Origin: Candidatus Thorarchaeota archaeon | GTDB lineage: Archaea > Asgardarchaeota > Thorarchaeia > Thorarchaeales > Thorarchaeaceae | Length of the DNA: 32,000 bases | Assembly (NCBI GenBank): GCA_003345555.1 | Contig: PRDJ01000057.1 | Span: 75,836-107,835 of the forward strand | Direction: 5' to 3' | In this document: in pieces, positions 1-32,000 of the stretch | Layout: each line of letters opens with the position of its first letter | Position numbering within the stretch: the stretch's first letter is position 1 | Made by a program: the position numbers and the translations under genes | Notes under the pieces: model-generated | The model's input: the letters and a program-made list of their open reading frames with translations, nothing else | Database searches by the model: none | What the model was told of the DNA's origin: nothing

Positions 1-218
1 TTCTCGTCCTGACTCTTCTTTGCCTGCTTCACCATGTCTTGGTACTGCTTAATCTCCGTTTGATATCTCTTCAACCGACGCACATCTGTGAAGCGTTTCA
101 TAGCCAGATTGCTGGTTAGGGTCACACCCATAGAGACGAGAGTAATCAAAACGCCCGAAAGCGGTGGTGTACGGAAGATCTCAAACCAAGATAAGAGAGC
201 TGCGAACAGGTCCTGCAT
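1..218 (-). CDS. DUF106 / EMC3-TMCO1 (Oxa1 superfamily) membrane protein, runs off window start
   Basis: Hand translation from ATG at 218: MQDLFAALLSWFEIFRTPPLSGVLITLVSMGVTLTSNLAMKRFTDVRRLKRYQTEIKQYQDMVKQAKKSQDE, a TM helix followed by a coiled coil. Canonical position after secY-adk in archaea. Not in the ORF track. Confidence 0.85.
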   Translation of the reverse strand, partial: MQDLFAALLSWFEIFRTPPLSGVLITLVSMGVTLTSNLAMKRFTDVRRLKRYQTEIKQYQDMVKQAKKSQDE

Positions 219-224
219 TCTCGT

Positions 225-815
225 CTACTCCATTAGTGTTTGATATAGCTCGGTCGCAGCCGCCTCGACTTCTCCCTGACGATTGTTGATTATCCTCACC
301 GTTGCTCCAGTGATCGTCCCTGCGGCGACAGCAGCGGCTCTGCACATCTGTTGATGGATCTCTATCACCGCAACATCTTGGCTGTCACGTGCACGAGTGG
401 GGTCCTCGCTCCTTCGCGCAGCAATCTTATCGGGTGCTGCTTCGACCAAGACTATGGTCTTTGGTCCAAGTGCAGTCACTACCCACTCAGGCAGCCCAAT
501 CAAGTAACCGTTGTTCGTTTGGATGAGCGTATGTGTGTCAACAATGATACGCGCTGACTTGGCCTTCTGAGCTATGCTCTGACCTGCCAGCTTCTGGATT
601 TCGCGCTGCGTCTTTGTTGCCAGCTTTCTCATCTCGTCTCTGTCTTTCACCAAGCCCTTCTTGGACGCGACTTCGAACATGGCTGTCCCAAAGTTCAGCA
701 CAAGGACTTCCTCTCCGTGCTTCTGCTTGACCATATCTACAGCTGTTGTGATTACGGTCGTCTTGCCGACACCTGGGATTCCTGTGACTATGACAAGGTT
801 CTTTCCTTCGGGCAC
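225..815 (-). CDS. adkA: Archaeal adenylate kinase
   Basis: P-loop GIPGVGKTT, IIVDTH, GLP motif; follows secY; GTG start. Confidence 0.95.
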   Translation of the reverse strand: MPEGKNLVIVTGIPGVGKTTVITTAVDMVKQKHGEEVLVLNFGTAMFEVASKKGLVKDRDEMRKLATKTQREIQKLAGQSIAQKAKSARIIVDTHTLIQTNNGYLIGLPEWVVTALGPKTIVLVEAAPDKIAARRSEDPTRARDSQDVAVIEIHQQMCRAAAVAAGTITGATVRIINNRQGEVEAAATELYQTLME

Positions 816-960
816 AAATATCAGACATCCAGCAATCGAGCTGTTCCGGGGGTTTTAGCGTCCCCGTTATATGTCCTTCTGTAAGAGGTAATGGAGAACG
901 GCCTGTCAAGAACCCGTGTACGGACCAGGATGCCGAGTTGTGAGGCTACAAGTAGGTCGA

Positions 961-2457
961 CTACAGGATTCCCAGCAGACCCTCGATTCCCTCGCCGCCC
1001 ATCTGCTTGAGCTGTTCCTTGGCAATCTGTTCGTAGTACTGCTTGATGATCGATACCATCAGCAATATGCCCGTACCGCTTGCTAGTGCACCCATAACAT
1101 CTGCTGCTGCTGCCAGGATGCCTATCAGAGCTCCGCCGAATCCCGCCACCACTGGGATGTATCGGTCAAGCAGCCTCTCAAGAACCTTCTCGCTTCTTCT
1201 GAAGCCCGGAACGATGTAACCGGAATTCAGCAACTGCCTCGATACATCACGGGGAGCTATGCCGCTGATGTCAATCCAGATTCTACTGAATCCCCAGCAT
1301 AACAGAATGGTGATTGCAGAATAGATGATAACATGTGGTAAGCCGTCCCACTGCTGGAAGACCGCAAATATGCCCTGAGGCGGCGTGACGTATCTTGCCA
1401 GACCCGAGATAGCTATTAGTCTGCCGCTGGCGGCATCCTTTTCGAAGACTCCTAGCCAGTTAAGGAAGACGTTCGAGGGATATGCATTGTAGAGGATCTG
1501 GGCGAAGAATATGACGTTAGCAAAGAGAGCCTGCGCAAGGATAACAGGTATGTTTGACGTATAGAGCAGCTTGATCGGGTATTTTGCTCTCATGCCTCTG
1601 TACTTGGCGTACTGCAGAGGTATCTCCACTCGCATGGATTCCATATACAGTACGAGGAAGAATATCAACAGAGTGATACCAAGCGATAGGAGACTTGGAT
1701 TAAACCCGTCTCTCACGATTAACCAGGAAGCATCAACAGTCGGACCAGCATCGGTACCAATGCCAAAGAATCTCAGGATGTTCGCGATAATGGCTGCGAT
1801 AATGCCTTTGGGCAACCCCGTACCTGTTTGAGGGTAGCCCAGCGGCTGGGCGTTTGTCTCGTACTGTGTGATATCAAACATGTTGAATATGACTTGACCT
1901 GCTACGTTAGTCATGATGAACAGCGAGACGCCTGATCCGAGCCCCCAGCCCTTCTGTACAAGTTCATCCATCAAGATGACGATTATGCCTGCCGCAAAGA
2001 GCTGGAAAAACACAAGCACAGCTTCTTCGGCAGTGAGGGTGCCATATGCGTTCCCGATTATGTAAGCCATTGCCTGGAATGCTGTCATAAGCATGGCTAG
2101 CACTTTCTGACCGCCTGTAAACAGAGCTCGGTCATCGGGGTCGCTGAAATCCACATTGATTATCTTGGAACCTGAAAGGAGCTGCATTACTAGGCCTGCA
2201 GTGACTATTGGTCCTATTCCAAGTTCCATTAGCGTGCCTCTTGTGCTTGCAAGAATCACACGCATGGCCCACAGATAGTCGGTGACGGTCGCCTGGTTCA
2301 CCCCGTATAGGGGCATGTGGGACATCACAAGGAATACGACAAGTACCAGAATAGTCCAAATCGCTTTCTCTCGGAAAGACACCTTGCGATTAGGCGCCTT
2401 GACCTCGGGCATGACCCGGACCATCGGAGATAGGGCCCTTAGAAATGTAGATGGCAA
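961..2457 (-). CDS. secY: Protein translocase subunit SecY / Sec61 alpha
   Basis: GTLMELGIGPIVTAG, GWGLGSGVSLFI, YPIKLLYTSNIPVI, IPGFR-like motif, GTGILL; multiple TM helices; TTG start. Confidence 0.98.
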   Translation of the reverse strand: MPSTFLRALSPMVRVMPEVKAPNRKVSFREKAIWTILVLVVFLVMSHMPLYGVNQATVTDYLWAMRVILASTRGTLMELGIGPIVTAGLVMQLLSGSKIINVDFSDPDDRALFTGGQKVLAMLMTAFQAMAYIIGNAYGTLTAEEAVLVFFQLFAAGIIVILMDELVQKGWGLGSGVSLFIMTNVAGQVIFNMFDITQYETNAQPLGYPQTGTGLPKGIIAAIIANILRFFGIGTDAGPTVDASWLIVRDGFNPSLLSLGITLLIFFLVLYMESMRVEIPLQYAKYRGMRAKYPIKLLYTSNIPVILAQALFANVIFFAQILYNAYPSNVFLNWLGVFEKDAASGRLIAISGLARYVTPPQGIFAVFQQWDGLPHVIIYSAITILLCWGFSRIWIDISGIAPRDVSRQLLNSGYIVPGFRRSEKVLERLLDRYIPVVAGFGGALIGILAAAADVMGALASGTGILLMVSIIKQYYEQIAKEQLKQMGGEGIEGLLGIL

Positions 2458-2507
2458 TTAACCGGTGGTCTCCTGCAGGTTTTCTGGGGCACCATCTGGA
2501 TTTGGCC

Positions 2508-2516
2508 TTTAAAGAT
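2508..2516 (-). promoter_or_regulatory. Putative TATA box (ATCTTTAAA) of an internal secY promoter
   Basis: Lies in the 162-bp rpl15-secY gap about 50 nt upstream of the start, with AGGAG downstream. The same 9-mer occurs upstream of rpl22. Confidence 0.5.
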
Positions 2517-2619
2517 AGTGGTGGTTGCGAGCATGCTCCATCTACGAACAGCTGAATCCGTATTCGACATGCTATCTCAGCACATTGCCACTTGGCTCAA
2601 TGACTCGCTGTCCACAGTA

Positions 2620-3069
2620 CTACTCAGCCGGGAGGTCGACTGTGCCGCCCTTGTTCTGAATCTTCTCTCTCGCACCGGGAGAAATCGCCTTAACGCCGGT
2701 AAGGTTCAGCTTGCGCGTCACCCTGCCCGAACCTAGAACCTTGTCAGCACCAAGACGGGCGACATCAACCGTGTAAGCACTTCCGGACTTGGTCGCGAGT
2801 CCTCGGCTAACAAGTCGGTCCAGAGACTCGTCAATCTCGCCTACATTGATGGTGGAGGGAAGTTTGAGGATGCTTTCCGGTCTCTTGAAACCATGCTTGC
2901 CAAAGTAGTGTGGATTGAGCTTCATGGTCCTCATTCTGTGATGTTTGTCAGTTCCGGCGTTGCCCATTCCACCTCGCTGACCCGCAGCACGATGACCCTT
3001 TGTATCGCCATAACCCGCGGTACGCAATCCTCTCAATGAACGAATCCTTTTCGACTTCCGCGTGTACAT
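2620..3069 (-). CDS. rpl15: 50S ribosomal protein uL15
   Basis: GHRAAGQRGGMGNAG, YFGKHGF, INVGEI, KVLGSG motifs. Confidence 0.97.
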   Translation of the reverse strand: MYTRKSKRIRSLRGLRTAGYGDTKGHRAAGQRGGMGNAGTDKHHRMRTMKLNPHYFGKHGFKRPESILKLPSTINVGEIDESLDRLVSRGLATKSGSAYTVDVARLGADKVLGSGRVTRKLNLTGVKAISPGAREKIQNKGGTVDLPAE

Positions 3070-3083
3070 CGTCCGTCTCTCCT

Positions 3084-3626
3084 CTATGCCTTCTTCAGTC
3101 GCACTTCTAAAACACCATTCCGTAGTGATGACTTAGCTTCTTCCTTCTTGACTTTGGCTGGTAGTTCAAGTTCTCTATGATACGGTCTCTCTTGGTTACT
3201 AACGTCAATGGTCAGAATCTTGCCCTTCACATTGACCTTGATTTCGTCCTTCTCAACTCCGGGCAATTCTGCAACGACCACTATTTCATCCGTCTCCTCG
3301 ATCACATCGACAATCGGTTCGAGCTGAGGAGCAACAGGTTCACCGGGGTTCTCCGGGATTCTATGACCGAATCTCTGGATGACCGGCTTTCCATCGGGAC
3401 CTATGGTCATTGAGAATCCAAAGATAAGAGGGTTCAAGTCGTGTGGATTCTTCATCAGCTCATCAATGAATCGTTGGTCAAACATCGACCCATTGCCCAT
3501 TTGGCCGAGCATCTTCTGCATCATGTCTTCGATATTTCGAAGTACATCTTCTGGTAGGAAGTCTCCCAGCCACTTGCGCAGTGCCTTGCGTGCATCCTCA
3601 TCATCTGGATTATCGTCCCAAGACAT
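3084..3626 (-). CDS. hsp20: Small heat-shock protein (Hsp20 / alpha-crystallin family)
   Basis: FGFSMTIGPDGKP, DVIEETDEIVVVAELPGVEKDEI, LRNGVLEVRLKK; SD GAGGTGA upstream. Confidence 0.95.
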   Translation of the reverse strand: MSWDDNPDDEDARKALRKWLGDFLPEDVLRNIEDMMQKMLGQMGNGSMFDQRFIDELMKNPHDLNPLIFGFSMTIGPDGKPVIQRFGHRIPENPGEPVAPQLEPIVDVIEETDEIVVVAELPGVEKDEIKVNVKGKILTIDVSNQERPYHRELELPAKVKKEEAKSSLRNGVLEVRLKKA

Positions 3627-3648
3627 GCTTGTTCACCTCAAGAACCTT

Positions 3649-4131
3649 TCATATCATACGTTGCGCGAGTTCGTTTATGGCTTGCCCTCTGTCACCTGTT
3701 ACTCCGCCCATTCCTACTGGAAGATTCCTCTTCCCCCTGAAGCCTTTCTTGGGCGGAGTCAGCCTGAAGACCGGTTTCAAGCCTTCCATGTCCGAGATAT
3801 CCGCTGTCCCGGCGACCAATGCCTTGGCAAAAGCGTCAATGGATTTATAGCTAGAGTTCTTTCTCACGTAATCATCTGTCAGCATCTCGTTGCCGGGGAT
3901 TCTTCCTCTCTTTGATATGAGAAGGGTCGCTGTGTTCTCGTCGATTGGTCCCCATGTGATGTAGTCCTTTGCCCTCATAATCATACCGCGAACATCAGAT
4001 GTAAGCTTGATCACTCGTGCATTGTGCACCTTTCTGAGCCGAAGGTACCCAAGCGTGTCTTCTATCTCCGGCCTGACTCTAGCAGGTCCCCTGATCCGTA
4101 TCGCCAAGATGGGCTTCTCTTCCTGACTCAT
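3649..4131 (-). CDS. rpl30: 50S ribosomal protein uL30
   Basis: LAIRIRG, TLGYLRLRKVH, YITWG, FRLTPPKKGF. Start moved to ATG at 4131 (TGATG overlap with the rps5 stop). Confidence 0.96.
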   Translation of the reverse strand: MSQEEKPILAIRIRGPARVRPEIEDTLGYLRLRKVHNARVIKLTSDVRGMIMRAKDYITWGPIDENTATLLISKRGRIPGNEMLTDDYVRKNSSYKSIDAFAKALVAGTADISDMEGLKPVFRLTPPKKGFRGKRNLPVGMGGVTGDRGQAINELAQRMI

Positions 4132-4808
4132 CACCCATACACTCCTGGGGCTGACCATTCCTGAGGCGGCAGCATTTTGTAGGTCTTCATGAGCGCATAG
4201 ACATATGCTTTTGCAAAGTTTGAGTGCGTCCTAGATCGGCCCTTCGTAACGGACCAGACATCCTTCAGACCTGCAATCCTGAGCACCAGCTTTCCCACAT
4301 CTGCAGTAACAAGACCCGTTCCTTTGGGTGCTGGCTTCAGTATCACTGAAATCGATCCGGCAGCACCACTGACTTGAAACGGAATACTATGCATATCGCT
4401 GCATCTGCACTCCCACGATCCACAGCCTCTGCGAAATACAGTGATGTTCAGCTTGGCCTTCGCCTCAGCGGCTCTTACAGCGGGCACAAACTCTGAGGCT
4501 TTTCCGACACCTATGCCTATCACTCCTTGACCGTTTCCCACTATGACCGTGATTCGGAAACTCTTCAGCTCTCCTGAGTCCGATTGTCTTTGAACCAGAC
4601 TGACGTCTGCAACCTCTTGTCGGATGTCGGGGAATAGGGCGTCTAATATCTCGGGCTCGCGTACGACAAGATTCTGAGCAAGGATCTCCTCTAGGCTGTT
4701 GATGTGGCCGTCCTTGACCATCTGGCCCAGACGTGTCCTCGGAATCCACTCTTCCAGAGCTTCTTCTTCTTCACGAACTGGTCGGCGTCTTCTCTGTTGT
4801 CTGCTCAT
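4131..4808 (-). CDS. rps5: 30S ribosomal protein uS5
   Basis: WIPRTRLG, VGNGQGVIGIG, RRGCGSWEC, PAPKGTGLV motifs. Confidence 0.97.
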   Translation of the reverse strand: MSRQQRRRRPVREEEEALEEWIPRTRLGQMVKDGHINSLEEILAQNLVVREPEILDALFPDIRQEVADVSLVQRQSDSGELKSFRITVIVGNGQGVIGIGVGKASEFVPAVRAAEAKAKLNITVFRRGCGSWECRCSDMHSIPFQVSGAAGSISVILKPAPKGTGLVTADVGKLVLRIAGLKDVWSVTKGRSRTHSNFAKAYVYALMKTYKMLPPQEWSAPGVYG

Positions 4809-4822
4809 CAGCGATTATCCCT

Positions 4823-5605
4823 CTACAACTTCTCACTCTTAGCCTTCTTGCCCTTGACTCTGCCTTTTCCTTTCGATACGAGTCTCTTTGGTCTTGGCTT
4901 GATTGGCTGTGCTCTAGGAGCCTTACGGATGGCTTTTCCTTTCACAGCTTTCTTGGCTAGCTTCTTGGCTGGAGCAGCTGCCGCTCTTGCTGCAGCCGCC
5001 TTCTTCTTAGGCTTGAGATCAGCGGCTGGAATGTCAAGGACTTTCTTCTTGACGGTCTCAAACTGCTTTGGAATGGTCTGTATGTCGACCTTCTTCTGGG
5101 TCAGCTGAGTGAACATCTTGGATGCTCCTTTGTCGCCTTTGAAGTGCTTGTACGCCTCCACAATGTGCTGACCCTTGATCCTAGACTCGTCCGGCAGGAT
5201 TTCGGAATCATGAGCCACTTCCAGACCTGCATCAATCGCTCCCTTGAGTGCTGCATAGACTCTCGATCCCTTGATTGGTGGGTTGAGTCCTAGATCAAGT
5301 ACTGCCGTCTCAATGCCTCTTTCCTTTGCTCGGCGTCCTGCCAGTAGTCCTGTAAGATAGGCCGCTGGAAGGTTACCAGTTGATGCGGACCAACCGTAGG
5401 TTCCTAGTTCTCCTGACATCGCGGAGGCAACTGTTCTGTCGCCCACTATGTCCGCATTCACCAGTTGGACAATCATACTTGTGTTGGTCTTCCTGACTAC
5501 AAGGCGAGGCATCCTTGACATCAGGAGGCGTCGTCGTCGATAGTAGTCAGTCTTACCCTCTCGGCGTCTACGAAACTTCACTCGATAAGTCGGGCCGTGT
5601 GCCAT
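4823..5605 (-). CDS. rpl18: 50S ribosomal protein uL18 with Lys/Ala-rich C-terminal extension
   Basis: YRVKFRRRREGKTDY, RLVVRKTN, AAYLTGLL, LDLGL, GAIDAGL. Confidence 0.97.
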   Translation of the reverse strand: MAHGPTYRVKFRRRREGKTDYYRRRRLLMSRMPRLVVRKTNTSMIVQLVNADIVGDRTVASAMSGELGTYGWSASTGNLPAAYLTGLLAGRRAKERGIETAVLDLGLNPPIKGSRVYAALKGAIDAGLEVAHDSEILPDESRIKGQHIVEAYKHFKGDKGASKMFTQLTQKKVDIQTIPKQFETVKKKVLDIPAADLKPKKKAAAARAAAAPAKKLAKKAVKGKAIRKAPRAQPIKPRPKRLVSKGKGRVKGKKAKSEKL

Positions 5606-6054
5606 TACTTCGCCCCCAGTTTGCGTTCTGTTATGTAGGTCTTAATATGGCCCGTATTCCTGAAGGCGTTGCCCTTGGCCTTGAGGTAGAGATCCCGGTA
5701 GACTCTGCTAGTTATCTTTCCGTCTGTCCTGAGCTTCTTCAGTTCCTTCCTCATTGGACGGATTTTCATCATCCAGCGGTCCTTCTTTGACAAGACTGCT
5801 GTATTCTTGCCCTTCTTGCCGCCCGGGCCTTTTCTCTGACCTTTGCGAATCTGATGCTTACGGAATCTTGCCCTTCCTCTACTAACGCCCTGCTTCTGCC
5901 TCGCTTGGATTGCCCCCTCGTCTACCAAGCGGCGAATGTCATTCTTGGTTATTGCGAGAGAGACTTCGTCTTCGAAGGCAGGATCAATCCAGACTCTTGT
6001 TAATCCGACGTTCATCACGTCTGCAGCAAGACGTTTCTGTGTACTGAGCCTCAC
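5605..6054 (-). CDS. rpl19e: 50S ribosomal protein eL19
   Basis: QKRLAADVM, RVWIDP, WMMKIRPMR, LYLKAKG; GTG start. Confidence 0.97.
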   Translation of the reverse strand: MRLSTQKRLAADVMNVGLTRVWIDPAFEDEVSLAITKNDIRRLVDEGAIQARQKQGVSRGRARFRKHQIRKGQRKGPGGKKGKNTAVLSKKDRWMMKIRPMRKELKKLRTDGKITSRVYRDLYLKAKGNAFRNTGHIKTYITERKLGAK

Positions 6055-6791
6055 TTTTCATCTGCCTCCGTGTCGAGTTCTGAAAACAGCTCTTCTTCCC
6101 TAGCAGATTCAGGAACGCCAGGGTTCAAGACTCTAAGGTGCATCGTTTCAGCTTTCTTGAGGATCTCCTGACGTTTTCTCATTCCGACAGTGCCGCCAAT
6201 TCGCACAGCATGGATATTGGAGTCAAGGCCTTCAAGCTGTCCGACATTATACACTGGGACCTCGAGATGCATTGACGGATGAATATCTCTGGCTGCTCTT
6301 GGAGTACGATACCCCGCACATACCATCGCAATTCGCCCTTTGCGCTTCTGCCTAGTGTAGCTATCATTTCCGCGCACATTTCTCCACGAGTCACTAAGGC
6401 GGATCCAGCGATGTGCATTCTCGCGGCGGAATTCTGGAAGACCGTGTTTCTTGTGTTTTGCAATCCTGAAAAGTCGCATTTCAACGATTCCTTCCCGCAC
6501 GCGTTTCGGGGCTTCTTTCTTCGATACCACAGCCGCTTTGGATACTGCCTTCTTCCTTGCGGCTGTTCTGGGCGCTTCTGCTTCAATCTCACTGGGCTCC
6601 TTTTTCCGTGCCGCTTTCGGTTTCTCTGGTGCCGCTCGAGCCTTGCGCGGCGCAGCTGCCTTCTTGGCGGTCTTCGCTGAAGTCTCTCGGACTTTGGCGG
6701 CCTTTGCAGGTGCGGTTTTCTTCGGTTTCTTTTCCCGATCCTTTTCCGACTTCTCGGCCCGCTTCTTTTCCGTCCTTTGTTCTTCTGACAC
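6051..6791 (-). CDS. rpl32e: 50S ribosomal protein eL32 with ~100-aa Lys/Ala-rich N-terminal extension
   Basis: FRRENAHRWIRLSDSWRNVRG, GYRTP, HPS, IGGTVGMRKR. Confidence 0.95.
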   Translation of the reverse strand: MSEEQRTEKKRAEKSEKDREKKPKKTAPAKAAKVRETSAKTAKKAAAPRKARAAPEKPKAARKKEPSEIEAEAPRTAARKKAVSKAAVVSKKEAPKRVREGIVEMRLFRIAKHKKHGLPEFRRENAHRWIRLSDSWRNVRGNDSYTRQKRKGRIAMVCAGYRTPRAARDIHPSMHLEVPVYNVGQLEGLDSNIHAVRIGGTVGMRKRQEILKKAETMHLRVLNPGVPESAREEELFSELDTEADEK

Positions 6792-6803
6792 AATCTAAAC
6801 CTC

Positions 6804-7364
6804 CTATACGACAGACTTGGTTGTCTCACCCTTTCTCTTCTTTAGGACGTAGATGCCATCAAGGAAGACACGCCTGTCCTTTGACCTCAGTCGCGTGGCA
6901 TTCTGTATGTTTGCGGCGCTCTGCGAAACATGCTCAAGGTTGATGCCGCTGATAATCACATCATCTTCTGTTATCTTGGCTTGGACGTCTCCAATCAGCT
7001 TTGCCTTTCGGATGCCTCGTTCTCCTATTAGGTTCTTGATGATTACGTCTCTGCCTTTGAGGTCTACAGTTATCGGGAAGTGCGAGAAAACGATCTTCAT
7101 CTGATACTCATAGCCATGTTGCACACCGACGAGCATGTTACGGACGTGTGCTATCATAGTGCCGACAAGGGCTCTTGCTTTCTTTCGAGCTACGTCTGTG
7201 CTAGCAACTACCTCATTTCCTTCGATTCTAAGGTGCGCATAGGGCTCTGGGAATGTTCTTTCGAGTTTGCCCTTAGGACCTGAGACGATGATTGTCTTTT
7301 CCTGAAACGTGACCTGGCAGCCAGTGGGTATCTCTATGCGTTTCTCATAGATGTCATTGGGCAT
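6804..7364 (-). CDS. rpl6: 50S ribosomal protein uL6
   Basis: VSGPKGKLER, HFPITV, NLIGER, KDRRVFLDGIYV. Confidence 0.97.
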   Translation of the reverse strand: MPNDIYEKRIEIPTGCQVTFQEKTIIVSGPKGKLERTFPEPYAHLRIEGNEVVASTDVARKKARALVGTMIAHVRNMLVGVQHGYEYQMKIVFSHFPITVDLKGRDVIIKNLIGERGIRKAKLIGDVQAKITEDDVIISGINLEHVSQSAANIQNATRLRSKDRRVFLDGIYVLKKRKGETTKSVV

Positions 7365-7375
7365 AGCTAATCCTC

Positions 7376-7768
7376 CTAGTACACGTAGGCAAGTAATCTG
7401 CCTCCTATTCCACGGCTTTTCGCATCTTCGTGCGTCATCACGCCTTCCGGTGTAGTGACAATGAGAATGCCGTAGTTGTATGCAGGCAGGAATCTCTTCT
7501 CATACTTCTCGAAGCCGTCGCGCTTTACAGGGAATCTAGGTCTTATCACTCCACACTTGTTTGTGCGACCCATGAGCTGAATGCGGAGCCTACCTTCTCT
7601 GCCATCGTCAATCCGCTCGAATTCTCCGATGTAACCTCTGGCCTGCATGACGCGAAGCACTTTCTCGATGAGCCCTGAGGCTGGCGCCACGACTACCTCG
7701 GGCTGTCCAATGAGCTCACTGTTGTAGATGCTCGACATCGCATCAGCCAACGGATCTAGCAGTGTCAT
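7376..7768 (-). CDS. rps8: 30S ribosomal protein uS8
   Basis: [33 protein letters not shown]. Confidence 0.98.
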
Positions 7769-7784
7769 CTTCTCTCTTTGCCCC

Positions 7785-7955
7785 CTAGGAGTATTTGCGG
7801 AAGCCCATCTTCTTCGCTGTTTCCCTGAAACAGCGTCGGCACATGTTCAGCCCGAATCTGCGGATGAGTGCCTGGTGTGTACCACACCTAAAGCAGGTTC
7901 TGGAACCCTTCCCGACCCTCTTGTGCTCTGTTTCTTCTTTCTTGGTTGTACTCAC
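7785..7955 (-). CDS. rps14: 30S ribosomal protein uS14 (Zn-binding)
   Basis: Hand translation: [56 protein letters not shown]. CxxC...CRRC motif; SD GAGGTGA 6 nt before the GTG; correct position. Not in the ORF track. Confidence 0.96.
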
Positions 7956-7966
7956 CCTTGCTCACC

Positions 7967-8563
7967 TCAGAACAGATACGTGCGTTCCTTCTCCTTCTCC
8001 AGTATCTGGATGCCGAAGTCCCTTCTGACAAGCACCATGCTTTCCTCTGGCGTCACCCTGTGTCTATAGGGGACCCTTGACCGCTTCATTCGTCGTCTCT
8101 TCACTCTGAAACCGCGGCGCTCAATGCAGACTGTGATATTCATCCCTTGTACACCGAGTTGCGGGTCATACTTGACATCCGGTATGTCTATGTGTTCACT
8201 GATTCCGAATGCAAAGTTGCCATCAAGATCCCAGTTCTTTATGAGTAGTACGTCATCCTTGGCCTTGAGTGCTCTTGCCAGGAACTCCCTTGCTTTCTGG
8301 TGCCTCAATGTCACTCGTACCGCAATCGGTTCCCTCTTCCGGATGCCAAAGTCTCGGATTGTCTGGTGCGCCTTGGACTGCACGGGTGTCTGACCCGTCA
8401 GGTTCTTGAGAATAGTAGCCGCCCGTTCGAGAGTCTCGCCGCCGCCCACACATATATCGACCACAACTTTGGCAATCTGTGGCTCCCTCATTGGGAAGGT
8501 CTTCCAGTCGTCTATGATCAGCTGCTCGTTGGGTGAAATCATCTGTTCCTCTGAGGTGCTCAC
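7967..8563 (-). CDS. rpl5: 50S ribosomal protein uL5
   Basis: PQIAKVVVDICVG, FGIRKREPIAVRVTLR, GNFAFGISEHI; GTG start. Confidence 0.97.
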   Translation of the reverse strand: MSTSEEQMISPNEQLIIDDWKTFPMREPQIAKVVVDICVGGGETLERAATILKNLTGQTPVQSKAHQTIRDFGIRKREPIAVRVTLRHQKAREFLARALKAKDDVLLIKNWDLDGNFAFGISEHIDIPDVKYDPQLGVQGMNITVCIERRGFRVKRRRMKRSRVPYRHRVTPEESMVLVRRDFGIQILEKEKERTYLF

Positions 8564-9315
8564 TTGCTCTGGCCTCCTGTGGGACTTAGGCTAATCTCAG
8601 GTTTCCCGGAACCAACGACAAATACATACTCTGTGGCTGTCTGGACCTTGTTTCCGCCAGAATCCTGGAGGGTCACAGTACTGGCGTGAGTCCCGAACCT
8701 CTTGTTGATCGAGACGATTTTGCCTTCGATTCCGATGTTCTTTCCTCGTGACACAAGTGCATAGGCCCCCTCAGCTAGTGGGAGCGTTTTGATTATTCTC
8801 TGATCTGGAATTGAAACCTTGACGGTCTCGAGTGGATGATGCGCGGATGGCTTCTCACCCTTGGGAAGCAAGATATTCCGTCCGTCATGAAGAGTAATCT
8901 GCAGGCGCCCTCCGTTTACTATCATCTTCTTCTCTACTCTGCAAAGCTTGAAGCCCTTCTCATTCTCGCTTATGGTGACGAGTCGTAAACCTCCCTGTGG
9001 CTTAGGGAGCAGTCTGAAACTGTCCCCAGATGACTTAATCTCGATAACATCCATTATACCTACGGGGTAGCGGGGGTCTTTCCGTGGCTTCCCGTCAACG
9101 AAAACGTCTCCACTAGTCAGCATCACCTTGACCTCTCGCATATTCTCTGCATAACCAAGTGTCTCTCTGAGAAGAACTGTAAGTGTCATGCTGTACTCCT
9201 TTGGATGGGGACCAGAGACCGGCCTCGTGGTGAACTTGTATTCCTTCCTCTTTATTGGCCAATGCTTAGGGGCCGGCAGTCGCTTCAGATGTTTCTTCTG
9301 ACCCAATCGTGTCAT
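8560..9315 (-). CDS. rps4e: 30S ribosomal protein eS4
   Basis: KHLKRLPAPKHW, GPHPKE, YPVGIMDVI, LHDGRN. Confidence 0.97.
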   Translation of the reverse strand: MTRLGQKKHLKRLPAPKHWPIKRKEYKFTTRPVSGPHPKEYSMTLTVLLRETLGYAENMREVKVMLTSGDVFVDGKPRKDPRYPVGIMDVIEIKSSGDSFRLLPKPQGGLRLVTISENEKGFKLCRVEKKMIVNGGRLQITLHDGRNILLPKGEKPSAHHPLETVKVSIPDQRIIKTLPLAEGAYALVSRGKNIGIEGKIVSINKRFGTHASTVTLQDSGGNKVQTATEYVFVVGSGKPEISLSPTGGQSK

Positions 9316-9702
9316 CTACTCACTCTCCGCTATCGTGGCAGCTCTGGCCTGGATGCGTTTCTTTCTTTCATCACTCAGTTCCAATTTGACAAGCATCAAA
9401 TTAGACGGGTGCAATGGTACCCTAGCTTCTTTGCCATCAGACTTGGTAGTCGAGGCACCGTCGACAAGCACGCGGATAGTGCGGTAGTCCACTCCGAGTA
9501 CCTTTCCTTCAGTGTCTCTGAACTGTCCCCTCATGATACGCACGAGGTCTCCCTTCTTCACGTTTAGAGAACGCAGCCCGTATTCTTCTCTCAGCGAATC
9601 GTCTAGCCTGCATCTGAGCATGCTTCTGTGAGCATGCTGACCGGAATCACGTACAAGGCGTCGCTGTTTGCGGGGGGACTTTGGACTAAGCTTCTTCGTC
9701 AT
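9316..9702 (-). CDS. rpl24: 50S ribosomal protein uL24
   Basis: SPRKQR, VKKGDLVRIMRGQF, PLHPSNL. Start moved to ATG at 9702 (after SD GAGGTG) to avoid overlap with rpl14. Confidence 0.95.
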   Translation of the reverse strand: MTKKLSPKSPRKQRRLVRDSGQHAHRSMLRCRLDDSLREEYGLRSLNVKKGDLVRIMRGQFRDTEGKVLGVDYRTIRVLVDGASTTKSDGKEARVPLHPSNLMLVKLELSDERKKRIQARAATIAESE

Positions 9703-9713
9703 TGTACAGCACC

Positions 9714-10136
9714 TCATACTATCTTCGACGCTATGGCTGCGACACGCGGCCACATGATCGTGACTTCTCTTGCCATGGGACCTCTAAGTTCGGAACCTTG
9801 TGGCTCACCACCCGCCTTTATCAGGACTGCCGCATTATCCTCGAATTGTATCCAGGTCCCATCGACTCTACGAAACGGTTTCTTCTGTCTGACAACTACA
9901 GCCTGCAGGACTTGTTTTCTCAGTTCCTGCTTGCCTTTCAACACAGAAACGTTGATGCGGTCGCCGACACCCGCTTTGCCAATCTTCCTCTGTTTACCCT
10001 TGTATCCTAGGACAGTTATCAACTGGAGCTCCTTCGCTCCCGAATTATCAGTACACAGAAGCGTGGCTCCGACAGGTAACCCTCTTGCGACCTTTGGAAT
10101 ATACTTCCTAATTCCTCTGGTGAGCTTCCTCGACAT
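9714..10136 (-). CDS. rpl14: 50S ribosomal protein uL14
   Basis: DNSGAKEL, FEDNAAVL, GPMAREV. Confidence 0.98.
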   Translation of the reverse strand: MSRKLTRGIRKYIPKVARGLPVGATLLCTDNSGAKELQLITVLGYKGKQRKIGKAGVGDRINVSVLKGKQELRKQVLQAVVVRQKKPFRRVDGTWIQFEDNAAVLIKAGGEPQGSELRGPMAREVTIMWPRVAAIASKIV

Positions 10137-10139
10137 TGC

Positions 10140-10505
10140 TTAACCCTCCTGATTCGTTGCAGGACGTTTCACCGATATCACGACACTCTTGACGGTCTTG
10201 CTTATCGGGCGGCACTCGGCCACTCTGACTGTGTCGCCTTCATTGACCTCCATGCAAGGAGGCAAGTGAGCATGTTTGTTTGACTTCCTCCTCTCGTATC
10301 GTGAATACTTGTCGACGAGGCTTAGGTAGTCCTGCCTGAATGCTATTGCGCCATGCATTTTCGTGCTCGTGACAATTCCTTGCATGACCCGGCCTCTGAC
10401 AGGGAGGCTTCCGTGGAACGGACAATTGGGATCAGTGCAGGTTTTCTTCGGGGGCTCCACTCCGGGAACGCCGATATCACGCACCTTGTCCTTGGTCTTG
10501 CGCAT
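10140..10505 (-). CDS. rps17: 30S ribosomal protein uS17
   Basis: CTDPNCPFHGSLPVRG, KYSRYERR, ECRPISKT. Confidence 0.98.
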   Translation of the reverse strand: MRKTKDKVRDIGVPGVEPPKKTCTDPNCPFHGSLPVRGRVMQGIVTSTKMHGAIAFRQDYLSLVDKYSRYERRKSNKHAHLPPCMEVNEGDTVRVAECRPISKTVKSVVISVKRPATNQEG

Positions 10506-10507
10506 CT

Positions 10508-10789
10508 CTAGTGCCTCCTCAGAGACTTCTTGAGTCTATCTTCCGGGCGTCCGGTCAGCAATCGCCCATCAACATGCACGAACTCACCATTCGGTAGTCT
10601 GAAACTGAAGACACAAGCTCTCTTTGGAACGGTAATCTCTCGATTGGCCGTGGCCAGTCGGAGAGTCTCCTTGGACTCATCGATTATCGTACCATCTCTG
10701 CATACCAAACTCGGATCACGCGCTTCGACAACGTGAGCGCTCATTCCGATAAGCTCGTGCCTGACCAAGTTCGAGAGAGTGGCTTTCAT
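10508..10789 (-). CDS. rnp1: RNase P protein component 1 (Rpp29/POP4)
   Basis: RHELIG, GTIIDESKET, VPKRACVF, GRPEDRLKK; canonical position. Confidence 0.95.
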   Translation of the reverse strand: MKATLSNLVRHELIGMSAHVVEARDPSLVCRDGTIIDESKETLRLATANREITVPKRACVFSFRLPNGEFVHVDGRLLTGRPEDRLKKSLRRH

Positions 10790-10998
10790 TTAGAGCCCTC
10801 CAGTTCAATTTCATGTTCTATCGTAAGCACGCGGGCTATTGCTTTCCTGACACCTTTGATCTTGTGAGGATTCTGAGTTCCTCCACCTGTTGCGAGTTCA
10901 ATCCGAGCATTCGTGAGTTCGTTATAGAGCTCCTGAAGCTTCTTTTGTCGCTCAGGTGGGGTAAGCTTCCTAATGTCAGCGGACTTCAATCGGGCCAA
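10786..10998 (-). CDS. rpl29: 50S ribosomal protein uL29
   Basis: KLQELYNEL, IKGVRKAIARVLT; TTG start. Confidence 0.95.
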   Translation of the reverse strand: MARLKSADIRKLTPPERQKKLQELYNELTNARIELATGGGTQNPHKIKGVRKAIARVLTIEHEIELEGSK

Positions 10999-11001
10999 TT
11001 T

Positions 11002-11913
11002 CTACATCTCCTCGTCGGTCTCGTCAAGTTCATCTGATGGCCCAGCTTCCTTACTGCCTTCTTCACCTTGGGCCGTTCGGCTCTCAGGAGCGGATGGGCT
11101 CTCTCGTTCAGTCTTCTGTCGGGCTTTCTTCGGTCCAGTCTCCTCGACTAGGTCAAGTGCATCGAGTTCCTCGAGTTCACGAAGTTCCTCAATGTCTGTG
11201 ATTCCCTCAAGGCTCTCTCCGACTTCCTCTGCTGCAGCTTCCGCTGTTACCGCCTCAGGCACTTCCTCGACGCCCTCGGCCTCCCTGGAAACCTCGACTA
11301 CACCGGCTTTCTTTGGCTTTGCCTTCTTGACATGAATGACTCCCGGAATCTTTGCATCCGGTCGCATTATCTTCACTTGGACTCCGATTGTGCCTGGCTT
11401 GAGCACTGCGAAGTCACATGCCTTATCGACGAAGAGATCTGCAGGCTGTCCGGTCTTTGCGATGGTGGCTTCTCTGAACTTCTGGTACCTTGCTCGTCTA
11501 CTTCCCAGCTTTCCTTTCACGATTATCTCACACCCGTACGCTCCCGCGCGCATCACGCGTCTTAATATCCAGTAAGCCATTCTGCGGTAACGTACACCAT
11601 GTTCAAGCTGTCTGGCGAGCTTCGAAGCCATAACAGGGGCACTAAGCCAAGGATTCTCTATCTCAACTACTTCTACCTGAACGTTCTGGATTCCGTATTC
11701 GTTCTCGAGCGCATAGGTGAGGTCCCTGATTTTTGCACCACGGCGCCCTATGACAACGCCAGGTCTGGAGGCCTGAATGACAACCTCGGTTCTCATGGGC
11801 ATCTTTCTGATTTCGACGCCGCCATAACCTGCTGCGTTGAGTTCCTTGGATAAGAACTCATCAACTCGCAGCTTGCGCATGTTCTGTTCGATGAAGTACT
11901 TCACTGCGGACAC
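11002..11913 (-). CDS. rps3: 30S ribosomal protein uS3 with long acidic C-terminal tail
   Basis: RPGVVIGRRG, GCEIIVKGKL, GTIGVQVKI; GTG start. Confidence 0.97.
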   Translation of the reverse strand: MSAVKYFIEQNMRKLRVDEFLSKELNAAGYGGVEIRKMPMRTEVVIQASRPGVVIGRRGAKIRDLTYALENEYGIQNVQVEVVEIENPWLSAPVMASKLARQLEHGVRYRRMAYWILRRVMRAGAYGCEIIVKGKLGSRRARYQKFREATIAKTGQPADLFVDKACDFAVLKPGTIGVQVKIMRPDAKIPGVIHVKKAKPKKAGVVEVSREAEGVEEVPEAVTAEAAAEEVGESLEGITDIEELRELEELDALDLVEETGPKKARQKTERESPSAPESRTAQGEEGSKEAGPSDELDETDEEM

Positions 11914-12378
11914 TTAACCCACCTCCTCCAGAACGATCTCTATGTGAGATGTATCCTCATTATAGGCTGTGCTTCTTCCAAACGCCCTTGGAATGAATTT
12001 CTTGTAGGTCCTTCCTCTCTGCGTCGCTGCATGAACAATCTTGAGCCTGTCGATATCAAGACCCTTATTGTCGGCATTGCTCTCTGCGTTCTTCAGTACT
12101 TTGAGAATCTGCTGCGATGCGTTAACTGGATGTCCTCCGGAAGGCCATTTCTTCATTCCTGCATGATGTGGTCTCTGCTTCCGATGACGCTTGTAAGGAA
12201 GCCACGTCTTTTCTTCGATTACGCTCTCGAGCAGCTTGGTTGCCTTGTCGAGCATCATGCCCCGGATAGCATTGCATATCTCCCTAGAGTGCTTGGGAGA
12301 GCACCGCATATTCCTGCCACTGGCTATCGCTGTCTTGTCGGGGTCTATCCCGAGTACGGAATATCCGTATGTTGGAAT
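11914..12378 (-). CDS. rpl22: 50S ribosomal protein uL22, predicted AUU start
   Basis: SPKHSREIC, GMMLDKA, SHIEIVLEE. The conserved N-terminus (I)PTYGYSVLGIDPDKTAIASGRN extends 23 codons upstream of the track ATG to an ATT at 12378, with an in-frame TGA 3 codons further up. Confidence 0.93.
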   Translation of the reverse strand: MPTYGYSVLGIDPDKTAIASGRNMRCSPKHSREICNAIRGMMLDKATKLLESVIEEKTWLPYKRHRKQRPHHAGMKKWPSGGHPVNASQQILKVLKNAESNADNKGLDIDRLKIVHAATQRGRTYKKFIPRAFGRSTAYNEDTSHIEIVLEEVG

Positions 12379-12598
12379 CTTGCCTCACTTCCGGTGTGAT
12401 TGTTATCCTGTGGGCACATTGACATCCGTCATGTGCTGTATCCGCTCGTCTTGGTGGTTTCAACGGCCACTCCAAGACCTCACTGGCACACGTCTACAGA
12501 CCGTTCGCGCGAGCAGAACGAGAGGCCTGCACTGGCTCCAAGGTCTCGAAACAGTCGTTATCCCGAGAGCGACTTGTCGCTTCCGGTCGAGTTTATCT

Positions 12599-12607
12599 TT
12601 TAAAGAT
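12599..12607 (-). promoter_or_regulatory. Putative TATA box (ATCTTTAAA) of the rpl22 operon
   Basis: The main AT-rich element in the 313-bp gap upstream of rpl22; part of the dyad ATCTTT-T-AAAGAT. Confidence 0.55.
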
Positions 12608-12691
12608 TACCAATTATCACACTTGCCCTATGTCTTTGGTATGTTCCTACGGGCAGGCAGGCCAAACGAACAACAGTGAGTGCACAAACCT

Positions 12692-13084
12692 TCATGGATT
12701 GTCGCCGAATTCGTGTGTGACACGCCTTAGGGCAGCCGCCGTTACCGAGTCGTCAATCAAATCAACACCCGACTGGGTCAAGGTCGCTCTCACAAAGTGA
12801 GTCCCAGTGGATAGCACATCGACAAGGCCTCGTTCCTTCAGTTTCAGGAGACTGGCCAGAATGATCTGTGTCAATTCGTCGTCTGTCATTTCGAACCCCT
12901 TGCCCGGAGTCTGAAGTGTCTCGCACATCCTCAGGACAGCTTTTGTGCTGCTCAGAAAACGCCGATTGCTGTCATAGGGATTTGTGTGCAACCAGAGAAG
13001 CACAATGAGATCGATAACGCTGACATTCATGTGCGGATGTCTCTCAAGTGTTCTCTTCGCAACAAGCTCGACAATCGGCATCAC
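12692..13084 (-). CDS. Hypothetical protein, winged-helix-like
   Basis: C-terminal pattern LLKLKERGLV...ATLTQSG resembles a wHTH recognition helix plus wing. GTGA overlap with the upstream ORF. Confidence 0.6.
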   Translation of the reverse strand: MMPIVELVAKRTLERHPHMNVSVIDLIVLLWLHTNPYDSNRRFLSSTKAVLRMCETLQTPGKGFEMTDDELTQIILASLLKLKERGLVDVLSTGTHFVRATLTQSGVDLIDDSVTAAALRRVTHEFGDNP

Positions 13085-13806
13085 TGCTCACCACTGCCAA
13101 CCAAGGCTACTACTCCCGGCTTGGGCTCAAAGATCAATCCGGAGTGCATCAATCTGTCCAGCGAATCCTCGACAGATGATTCCCGCACTCCCTGCGACGT
13201 AAATGTCTTCACAAGGTCCTCAACCTTACAGCTGCCGCCCGCTTTTCTCACAGCTGCTACAATATCCCTTCTGATGTCGGTCTTGCCTTTCACTTTCTCT
13301 GCCGTAGGTCCAGCAGATGGCACCATCTGGATAGTCCACGGACGTGGGAAAACAAGCAGACCATTCTCAGCTAGCCTCGATAGCTGCTCTTCAACCCAAG
13401 GCCAGTCTAGCCTATGCTGTCCACAGAGTTCGGCTATCCTGTCGAGCGAGCAGGGCTTATCCTTTGCTTCTCTCTCAAGAAGCTCCAACAATCTTTTCCT
13501 CTTTCCGGGTGGAGGCACTTCCTCTGTCTGAGAGGAAACCTCCTCGACTGTCAATGTCTCATTGGGCATGAGTGCCCGGAGCCTCTCCTTTGATTTTTCG
13601 ACCGCTAGCTGGAATTCATTGTCACGCTTCGCATTGAATTCTCTCACTGCAGCTGAGGCAGCGTCAGGGCTATCGAAGACAGCGCAGGATGCTTCTGTAA
13701 TGTCAATAATCCTGCCGCAGTAGCTGCACCGTCGGTGTTTCTGACCGGCCGGGGCATTTGTGAAATTCCTGCATTGTGGACAAGCGAAGACGAGGTATGA
13801 TGTCAA
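13081..13806 (-). CDS. Zn-ribbon (DUF1922-like) protein with two C-terminal winged-helix domains
   Basis: CPQC...CSYC; two repeats of L.RL...GL...P (LSRLAENGLLVFPRP and LDRLMHSGLIFEPKP). Confidence 0.7.
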   Translation of the reverse strand: MTSYLVFACPQCRNFTNAPAGQKHRRCSYCGRIIDITEASCAVFDSPDAASAAVREFNAKRDNEFQLAVEKSKERLRALMPNETLTVEEVSSQTEEVPPPGKRKRLLELLEREAKDKPCSLDRIAELCGQHRLDWPWVEEQLSRLAENGLLVFPRPWTIQMVPSAGPTAEKVKGKTDIRRDIVAAVRKAGGSCKVEDLVKTFTSQGVRESSVEDSLDRLMHSGLIFEPKPGVVALVGSGEQ

Positions 13807-13910
13807 TGGTCAAGCACCATCTTCTGTCTTCATATCGTTCGTTCGCTATTTAACGCATGCTCTCCGAGAACACATGAATACGATTATATCACAACTTCCG
13901 GAAATCTGAC

Positions 13911-14141
13911 ATGCGAGCTCTCATGCCAAAGAAAGTCAAGCGAATCGTCATTGACCCGAAATTGTGCAAGGGTTGTCACGAATGTATTTTCGTGTGTCCG
14001 CAGAAGGTCCTTGCGGAATCGAAGAAGGTTGACAACAGAGGCTATGTGCTCCCGGTCGTTGTAGATTTAGAAGCCTGCAAAGCATGCAAGTTGTGTGAGC
14101 TCGAATGTCCTGATTTTGCGATTACGGTAGTTACTGATTGA
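13911..14141 (+). CDS. 2x[4Fe-4S] ferredoxin (2-oxoacid:ferredoxin oxidoreductase delta/KorD-like)
   Basis: CKGCHECIFVCP and CKACKLCELECPDFAI; start may be the second Met (MPKK). Confidence 0.9.
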   Translation: MRALMPKKVKRIVIDPKLCKGCHECIFVCPQKVLAESKKVDNRGYVLPVVVDLEACKACKLCELECPDFAITVVTD

Positions 14142-14269
14142 CTCAGGCATGCTCAATGCCGCGTGCTCTGGACATCTTTGGATGGCACGCACTCATTTGC
14201 GGGAAGTTCAATAATACACAAGAAGATATATTGTTGAACAGAAATGAGAGGACCGCTTGGTCAAGTCTG

Positions 14270-14863
14270 ATGGTGTTAGAGTTGGAAGACCCGAGGATAC
14301 GAACGCTGCTCGATCTCAGAAAAGAGCTTGATGAAGAACTTGAGCGGCTAAAAGAAAGAATCGAAAAACTGGAGGCATATATACAGGCACTTGATGCATC
14401 AATTGGTGCCACCAGCTTTGCGACAGCGGATACTGCTCTTGGCAGGCCGACTGAAGTAGCGAGACCCATAGCGAAGGGCCCGGCGGCCGCTCCTGCAACA
14501 GCCCCTGAGCAGCCTCGGTCGATGCTGATAATGAACAAGGCTCGAGACTTGGAGCTTGCCACGATAGAAATCCAAGATCGTGATTTGAGAATAGTGCCAG
14601 CTCCTCATGCCTCGTACGACATCAAGAGAGGCGCTTTTGCCCGATTCTTCGTTGAAAGAATCTTGGGTTTGTTTCAGCAGGAGGACAGGCACAGGGTCGA
14701 AAACGAGGAAATCGAATGGGATGATGCGTTTGATTTCGAGGTACGGGTTCAGGACGGAATCCTGCAAGAGGTCGTTGTCAAGAACTATGGTGGTGAGACC
14801 CGTCTCACCGAGATTGAACGTGCGCTAAGATGGGCTCTTGAAAAGACATATCGGGCAAGGTAG
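14270..14863 (+). CDS. Conserved hypothetical protein (N-terminal coiled coil, low-complexity linker, globular C-domain)
   Basis: LRKELDEELERLKERIEKLEAYIQALD heptads; start moved to ATG at 14270. Confidence 0.7.
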   Translation: MVLELEDPRIRTLLDLRKELDEELERLKERIEKLEAYIQALDASIGATSFATADTALGRPTEVARPIAKGPAAAPATAPEQPRSMLIMNKARDLELATIEIQDRDLRIVPAPHASYDIKRGAFARFFVERILGLFQQEDRHRVENEEIEWDDAFDFEVRVQDGILQEVVVKNYGGETRLTEIERALRWALEKTYRAR

Positions 14864-14906
14864 AGCCCCAAAACGCGCGCAATGTCCACGCCTCTATTTC
14901 TCGTGC

Positions 14907-14920
14907 AAAAGCAATATAAC
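14907..14920 (+). promoter_or_regulatory. Putative BRE/TATA (AAAAGCAATATAAC)
   Basis: A-rich run plus TATA-like element about 60 nt upstream of the 14979 ATG; AGGAG SD downstream. Confidence 0.4.
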
Positions 14921-14978
14921 CGAGTGCATGCCCTGCTTCTGACCAGCAGGCGCCCTAGCTCTTAGGAGACTGTGCTTC

Positions 14979-15602
14979 ATGCTGGAGAGCAAGAACGAGA
15001 GCCTGATGGTTAACCCTCAGGTAGTTGTCAGCCAAGTAAGAGAAGCACACGGTTTCTATGGCGAAAACAAGGTTGATGAACGGTATGAACTGATGGCGCT
15101 TGACGTGTTGCGCAGATATGTTTCCAAGGAGGGCGTGGCACATGAACCAGAACCCCTGTTCGGGGCTGCTTTGTACATTGTAACACGTCACCCTTGGAGC
15201 CACCCAAATCCCCTCACGAAAACAGAGTTTGCAGCGAAACTGCGCATGAAAGAATCAAGTCTCGAGTGGTATACGGAGAGTATCGTCGACAAGCTTGGCT
15301 TTGTGATTCTTCGTGACAAGGGGCAGCTTCCATTCTACATCGATTCAGATGGAACAATCGCCAATGTACTGAACTCGGTTGTTCGAACCAGCGTGAATGA
15401 GGAGGTTGTGAGAAGCATAGTCAAAGGCAGTGTGGTGTCGCCTCATGAGCTGGCAGAACGTATTGTGGATCGGCTGTGCAGTGTTGTGAAGATTATTCCT
15501 CCGGTGTTTGAGCAGGATCTGTATGCTCATGTTGAGAAGAGGATTGAGGAGGAAAGCAAGAGACTCCTGCAAGAGCTCGGCGTCCATCGTCCGCTGCGAT
15601 AG
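14979..15602 (+). CDS. Hypothetical protein with one cyclin/TFIIB-like repeat
   Basis: LFGAALYIVTR...PLTKTEFAAKLRMKESSLEWYTESIVDKLG aligns by eye to TFB repeat 2 in this window (LAAAAIYVAS...RTQREIAEVARVTEVTVRNRYKEIVRVLG). Confidence 0.7.
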   Translation: MLESKNESLMVNPQVVVSQVREAHGFYGENKVDERYELMALDVLRRYVSKEGVAHEPEPLFGAALYIVTRHPWSHPNPLTKTEFAAKLRMKESSLEWYTESIVDKLGFVILRDKGQLPFYIDSDGTIANVLNSVVRTSVNEEVVRSIVKGSVVSPHELAERIVDRLCSVVKIIPPVFEQDLYAHVEKRIEEESKRLLQELGVHRPLR

Positions 15603-15825
15603 GTAAAGGTTACTAGCGTTTTGATGAGGTTTCCATGAATGGAAACGAGCGGGACAGTGCCGAGTTGTGGCGATGCCAACCCATCCGCGATTATGAGTTT
15701 CTGGCGGGCGCGCTCTGCGAATAGAGTTCGCTTTCTTCCCGAACACTTATAATGCAATCCGCTCTCAACCATGTCGACCTCAATCCGAGGCAGTCGCCGG
15801 GAAGCGAACAAGAAGGGATGCAGAA

Positions 15826-16143
15826 GTGAAGCAGGCTCGGCTCACAGATCGTGGGGTTGCATCTAATTCCGATAACCAACCAATCCCTAGGGATAAGAGG
15901 ACCGTCAACTCTTCCACTCGTTTTACCGACATTGACGGCAAAGACTGCTGGAACAACCCGCTTTGGCCATATCTGGTTGAGGCCACTAAGAGGAACCCGC
16001 TGTATTCTGGTTGGATTGGATATGCCCGTGAAAAGGTGCTTCCAACCGAACCGGACATAACTGCGAGACAACTCGCCAGCATGCTCTCCATATCTGTTGG
16101 CGAAGCCTTGGTCTTGCTTCATGATGCACGACAGAGCAAGTGA
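15826..16143 (+). CDS. Small hypothetical protein, possible C-terminal HTH; start uncertain
   Basis: ITARQLASMLSISVGEALVLL is HTH-like; the N-terminal third looks unstructured. Confidence 0.45.
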   Translation: MKQARLTDRGVASNSDNQPIPRDKRTVNSSTRFTDIDGKDCWNNPLWPYLVEATKRNPLYSGWIGYAREKVLPTEPDITARQLASMLSISVGEALVLLHDARQSK

Positions 16144-16210
16144 CTATTTCCAATCCGTGCATATTATGCAAGCTTTATGAATAGACCCCCATCCTCTACT
16201 CTAGGCTCTA

Positions 16211-17290
16211 ATGATTTCTCAGTCAGAGTTCAGAAACTCAAGGTATGCAGACGCCATCCTGAGTGAGATACGGCATCTTAGTGAGGGTCGCAGGTTTAGG
16301 ATTGTTCATGTTTGTGGCACCCACGAGGATACTATTAGCCGTCATGGTCTCCGTACACTCCTGCCTGACAACATAAAGCTGGTCGCTGGCCCCGGTTGTC
16401 CAGTATGCGTGTGCGCGGCCGAGGATGTGGATACAGCAATCGAGCTCGCTAGACAAGGTCACCTCATCACCACATTCGGGGACATGGTGAATGTGCCATC
16501 CACGTCTTCTAGTCTAGCAAAGGAGCGAGCACAAGGAGCCGACGTCCGTATAGTGTATGGTGTGAATGAGGCCGTGGGAATTGCACAGAACAACTCGGAA
16601 CGGGAAGTCGTATTCGTAGGAGTAGGGTTCGAGACCACAGCTCCTACACTTGCCGTGGAAATGCTCAGGGATCCCCCGAGCAACTTCTCGATGCTTACCT
16701 CTCTGAAGGCAATCCCACCAGCTATGGAGCTTCTCCTGAGAATCGAGGGGCCACCTGTTGATGGCTTCATAACGCCGGGGCATGTCTCTGCGATAATAGG
16801 AACGAACGCGTTCGAGCCTCTGGCAAAAAGGCATCATGTGCCATGTGTTGCAGCTGGCTTTGAGCCTCTCGACGTTCTGGAGTCTGTAAGGATGATACTG
16901 ACACAGATCCGGGATAACAGGGCTGAATCCGAAAACGAGTATAGTCGTGTGGTCCGCCCGGAAGGCAACAGATATGCTCAGCAGGCGATTCGACAGGCCT
17001 TCAATCTTGGCGACGGACCTTGGAGGGGGCTGGGCGTCATCAAGGATTCGGCTTACTATCTGCGAAGCAAGTTTGCAGAACATGACTCGCGCAAACGGTT
17101 TGAAGTTCCTCGGACGAACTCAGTCGATATACTCCCTGGGTGTATGTGCCACAAAGTTGTCTTGGGCATGATTGACCCTGTTGACTGTCCACTATTCGGC
17201 AAGCGATGTGTTCCCGACAACCCGTACGGTCCGTGCATGGTTGGACACGAAGGCACTTGCAGGATTCGCCATGAGAACCTAAGCTTATAG
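16211..17290 (+). CDS. hypD: [NiFe]-hydrogenase maturation protein HypD
   Basis: HVCGTH, GPGCPVC, GFETTAP, PGHVS, GFEPLD, C-terminal CPLFGKRC...GPCMVGHEGTC. Confidence 0.97.
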   Translation: MISQSEFRNSRYADAILSEIRHLSEGRRFRIVHVCGTHEDTISRHGLRTLLPDNIKLVAGPGCPVCVCAAEDVDTAIELARQGHLITTFGDMVNVPSTSSSLAKERAQGADVRIVYGVNEAVGIAQNNSEREVVFVGVGFETTAPTLAVEMLRDPPSNFSMLTSLKAIPPAMELLLRIEGPPVDGFITPGHVSAIIGTNAFEPLAKRHHVPCVAAGFEPLDVLESVRMILTQIRDNRAESENEYSRVVRPEGNRYAQQAIRQAFNLGDGPWRGLGVIKDSAYYLRSKFAEHDSRKRFEVPRTNSVDILPGCMCHKVVLGMIDPVDCPLFGKRCVPDNPYGPCMVGHEGTCRIRHENLSL

Positions 17291-17316
17291 CTTGGGACAA
17301 GTGCGATTTGCACAAG

Positions 17317-17964
17317 CTAGTTGGGTTGATTTGTCTGACGGGGCGAAATCCTCTCTTTCTCAAGACGACGTAATTCTTCCTCGGTGTTGAAGTTGACAAA
17401 GGTCTTCAACTCGGGATCATACTTCTCAAGAACTAGTGTCGAAACATAGAGAACATTATGCAGCTGGTCAAGTAAGTCCTGCATCCTACGCTTTCCATCT
17501 TCGAGTACCTTGAGACCTTTAGCGTACGCATGCTCTGCCAGATAGACAGAATGGAGTGGCTCAACGTAACCGGAAGGCCATGATGGCACAACTGCTCCGT
17601 GTCCGGCCCTGAGGTCCACGAGTATCTGTAGCATCTCAACTTTGACCAGAGGAGTATCGACTGGCAACACCATTACGTACCGAGACTTACTGAATTCAAA
17701 GGCGGTAACGGCGCCGGTCAAGGCGCATCTGACCGCATCATCTGGGTCGACGGCAATTTCGGTATCGTCGACAACGTCCTCAAATGCTCTCGCCTGCTCA
17801 TCATTCGAAACCACAACAAGAGTCTGAGATGAGAATCGTTTGGCAATGCTAATCATGTGCGTGAGCAAAGGAAGGCCTCGAAATAGCGCGAGGGCCTTGT
17901 CGGACCTGAAGCGCTCCGAGTTGCCGCCTGCAAGTATTGCCACGGTCAGGTCAGTACTCTTCAT
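17317..17964 (-). CDS. mobA: Molybdenum cofactor guanylyltransferase (MobA family)
   Basis: ILAGGNSERFRSDKA, VLPVDTP, VEPLHSVY, FVNFNT. Confidence 0.88.
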   Translation of the reverse strand: MKSTDLTVAILAGGNSERFRSDKALALFRGLPLLTHMISIAKRFSSQTLVVVSNDEQARAFEDVVDDTEIAVDPDDAVRCALTGAVTAFEFSKSRYVMVLPVDTPLVKVEMLQILVDLRAGHGAVVPSWPSGYVEPLHSVYLAEHAYAKGLKVLEDGKRRMQDLLDQLHNVLYVSTLVLEKYDPELKTFVNFNTEEELRRLEKERISPRQTNQPN

Positions 17965-18083
17965 TCAGGTTGTCTCCAGCACTTTCTCTTTCTACCGGCG
18001 ACCATCACACATGTGGGATTGACGTTGTCCAATATCCGACAAGCCTCATTCAGCATGGGATATTTCCGTGCTTGGTGTTCCTG

Positions 18084-20045
18084 CTACCGGGCAGAAAGGT
18101 ATTCCTCAACCATTGCTGCAATCTGCCCGTCGGTATAGTGCTGTGATGTGATAGCAGAGGCCGCACAAGCAGAGGAACAAGTTCCACAGCCCTTACACAC
18201 CGCAGGGTTGACGTGTGCTCGCCCGTTCTTTTCAATTGTGATTGCGTTATACGGGCATAACGAAACGCAGAGACGACAACCAGAGCACCTATCCTCGTCG
18301 ACAACTGAGTAGTAGGGCTCCACGGTGATTCTGCCTTTGCCCATTAATGCCATTGCGCCAGAAGCTGCAGCCTTTGCCTGTGCTACCGTGTCAGGGATAT
18401 CTTTAGGACCTTGAGCCATTCCAGCAACGAAGATTCCATCATTGAACGAATCGACGGGTCTGAGCTTTGGGTGAGCTTCTAGAAGGAATCCGTCTGGCGA
18501 CTGGCTCAGGTTTAGGATTCGTGCGACATCTTTTGCTGAGGCTGGCGGCACAACGCCTGTTGAGAGAACCACTAAGTCAACATCATCAAGCTGCATTGGC
18601 TTGCCTAGTAGTGTATCCTCCCCTCGCACGGTCAGATTCATGGTAGTGTCGTCCTGCAGAATCTCCCCTACTCGTCCGCGAATAAAAGTCACACCTGCAG
18701 CCGCAGTGGACTCGTAGAATTCCTCGTAGCCCTTTCCAAACGTTCTCAGGTCAATATAGAAGAGGAAGATTTCTGCTCCTGTCTTGTCACGAAGCATTCT
18801 GGCCTGCTTTATTGCAGTCATGCAGCAGACTCTTGAGCAATACCTGTTCGTTCGCTCGTCCCTGCTTCCAACGCACTGGATGTAGACGATTCTTCTCGGT
18901 TCTTTCAAATCAGAGGGTCTTACGACGTGACCTTGGGTGGGGCCTCCAGCACTGAGCATTCTTTCGACCTCGGCGAGATTCACCACGTTTGGAAACTCAC
19001 CGTAGCCGTACTCCTCCTTCTTGGTGGCATCAAAAATCTCGAACCCTGTTGCTACTATGATTGTGCCGGTTTGAAGCTTGAGTATACGCTCGTGGTCATC
19101 ATAGTTGATGGCGCCTGGTTCACACTTCTCCTTGCATTTGCCGCACCTTATCGTATCGACTCCGAGGCAGTTCTTCATGTCCAGGACGTACGCAGATGGG
19201 ACCGCCTGCGCGAACGGGATATGGATGGCCCTTCTGTAGGCCAGATTAGCATCGAACTCCGCAGGAACATCGACTGGGCACACCTTCGTGCAATCATCAC
19301 AAGATGTGCACTTCTTAACATCAACATAGCGGGGCTTCTGACGTACTGTCACTTCGAAGTTGCCGACAAAGCCTTCCACCTTCTCTACTTGTGACAGAGT
19401 GAGCATCTCGATGTTGGGATGTGATCCGACTTCAGCCATGCGAGGAGTCAATATGCAAGACGCGCAATCCAGAGTAGGAAACGTCTTGTCCCATCTACTC
19501 ATCTTGCCACCAATGCTCGGTTCCTTCTCAACAAGGTAGACTTTGAAACCCGCATTGGCAAGGTCGAGAGCTGCTGATATCCCAGCTATGCCGCCACCTA
19601 TTATCAAAGTCGCTTTCTTCACTTCGAAGACCGGCTCGTCAAGTGCTTCCAGAAGCTTGGCCCTGGCGACAGCCATGCGAACTAGGTCAATTGCCTTCTC
19701 TGTCGCGGCCTTGGGGTCGTTGGAGTGTATCCAGCTACACTGCTCTCTCAGGTTCGCGATCTCGAGTAGGAAGGGATTCAGTCCGCTATCCCTCATGGTC
19801 TGCCTGAAAGTGACTTCATGCATTCGAGGCGAGCAAGATCCGATCACAATTCTGTCCAGTCTTTTGTCCTTAACCGCATCGTGAATGATCTGCTGGCCCG
19901 GTCTTGAACAGACGTACTTGTAATCTTCGACATGCACTACCCCGTCGATCTTCTTTATTGTATCCATGAGACGAGGTATGTCCACTACTCCTGCAATGTT
20001 GCTCCCGCAGTGGCACAGAAAGACACCGACTCGTCGCTCGAGCAT
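18084..20045 (-). CDS. hdrA: Heterodisulfide reductase subunit A-like flavoprotein
   Basis: GVFLCHCGSNIAG, NLREQCSW, IIGGGIAG (FAD), DKTFPTLDC, QCVGSRD, CSRVCC, GPKDIP, and a C-terminal pair of [4Fe-4S] motifs. Confidence 0.96.
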   Translation of the reverse strand: MLERRVGVFLCHCGSNIAGVVDIPRLMDTIKKIDGVVHVEDYKYVCSRPGQQIIHDAVKDKRLDRIVIGSCSPRMHEVTFRQTMRDSGLNPFLLEIANLREQCSWIHSNDPKAATEKAIDLVRMAVARAKLLEALDEPVFEVKKATLIIGGGIAGISAALDLANAGFKVYLVEKEPSIGGKMSRWDKTFPTLDCASCILTPRMAEVGSHPNIEMLTLSQVEKVEGFVGNFEVTVRQKPRYVDVKKCTSCDDCTKVCPVDVPAEFDANLAYRRAIHIPFAQAVPSAYVLDMKNCLGVDTIRCGKCKEKCEPGAINYDDHERILKLQTGTIIVATGFEIFDATKKEEYGYGEFPNVVNLAEVERMLSAGGPTQGHVVRPSDLKEPRRIVYIQCVGSRDERTNRYCSRVCCMTAIKQARMLRDKTGAEIFLFYIDLRTFGKGYEEFYESTAAAGVTFIRGRVGEILQDDTTMNLTVRGEDTLLGKPMQLDDVDLVVLSTGVVPPASAKDVARILNLSQSPDGFLLEAHPKLRPVDSFNDGIFVAGMAQGPKDIPDTVAQAKAAASGAMALMGKGRITVEPYYSVVDEDRCSGCRLCVSLCPYNAITIEKNGRAHVNPAVCKGCGTCSSACAASAITSQHYTDGQIAAMVEEYLSAR

Positions 20046-20227
20046 TCCTTAATCCTCGGATGCTGCGTCCATTGAAATCAGTCATGATCCAATAGACTGA
20101 TTCTTTCCTGACGCGGACATGGTCAGCTCGTTATTCAAGGCTATTAGCATTATGGACATGTGCCTGTCTAGCGCGTAACTAATGCTCGCTGCATTCGAAA
20201 AGCAGATAGAGACAGCAGGCTCTGCAG

Positions 20228-20884
20228 GTGAACGTGCTGGATTTCAACGTAGCAGGCCCGGTCATTTGTACTCTTGCTTCTCTTGATGTGATTCTGCACA
20301 TTATCTTGGATTTGAAGAAGATTAGAGGTCGCCACGCATCTGAGTTTCAACAACCGGACCAGTATGTGCCTGCGGTGACCATGGCCGCCATAGCGGCTTC
20401 AACTCTACTGGCCTTCATCTTAGTTTTCGCAATATCGATTGCGTGGCTGTTCTCGGCGAGCCAACTCCTGTTTGTGTGGGTGGTTCCCATCGTAGATGTG
20501 CCCTTTCCAGTTTGGATGCCGGGGGCCGTGCTCCTCTGCTTGGGTATTCTCCTGCATGGTTGGTCCCGACTTGCAAGAAGGAACATGGCCTCGTCATGGA
20601 CCATGGGTATGGAGCACAGACTAATTCAAAGTGGACCCTACTCTAGAGTCAGACATCCGTCGTATGCGGCCTACATGCTGTCGTTCTTGGGACTGTTCTT
20701 GATGGTACCTTCTGTGGTCACTCTTGTGATTCTCGTAGGGATTCCGGGATACTACCAAGTAACAGGGCCGGAAGAAGAACTGCTGATTTCCCGATTCGGG
20801 GATGAATACAAGCAGTATGCTGCGCAGACGGGGAAATTCCTACCTAAATGTCGGAAGAAGCAGGTCATTCGCCCAAAACCATAA
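20228..20884 (+). CDS. Isoprenylcysteine carboxyl methyltransferase (ICMT/Ste14/PEMT-like) membrane methyltransferase
   Basis: HRLIQSGPYSRVRHPSY, EEELLISRFGDEYKQY, TGKFLP; TM helices; GTG start. Confidence 0.88.
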   Translation: MNVLDFNVAGPVICTLASLDVILHIILDLKKIRGRHASEFQQPDQYVPAVTMAAIAASTLLAFILVFAISIAWLFSASQLLFVWVVPIVDVPFPVWMPGAVLLCLGILLHGWSRLARRNMASSWTMGMEHRLIQSGPYSRVRHPSYAAYMLSFLGLFLMVPSVVTLVILVGIPGYYQVTGPEEELLISRFGDEYKQYAAQTGKFLPKCRKKQVIRPKP

Positions 20885-20927
20885 AAAGCATAACGAAGGC
20901 CGATGGCTTACATCCGGAGGTCTAGAG

Positions 20928-21701
20928 ATGCCCGGCAAGGTATGGAGCTACATTACCGAGAAGCTTGAGAAAGAAGGCGCATGCCACTTCTCCCTTCTGG
21001 ATCCCGATCCGCTGAAGAACTCAACTGAGACAATGGTGCAGATGGCCACTCTCGCCGAAAAGGCCGGCACAGACGCACTAATGCTTGGAGGTAGTACAGT
21101 CTTGGGCAATATTGACGAAGCAGTCCAAGCGATATCCGATGCGGCCGATATCCCCACGATTCTGTTTCCCGGGAATCTGAACGGCGTCTCCGGTCATGCA
21201 GATGCAATGTTCTTCATGAGCCTCTTGAACAGCACCAATCCGTATTGGATCATAGGAGCTCAAGCGCTTAGTGCTGCAAATGTGAAGATGCTCGGGATTG
21301 AAACAATTTCGATGGCATACCTTTTGATTGCACCGGGCAAGACCGCGGCTTGGGTTGGTGATGCGAAGGTCTTTCCTCGCGATAAACCGAAAATCCCGCT
21401 GATGTATGCACTTGCTGCGGAGCTTTTGGGTTTCAAACTGGTTTACCTTGAAGCAGGCAGCGGGGCAGAGGGCGGCGGTGTCCCTCCAGAGACCATCAAG
21501 ACTGTGTGCCAGTATGTCCAGATTCCTGTCATTGCTGGCGGTGGGTTCAATGATGAAGCCTCGGTTGTGAAGGGCGTTGAGGCCGGTGCTTCCATTATTG
21601 TCCAAGGCACATATCTCGAAGACCACATCCTCAAGGACAAGGGTGAAGGCTTGAGGAAAATCGTGAAAGCACTGAAGGTCGCTGGTTCGAAGAGAGTTTA
21701 A
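20928..21701 (+). CDS. Geranylgeranylglyceryl phosphate synthase (GGGPS, group II-like)
   Basis: HFSLLDPD, LMLGGS, LFPGN, SLLNS.NPYWI, VYLEAGSGA, AGGG. Start moved to ATG at 20928 (SD GGAGGT). Confidence 0.95.
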   Translation: MPGKVWSYITEKLEKEGACHFSLLDPDPLKNSTETMVQMATLAEKAGTDALMLGGSTVLGNIDEAVQAISDAADIPTILFPGNLNGVSGHADAMFFMSLLNSTNPYWIIGAQALSAANVKMLGIETISMAYLLIAPGKTAAWVGDAKVFPRDKPKIPLMYALAAELLGFKLVYLEAGSGAEGGGVPPETIKTVCQYVQIPVIAGGGFNDEASVVKGVEAGASIIVQGTYLEDHILKDKGEGLRKIVKALKVAGSKRV

Positions 21702-21749
21702 ATACCTCCGAACCGACTCGCACAAGAATGACTAGGGAGGTAACTGGTT

Positions 21750-22145
21750 TTGTCTAGCAAAACTGAGATGTTGAGTGAGCTTTTGAAGGACCTCAGCAGA
21801 GCCTCCCAAGGGACGATTCAAGCAAGTCTGGTAATATCGAAGTCGCAAGGTCTCACTATTTGTTCTTACTATCCACCGGATGTTGACGGTCCGAAAGTAC
21901 CAGATGAGGATGTCATTGCAGGCAGGTCGACGCAGATTCAAATGGAGACCAGAAAGGTCTTCAAGCAGCTCGAACGAGGGGCGCTGGTGAGGATGCTCAT
22001 CGAAGGTGAGACCGGTTACGTCATAATCTGCAGTGCAGGCGACGATGCAATTCTGGCAGTGCTAACCAACAAGCGTACAAACCTTGGATATCTGTTCTTC
22101 ACGATGACGCGGACCGCCAGCAGAATCGAGAAGGTACTTAGGTAA
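21750..22145 (+). CDS. Roadblock/LC7 (MglB/LAMTOR-like) domain protein
   Basis: IQASLVISKSQGLTI, LERGALVRMLIEGETGYVII, NLGYLF; SD GGAGGT before the TTG. Confidence 0.88.
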   Translation: MSSKTEMLSELLKDLSRASQGTIQASLVISKSQGLTICSYYPPDVDGPKVPDEDVIAGRSTQIQMETRKVFKQLERGALVRMLIEGETGYVIICSAGDDAILAVLTNKRTNLGYLFFTMTRTASRIEKVLR

Positions 22146-22229
22146 GCGTTCAGGTCTTCTCTTCCACATTCCGCTATTCTTTTAATCAGCACCACTGGCG
22201 AGCAGATTCGACAATACGTGGTGAGTCCG

Positions 22230-23162
22230 ATGCCTGAAAAGAAACCGCCCAAAACTGAGGAGAAGAAAGCCCCTGAGGACAAGTGGGAGAACTGGAGGAA
22301 GGCAGGAACCGCGGCCCATGACGCGCTTGAAATCGTACGTCCATTGGTACGGCCCGGAACCAAGGTCATAGATATTGTTGAGGCAGTCGAGAAACACATC
22401 CGAGCTAACGCCTCAGGTCTGTCATTCCCCTGCAATGTGTCAATAAACAATGTAGCTGCACACTACACCTCGCCGCTTAACGACGGGACTGTGATACCCG
22501 ACAGCGGGGTGGTTTCTATTGATTGCGGGGCGCACGTCGAGGGCTGCGTTTCTGATAGCGCTTTTGCTTTTGCACTGAGCCCCGAGCATGAAAGCTTGGT
22601 AAAGGCATCTTTGGAGGCCACGAAAGTGGCAGTCGAGTTAATGCGTCCCGGTGCCAAACTCAACTCGATAGGAGCGCTTATCGAGGACACAATCAAGAGT
22701 GCTGGCTTCATGCCGGTCAAGCAGCTTTCAGGACATCAGCTCGGCGAATACGAGTTACATGGTGAGAAGCAGGTTCCATGTGTATCGGGCAAGTCTGAGG
22801 TCCTAGTGGAGGAAGGCGAGATTTACGCTGTCGAGACCTTCGCAAGCACTGGTTCTGGCAATGTAGCCGATCTCCCTAACCCAATGATATACCAGCTTCT
22901 TCCCATAATGGTTCCAGTGCGTTTTCAGGGAACCAAGGAGTTCCTAAGCATCGCTCGCAAGGAGTTCAAAGGCTTCCCATTCGCCGAGCGCTGGATGGCA
23001 GAAAGGATGAAGCATGCAACTCTGAAGATGGCAATACGAGAACTCCGTCTCAGTGGTGCTCTTTATGCACATCACATTCTTGCCGAGGAAAAAGGTGTAC
23101 TTGTCACACAGAGTGAGCACACCGTGATTGTGACTCACGATGGGCATGAGCAGACAACGTAG
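22230..23162 (+). CDS. map: Methionine aminopeptidase type II
   Basis: FPCNVSINNVAAHY, IDCGAHVEGCVSD, GHQL, VETF, QSEHT (metal ligands D,D,H,E,E). Start could alternatively be GTG at 22218. Confidence 0.96.
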   Translation: MPEKKPPKTEEKKAPEDKWENWRKAGTAAHDALEIVRPLVRPGTKVIDIVEAVEKHIRANASGLSFPCNVSINNVAAHYTSPLNDGTVIPDSGVVSIDCGAHVEGCVSDSAFAFALSPEHESLVKASLEATKVAVELMRPGAKLNSIGALIEDTIKSAGFMPVKQLSGHQLGEYELHGEKQVPCVSGKSEVLVEEGEIYAVETFASTGSGNVADLPNPMIYQLLPIMVPVRFQGTKEFLSIARKEFKGFPFAERWMAERMKHATLKMAIRELRLSGALYAHHILAEEKGVLVTQSEHTVIVTHDGHEQTT

Positions 23163-23330
23163 CTTTGAACTTGAAGGCATTGTGAGATGGCTTTGACAGT
23201 CGCCGCTTGGCTCAATCCTTAAAAAGGGCTTTTGCCATTGTTTTCATTTGGGTCCGGGAGACTGTCTCGAAAACCTGTTTCCGTTTGATAGTACCGGCAG
23301 TCCTGCACCGGTTCGGACCTGATAGGAGGC

Positions 23331-24311
23331 GTGAAAGTGGGTCAGATGCATGGTTCGCCTGCCGGCAAGGGTACTCCGCCCCAGAATTCGCAGGAACCCA
23401 GCACCTGTCCCGAATGTGGTTCAACCTCTGTAGTTGAAGACGCGACCAGAGGCGAACGCGTATGTGGCGGTTGTGGCTTGGTCTTGTCCGACCACCGAAT
23501 TGACACCGGTGCCGAATGGAGAGCTTTCAGTTCGGAGGAGTCTGATGCCCGAAGCCGTGTTGGAGCTCCACTCCGATACACAGTGCATGACAAGGGCCTT
23601 ACAACGGTAATCGATTGGCGTGACAGGGATACAGCCGGACGAAAGCTCACACCCACGCGTAGGTCAGAGATTTATCGCCTTAGAAGGTGGCAGATAAGGT
23701 CCCGCGTTCACAGTTCCATGGATCGGAATCTGGCACAGGCGATGTCTGAGCTTGAGAGGCTGTCTTCCCAGCTTGGGATCCCAAAACAGATTCGCGAGCT
23801 GGCCGCACTCCTCTACAGGAAATCAATACTTCAGAAGCTGGTGCGAGGACGTTCCATCGAGGCCATGGTTGCCGCGACCCTGTATGCTGCATGCAGAATT
23901 CGTTCGAAGCCTCGCCCGCTGGATGAAGTGGCCGACACATCAAGGGTGGACAAGAAGAAGCTCGGACAATGCTATCGTCTTCTGTTGCGGAGCCTGGAAA
24001 TCAAGATTCCCTTGAGCAACCCCGTTGATTACATCTCAAGGTTTGCATCCGAACTCTCACTCTCAAGCCCCGTCCAGCTGAGAACGGTTGAGATACTCAA
24101 CCAGAGTCGTGACATGGGCCTCACCATTGGCCGCGACCCCCTGGGTCTCGCCGCTGCGGCGATATATGTAGCATCAATCATGATGGACGAACGAAGGACA
24201 CAACGTGAGATTGCAGAGGTTGCGAGGGTCACTGAAGTCACTGTGAGAAACAGATACAAGGAAATCGTTCGTGTCCTAGGAATCGACTCAATGACATTGA
24301 GTGCCCAGTAA
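23331..24311 (+). CDS. tfb: Transcription initiation factor B
   Basis: CPECG...C..CG Zn ribbon, EWRAFS, two cyclin repeats, VTEVTVRNRYKE. Start may be GTG at 23337. Confidence 0.98.
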   Translation: MKVGQMHGSPAGKGTPPQNSQEPSTCPECGSTSVVEDATRGERVCGGCGLVLSDHRIDTGAEWRAFSSEESDARSRVGAPLRYTVHDKGLTTVIDWRDRDTAGRKLTPTRRSEIYRLRRWQIRSRVHSSMDRNLAQAMSELERLSSQLGIPKQIRELAALLYRKSILQKLVRGRSIEAMVAATLYAACRIRSKPRPLDEVADTSRVDKKKLGQCYRLLLRSLEIKIPLSNPVDYISRFASELSLSSPVQLRTVEILNQSRDMGLTIGRDPLGLAAAAIYVASIMMDERRTQREIAEVARVTEVTVRNRYKEIVRVLGIDSMTLSAQ

Positions 24312-24426
24312 CCTGTTGTTAGGCTGCTCTGATTGTATTGGAAAAACCCATTCAATCACCGATCGTTTGAAGCCGTGGAGCCGATTGCCGGAAGTCGGCA
24401 AGCGACGGATCATACTGGTCTCAGAT

Positions 24427-24753
24427 TCACCTGTTAGCCCAATCTATCACAATTGCTGATTCAGGAAACCCTAGGCCGCTGAGAATGTCCTTGATTACTC
24501 TACGGTGGTCTCCTTGGAGCTCAACGTGACCTTCCTTTGCTGCCCCCCCGCAGGCCAGTTTGCTTTTGAGCTTCGCTGCAATCTGACCAAGGTCGGTGTT
24601 CTTGTCGAAGCCTTCAATCACGGTCGTCAAGCGACCCCATTTTCTGCGTTCTGCACTCACGGTTATCCTTGCCTCTTCCTGCGCGATTGTCTGACAGACA
24701 CACAGGTCCAGAGGCAAGCCACAGTTCGGACAAATGCTCTCGTCAGTACTCAG
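24427..24753 (-). CDS. sui1: Translation initiation factor aIF1 / SUI1, predicted CUG start
   Basis: ERRKWGRLTTVIEG, LKSKLACGG, ELQGDH. The conserved N-terminal ICPNCGLPLDLCVC knuckle lies upstream of the track TTG; a CTG at 24753 is preceded by AGGAG with an 8-nt spacer. Confidence 0.92.
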   Translation of the reverse strand: MSTDESICPNCGLPLDLCVCQTIAQEEARITVSAERRKWGRLTTVIEGFDKNTDLGQIAAKLKSKLACGGAAKEGHVELQGDHRRVIKDILSGLGFPESAIVIDWANR

Positions 24754-24813
24754 AGTATATTCTCCTTGCCATTCTTCCTTTCGGATTTCTGACCGGATGT
24801 GCTCAATTCCGAC

Positions 24814-24819
24814 ATATAA
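24814..24819. promoter_or_regulatory. Putative TATA (TTATAT on the minus strand) in the divergent sui1 / radical-SAM gap
   Basis: TATA-like element about 60-70 nt from both starts. Confidence 0.4.
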
Positions 24820-24884
24820 GCTTCTCCATCTTCTACCGCTTCAGCAAGAATAAAGAGAACAGTGAACCAACGCAAGAACGACAG

Positions 24885-26462
24885 ATGTCTAGCGTTCTAG
24901 TTGTTGATGCCCTGAGTTCAGGAACTGGTCGGCGACAGAGTTCAAGGGATTCCATAGGTTGTGGACCGAGAACTGTTGCAGGCGTCTTCGAGAAGCACGG
25001 CATCCGCTGCAAGATAGAGCGAGCTGAGGATCTGTCACTAAAGCGAGGAATCCTTCGACAATACCAACATCTCGCCATCAGTGCTATGACAATGGATACA
25101 CCCATTGTTCGACAACTAATCAACAGCTGGCGGCGGACCAAGGCGCACGGCAGGGTGTTACTGGGTGGACCAATCGCATCAGACCCACATCACATTCTCG
25201 TGGAACTCAAACCTGATGTATTGGTCATAGGAGAAGGCGAAACAACTCTTGAGGAACTCATCAACAAAGGCTACCTAGAGAGCGAAACGGACTTACGAGC
25301 TGTCAAAGGCATAGGATACACTGAATCTGGCAACGGTTTCGTAACGGAGCCTCGTCCGCTGTTGTCAGCTGAAGAGATTTCTGACCAATACAGGCCCTCG
25401 ACCACGCGTATTGTTGACTATACCTCCTACCAAGCAAGCAAGGTATATGTTGAGGTACTGCGAGGATGCTCGAACTTCAGACGGACTGTTCTCAGGCTGC
25501 CCGACGGGCGTCAATGCTCTGACTGCGGCAACTGTGAATCTGATGATTACACAAGAAGGCTCAGCTGTCCCGAGGATGTACCTCCTGGTTGCGGCTTCTG
25601 CAGTGTTCCAGCCACATGGGGCCCACCCAGAAGCCGGTCGATTATTGCGATTACCAAAGAGACGTCAGAGCTCTTGGATATCGGAGTAAGACGGGTTGTT
25701 CTTGAGGCCCCGGACTTCCTCGACTACATGAGAGGCCAGAACACAACGGATCCCTGCGAGCCTGCGGCTAACTTGGAGGCGATTTCAGAGCTCTTGGACT
25801 CTTTGGCGAGCATTCCACAAATCGCCAATGGCTCGGCTCATATTGGAATAGAGAACATGAAGGCCTGTCTTCTGACCGACTCTGCCGCCGAAGTAATATC
25901 GAGGCATTTGAGGACCGTTTCTCCGAACATAGGTCTCGAAACAGGATCAGCTGAGCATTTGCGCCGCATAGGGAAATGCGGCACACCAGAAGACGTAGTC
26001 CGTGCAGTCCGAGCTGCAAGAGCCCACGGAATGCATCCCTTTGTTTATCTAATCTACGGACTTCCCGGCGAGACCGAGGAGACCGTGAAGGAATCAGTAC
26101 GACTGCTGCAGGAAATCAGTCACGAAGGGGCCGAGAGAATAATCCTGTATGGCTTCCGTCCTCTTCCCGGTTCAGCGTTCGAGCACTTTTCGTCATCTTC
26201 CCTGAATAGTGAGCTTAGCCGCAAATTGCGTAGGGCAGCAGAGGCAGTCAATCGCAGCAAGAAGATGGAGTTTGTGGGAACCATTGTACAAGGTGTTGCA
26301 GCAGAGCCCTCATGGACTAGGCACGGCCACACGATGGTATATCCACTCGATGAAGGCCCGGTGATCACCGTCCAAGGTGGCTACTCCCCGGGCACTCTTA
26401 TCAAAGTGCGGGTGACTGGCGTGCTCAGTCCTGGCCTTGTCACAGGAGAAGTAGTGCGCTGA
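24885..26462 (+). CDS. B12-binding-domain radical SAM enzyme with Cys-rich insert and C-terminal TRAM-like domain
   Basis: LLGGPIA, LVIGEGE, VEVLRGCSN...GCGFC, GLETGS, YLIYGLPGET. Start moved to ATG at 24885. Confidence 0.88.
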   Translation: MSSVLVVDALSSGTGRRQSSRDSIGCGPRTVAGVFEKHGIRCKIERAEDLSLKRGILRQYQHLAISAMTMDTPIVRQLINSWRRTKAHGRVLLGGPIASDPHHILVELKPDVLVIGEGETTLEELINKGYLESETDLRAVKGIGYTESGNGFVTEPRPLLSAEEISDQYRPSTTRIVDYTSYQASKVYVEVLRGCSNFRRTVLRLPDGRQCSDCGNCESDDYTRRLSCPEDVPPGCGFCSVPATWGPPRSRSIIAITKETSELLDIGVRRVVLEAPDFLDYMRGQNTTDPCEPAANLEAISELLDSLASIPQIANGSAHIGIENMKACLLTDSAAEVISRHLRTVSPNIGLETGSAEHLRRIGKCGTPEDVVRAVRAARAHGMHPFVYLIYGLPGETEETVKESVRLLQEISHEGAERIILYGFRPLPGSAFEHFSSSSLNSELSRKLRRAAEAVNRSKKMEFVGTIVQGVAAEPSWTRHGHTMVYPLDEGPVITVQGGYSPGTLIKVRVTGVLSPGLVTGEVVR

Positions 26463-26600
26463 GACTCACCGCAATAGGAAAAGCTTCAGAAGAAAAGCTT
26501 CATATGGCCAGCTCTTGGCTACGCAAAGGACGGCCTTAACAGCCTGAGTGCTGCTGCGTGCGGCCATGCTTCACATTGTCTTGGCTGGAGATAAGCTATC

Positions 26601-26744
26601 ATGGTCTATATTTGCCACTCATGTAAGCGCGAAGTGACGCCCGAAGGATTGAAGACGCTTCCCGGTGTCAAGTGTCCGTACTGCGGAGGAAGAATCCTCT
26701 ACAAGATTCGCCCGCCTGTCGTGAAGCGGGTCAAAGGGGTTTAG
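26601..26744 (+). CDS. rpoP: DNA-directed RNA polymerase subunit Rpo12 (P)
   Basis: Hand translation: MVYICHSCKREVTPEGLKTLPGVKCPYCGGRILYKIRPPVVKRVKGV. CxxC...CPYCG.RILYK.RP motif; GGAG upstream. Not in the ORF track. Confidence 0.95.
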   Translation: MVYICHSCKREVTPEGLKTLPGVKCPYCGGRILYKIRPPVVKRVKGV

Positions 26745-26768
26745 AGTCTTCTCTGAATCTCAGAGCAT

Positions 26769-26867
26769 TTATGGTTTGAAGAGAAGATAGATTGCTGCAA
26801 TGGCGGACACCAGAAACAGCGCTATGAAGACTATCGAAGCGATTTTTCTCTTCAACGTGAAACGCAA
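26769..26867 (-). CDS. Putative 32-aa single-pass membrane protein
   Basis: TTG immediately after the ATPase stop, with GGAGG 8 nt upstream: MRFTLKRKIASIVFIALFLVSAIAAIYLLFKP. Not in the ORF track. Confidence 0.65.
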   Translation of the reverse strand: MRFTLKRKIASIVFIALFLVSAIAAIYLLFKP

Positions 26868-27839
26868 TCATGCTTCCTCCTGATTTCCTAAGAGTATGTC
26901 ACCGAGCCTAGTAAGGCCATCCATGCCGCGTATCTCAGTATCGAAGAGAGGCACCTCCGTAATATCAAGGTCGCTGTAGAGATCTCGTATGTCTGCAAGA
27001 TTGACAAGCTGCATCTCTCTGCGTCTACTGCAGAACACGCAATCTACGTTCTCTGGTACAAGTTGATTTACGACCAAATGGCTCACAGGTATGTGCCACT
27101 TGTTGAGACTGGCCAACAAACGCTGAGTCTCAAAGACCGCCATGGCCTCTGAGATCAATACCACGACAAATTGAGTTGTATCAGGGTCTGACAACTCAAT
27201 TCGGGCGGCACGTATCTTTTCCTTGGTCTTTTTCAGGGTCTCCCAAGAAGTATCCTCTTGTTGAGTACCGCCGAACATTGTCTTGAGGCCGGACATCATG
27301 GAGCTGAGTCTCTGTCTCATTGTGAGTAGCTTACCCAGCCAGCTGTCGAGAAGCTCAGGCAATTCAAGTAGCTTCAGAGTATGTCCGGTGGGTGCCGTGT
27401 CAAATATGATGCGGTCATAGGAGGAGTCCTCAATGAACTCAAGCATCTTCCCGAACGCCATTGCTTCATCAGAGCCCGGCGGTGCCATTCCTCCAACGTC
27501 ACCCAGAAGCATTGAAGCGGCCTCCATTTCGGGGCCGGCCTTGCTATCCCCGAGACTCTGCTGAAATTCCTTCATTGCCTTCTCAGTTTGAATCTCCAAA
27601 CCGGAGAGTCGGTCGACGCCTTGAATTGGGACGATGTCACCCCCGCTTAGATTCTGGTCGAAGGAGTCGCTCAGACTGTGAGCTGGGTCCGTAGACAGGA
27701 CAAGTGTTCTGTAACCGTGCCTTGCGGACAGGAGCGCCATGGCAGCGGCACAGCTCGTTTTGCCCACGCCACCTTTCCCGCCACTAAGAATGAAGCGTAA
27801 GCTGTCCTTGTAGACTATGTCTGCGAGGGTCAATGTCAA
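26868..27839 (-). CDS. Get3/TRC40-like (ArsA family) ATPase, single domain
   Basis: GKGGVGKTS, STDPAHSLSD, DTAPTGHTL, Met-rich helices, C-terminal CVFC. Confidence 0.93.
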   Translation of the reverse strand: MTLTLADIVYKDSLRFILSGGKGGVGKTSCAAAMALLSARHGYRTLVLSTDPAHSLSDSFDQNLSGGDIVPIQGVDRLSGLEIQTEKAMKEFQQSLGDSKAGPEMEAASMLLGDVGGMAPPGSDEAMAFGKMLEFIEDSSYDRIIFDTAPTGHTLKLLELPELLDSWLGKLLTMRQRLSSMMSGLKTMFGGTQQEDTSWETLKKTKEKIRAARIELSDPDTTQFVVVLISEAMAVFETQRLLASLNKWHIPVSHLVVNQLVPENVDCVFCSRRREMQLVNLADIRDLYSDLDITEVPLFDTEIRGMDGLTRLGDILLGNQEEA

Positions 27840-28004
27840 GTCCTCATTTGCGGCTCGAACCCTTGTGTGTATTAATGCTTTGCCGATGCACGAATCACAA
27901 CGATACGATGGGGGAACCGGGGTCGGTCGCTGGTTCTGAGACCTCTGTGAGAGTCATGAGAGACAAGGCAAAGGCTTAAGCGTTTCAGAGTCTTCCAAAC
28001 CCCG

Positions 28005-28721
28005 ATGTCGTTCCCGCAGGTCCATATGGCGGCGGAGGCATTTCCGTCGACGGTTCTGAGACTCCTTGGCATTATGGTTCCTGATGGGTTGTCTCCAGCG
28101 AACGAGGAAGTCCTTAGCAGGTTTAGCCCGAAGGCTGTGGTTATTGTAATGATTGACAACTTCGGGTTATTTGAAGCAGTGGTCTACAAGCCGGAAGCAC
28201 TGCTCAAGAACATGGAATTGCTGGCGCTCATTGACACCGGCGATCCATATGCAATTCCGCTGACGAATGCAATCCTTCAGGGACATACTGCATTTCATCT
28301 AATCCGATATGTTAAGGACTACGGCAAGTTCGCCGAGGCAATTTGCCGCGAGGATGACGTGTCCTCAATCGGCCTCGACGGGGCCAACACGATCAATGTT
28401 CACGACGATATGGCAACATACGTGGAGTCAACTAAACACATATCCAAAACCGATTTGCTTTTTCTTCACTTCCTAGACTTCGAGAGTCTGTACGCTCAAT
28501 ATGGACACAGGACGCCACCAAAGACTCTCTTAGAGAAAATCGTGCGAAGAACGGATAACTGGATTAAGGTTCTCCTCAGACAGGCCCGCGTGGGCACGTT
28601 TTTCATTGTAATAGGGAACCACGGCAGACATCCGATTCCTCTTGACTACGAAGGTAAGCTGGCTGAGTGGCGGAGTGCCAATGCACCCATTGCCATGATG
28701 TTTCAGAAGCGAACTGAGTAG
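28005..28721 (+). CDS. Short alkaline-phosphatase-superfamily-fold protein, degenerate active site; start uncertain
   Basis: VVIVMIDNFG, LLFLHFLD, FFIVIGNHG (normally DHG). Confidence 0.65.
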   Translation: MSFPQVHMAAEAFPSTVLRLLGIMVPDGLSPANEEVLSRFSPKAVVIVMIDNFGLFEAVVYKPEALLKNMELLALIDTGDPYAIPLTNAILQGHTAFHLIRYVKDYGKFAEAICREDDVSSIGLDGANTINVHDDMATYVESTKHISKTDLLFLHFLDFESLYAQYGHRTPPKTLLEKIVRRTDNWIKVLLRQARVGTFFIVIGNHGRHPIPLDYEGKLAEWRSANAPIAMMFQKRTE

Positions 28722-28726
28722 CAGTC

Positions 28727-29524
28727 CTAGAAGAAAGCGGGAAAGCCAAATGCAATTGCAATGCCTGCGATGAAGACACAGAGCTTCCAGAAGCTGACTT
28801 TCCTAGATAGCCGTAGCAGGGCTTCCATGGAAGCAAGTCCTACGCAGAAGGCGACTACGTCCATGGCGAGTAGATCAGTGAGTCCGACTGTTGCTACTGC
28901 AAGGTCTCCAGTGACGAACTCTAGAGCAAATATGCCGAGAACTGCCGGAACGCTCATCAGGAAACTGAACTTCAGAGCAGTCTCTTTGTCCACCTTCTGC
29001 ATGAGCAAGGAGGAGACAGTTATTCCCGACCGGCTGAGTCCGGGTAGGATAGACAAGCCTTGGGCAAGTCCTGTCAAGAGAGCCACTTTGGCAGTCGGCA
29101 TTCGATTGGAGTCGGTGACCTCTGGCTGCTGGGTCCTATCTCTCGTCGTGTAGAGCATTGCTGCAGTCGCAAGTAGAAACAAACCCACAACGAGGTTCAG
29201 GCGTGACCCCAGAACTGCAGCCAAGGCAATCTTACGCACCAAGTACACAGGAACGCCAACAATGCCTGTGCCAATCGTTGCGACAAGAAGCAGCCTAAAC
29301 ATGCTCCTGTCTCGCAACGATATGATACTGAGAATATCTCGCGGGTATCGGGCTAAAACGGCAAACATGGTTCCGAGATGCAACCAGACGGTCAGAGCGA
29401 TAAGCGAATCTACGGGTACAGCGCCAAGGTTGTAGACAAAGAGGATGGTCTGTCCTTGGCTGCTTATGGGCAGCCATTCGACTAGGCCTTGGATTAATGC
29501 TACCAGTAACTGCCACGTCTCCAT
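28727..29524 (-). CDS. uppP: Undecaprenyl/polyprenyl-diphosphate phosphatase (UppP/BacA)
   Basis: QGLVEWLPISSQG, LHLGT, QGLSILPGLSRSG, FSFLMSVP. Confidence 0.94.
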   Translation of the reverse strand: METWQLLVALIQGLVEWLPISSQGQTILFVYNLGAVPVDSLIALTVWLHLGTMFAVLARYPRDILSIISLRDRSMFRLLLVATIGTGIVGVPVYLVRKIALAAVLGSRLNLVVGLFLLATAAMLYTTRDRTQQPEVTDSNRMPTAKVALLTGLAQGLSILPGLSRSGITVSSLLMQKVDKETALKFSFLMSVPAVLGIFALEFVTGDLAVATVGLTDLLAMDVVAFCVGLASMEALLRLSRKVSFWKLCVFIAGIAIAFGFPAFF

Positions 29525-29607
29525 TTTCTCACGCCCGTGCCGGGTGTACTCCGAGACCGAAGAATTAAAAACATCTCGGTCTTCGAAAGCCGCTCAGGGT
29601 TTAACGG

Positions 29608-30270
29608 ATGGTTCTTGACAGCGGCCGATTCAACAGCAGCGAACTAGCAAACGTCACTCAAATGCTCGATGAGCACTTTAGAGTTGCATTGTCGGCCACA
29701 AAGATGGTCACCAGTGCGATGACGGCTTGGATTGAACAGCGCAAATCTATTAGCAAAGAGGACTTGACTCGGATTACGGCCCTTGAGGAGAAGGGTGACG
29801 AGCTTAAGCGCGCGATGCTGAAGGTTCTTTCCTCTGCTCATACGCTCATGCAGAGAGAAGATCTGCTGCACCTAATCCACTACAACGACAAAATCGTCGA
29901 CGCTTCAGAGATTTGCTGTTACCATCTCGCAGCGGTCATGGGTTCTTGGGTTCCCGAGGGAGAGCTCAGAAGCAAGGTTGTAGAGCTCGGACGAATGGTC
30001 AATGAGATTGTGACGGAACAGAGGGAAGCCGTGAGATTCCTGCCTATCAACATTGAAACGTCGATTGCCAAAGCGGACGAGATATGCAGAATCGAAAAGC
30101 GCATAGATGCTCAGTGGCGAGACGTGGTCAGCCTCTTGTATCCGAGCGCCATTCCATTGGCTGTCGTGCTTAGATTCCGGGACTTCGTTATGGAACTGGA
30201 AGAGCTGGCCAACTTGAGTGAGGACGCGGCGATCACAATCCGCGGCTTGTCACTGACTTTGAATACATAG
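29608..30270 (+). CDS. DUF47 / PhoU-like phosphate transport regulator
   Basis: ITALEEKGDELKR, REDLLHL...DKIVD, ICRIEKRID, ELEELANLSEDAA. Confidence 0.85.
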   Translation: MVLDSGRFNSSELANVTQMLDEHFRVALSATKMVTSAMTAWIEQRKSISKEDLTRITALEEKGDELKRAMLKVLSSAHTLMQREDLLHLIHYNDKIVDASEICCYHLAAVMGSWVPEGELRSKVVELGRMVNEIVTEQREAVRFLPINIETSIAKADEICRIEKRIDAQWRDVVSLLYPSAIPLAVVLRFRDFVMELEELANLSEDAAITIRGLSLTLNT

Positions 30271-30288
30271 CCTCGATGGTGCCGGCGA

Positions 30289-30855
30289 TTGTCACAAGAG
30301 CCCGAAGATACCGCGGTCGCAGAGCTAATCAATGACCGGGCCATAGTCTGGAATCCACAGCATGGCATGCGTCTCTACAGTGAAGGCTACTTTGGACAGC
30401 CCGTGGGCATAAGGAAGCCCAAGTCAGCTGAGTTTGACAAGCCTTTGGAGCTATCTCTGATTGAGTGTGCGTACTTGACAAGAGCGGGCAAGCTCAGTGT
30501 GTGGAACCCGAACAGTGGTCAGGTCCTCACAGAAACAGACCTGCTTTCCCTTGGAACTGCAAAGTCTGACGAATTCCCTGATAGGCTGCTCGTGTATTCC
30601 CAGCTTAGGGAGCTTGGGTACGTCGTGCGTCCTGGTCTGAAGTTTGGAACTGACTTTGCTGTGTATGAACATGGTCCCGGCATAGATCATGCACCGTTTC
30701 TAATCCATGTGATTCCCCAGAAGAAGGGCGTGATGCCGCTCGACATCGTCCGTGCAGGTCGATTGGCAACTAGTGTCAAGAAGAAGTTCATCGTTGCGAC
30801 TGTCAAAGAAAACGGTGAGATTGCTTACTACAGCTTCCAGTGGCATCGCCCCTAG
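30289..30855 (+). CDS. endA: tRNA-splicing endonuclease, single-unit (alpha4-type)
   Basis: LELSLIECAYL, GYVVRPGLKFGTDFAVY (Tyr), DHAPF (His), LATSVKKK (Lys). Confidence 0.96.
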   Translation: MSQEPEDTAVAELINDRAIVWNPQHGMRLYSEGYFGQPVGIRKPKSAEFDKPLELSLIECAYLTRAGKLSVWNPNSGQVLTETDLLSLGTAKSDEFPDRLLVYSQLRELGYVVRPGLKFGTDFAVYEHGPGIDHAPFLIHVIPQKKGVMPLDIVRAGRLATSVKKKFIVATVKENGEIAYYSFQWHRP

Positions 30856-30967
30856 ACGACTTGAATGCAATGTTTACGGGCCGCCGCCATTGATGGCACC
30901 AGCAAAGCAAATAAGGTGCCACTGCGTCGTGCCGATTGATTTCAGCAAGCGATGAGGTAGATACCTG

Positions 30968-31285
30968 ATGCCCGGCAAGACAGAGAACGCGAAGACATTC
31001 GGTGCACTTCTCGCTCGAGCATGGGAAAACACGCCGTCTTTCATCTGCAGCAATGACGACTACATCTACTGCCTCTTTCCTGCAGACGAAAAGAAGGAAT
31101 CGTGGATCGAGGCTTCGATCACATTCCCAGATGGATCCGTTGAGAAGAAAGAGATCAACGCTGTCAAGGCGATTGCTCTCCTAATCGAGGAGCTGAAAGT
31201 GCTGCCCGATTACGGAGCTGACAGCATGGTGACTTCGAAGGAGAAACTCGACAAGACCGCAAGTAGATTAGGAAGTCTAAAGTAG
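30968..31285 (+). CDS. Hypothetical protein
   Basis: 105-aa ORF with GAGGT SD and protein-like composition; no family recognised. Confidence 0.65.
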   Translation: MPGKTENAKTFGALLARAWENTPSFICSNDDYIYCLFPADEKKESWIEASITFPDGSVEKKEINAVKAIALLIEELKVLPDYGADSMVTSKEKLDKTASRLGSLK

Positions 31286-31362
31286 AGTATGAGTTGGATG
31301 GCGGGCGCGCCCAATCTGAACGCAGCTTGTTGCACTTTTCGTGAGCGGGGAGTACAACTTCG

Positions 31363-32000
31363 ATGCCTAAGCTAGTCTTTGAGTGTCCCTTTTGTCGGCA
31401 GAAGGTCACGGATGGGGATTTCTGCAAGTACTGTGGGCGACCCGTTCCTGAACAGGGGCAACCGGAACCAAGGCGCGGCCCAGGTTCTCAGCACACGGGC
31501 TCCGGCTCAATCAAAGAAGCCGCCGAGACAAAGCCAAACTCGGAAGACCAGACTAGGTCCTTTTTTGGTATTTCCGTCGGCGGCTTGGATTCCAAGATGC
31601 TTGGCATTCTCCTGGCAAGAGCGGAGTTGCACGTTGTCAGAGAGGAGCTTGACGCAGTCATTAGGCAGATAGAAGCAACAAGACAAGCACTCCTGCTCAA
31701 GCAAGCTGACAGAGAGTTGCTCGCTTCAAGAGCTGAAAGTCTGAAGGAGCTCTTTGAGACAACGAAAGGCAAACACACGCAGTTGATGGGAGTCAAAGAC
31801 AGTCTTCCAATAGAGGTGATTCCGGAGGACCTAGCAGTCCAAGAGTCAAAACTGTCCAAGCTTGATAAGATGAAAGGCTCTATCGACATGGGTGTCTATC
31901 ATGAAGAGCATGAGCGGATTGTACTCGCAATCGAGAGTCTGAGAAAGGATCTTAGTAAAGCGACCGATGAATCACGAAAGTGGCTCAAGGCACTAAGCAA
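31363..32000 (+). CDS. Zn-ribbon plus long coiled-coil protein, runs off window end
   Basis: Hand translation: MPKLVFECPFCRQKVTDGDFCKYCGRPVPE...ELHVVREELDAVIRQIEATRQALLLK...; open to 32000. Not in the ORF track. Confidence 0.8.
   Translation, partial: MPKLVFECPFCRQKVTDGDFCKYCGRPVPEQGQPEPRRGPGSQHTGSGSIKEAAETKPNSEDQTRSFFGISVGGLDSKMLGILLARAELHVVREELDAVIRQIEATRQALLLKQADRELLASRAESLKELFETTKGKHTQLMGVKDSLPIEVIPEDLAVQESKLSKLDKMKGSIDMGVYHEEHERIVLAIESLRKDLSKATDESRKWLKALS

Follow-up and report, generated by a model that had tools for sequence, protein, structure and literature searches.

Near-cognate initiation has been described in several systems that lie close to the locus reported here. In bacteria, infC, which encodes IF3, is an essential translation gene that carries a near-cognate AUU behind a Shine-Dalgarno (SD) sequence, and its weak start ties the output of the gene to the factor that proofreads start codons (PMC4705826). 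In eukaryotes, CUG, ACG and AUU serve as near-cognate starts controlled by e/aIF1; AUU and ACG rank among the better near-cognates in yeast, and archaea share the e/aIF1, e/aIF1A and e/aIF2 core (PMC4705826, PMC6237735). Switches of start codons between related genomes were surveyed by Belinky, Rogozin and Koonin in 2017, who recorded a single AUG>AUU change among 61,358 ancestral AUG starts and found that start-codon switches were coupled to positions -1 to -3 (PMC5622118). Ribosome profiling of Haloferax revealed that ~30% of the putative alternative initiation sites were near-cognate, and these were left without further analysis (PMC7261190).

The present case concerns rpl22, the gene of ribosomal protein uL22, in a stretch of 32,000 nucleotides (the window) on contig C57 of G000, the genome of an uncultured Thorarchaeota (Asgard) archaeon represented by a MAG in 82 contigs. 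Like infC, it serves translation, is essential and has a near-cognate AUU behind an SD. However, the AUU of infC is conserved and forms part of a demonstrated autoregulatory loop, whereas rpl22 as a rule has ATG, its ATT is a young allele, and its product does not act as a fidelity factor. The resemblance to the switches of the survey is found in the AUG>AUU change between close genomes, the substitution at -1 and the retained SD (PMC5622118); in contrast with the single AUU among 61,358 starts, the same rpl22 codon has changed at least twice, and in a highly expressed essential gene. Unlike the e/aIF1-controlled starts of eukaryotes, the rpl22 site would be set by the SD, with no scanning. 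What is considered here the likely explanation is a recent lineage-specific ATG->ATT substitution in single-copy uL22, with AUU still used as a weak start. The features that bear on it are as follows.

11914..12378, minus strand: coding sequence of rpl22 (uL22), which from ATT comprises 154 codons and the TAA (ORF call with NCBI table-11 starts, Pfam, structure alignment).
12376..12378, minus strand: the ATT where relatives carry the start codon (relatives' alignment, RNA-run contigs, L078/L079).
12385..12392, minus strand: Shine-Dalgarno-like GGAAGTGA, retained by almost every member of the family at an equal distance from the start and followed by the 6-nt spacer GGCAAG (12384-12379).
12387-12385, minus strand: in-frame TGA inside GGAAGTGA, at -9 from ATT.
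12307..12309, minus strand: first canonical in-frame start, the ATG of codon 24, where callers limited to ATG/GTG/TTG begin.
11911..11913, minus strand: GTG start of rps3, with zero gap after the rpl22 TAA (sequence reading).
7953-7955, minus strand: GTG start of rps14 behind GAGGTGA and 6 nt, with the TGA of the SD in frame, an architecture like that of rpl22.

Read on the minus strand, the frame of uL22 is TGA GGC AAG ATT CCA ACA TAC GGA TAT TCC GTA and stays open to the TAA at 11916-11914. The ORF from the ATG at 12309 comprises 131 aa, while the use of NCBI table-11 starts gives 154 aa from ATT (11914-12378); the predicted N-terminus is (M)PTYGYSVLGIDPDK in the latter case and would be MRCSPK with a codon-24 start. 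Because the frame is closed by the TGA at -9 and the next ATG, GTG or TTG is codon 24, the conserved N-terminus of uL22 is out of reach of any canonical start, as had been claimed in a sequence-only reading of the window. The identity of the gene is firm: Pfam Ribosomal_L22 (PF00237) matches residues 19-151 with 107.9 bits against a curated cut-off of 28 (E 3.5e-31), and alignment to the solved uL22 of T. kodakarensis (6skf_BV, E 4e-43) covers residues 4-153, which correspond to 6-154 in that protein. With a domain above the cut-off, a homologous N-terminal extension and a place before rps3-rpl29-rnp1-rps17, the product belongs to the archaeal/eukaryotic-type uL22, and it is the only uL22 match in G000, which makes rpl22 a single-copy gene. 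For the window contig, the NCBI protein P0127 comprises all 154 aa and opens with M, as MPTYGYS; thus, the public annotation already uses ATT. Those homologues that carry a name come from Thorarchaeota.

Upstream of rpl22, there are a 313-nt gap and two non-ribosomal ORFs, and rps19 is located on a separate contig (C46:1965-2219, minus strand), so the usual rps19-rpl22 link is broken in G000. This agrees with the same reading's description of rpl22 as the first gene of the ribosomal cluster, and two non-ribosomal ORFs with a gap of ~315-560 nt likewise precede rpl22 in the relatives' loci inspected. The downstream genes carry strong SDs of their own, of which GGAGGAGGTGGG sits within the 3' end of rpl22 before rps3. 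A 63-aa ORF in another frame (12284-12475) crosses the uL22 start.

The SD of rpl22 and its spacing to ATT are identical to those of the ATG relatives and match those of rps14 (GAGGTGA-GCAAGG-GTG, with an in-frame TGA inside the SD), which upholds the earlier observation that both genes share an SD-to-start spacing of 6 nt. Since the SD and spacer are unchanged from the ATG relatives, the 30S subunit should sit with AUU in its P site. In the proposed mechanism, the conserved Shine-Dalgarno GGAAGUGA, six nucleotides upstream, would place the 30S subunit in this manner, and the initiator Met-tRNA would read the near-cognate AUU with a third-base mismatch, two of the three positions being paired, to yield the full 154-aa protein, probably less efficiently than from AUG. 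We infer each of the three elements, namely the use of AUU as the initiation site, the insertion of Met and the reduced efficiency. AUU should be a poor start, because aIF1 of S. solfataricus prevents 30S complexes on an AUU mRNA (review, PMC4705826), and near-cognate starts reach ~0.5% of AUG in yeast (PMC4705826). A weak AUU is odd for an essential stoichiometric protein that is present in one copy per ribosome. The -1 and +6 changes that are coupled to the non-AUG codons, described below, may be compensatory for such a start.

In the MAG, a search for the 3' end of 16S, which holds the anti-SD, found none, and ARAGORN, run to seek the initiator tRNA, returned 17 tRNAs including one intron-bearing tRNA-Met. 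A genome-wide count of an SD followed by 6 nt, a codon and a long ORF gave rpl22 as the only ATT case, with counts too small to judge genome-wide stringency. The same count yielded an oxidoreductase-like ORF (LERPCNVIVAGVGGQG...) on the minus strand of C68, in which GGAGGTGA and 6 nt precede a CTG, a plausible near-cognate start; its first canonical start would cut a GxGGQG motif. An ambiguous ACG holds the same position in a DapA-like ORF on C39, and ambiguous ATC cases also occur in the count. Elsewhere in the window, the first canonical start of the aIF1/SUI1 gene (24463-24675, minus strand), a TTG, falls inside a Cys-x2-Cys motif. The eS26 gene of G000 also appears to begin with TTG.

The aligned start codon in 29 relatives' loci was ATG in 28 and GTG in one, and the N-terminal coding motif was found in 80 of 87 Thorarchaeia species genomes, with ATG in 76, GTG in three and ATT in one, which is G000 alone; the other Asgard groups sampled also have ATG at the uL22 start. 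The sequence-only reading had taken AUU as the start and had proposed a deep archaeal regulatory feature. AUU indeed emerges as the most likely start, but the deep archaeal feature is refuted, because ATG prevails across Thorarchaeia (76/80) and the sampled Asgards. The tabulation of start codons and the look at close relatives told against that wider claim, for the relatives mostly carry ATG, including G003, the closest species genome (95% aa identity), and several JGI contigs likewise, and non-AUG codons are limited to a small subclade. In-frame TGA at -9, part of the conserved SD, is present in nearly all relatives.

The non-AUG start is accordingly not conserved; it is found as ATT in G000 and L078/L079 and as ACG in L076. 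In L078/L079, the start region reads GGC AAG ATT CCA ACA TAC GGA TAT TCC GTA, and the L078 lineage has 87.3% nt identity to G000 in rpl22, G003 being equally distant from G000. L076 reads GGC AAG ACG CCA ACG TAC CGA TAC with the frame intact (codon 532-534), an allele that rests on a single 3.1-kb JGI contig. In each of the three non-AUG lineages, the base at -1 is G and the second codon is CCA (-1 A>G, +6 G>A), while the small clade's ATG members (G003, jgiA, jgiB, L077 and L080) read AAA ATG CCG. Two metagenome pattern scans were run, the first without matches and the second with one ATG locus (L077). The best reading of these data is that ATG>ATT in uL22 represents a recent change limited to a small Thorarchaeota subclade, not an ancient archaeal trait, and that AUG has changed at least twice in this subclade, because the related lineage L076 has ACG at the same codon.

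An ML tree (~1.4 kb), with G001 and G002 as outgroup, gave ((G000,L078) 46/49, (G003,L076) 87/93) 67/80 beside a fully supported JGI clade, and a clade of the three non-AUG rows was not rejected (p-AU 0.107). The signal is unevenly distributed along the alignment. Between -100 and +140 (window ~12240-12480), G000 and L078 are united by 11 informative sites, compared with one and two for the alternatives, and L076 groups with G003 at eight sites against four and three, in a block whose limits were set after a sliding window had been viewed; the flanks are star-like, with roughly equal support for each of the three groupings. G000 and L078 are 90-97% identical from the spacer through the N-terminus and 86% identical in the remaining rpl22 and rps3. 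The mosaic phylogenetic signal among G000, L078, G003 and L076 suggests recombination among lineages. In our reading, ATT would lie on a haplotype block common to two otherwise equidistant lineages, owing to recombination or incomplete sorting, and ACG would have arisen separately on a G003-like haplotype.

These observations also bear on the idea that the weak AUU and ACG constitute a selected device, by which uL22 and, through coupling, rps3 would be throttled via start-codon stringency, that is, the level of aIF1. In its favor, a single small subclade has lost AUG at least twice, where the background rate of AUG>AUU is ~1 in 60,000, and every change comes with -1 G and +6 A. Moreover, the block of -100 to +140 (11 sites vs 1 and 2) is common to two otherwise equidistant lineages, so the ATT haplotype may have spread by recombination, and the rpl22 TAA adjoins the rps3 GTG, so some coupling of the two genes is possible. 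Nevertheless, ATG is retained in 76 of the 80 species, which indicates that the ordinary state works well, and the downstream genes possess strong SDs of their own; the limits of the block used to count site patterns were picked after the sliding window, two or three events carry no statistical weight, and drift in a small population can explain the same data. A selected throttle is judged unlikely. The fuller version, in which AUG was replaced at least twice by eukaryote-style AUU/ACG with -1 G and +6 A, the AUU haplotype recombined, and selection thereby tied the output of uL22 and its operon to aIF1 stringency, must be regarded as slightly more doubtful again.

A hairpin just inside the ORF had also been noted.

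12355..12369, minus strand: 6-bp hairpin TACGGA-TAT-TCCGTA at ORF positions +10 to +24, part of the RNAfold MFE fold.

The perfect inverted repeat noticed earlier does exist (12369-12355) and is predicted in the RNAfold MFE, and folding of the 91-nt region gave z = -1.89, with 10 of 200 shuffles folding as well. Among 47 distinct relatives' sequences, the pairing is complete (6/6) in three, 5/6 in ten and at most 4/6 in 34; it is perfect in both ATT lineages, 5/6 in G003, L076 and jgiB, and most of the family has two to four of the six positions paired. Conservation supporting a local role of the hairpin was looked for across these 47 sequences and was not found, and the Y-G/R-Y-S-V codons may by themselves account for much of the pairing. 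Kozak-type enhancement of weak starts involves a stem-loop ~14 nt after the start codon, but the present stem begins at +10 and is fully paired in only 3/47.

A better candidate for a regulator of the operon than the hairpin or the weak start is the 5' leader.

12463..12568, minus strand: structured 5' leader block of ~105 nt, -190 to -85 from ATT (47-locus alignment, RNAalifold).
12597..12605, minus strand: TATA-like CTTTAAAAG, which probably serves the rpl22 operon as promoter, within a conserved TTTAAA block ~30 nt upstream of the leader.

Across 47 Thorarchaeia loci, the leader block is more conserved than the coding sequence, with many columns at least 90% conserved, and RNAalifold predicted 21 pairs, 13 of them with compensatory changes. 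A metatranscriptome contig (X6) joins the block to the coding sequence, the block is present whatever the start codon, and an Rfam scan of 11800-13200 returned no match. The predicted structure makes it a candidate new ribosomal-protein leader.

Translation might instead start at the internal ATG at 12309, which would give a 131-aa uL22 lacking 23 residues, with the upstream codons kept for some reason at the RNA level. This ATG is the first canonical start and is chosen by gene callers, and the region from -100 to +80 is unusually conserved in nucleotides between the two ATT lineages. On the other hand, it has no dedicated SD, the sequence before it is the same coding sequence as in the ATG relatives, and Met24 is not kept in the family (e.g., Ile in L033). 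A codon-24 start would remove conserved protein, because residues 4-23 are homologous to the solved archaeal uL22 and the Pfam domain begins at residue 19. The differences between G000 and L078/L076 in the N-terminal codons fall at third positions in 7/8 cases (a codon-by-codon reading by eye, of low power), a signature of a translated region. In codons 2-23, G000 and L078 differ by two synonymous and no non-synonymous changes, also with low power, as only two changes lie on the ATT-only path, and by 42 synonymous and eight non-synonymous changes in the rest of rpl22; the upstream codons of the non-AUG lineages contain no stops and no indels. Several points therefore argue that codons 2-23 would still be translated, and an internal start is rated as distinctly improbable. 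Two further candidates were rejected. One was a +1 shift of frame after a start at the GTG within the SD, a codon that lacks a separate SD and occurs in every ATG relative; the other was a start at the upstream AAG, the poorest near-cognate start codon.

The ATT itself is not an error of assembly. A DNA contig identical to the window over 11900-12700 was found, which may be the source assembly itself. Two contigs from two metatranscriptome runs of 2017, belonging to two studies, cover the start codon and read ATT: X6 spans 12213-12529 with a single SNP relative to the window at 12456, and X8 spans 12084-12382 with a single SNP at 12252. Wetland metagenome DNA runs of 2018 and 2022 hold near-identical DNA with all sampled words of the stretch, and ATT recurs in the L078/L079 contigs from two further JGI samples, in a lineage ~13% diverged. 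The run data are contigs and not reads, from which allele frequencies and transcript ends are not readable, and a minority ATG allele is possible. An error of sequencing or assembly, or an uncommon variant picked up by the assembler, is a scarcely credible source of the ATT: G000 is a MAG of 82 contigs and the run data are likewise contigs, but the base occurs in two RNA-run assemblies each with its own SNP elsewhere, in two other samples of the diverged lineage, and in DNA runs of two years that contain every sampled word.

Many database entries for Thorarchaeota uL22 are only 131, 114 or 113 aa long. The short calls P0073, P0094, P0095, P0124, P0126, P0128 and P0132 were considered as non-AUG cases and rejected, for their DNA has a properly placed ATG; of the short calls that yielded DNA, only P0125 (ATT) and P0129 (ACG) were real non-AUG cases, and P0083, P0130 and the 131-aa call from the window itself yielded none. 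In L031, L033, L034, L069-L073 and L080, uL22 has a proper ATG and SD, so that the often shortened calls reflect a systematic error of gene callers at this gene. For annotation, this means that callers limited to ATG, GTG and TTG drop 23 conserved residues from an essential ribosomal protein, and that public collections contain 131-aa and 114-aa versions of uL22.

The probable AUU start of uL22 reveals no new mechanism. The repeated change of the same start codon, to ATT and to ACG, together with the common haplotype block, adds somewhat to the interest of the locus. Its value lies in a natural before-and-after set, in which ATG, ATT and ACG alleles stand in nearly identical SD contexts of close relatives, and which is suited to asking how strictly the eukaryote-like initiation machinery of the Asgard archaea reads the start codon.

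Follow-up and report, generated by a model that had tools for sequence, protein, structure and literature searches.

We analyzed a 32,000-nucleotide stretch of DNA from Candidatus Thorarchaeota (hereafter, the window), in which the gene for ribosomal protein uL22 is separated by a gap of 313 nt from an uncharacterized gene upstream; all features described below lie on the minus strand. The operon has the order uL22-uS3-uL29-Rpp29-uS17-uL14-uL24..., and Pfam confirmed the genes downstream of uL22 as uS3, uL29, the RNase P protein Rpp29, uS17, uL14 and uL24. The gene upstream of uL22 (13084-12692) encodes 130 amino acids and had no Pfam match, and its protein ends in ...RRVTxEFGDNP in most genera. 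This gene is one of two syntenic uncharacterized genes at 12692-13806 upstream; the product of the other has 241 aa, with a CxxC...CxxC motif at its N terminus and a weak winged-helix match at its C terminus. The same contig carries the RNase P RNA gene (G000:C57:71391-71734), some 4.1 kb ahead of the window and close to the Rpp29-encoding operon. In most prokaryotes uL22 is an internal gene of an S10-type cluster and is normally preceded by uS19. Here uS19 was found on another contig (G000:C46:1965-2219, L118): the usual uS19-uL22 adjacency is broken in this family, and uL22 has gained a promoter and a leader for itself.

The uL22 reading frame is open only from position 12384, with an in-frame TGA two codons before an ATT at 12378-12376. 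Among 65 distinct leaders of relatives, this codon is ATG in 61 and GTG in 3, and it is ATT in the window genome, which reflects either a genuine weak start or a one-base assembly error. Three-frame translation of the 313-nt gap yielded no ORF in any frame, and a tRNA scan of the gap found no tRNA. We also performed an Rfam 15 search, which gave zero matches at the gathering score in the window and zero at E values up to 10 across positions 12200-12800. The motif described below matches no described RNA family and is previously undescribed, consistent with the uncharacterized RNA that was suspected here in an earlier reading of the window's letters (the original prediction).

We identified uL22 in 40 related genomes and based the family comparison on 24 other genomes plus the window (25 seed sequences). 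The gap upstream of uL22 could be aligned in the 24 other family genomes over approximately 110-150 nt at 69-87% identity; uL22 protein identity in the same genomes was mostly 69-79%, with 95% in the closest relative. Three blocks of the gap are conserved, namely a TATA box, a core and CCGGAAGTGAGG just ahead of the start codon. The usual upstream gene was present in 21/24 relatives and replaced in the other three (L005, L011 and L021), where the element still adjoins uL22. The features of the leader, all on the minus strand, are as follows:

12598-12604 (read 12604-12598), minus strand: TATA box, TTTAAAA in the window and TTTAAAT in most relatives, conserved in alignment A1
12573-12576, minus strand: predicted transcription start, placed from archaeal TATA spacing and the fixed TATA-to-rod spacing
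12455-12571 (read 12571-12455), minus strand: rod-like hairpin domain of ~117 nt (P1c, P1a/b, GG/CC, P2 and P3), from model R1 and covariation
12571-12565 with 12461-12455, minus strand: P1c, the outermost helix, which covaries in relatives and is degenerate in the window (4/7 pairs)
12542-12558, minus strand: 5' strand of P1a/b, with GAGACCT at its 3' end
12532-12539, minus strand: GG plus the 5' side of a near-invariant internal loop, GGAGCCAG in the window and GGAAGCAG in the consensus, with columns invariant or nearly so in alignment A2
12495-12531, minus strand: P2, enclosing P3 and the apical loop, from covariation and seed conservation
12485-12494, minus strand: 3' side of the internal loop plus CC, GACGTGTGCC, with invariant columns A, C, G, T, G, C and C
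12463-12479, minus strand: 3' strand of P1a/b, with AGGTCTT at its 5' end
12414-12436 (read 12436-12414), minus strand: second hairpin (P5 of a P4/P5 domain), variable in sequence and conserved in structure
12383-12394 (read 12394-12383), minus strand: conserved block CCGGAAGTGAGG with an imperfect Shine-Dalgarno (SD) site, found in 25/25 family sequences
11914-12378, minus strand: uL22 gene, start ATT at 12378-12376

We derived the structure with RNAalifold and inspection, and then tested it against controls in which the 3' partners were slid by 1-3 columns and against shuffles. Among the 25 seed sequences, 90.2% of cells paired, compared to 39-44% in the slid controls; 20/38 pairs showed compensatory changes, and none of 500 shuffles reached any of the five measures. 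We performed the same comparison on 85 hits realigned with the covariance model R1, 63 of them distinct, and found that 92.6% of cells paired (34-47% when slid), that 24/38 pairs were compensatory and that 147 cells carried double changes, as opposed to 43 in shuffles. The original prediction had proposed that the uL22 operon has a long, structured 5' leader, and the covariation analysis bears this out: the leader is conserved, and its stems covary among related genomes.

Within the rod, P1a/b (12558-12542 with 12479-12463) comprises 17 pairs, 12 of them with compensatory changes, and pairs in 92.5% of cells. The adjoining GG (12539-12538) pairs with CC (12486-12485) in 99% of cells, P2 (12531-12525 with 12501-12495) is 99.3% paired with covariation at 4/7 pairs, and P3 (12520-12515 with 12507-12502) is 91% paired. 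P3 closes a 7-nt apical loop, GCTCGCG in DNA letters (12514-12508), that is invariant in 21/25 seed sequences. Invariance or near-invariance is seen in the internal loop (consensus GGAAGCAG opposite ACGUGUGCC), at three P2 pairs and in the apical loop, while the stems drift by compensation. A conserved run of G-U pairs in P1a would be mismatches if read on the opposite strand, and the RNA strand is therefore the uL22 strand. The minimum free energy fold of the window's rod is the same structure that was found by comparison; single-sequence folding energies, however, were at chance level (z +0.18 for 12376-12590 and z -0.13 for the rod alone), so that the real pairings can be told only by comparison with relatives. 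The rod region showed no 3-base periodicity, the length of its core is not constant modulo 3, and stops occur in every frame of most sequences. The rod region is non-coding, and together with the ORF-free gap this agrees with the earlier statement that no convincing protein gene lies here.

To characterize the distribution of the motif, we searched genomes with R1. The window genome gave a single match of 116 bits, and one copy each was found in 81/86 genomes of the family, covering 16/16 genera, with E values of 1e-22 to 1e-40. In a sample of the phylum at a completeness of at least 85%, R1 matched every family genome (37/37) and none of those from 22 other Asgard families (0/113); an order-level search added one genome only. 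The single genome available from the sister family (L027) had no R1 match, and its uL22 leader was strongly structured (z -3.65) with a different shape, retaining the GCUCGCG heptamer. The lack of an R1 match and the different leader shape in this genome show the motif to be young, and its loops could serve a different partner. Judged from sequence comparison, the stretch is a real structured RNA motif that heads the uL22 operon and is restricted to one Thorarchaeota family.

The four pairings listed in the original prediction are all present in the window, and the comparison with relatives sorts them. CGTTC/GAACG (12502-12520) is the conserved hairpin P3, and GCACAT-GAC/GTC-A-ATGTGC (12414-12436) is the form taken in the window by a second hairpin whose structure is conserved. 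The pairing of GAGACCT (12541-12547) with AGGTCTT (12474-12480) had been offered as an alternative to a local hairpin; it is real, and rather than an alternative it is conserved and among the best-covarying helices (P1b). The local hairpin itself, GTCTTG-GA-GTGG/CCAC-CAAGAC (12448-12478), had been taken as the main form, and this did not hold up: it is not conserved (59.4% paired versus 58.0% in shuffles), occurs only in the window and its closest relative, and competes with P1. The idea of a switch between mutually exclusive pairings found no support either, as the 3' strand of P1 paired with downstream sequence no better than with shuffled sequence (mean z +0.1, 65 leaders), and the leaders showed no consistent partner for the SD. 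We also considered a small 5' hairpin, GUCG/CGAC, that overlaps P1. This hairpin is 85% paired with weak covariation, and we preferred P1a because it keeps pairing in leaders in which the small hairpin breaks (L004 and L009); GUCG/CGAC may be a transient alternative to P1.

The first T of the TATA box is 32 nt from the first paired base of the rod in 40/64 leaders (range 28-34). An archaeal TATA box is usually centered at about -26/-27. Given this usual spacing and the fixed distance from TATA box to rod, transcription is predicted to start approximately 2 nt before the rod, near 12575, where the start had been expected. Neither a second TATA box nor a conserved U-run was found between the rod and uL22 in the family alignment (65 distinct leaders), and no conserved U-run terminator follows the structure in the same leaders.

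Between the rod and the SD, an extended hairpin is present in nearly all genomes, and the sequences of these hairpins are unrelated. When compared to dinucleotide shuffles, the rod-to-SD linkers of 65 leaders had a mean z of -2.75, with 74% of them below -2; the window's own linker scored -0.86. At the position of a G in the canonical site, the SD block (CCGGAAGUGAGG) retains an A. The 16S rRNA 3' end reads CACCTCCT (CACCUCCU) in G003, from the same genus, and in G022, another family genome, and the downstream genes uS3, uL29, Rpp29, uS17 and uL14 use GGAGG-type sites. The SD block is conserved beyond the need of SD pairing, with a mismatch to the canonical anti-SD that is absent from the downstream genes. 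We did not find a consistent partner or conserved helix sequestering the SD or the start codon in the family leaders. Two further observations concern these sequences. The SD block also resembles a segment of 5S rRNA, CCGAAGUUAAGCC. The 16S 3' end of G003 (L033, ~3010-3065) carries about 29 extra bases (AGAAGATGAGATTTCCTCACCTTCCATCA) between GGATGGA and ATCACCTCCT, which are absent in G022 and may be a terminal insertion or a small hairpin expansion.

Based on its position, its pattern of conservation and precedent, we propose that the element belongs to the class of ribosomal-protein leaders, that is, a cis-acting structured 5' leader that would give feedback control of the uL22 operon via a candidate operon-encoded ribosomal protein; we give this reading a roughly even chance of being correct. 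Transcription would start about 30 nt after the conserved TATA box, and the first ~117 nt would fold as a long irregular hairpin with its base at the 5' end of the mRNA. The rod would display the invariant internal loop and the invariant 7-nt apical loop GCUCGCG, and the second hairpin, free of sequence constraint, would bring the rod to within approximately 10-15 nt of a conserved and, as we read it, deliberately weak SD. An operon-encoded ribosomal protein in excess over rRNA could then bind the invariant loops and lower either translation initiation at uL22, with downstream genes affected via coupling, or the stability of the mRNA. As the first gene of the operon, uL22 encodes the default candidate ligand.

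We looked for mimicry of rRNA in the leader, comparing it to the genome's own 23S rRNA, a 16S rRNA of the same genus and the genome's own 5S rRNA. No mimicry was found by shared 8/9-mers, by fuzzy or antisense comparison, or by R1 with filters off, for which nothing scored better than an E value of about 5 against 23S, 16S and 5S. Several other roles for the loops were considered and set aside. An exact reverse complement of the apical loop GCUCGCG, namely CGCGAGC, occurs in loop D of 5S rRNA, as would suit a kissing interaction; the genomes with altered apical loops (G005, G020 and G014) show no compensating change in 5S, and the match is taken as coincidence. (G005 itself has a 5S rRNA of 152 nt (L117), in which ~32 nt are inserted behind the GUUAA segment and which falls below the Rfam cut-off.) As a guide RNA, the loops had only one 9-mer with a mismatch antisense to rRNA, which is chance level. 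For an archaeal H/ACA guide RNA, there was no convincing rRNA-complementary pocket, no conserved ACA at 14-15 nt and no K-turn. Finally, inspection of A2 for a K-turn or L7Ae motif found no conserved tandem G-A pairs and no GA/AG arrangement in the invariant loop; the loop adjoining P1b, which is UU opposite AGUGA in the window, is variable in sequence as well as in length.

The leader does resemble one known RNA. A BLAST search of one leader against E. coli genomes gave no match at that database size, and we then compared the leaders with E. coli 4.5S RNA (ffs) directly. Many leaders are collinear with it through CUGUUU, (C)GGAAGGAAGCAG and CGUGUGCCGG, the last of which we take to be located in the distal region of 4.5S RNA. 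L004 and L005 each have an identical run of 13 nt, and L015 has runs of 11 nt and 10 nt. Chain-alignment z scores were 4.6-6.3 in 4/6 leaders tested, and block shuffling of 65 leaders gave a mean z of 2.7, as opposed to approximately 0 for reversed 4.5S RNA and for 5S. The window's own copy has diverged at both 4.5S motifs and scores at chance level (16 versus 15.3 expected). A canonical signal recognition particle (SRP) RNA of ~311 nt was found elsewhere in 30/30 family relatives searched. It was not found in the window's assembly, which is 93% complete and from which it is merely missing. The SRP RNA of this family is somewhat atypical, as half of the 30 copies do not reach the Rfam gathering score; its helix-8 strand has the sequence GGAACAGCC, and its loops are 5-6 nt long (L120-L125). 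The leader showed no significant similarity to Thorarchaeota SRP RNAs (z -1.5 to 1.9). We rejected the possibility that the rod is the SRP RNA itself, given the canonical copy elsewhere, the covariation of the would-be 5' loop side in P1b and the lack of any match to an SRP model. The 4.5S resemblance may be treated as an unexplained lead and not as a classification.

We considered three other explanations, and we hold each of them to be unlikely. The first is that the rod stabilizes the 5' terminus, guarding the operon mRNA against 5'-to-3' exonucleolytic decay or directing its processing, and senses no protein level. The rod base, ~2 nt from the predicted 5' end with promoter spacing fixed, fits such a role, as does the finding of neither SD sequestration nor an alternative fold. 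A stabilizer, however, needs a stem only, whereas over 16 genera the stems drift by compensatory change and neither the internal loop nor the 7-nt apical loop varies, which makes this explanation improbable.

Alternatively, the rod could be a small RNA gene in its own right, under a separate promoter, its product stable or trans-acting and possibly SRP-related, with uL22 expressed via read-through or processing. The structure begins at the predicted transcription start, the closed rod is about the size of 4.5S RNA, and the collinear resemblance points the same way. Against a separate gene, the leaders have no conserved U-run or second TATA box between rod and uL22, and the element is always at a fixed, short distance from uL22. 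A possible SRP relationship is likewise countered by the SRP RNA present elsewhere in all relatives searched, which has no likeness to the leader, by the absence of an Rfam SRP model match and by the chance-level score of the window's copy. We regard a separate small RNA gene as doubtful.

The element could also be a cis-regulator with another kind of ligand, either a small molecule, as in a riboswitch, or an RNA-binding protein such as SRP54 or a translation factor. Invariant loops combined with absent rRNA mimicry favor such a ligand, as does the GGAAGCAG motif, which the leader has in common with the SRP RNA helix-8 strand bound by SRP54 (E. coli ffs). However, the 5' side of the would-be SRP-like loop varies and covaries with its distant P1b partner, so that an SRP54 site is not kept, and Thorarchaeota SRP RNAs themselves read GGAACAGCC at that strand. 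There is also no evident small-molecule logic for an archaeal ribosomal operon, and a ligand other than a ribosomal protein seems to us rather improbable. A more specific version, in which the rod would be an SRP-RNA-derived or SRP-RNA-like module read by an SRP54-type targeting component or a translation GTPase, is a long shot. If it were true, synthesis of exit-tunnel proteins (uL22, uL29 and uL24 line the ribosome exit tunnel) would be coupled to the state of co-translational targeting, a control that to our knowledge has not been described in any domain.

That these are functionless chance hairpins in a GC-rich spacer, as the chance-level single-sequence folding energy might suggest, is refuted by the family-wide conservation, the 24 compensatory pairs and the one match per genome at E values of 1e-22 to 1e-40.

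We therefore return to the candidate ribosomal-protein leader. We know of very few cis-regulatory RNAs in archaea, and for Asgard archaea, which among prokaryotes are the closest relatives of eukaryotes, our literature search found no described example. The motif heads the largest ribosomal-protein operon, its invariant loops can be mutated and the candidate ligands are few. Feedback on ribosome synthesis in Asgard archaea thus becomes testable in vitro, even without a genetic system. The new leader arose at the site where the ancestral S10-type cluster split before uL22.

How the leader compares with known systems depends on the system. Like E. coli 4.5S RNA, it is a long hairpin of ~115-125 nt, and the two share collinear runs. 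Unlike in 4.5S RNA, the leader's GCAG strand leads to an extra hairpin (P2/P3) and does not pair back, and its would-be symmetric loop lacks conservation on the 5' side. Among archaeal ribosomal proteins, Methanococcus L1 and Sulfolobus L7Ae repress their own mRNA via a structured site near the 5' end, and each of these sites imitates, in short form, the site in rRNA (the L1 stalk and the K-turn, respectively). In the Thorarchaeota leader, in contrast, the loop next to P1b is variable and lacks conserved tandem G-A pairs. Ribosomal-protein leaders are known in archaea for the S15, eL15 and L4 operons (PMC7247131). Compared with these and with the bacterial S10/L4 and spc/S8 leaders, the Thorarchaeota leader is unrelated in sequence and shape, showed neither rRNA mimicry nor an SD-sequestering helix in our comparisons, and is placed before uL22. 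It is nonetheless, like the bacterial leaders and the archaeal S15, eL15 and candidate L4-Archaeoglobi leaders (PMC7247131), a covarying 5' UTR RNA of a multi-gene operon, and like them it is lineage-restricted, with invariant loops that appear suited to protein binding.

Follow-up and report, generated by a model that had tools for sequence, protein, structure and literature searches.

A CUG start codon for the initiation factor aIF1 in a Thorarchaeota archaeon, a candidate site of autoregulation by a start-codon stringency factor

Where does translation of the archaeal initiation factor aIF1 begin in a gene whose reading frame offers no ATG, GTG or TTG ahead of the conserved N-terminus of the protein? 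And can an unusual start codon, placed on a factor that itself takes part in the choice of start codons, be a means of controlling the amount of that factor? Both questions are raised by a gene on the minus strand of the window, that is, of the whole 32,000-nucleotide stretch of DNA from an uncultivated Asgard archaeon (Thorarchaeota) analysed here.

The aIF1 gene and its start

The frame is open between two TGA codons (24843-24841 and 24429-24427) and clearly encodes aIF1. Its translation matches the SUI1 family PF01253 with 60.9 bits against a cut-off of 25.5 and the NCBIfam model NF002096 with 123 bits against a cut-off of 98, and it is the single SUI1 (PF01253) match in the 2.28-Mb assembly, which is 93% complete. 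Moreover, the solved aIF1 of entry 4MO0, also present in 5JB3 and 5JBH, aligns with it from residue 3 of that protein (E 3e-28). The features of the locus are collected in Table 1.

Table 1. Features at and around the aIF1 gene, numbered from the first nucleotide of the window.
Feature	Positions	Strand	Remarks
aIF1/SUI1 coding sequence	24427..24753	minus	108 codons from CUG, plus TGA stop 24429-24427
TGA closing the aIF1 frame upstream	24841..24843	minus	in-frame
Predicted CUG start codon of aIF1	24751..24753	minus	only near-cognate codon at Shine-Dalgarno distance
Shine-Dalgarno AGGAG	24762..24766	minus	8-nt spacer to the CUG
N-terminal zinc-knuckle codons, CPNCG...CVC (Cys8, 11, 18, 20)	24694..24732	minus	aligns with 4MO0
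ATT, sense codon Ile7	24733..24735	minus	start in NCBI calls for some relatives ('MCPNCG...')
TTG, sense codon Leu13	24715..24717	minus	false start of mechanical ORF calls
Out-of-frame mini-ORF (ATG, 8 further codons, TGA)	24743..24772	minus	overlaps the Shine-Dalgarno motif and the CUG
Convergent TFB gene	23331..24311	plus	conserved synteny
Divergent radical-SAM gene, matched control	24885..26462	plus	ATG 24885

A preliminary description of this DNA had reported that the frame upstream of the TTG at 24717 encodes the peptide L-S-T-D-E-S-I-C-P-N-C-G and continues into LPLDLCVC. This is indeed the case: translation from the CTG at 24753-24751 gives L-S-T-D-E-S-I-C-P-N-C-G-L-P-L-D-L-C-V-C, and the archaeal four-cysteine knuckle (CPxCG...CxC) is therefore present ahead of the SUI1 domain. 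The knuckle region pairs with EICPRCGLPKELCVC of 4MO0 (E-I-C-P-R-C-G-L-P-K-E-L-C-V-C), and in alignment A1 the knuckle cysteines, numbered there C2, C5, C12 and C14, are invariant. The characterised aIF1 proteins of Sulfolobus solfataricus, Pyrococcus abyssi and Methanocaldococcus jannaschii (4MO0, 5JB3) likewise combine a zinc knuckle with a SUI1 domain. Since the alignment to 4MO0 includes all four cysteines, the mature factor must contain the knuckle, and initiation at the TTG at 24717 or further downstream would cost two of the zinc ligands.

That TTG is the sole ATG, GTG or TTG codon in frame upstream of the SUI1 domain. The interval from the knuckle motif up to the next in-frame TGA had been described as free of these three codons, which proved correct, with the TGA placed at 24843-24841; none is found between this stop and the TTG. 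The AGGAG reported 8 nt before the CTG is also there, at 24766-24762. In a self-trained, crude start model built on 1833 genes of the assembly, G-rich sequence peaks at -14 to -8, and the AGGAG of the window, at -13 to -9, thus lies in the typical place for a Shine-Dalgarno motif. It is complementary to the CCUCCU in the 3' end of 16S rRNA, which in relatives reads ...GGATCACCTCCTA; no 16S rRNA gene was found in the window's own assembly, and the anti-Shine-Dalgarno sequence was for this reason taken from relatives. The 16S rRNA genes of several Thorarchaeaceae (G003, G022 and G007; at about 3025-3050 in locus L121, and in L122 and L125) carry insertions of about 25-100 nt that separate the conserved GCGGATGGA from the terminal ATCACCTCCT, and the gene of G012 (L123) is uninterrupted.

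In 45 of 46 distinct Thorarchaeaceae genomes the homologous codon is again a CTG or GTG preceded by a Shine-Dalgarno motif, an arrangement beyond chance. We conclude that translation of aIF1 almost certainly begins at the CUG 24753-24751, and the earlier proposal that the gene starts there, and that the TTG chosen in the ORF track is not the start, is strongly supported by the position of the Shine-Dalgarno motif and by the orthologues.

Two downstream codons could be thought of as starts. Such starts do occur in public records of relatives, some NCBI records opening with 'MCPNCG...' at the Ile codon before Cys8, and near-cognate ATT, ATA and ATC codons seem to serve aIF1 in the Asgard family f9, described below. 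Nevertheless, initiation at the ATT 24735-24733 or at the TTG 24717 is very unlikely here, as these codons lie 26 nt and 44 nt, respectively, from the Shine-Dalgarno motif and both lack a GGAG in front of them. The six residues that separate the CUG from Cys8 are conserved as protein, with synonymous changes, and are coding in the 31 GTG-type orthologues; the Ile7 codon itself varies synonymously between ATT, ATA and ATC in GTG-type and CTG-type genes alike. The ATT was rejected on these grounds. The TTG, which is Leu13 when the frame is read from the CTG and sits between Cys11 and Cys18, was rejected for its distance from the Shine-Dalgarno motif and for the two zinc ligands, of four, that a start there deletes.

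The start region is also overlapped by an out-of-frame mini-ORF, seen only in the window and in the near-identical locus L003 and missing in L004 of the same genus. It is probably fortuitous, and the mini-ORF or a frameshift from its ATG at 24772 was rejected as a way into the gene because it is not conserved within the genus. An assembly or sequencing error, or a frameshift joining this out-of-frame ATG to the aIF1 frame, might come to mind with a metagenome-assembled genome and a mini-ORF lying over the start, and is exceedingly improbable. The CTG is also found in two congeneric genomes (L003 and L004, separate assemblies) and in 11 further Thorarchaeaceae assemblies, L004 lacks the mini-ORF, and the sequencing runs of a later study contain 0.91 of the sampled words of the stretch. 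Six sequencing runs contain at least half of these words; in the interval 24300-25000 no DNA contig from the runs could be placed, and the one RNA contig matches only positions 24300-24372.

RNA structure around the start (24709-24798, 45 nt on each side) was no better than that of shuffled sequences (z 0.11). A TATA-like CTTATATG, common to the window and L003, is located at 24813-24820 on the minus strand, some 63 nt ahead of the CUG. Were this the promoter, the aIF1 mRNA would have a leader of roughly 35-40 nt.

The CUG start has a practical consequence for public gene annotation. GTG-type aIF1 genes are called at 112-114 aa, and the public calls for CTG-type genes are truncated ('MPMDLCVC...', 'MDLCVC...' or 'MCETIAQ...'), those that begin at the TTG or later missing the first two cysteines, or open with 'MCPNCG...' in some NCBI records. 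The call on record for the window's gene has 64 aa, and those of relatives, at 94-107 aa, lack part or all of the N-terminus. Since gene callers truncate such genes, the N-termini of aIF1 in the public records of these lineages are systematically incorrect.

Start codons of aIF1 and of other genes in Thorarchaeaceae

The aIF1 loci of the family were gathered by a whole-genome search and a scan of genome contigs. After removal of duplicates they represented 46 distinct Thorarchaeaceae genomes; all the genomes compared in this work are metagenome assemblies. The codon homologous to the CTG at 24753 is GTG in 31 of them, CTG in 14, unclear in one and ATG in none, the 14 CTG genomes including that of the window and two others of its genus (L003, L004). 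In genus g12 (L024, L190 and L192) an in-frame GTG, or in two of the loci an ATG, stands a few codons before the CTG, so that the three CTG starts of this genus are only probable. Locus L022 has a divergent N-terminus, and its start is either an ATT or a distant upstream TTG.

An in-frame stop is placed one codon before the CTG in five genomes (L006, L008, L012, L016 and L018) and immediately before the GTG in L017 and several others, and in many genomes a stop is found 0-2 codons upstream. Behind the start, the peptide S-D-E-G-G-I-C has been kept through synonymous changes of its codons, and the codons that precede the start are unconserved. A GGAG was present 8-12 nt ahead of the start in 34 of the 35 orthologues scored, and 21 of the 23 GTG genes have a spacer of 11 nt, compared with 8-10 nt in the CTG genes.

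According to the start model, the genes of the assembly begin with ATG in 66%, GTG in 18% and TTG in 16% of cases, about 34% of starts thus being non-AUG. Against this background of 66% ATG, the absence of ATG from all 46 orthologues marks the suboptimal start of aIF1 as conserved. The preliminary description had proposed a comparison with orthologues as a test, and the outcome is in its favour: close orthologues never have AUG at this codon, and across Asgard archaea, aIF1 tends towards CUG, AUU, AUC, AUA and GUG. The weak start of aIF1 is in our opinion very probably maintained by selection.

A tree of the concatenated TFB, radical-SAM and aIF1 proteins requires about 4 changes for the distribution of CTG and GTG. 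An AU test did not reject a single origin of CTG in the family (p 0.09; 0.05 without L024), and repeated origin is claimed only between families and not inside Thorarchaeaceae.

The order of a divergent radical-SAM gene, aIF1 and a convergent TFB gene is kept across Thorarchaeaceae. The same order was found in Baldrarchaeum and Heimdallarchaeota records too, and TFB adjoins aIF1 in Methanomethylicia-like records as well. Among 34 Thorarchaeaceae loci in which the start of the radical-SAM gene was scored, 33 have ATG and a single one has TTG. In most relatives TFB probably starts with GTG or TTG, at a codon that follows a GG-rich stretch and lies 23 codons ahead of the CPECG zinc ribbon; a few genomes, including that of the window, have an extra ATG three codons further in. 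Among the other initiation factors, the aIF1A gene apparently starts with TTG and the aIF2-gamma gene with GTG, and the genes for aIF2-alpha and aIF2-beta start with ATG. The starts of aIF1A, aIF2-gamma and TFB mean that a weak start as such is not rare here, and that aIF1 is not alone in Thorarchaeota in keeping one. What is unusual is that ATG is wholly absent from aIF1 (0/46) while the neighbouring gene has ATG in 33/34 of the same loci, and that the codon can be CUG, which is rare as a start genome-wide.

Among prokaryotes in general, an ancestral GUG start was replaced by AUG 202 times, by UUG 37 times and by CUG once, making the switch from GUG to AUG about 200 times commoner than that from GUG to CUG (PMC5622118). 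In our start model at most 7 of the 1833 genes had a confident CTG start; arbitrary control codons gave 3-5, so the enrichment of CTG starts in this genome is not significant on these counts alone. An earlier genome-wide count of CTG starts based on Shine-Dalgarno motifs was too noisy and was set aside.

Four of the CTG candidates of the model belong to genes whose Pfam domains begin upstream of the next canonical start, and comparison with orthologues confirmed two of these four. One is a vWA gene (G000:C66:17586-18713, plus strand), whose CTG stands behind GGAGTGA with a stop two codons upstream and no canonical start ahead of the MIDAS motif. A CTG start is shared by 8 genomes from 5 genera, in one of them shifted by one codon, and the other relatives have GTG or ATG. 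The other is a longin-domain (Fuz/MON1-like) gene (G000:C36:67738-69033, plus strand), for which 13 orthologues have TTG (8), GTG (3) or ATG (2) at the same codon. From these comparisons start codons appear to be evolutionarily labile in Thorarchaeota, the longin-domain and vWA genes included. The two confirmed CUG starts make initiation at the CUG of aIF1 credible. They also indicate that a CUG start is not reserved for aIF1, this lineage seemingly tolerating CUG in general.

Further candidate CUG starts with Shine-Dalgarno-like motifs were seen in genes encoding an IorB-like protein of the POR family (G000:C68:12322-12939, minus strand), an ArsR-family HTH protein (C50:14265-14546, minus strand) and a radical-SAM protein (C10:60953-62677, plus strand). 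For the IorB-like and ArsR-family candidates, the nearest canonical start downstream falls inside the Pfam domain or shortly ahead of it.

A pattern search of the assembly for a tRNA with an initiator-type anticodon arm gave nothing convincing. ARAGORN listed 17 tRNA genes, of which only one, on contig C63, is a tRNA-Met, and it resembles an elongator (G1-C72). Many of the tRNA genes have introns, among them an odd tRNA-Leu(CAG) on contig C77 with an intron of 1628 nt. The detection of tRNA genes in this genome needs intron-aware tools.

Start codons of aIF1 in other archaea

Outside Thorarchaeaceae, the Asgard survey covered 64 genomes assigned to 22 family codes, which are labels of this analysis and not names; four families without the zinc knuckle were left unscored. 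The aIF1 start in these 64 genomes was ATG in 35, GTG in 6, TTG in one, CTG in 2 and ATT, ATC or ATA in about 20, the last being genes without a canonical start. A non-canonical near-cognate start is thus found in about one third of the Asgard genomes outside Thorarchaeaceae, in several unrelated sequence contexts. In family f9, represented by 15 genomes of 6 genera, the start is consistently ATT, ATC or ATA, and most members have an in-frame TGA four codons upstream, inside a AGGTTGTGA element; two f9 genomes have two copies of aIF1 each, both of the ATT/ATC/ATA type. In family f15 and in a Baldrarchaeum record the start is an ATA behind AGGAGG. The aIF1 gene of one locus of family f14 (L231) is likewise without a canonical start.

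In other archaeal phyla the picture is unlike that in Thorarchaeaceae: 60 aIF1 loci could be scored, and 48 of them, those titled Methanosarcinales and Thermococci included, start with ATG, 7 with TTG, 2 with GTG, 1 with CTG and 2 with ATA. Five of the seven TTG loci are Methanomethylicia-like and two are haloarchaeal. The CTG locus is from a Hadarchaeota record and has a stop two codons upstream. Given the 48/60 ATG, the near-cognate start of aIF1 is lineage-specific rather than universal and does not follow an archaea-wide rule.

Possible feedback on the synthesis of aIF1

How could such a start act on the level of the factor? In the mechanism that we propose, the aIF1 mRNA would be leadered, and the AGGAG would pair with the 3' end of 16S rRNA and put the CUG in the P site, where the initiator Met-tRNA would read it with a mismatch in the first position; because of this mismatch initiation is expected to be inefficient. 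aIF1 would in turn destabilise initiation complexes formed on non-AUG codons. Binding near the P site and this destabilising activity are assumed for Thorarchaeota aIF1 by orthology. In S. solfataricus, aIF1 permits binding to the 30S subunit of an mRNA with AUG but not of one with AUU, and the aIF1 of P. abyssi contributes to fidelity within the initiation complex (PMC4705826, PMC6237735). We infer from this published aIF1 biochemistry that initiation at the CUG would be of low efficiency and would depend on the level of aIF1. If aIF1 rejects non-AUG complexes, initiation on the aIF1 mRNA would become rarer as the factor accumulates and more frequent as it grows scarce. [quoted passage not shown]

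True feedback through the proofreading activity of aIF1 itself, which the preliminary description had suggested for this gene, seems to us slightly favoured by what is known of the locus and of the factor. This reading is tempered by the fact that about 34% of the starts in this genome are non-AUG and that CUG is used in at least two unrelated genes. It also counts against feedback that most relatives in Thorarchaeaceae use GUG, an ordinary start codon. Furthermore, a static low set-point without feedback would be expected to leave an identical sequence pattern. The CUG or GUG could be real and selected, behind a strong Shine-Dalgarno motif, for a low and fixed rate of initiation to which aIF1 contributes no feedback. 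Other genes here have weak starts with no obvious link to stringency (TTG or GTG in TFB, TTG in aIF1A, GTG in aIF2-gamma and CUG in the vWA genes of 8 genomes), and the spacer of aIF1 tracks the codon, 11 nt with GTG and 8-10 nt with CTG, which resembles the tuning of a fixed rate. We regard such static attenuation as rather unlikely, since it leaves unexplained why CUG, AUU, AUC and AUA, rare genome-wide, recur on aIF1 in several lineages, and because the published discrimination of aIF1 against non-AUG codons makes some dependence on its level hard to avoid.

Relaxed start choice may even have let the aIF1 start wander between GUG and CUG by neutral drift, with no selection for weakness. The large share of non-AUG starts in the genome and the ease with which the vWA and longin-domain genes change their start codons speak for this, and one GTG to CTG event in the family is compatible with the AU test. 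Against it stand the complete lack of ATG in 46 genomes where the background would have 66%, the ATG kept by the neighbouring gene in 33 of 34 loci, the occurrence of ATG in genes with labile starts, for example the longin-domain gene, and the general preference of changing GUG codons for AUG over CUG by about 200:1. Drift is for these reasons an improbable explanation.

We return to the feedback reading, for which two systems outside archaea offer a comparison, each with a start-codon proofreading factor that gauges its own activity by way of a deliberately poor initiation site. In E. coli, infC, the gene for IF3, reportedly starts at AUU and is subject to translational autorepression (Butler 1987; Sacerdot 1996). 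The likeness is that a factor rejecting non-canonical starts itself begins non-canonically behind a good Shine-Dalgarno motif, with the odd codon conserved in relatives; Asgard family f9 even has AUU or AUC on aIF1. The differences are that IF3 and aIF1 are unrelated proteins and that the Thorarchaeaceae codon, CUG or GUG, mismatches in the first position and that of infC in the third. Taken strictly, an infC-type start would be AUU, AUC or AUA, and the gene in the window has CUG, with GUG and CUG in its family. It does have a suboptimal initiation site of its own, a CUG with no canonical alternative upstream of the knuckle. Codon discrimination by IF3 is cited in PMC5622118.

Eukaryotic eIF1 has a conserved AUG in poor context and negative autoregulation (Ivanov et al. 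2010, PMC2964218, as cited in PMC6237735). The eukaryotic factor is an orthologue of aIF1 with the SUI1 domain, and in both the suboptimal site is located on the mRNA of the stringency factor itself. They differ in that eukaryotic ribosomes scan and the weakness resides in the Kozak context of an AUG, whereas in aIF1 the ribosome is placed by the Shine-Dalgarno motif and the weakness lies in the codon. Those Asgard families that are closest to the Hodarchaeota record (f21) have AUG in our sample, and direct inheritance of an eIF1-type arrangement is therefore not indicated. The P. abyssi study recalls the autoregulation of eIF1, the start of the aIF1 gene being outside its view (PMC6237735). 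In the literature that we searched, which included reviews of start-codon selection and of archaeal initiation, no non-AUG start of aIF1 was found and no autoregulatory loop based on start proofreading was described for archaea; absence from these sources is not proof that such a description does not exist.

We may go further and suppose, quite speculatively and with considerable doubt, that Asgard archaea keep start-codon stringency in homeostasis by means of a near-cognate start of aIF1, a solution reached repeatedly, and that Thorarchaeota have a small CUG regulon besides. If this is true, the start would take the form of CUG or GUG in Thorarchaeota, of AUU, AUC or AUA in a Lokiarchaeia-like family and in Baldrarchaeia, and of CUG in another family, and the arrangement would be the functional equivalent of eIF1 autoregulation in eukaryotes. 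The vWA and longin-domain genes, and perhaps the IorB-like and ArsR-family genes, would then form a regulon whose expression rises when the activity of aIF1 falls. The aIF1 loop, if real, would add archaea to the cases known from bacterial IF3 and eukaryotic eIF1.

Follow-up and report, generated by a model that had tools for sequence, protein, structure and literature searches.

A family of small single-helix membrane proteins locked to Get3 in Thorarchaeota

A 32-codon open reading frame (ORF) that directly follows the gene of a Get3/TRC40-type ATPase in an uncultured member of the Thorarchaeota (Asgard; genome of 2.28 Mb in 82 contigs) is almost certainly a genuine protein-coding gene. Its product belongs to a family of small single-helix membrane proteins that is locked to Get3 in Thorarchaeota and whose function we infer rather than observe. 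As far as the literature on archaeal and Asgard Get3 and on small partner proteins shows, this family is undescribed.

Gene organization behind get3

In the window (the whole stretch of DNA that was analyzed, 32,000 nucleotides), get3 occupies positions 26868..27839 of the reverse strand and encodes a protein of 323 amino acids, with a TTG start and a TGA stop. The 3' end of the gene reads ...CAG GAG GAA GCA TGA, and the TTG start codon of the small ORF (26865-26867) abuts this TGA with zero gap. The small ORF, which is coupled to get3, extends over 26769..26867 on the same strand, down to a TAA stop at 26769-26771. An SD-like GGAGG motif (26876..26880, reverse strand) is found in the last codons of get3, 8 nt 5' of the start of the small ORF. 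The TTG directly after the TGA of the ATPase and the GGAGG upstream of it had both been pointed out in the first-pass annotation, and both are present in the sequence.

A gene for an RpoP-like zinc ribbon of 47 amino acids (26601-26744) is convergent to the small ORF, with 24 nt between the two stops. The neighbors of get3 and the small ORF are this rpoP gene, a radical-SAM gene, and an unassigned gene coding for 238 amino acids; no other membrane-complex gene was found to be conserved beside the pair. A search of the region 26400-28100 against Rfam (E up to 1) gave no match to an RNA family. The small ORF had been described as unannotated, and this holds well beyond the present genome: eight of nine exact peptide sequences are absent from approximately 15 billion predicted proteins, and the ninth is present there without a name.

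Conservation, selection, and distribution

Orthologous Get3 was located in 30 related genomes and in 78 contigs (one genome per species), and the sequence past its stop was read. An equivalent small ORF was found behind the orthologous Get3 in every Thorarchaeota locus for which downstream sequence exists, which amounts to 75 distinct loci and 71 distinct peptides. The peptide has exactly 32 residues in 48 of the 71 distinct sequences and 31-38 residues in the others, and none is broken. Behind orthologous ATPases the ORF is therefore conserved without stops or frameshifts in all 75 loci, the point on which the first-pass annotation had made its proposal depend. The start codon is ATG in 41 loci, GTG in 18, and TTG in 16, and the closest relative (92% Get3 identity) has an ATG at the position of the TTG of the window. 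Relative to the Get3 stop, the ORF starts at -4 nt in 23 loci, at -1 in 9, at 0 to +5 in 41, and at +12 or +14 in the remaining two, so that the start falls within -4 to +5 nt in 73 of the 75 distinct loci. An SD-like motif lies at most 18 nt upstream of the start in 72 of them. The small ORF is kept also where the downstream neighbor differs.

As a control, unrelated single-domain ArsA/Get3-family loci from metagenomes, mainly relatives with 25-37% identity, were inspected for small hydrophobic ORFs starting from -25 to +60 nt of the stop, and none was found at the 23 evaluable loci. The presence of the small ORF at the same place in 75 of 75 Thorarchaeota loci against 0 of 23 controls is far above what chance would give. 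Viral contigs that were scanned for a similar Get3 gave only weak P-loop matches.

Two sequence profiles were used, A1, built from the 71 distinct Thorarchaeota peptides, and the broader A2, which also takes in sequences from other families. In the window's own genome, A1 matches the peptide with 2.1e-12 and the next match has an E-value of 0.54, so there is no second significant copy. The peptide is matched in 82 of the 85 genomes of the family, which represent all 16 genera, and is single copy in most. With A2, it is found in 39 of the 39 family genomes that are at least 90% complete. As for the three genomes without a match, the contig ends inside Get3 in one, and the Get3 orthologue is unassembled in the other two; among the 85 family genomes, none has a Get3 orthologue with its 3' flank and yet lacks the peptide.

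The 32-codon genes have diverged considerably, with a mean pairwise nucleotide identity of 57% (minimum 41%). By the Nei-Gojobori method, the median dN/dS is 0.30 for the 221 usable pairs and 0.23 for the pairs with dS below 0.6. The dN/dS of the small ORF, a measurement that the first-pass annotation had proposed, is thus about 0.25, in agreement with purifying selection. The mean column entropies at codon positions 1, 2, and 3 are 1.00, 0.65, and 1.61, respectively, which is a coding-type pattern. By these measures, all taken from the sequences, selection acts on the protein and not on the nucleotide sequence.

The arrangement of get3 followed by the peptide gene is also found in four other Asgard families, with Get3 identities of only 45-57%. 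One of the four is the sister family within the same order, whose peptide has 33 residues and lies 43 nt past the Get3 stop; in the three more distant linked families, Get3 is 45-54% identical. These four families give weak scores with the Thorarchaeota-only profile. When the seven linked loci from outside Thorarchaeota were aligned to the profile, position 1 fell on ATG, TTG, or GTG in all of them and a serine occupied position 21 in all of them, and for this reason the small ORFs behind Get3 in these four families are taken as homologues. In a tree of Get3, the linked proteins form three clusters on an unresolved backbone, a result that is compatible with a single origin of the linkage as well as with several.

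In Freyarchaeia, the Thorarchaeota-only profile matches a small ORF in six of six genomes, with E-values of 2.8e-6 to 6e-4 per genome and with the same K8-F18-S/T21 spacing. This ORF stands alone at a distance of about 870 kb from Get3, flanked by a DUF763 gene on one side and the gene of a small GTPase on the other. The stand-alone ORFs are likely homologous to the peptide and, being away from Get3, they would show that the coupling between Get3 and the peptide is not obligatory. Weaker candidates, also unlinked to Get3, occur in two other families, and one of them follows an ALG3/GT87-like glycosyltransferase. The A2 E-values for Freyarchaeia and for the families with unlinked candidates are inflated, given that A2 contains those sequences. 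At the Get3 loci that were sampled from 18 other Asgard families, no convincing small ORF was seen. In the largest Asgard family, with 89 high-quality genomes that carry Get3, the sole profile match lies inside a 1466-aa frame and no convincing peptide was found. Several further Asgard families with Get3 have no peptide detectable by profile, and the same is true of most Asgard lineages.

Properties of the ATPase and of the peptide

The ATPase is, judged by its sequence, a Get3/TRC40-type protein, as had been put forward from its single domain, its Met-rich helices, and its CxxC motif in preference to an arsenite pump. The Pfam ArsA_ATPase model matches it in one stretch (residues 15-317, 1.3e-84). 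With the NCBIfam model TIGR00345 (GET3_arsA_TRC40), it scores 295.6 bits against a cut-off of 135, while with the ArsA equivalog TIGR04291 it reaches 117.9 bits against a cut-off of 650, and the scores with the true ArsA models are all far under their cut-offs. The best matches among solved structures are Chlamydomonas ArsA1, M. thermautotrophicus Get3 (3zq6, 2.5e-75), and M. jannaschii Get3 (3ug6, 6.4e-72), followed by the fungal (yeast) and human Get3/TRC40 proteins, whereas E. coli ArsA (1f48) is matched with only 7e-38. The P-loop GKGGVGKT and the switch II motif DTAPTGHT are present and are invariant in the Thorarchaeota Get3 alignment. The protein has only three cysteines (C30, C267, and C270), of which C267-x-x-C270 aligns with the CxxC of 3zq6 and is invariant in 15 Thorarchaeota sequences. 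The helical insert of about 90 residues (residues about 100-190) holds nine methionines and aligns to the archaeal Get3 3zq6 without a large gap. Tandem domains, a metalloid-binding cysteine triad, and an ars operon context, which are the hallmarks of ArsA, were sought in the ATPase and its neighbors, and none was found. The Get3 proteins of M. thermautotrophicus and M. jannaschii are thus close relatives, with the same CxxC and insert.

The peptide begins with a basic segment (residues 1-8, 26844..26867, reverse strand) that follows the pattern M-[RK]-x3-[KR]-x-K and is predicted to be cytoplasmic. Of the 71 distinct peptides, all have a basic residue at position 6, 70 have one at position 2, and 69 have a lysine at position 8. 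A single transmembrane helix follows (residues 9-30, 26778..26843, reverse strand), with a best 17-residue Kyte-Doolittle mean of 2.85 in the peptide of the window, and after this hydrophobic span come only two residues. The C-terminal tail of the peptides is usually [FY]-[KR]-[PG]. The basic N-terminus and the 22-residue hydrophobic span near the C-terminus had been noticed at the outset and are confirmed by the sequence, in which four of the first eight residues are basic. According to the positive-inside rule applied to the basic residues, the N-terminus would be cytoplasmic and the C-terminus outside, which would make the peptide a protein of minimal tail-anchored topology.

Conservation within the helix is uneven. 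S21 is found in all 71 peptides, F18 in 65, L28 in 57, A25 in 54 (with threonine in a further 10), and F14 in 49, and position 11 is always S, A, G, or T. The best-conserved positions (S11-F14-F18-S21-A25-L28) have a spacing of 3-4-3-4-3 and would fall on one face of the helix. An invariant serine in the middle of the membrane, together with small residues on one face, argues for a specific helix-helix partner and not for a generic client of Get3. In an AlphaFold2 model of a read-through fusion of Get3 and peptide (the stop replaced by Gly, 15 paired rows), the mean pLDDT is 59.7 and the helical subdomain is below 50; the peptide is modeled as a helix (pLDDT of 81-88) that follows a linker of low confidence, and the model gives no information on contacts.

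The search for known families gave no relatives. A Pfam-A scan with 50 peptide members and an NCBIfam scan with three peptides found no family above the cut-off, with sub-threshold matches to hydrophobic segments only, and the best score in the ESM Atlas, 0.80, is at chance level. An identity with Sec61beta was considered and discarded, since the peptide has no PF03911 match (Pfam, E up to 0.01) and the genome's own PF03911 gene (56 bits) is located on another contig.

Comparison with known systems shows partial likenesses. The tail-anchored clients of Get3/TRC40 (Sec61beta/Sbh1, SNAREs) have a very hydrophobic C-terminal helix, no signal peptide, and obligatorily post-translational insertion, and the peptide likewise has no signal peptide at its N-terminus and a single helix that lies no more than about 30 residues from its C-terminus. 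However, these clients possess a cytosolic domain with a function and are not known to be encoded together with Get3, whereas the peptide has just eight cytosolic residues ahead of its helix and is encoded beside get3. Like Get2/CAML, the peptide is a membrane protein whose N-terminus carries a conserved cluster of basic residues. Get2 binds Get3 through an RERR motif in basic-rich helices (PMC8530227), and Get2/CAML, a relative of EMC6, combines three transmembrane helices with a long, flexible arm in the cytosol (PMC8530227, PMC8675477). The peptide, in contrast, has one helix in 32 residues, its basic residues are at the membrane surface, and there is no detectable homology, so that it is not a Get2/CAML protein. 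The location of the Get2 basic helices on a long arm, as opposed to basic residues at the membrane surface, also speaks against a Get2-like tether role for the peptide.

Small accessory proteins such as KdpF, CydX, AcrZ, and sarcolipin form a further group for comparison. Proteins of this type have a conserved packing face and are encoded with a larger partner. The peptide resembles KdpF, CydX, AcrZ, sarcolipin/phospholamban and, with respect to the insertion route, YohP in having about 30 residues, one helix, and an operon partner, and in being missed by annotation (PMC7549839, PMC12648545). The partners of these proteins are integral membrane enzymes or transporters, whereas that of the peptide is a soluble targeting ATPase, and searches of Pfam, NCBIfam, and the ESM Atlas gave no sequence similarity to small accessory families. 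The papers on Get3 that were consulted mention no micro-membrane protein encoded together with it. Get3 homologues are widespread in archaea, where two of them bind tail-anchored proteins and where there are no loading factors (PMC8675477, PMC6593721). Archaea have a pair formed by a YidC/DUF106 protein and an EMC6-like protein, and no recognizable GET2 (PMC8675477).

A DUF106/EMC3 gene at the start of the window had been brought into connection with the peptide in the first-pass annotation. This gene is present (window positions 1-152, reverse strand), at the end of a ribosomal-protein/secY/adk operon, and is followed at 225-815 by the first complete ORF of the window, which encodes an adenylate-kinase-like protein. 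Nonetheless, a specific link to the peptide does not stand, given that the gene is 27 kb away and belongs to the universal ribosomal/secY cluster. The number of DUF106 copies was also considered as a correlate of the peptide and was rejected, because it does not follow the distribution of the peptide: it is mostly two in Thorarchaeota, one in the other peptide-bearing families, and two in many genomes that lack the peptide.

Possible roles of the peptide

The reading that we tentatively favor is that the peptide is a micro-subunit that would be inserted by Get3 and would then act in the membrane, most plausibly with the DUF106/YidC-type insertase and its EMC6-like partner. Translationally coupled pairs that are kept over such divergence usually function together. 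Get3 and the peptide would be made together from one mRNA by translational coupling. Because the synthesis of a chain of 32 residues ends while its helix is still inside the ribosome, insertion would be post-translational, as has been described for a bacterial membrane protein of 27 amino acids (PMC7549839). Get3 would then capture the peptide and deliver it to the membrane. Once inserted, the peptide would not be a passive client, but would pack through its Ser21 face against another transmembrane helix, a fixed contact that is suggested by the invariant serine and the one-sided conservation of small residues, unlike the selection imposed by a promiscuous groove that reads hydrophobicity. Among possible partners, the membrane end of the pathway seems the most probable, with its insertase of the DUF106/YidC type and the EMC6-like protein, and the basic cluster at the membrane surface may help in the docking, release, or regulation of Get3.

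Several observations do not fit easily with this mechanism. A cytoplasmic part of eight residues leaves very little room for docking, and a basic cluster that is flush with the membrane is out of reach of the site of Get3 that is bound by the basic helices of yeast Get2 (PMC8530227). The likely Freyarchaeia homologues and the candidates in two further families are unlinked to Get3. Most Asgard lineages have Get3 without a detectable peptide, and the number of DUF106 copies does not match its occurrence. A more specific form of the proposal would make the peptide the Get3-specific component that is missing from an archaeal GET receptor, a one-helix subunit on which Get3 would dock or unload at the DUF106/YidC-EMC6-like insertase. 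We regard this form as decidedly unlikely; if true, the peptide would be a minimal form of the cytosolic extensions of Get1/Get2, in a lineage that is close to the ancestor of eukaryotes.

The same coupling could have a different meaning if the peptide was a cytosolic ligand of the Get3 groove, a pilot client or placeholder for which insertion in the membrane is secondary. Such a ligand would maintain freshly synthesized Get3 in a closed, soluble, or oligomeric state, or would tune its ATPase cycle, in organisms without loading factors of the Get4/Get5/Sgt2 type. Translational coupling suggests near-equimolar synthesis of the two proteins, and the very hydrophobic helix is at the extreme C-terminus, as in Get3 clients. 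Client binding alters the conformation and activity of Get3, which is in line with such a role, as is the hydrophobic chamber that is enclosed by M. jannaschii Get3 tetramers (cited in PMC6593721). However, a promiscuous Met-rich groove should not impose an invariant serine and a single face of small residues, the likely Freyarchaeia homologues are not co-expressed with Get3, and most of the sampled archaea with Get3 manage without such a peptide, which makes a groove ligand unlikely. The conservation of one face, with the small-xxx-small spacing typical of accessory helices, would fit a peptide that serves a different membrane complex as a small subunit or a regulator, in the manner of KdpF, CydX, AcrZ, or sarcolipin. 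It would then have no role in the GET pathway and would stand in one operon with Get3 only through a need for Get3 in its own biogenesis or by historical accident. The likely Freyarchaeia homologues, which are unlinked to Get3, and the weaker candidate behind a glycosyltransferase are in agreement with this explanation, which is possible though doubtful, given that the tight coupling to Get3 extends over five families, more than 80 genomes, and Get3 identities down to 45%, and that beside the pair there is no conserved membrane-complex gene but only rpoP and the gene coding for 238 amino acids.

It is highly improbable that the product itself is irrelevant, either because the ORF is kept for the stability or termination of the get3 mRNA, or because the DNA is an RNA or terminator element between convergent genes. 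The ORF does fill nearly the whole spacer between get3 and rpoP, of which it leaves 24 nt. Nonetheless, conservation is at the level of the amino acids, as seen from the low nucleotide identity (57%), the dN/dS of about 0.25, the entropies of 1.00/0.65/1.61, and the invariant Ser21, and there is neither an Rfam match nor a dependence on the downstream neighbor, since the ORF is kept where this differs.

Whichever of these roles applies, gene callers almost always miss the peptide, and, as a consequence, the Asgard proteomes that are compared with those of eukaryotes lack it. Given that it is co-encoded and co-translated with Get3 across an Asgard class, the peptide is a candidate partner of Get3, and with it the events of the archaeal GET pathway at the membrane can be tested in a small system, for which a single soluble ATPase and one or two membrane proteins are needed besides the peptide of 32 residues.

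Immediate neighbourhood of the get3-peptide pair

The peptide gene and the RpoP/Rpo12-like zinc-ribbon gene (47 aa, window 26601-26744, forward strand) are convergent, with their stop codons only 24 nt apart, and the spacer between them contains a short inverted repeat (TCTGA...TCAGA). Apart from this RpoP-like gene, the only close neighbour of the get3-peptide pair is an ORF of 238 aa that diverges from get3 (window 28005-28721, forward strand) and for which no Pfam match was obtained at E-values up to 0.01.

Peptide-like, Get3-family and DUF106 genes in Asgard genomes

In Freyarchaeia, a stand-alone gene encoding 38 aa carries the same K8-F18-S/T21 spacing as the peptide (loci L119-L121; for example L119:1517-1633, minus strand). 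It is flanked by a DUF763 gene and by a gene for a Rab/Arf-like small GTPase, both on the opposite strand, and this location is identical in the three genomes inspected. Within Thorarchaeota, one genome contains a second, diverged copy of the hydrophobic part of the peptide (L124, G353:C292; 33.9 bits), which is located approximately 600 nt downstream of the Get3-linked gene and lacks the basic N-terminus. This copy may be a decaying duplicate.

Additional paralogues of the ArsA/Get3 family, arranged in tandem and approximately 30% identical to the Get3 orthologue, are found in several Asgard genomes (G031, G005, G006, G010, G020, and G033). With respect to the insertase family, the genome of the window contains two DUF106/EMC3_TMCO1 genes (window 1-152, reverse strand, and G000:C67:52711-53169). 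Among the high-quality genomes, two genes are also present in 36 of the 39 genomes of the Thorarchaeota family and in the sister-family genome. The majority of the remaining Asgard families carry a single gene, and two or three occur in part of the largest family.

Reading frame at the get3-peptide junction

In one close relative (L003, G001:C16), the peptide ORF follows the TAG stop codon of get3 after 12 nt and is in frame with it, and therefore read-through of the stop codon would yield a membrane-anchored Get3. An in-frame junction (offset 0 or +3) also occurs in 14 other distinct Thorarchaeota loci, including that of the window.
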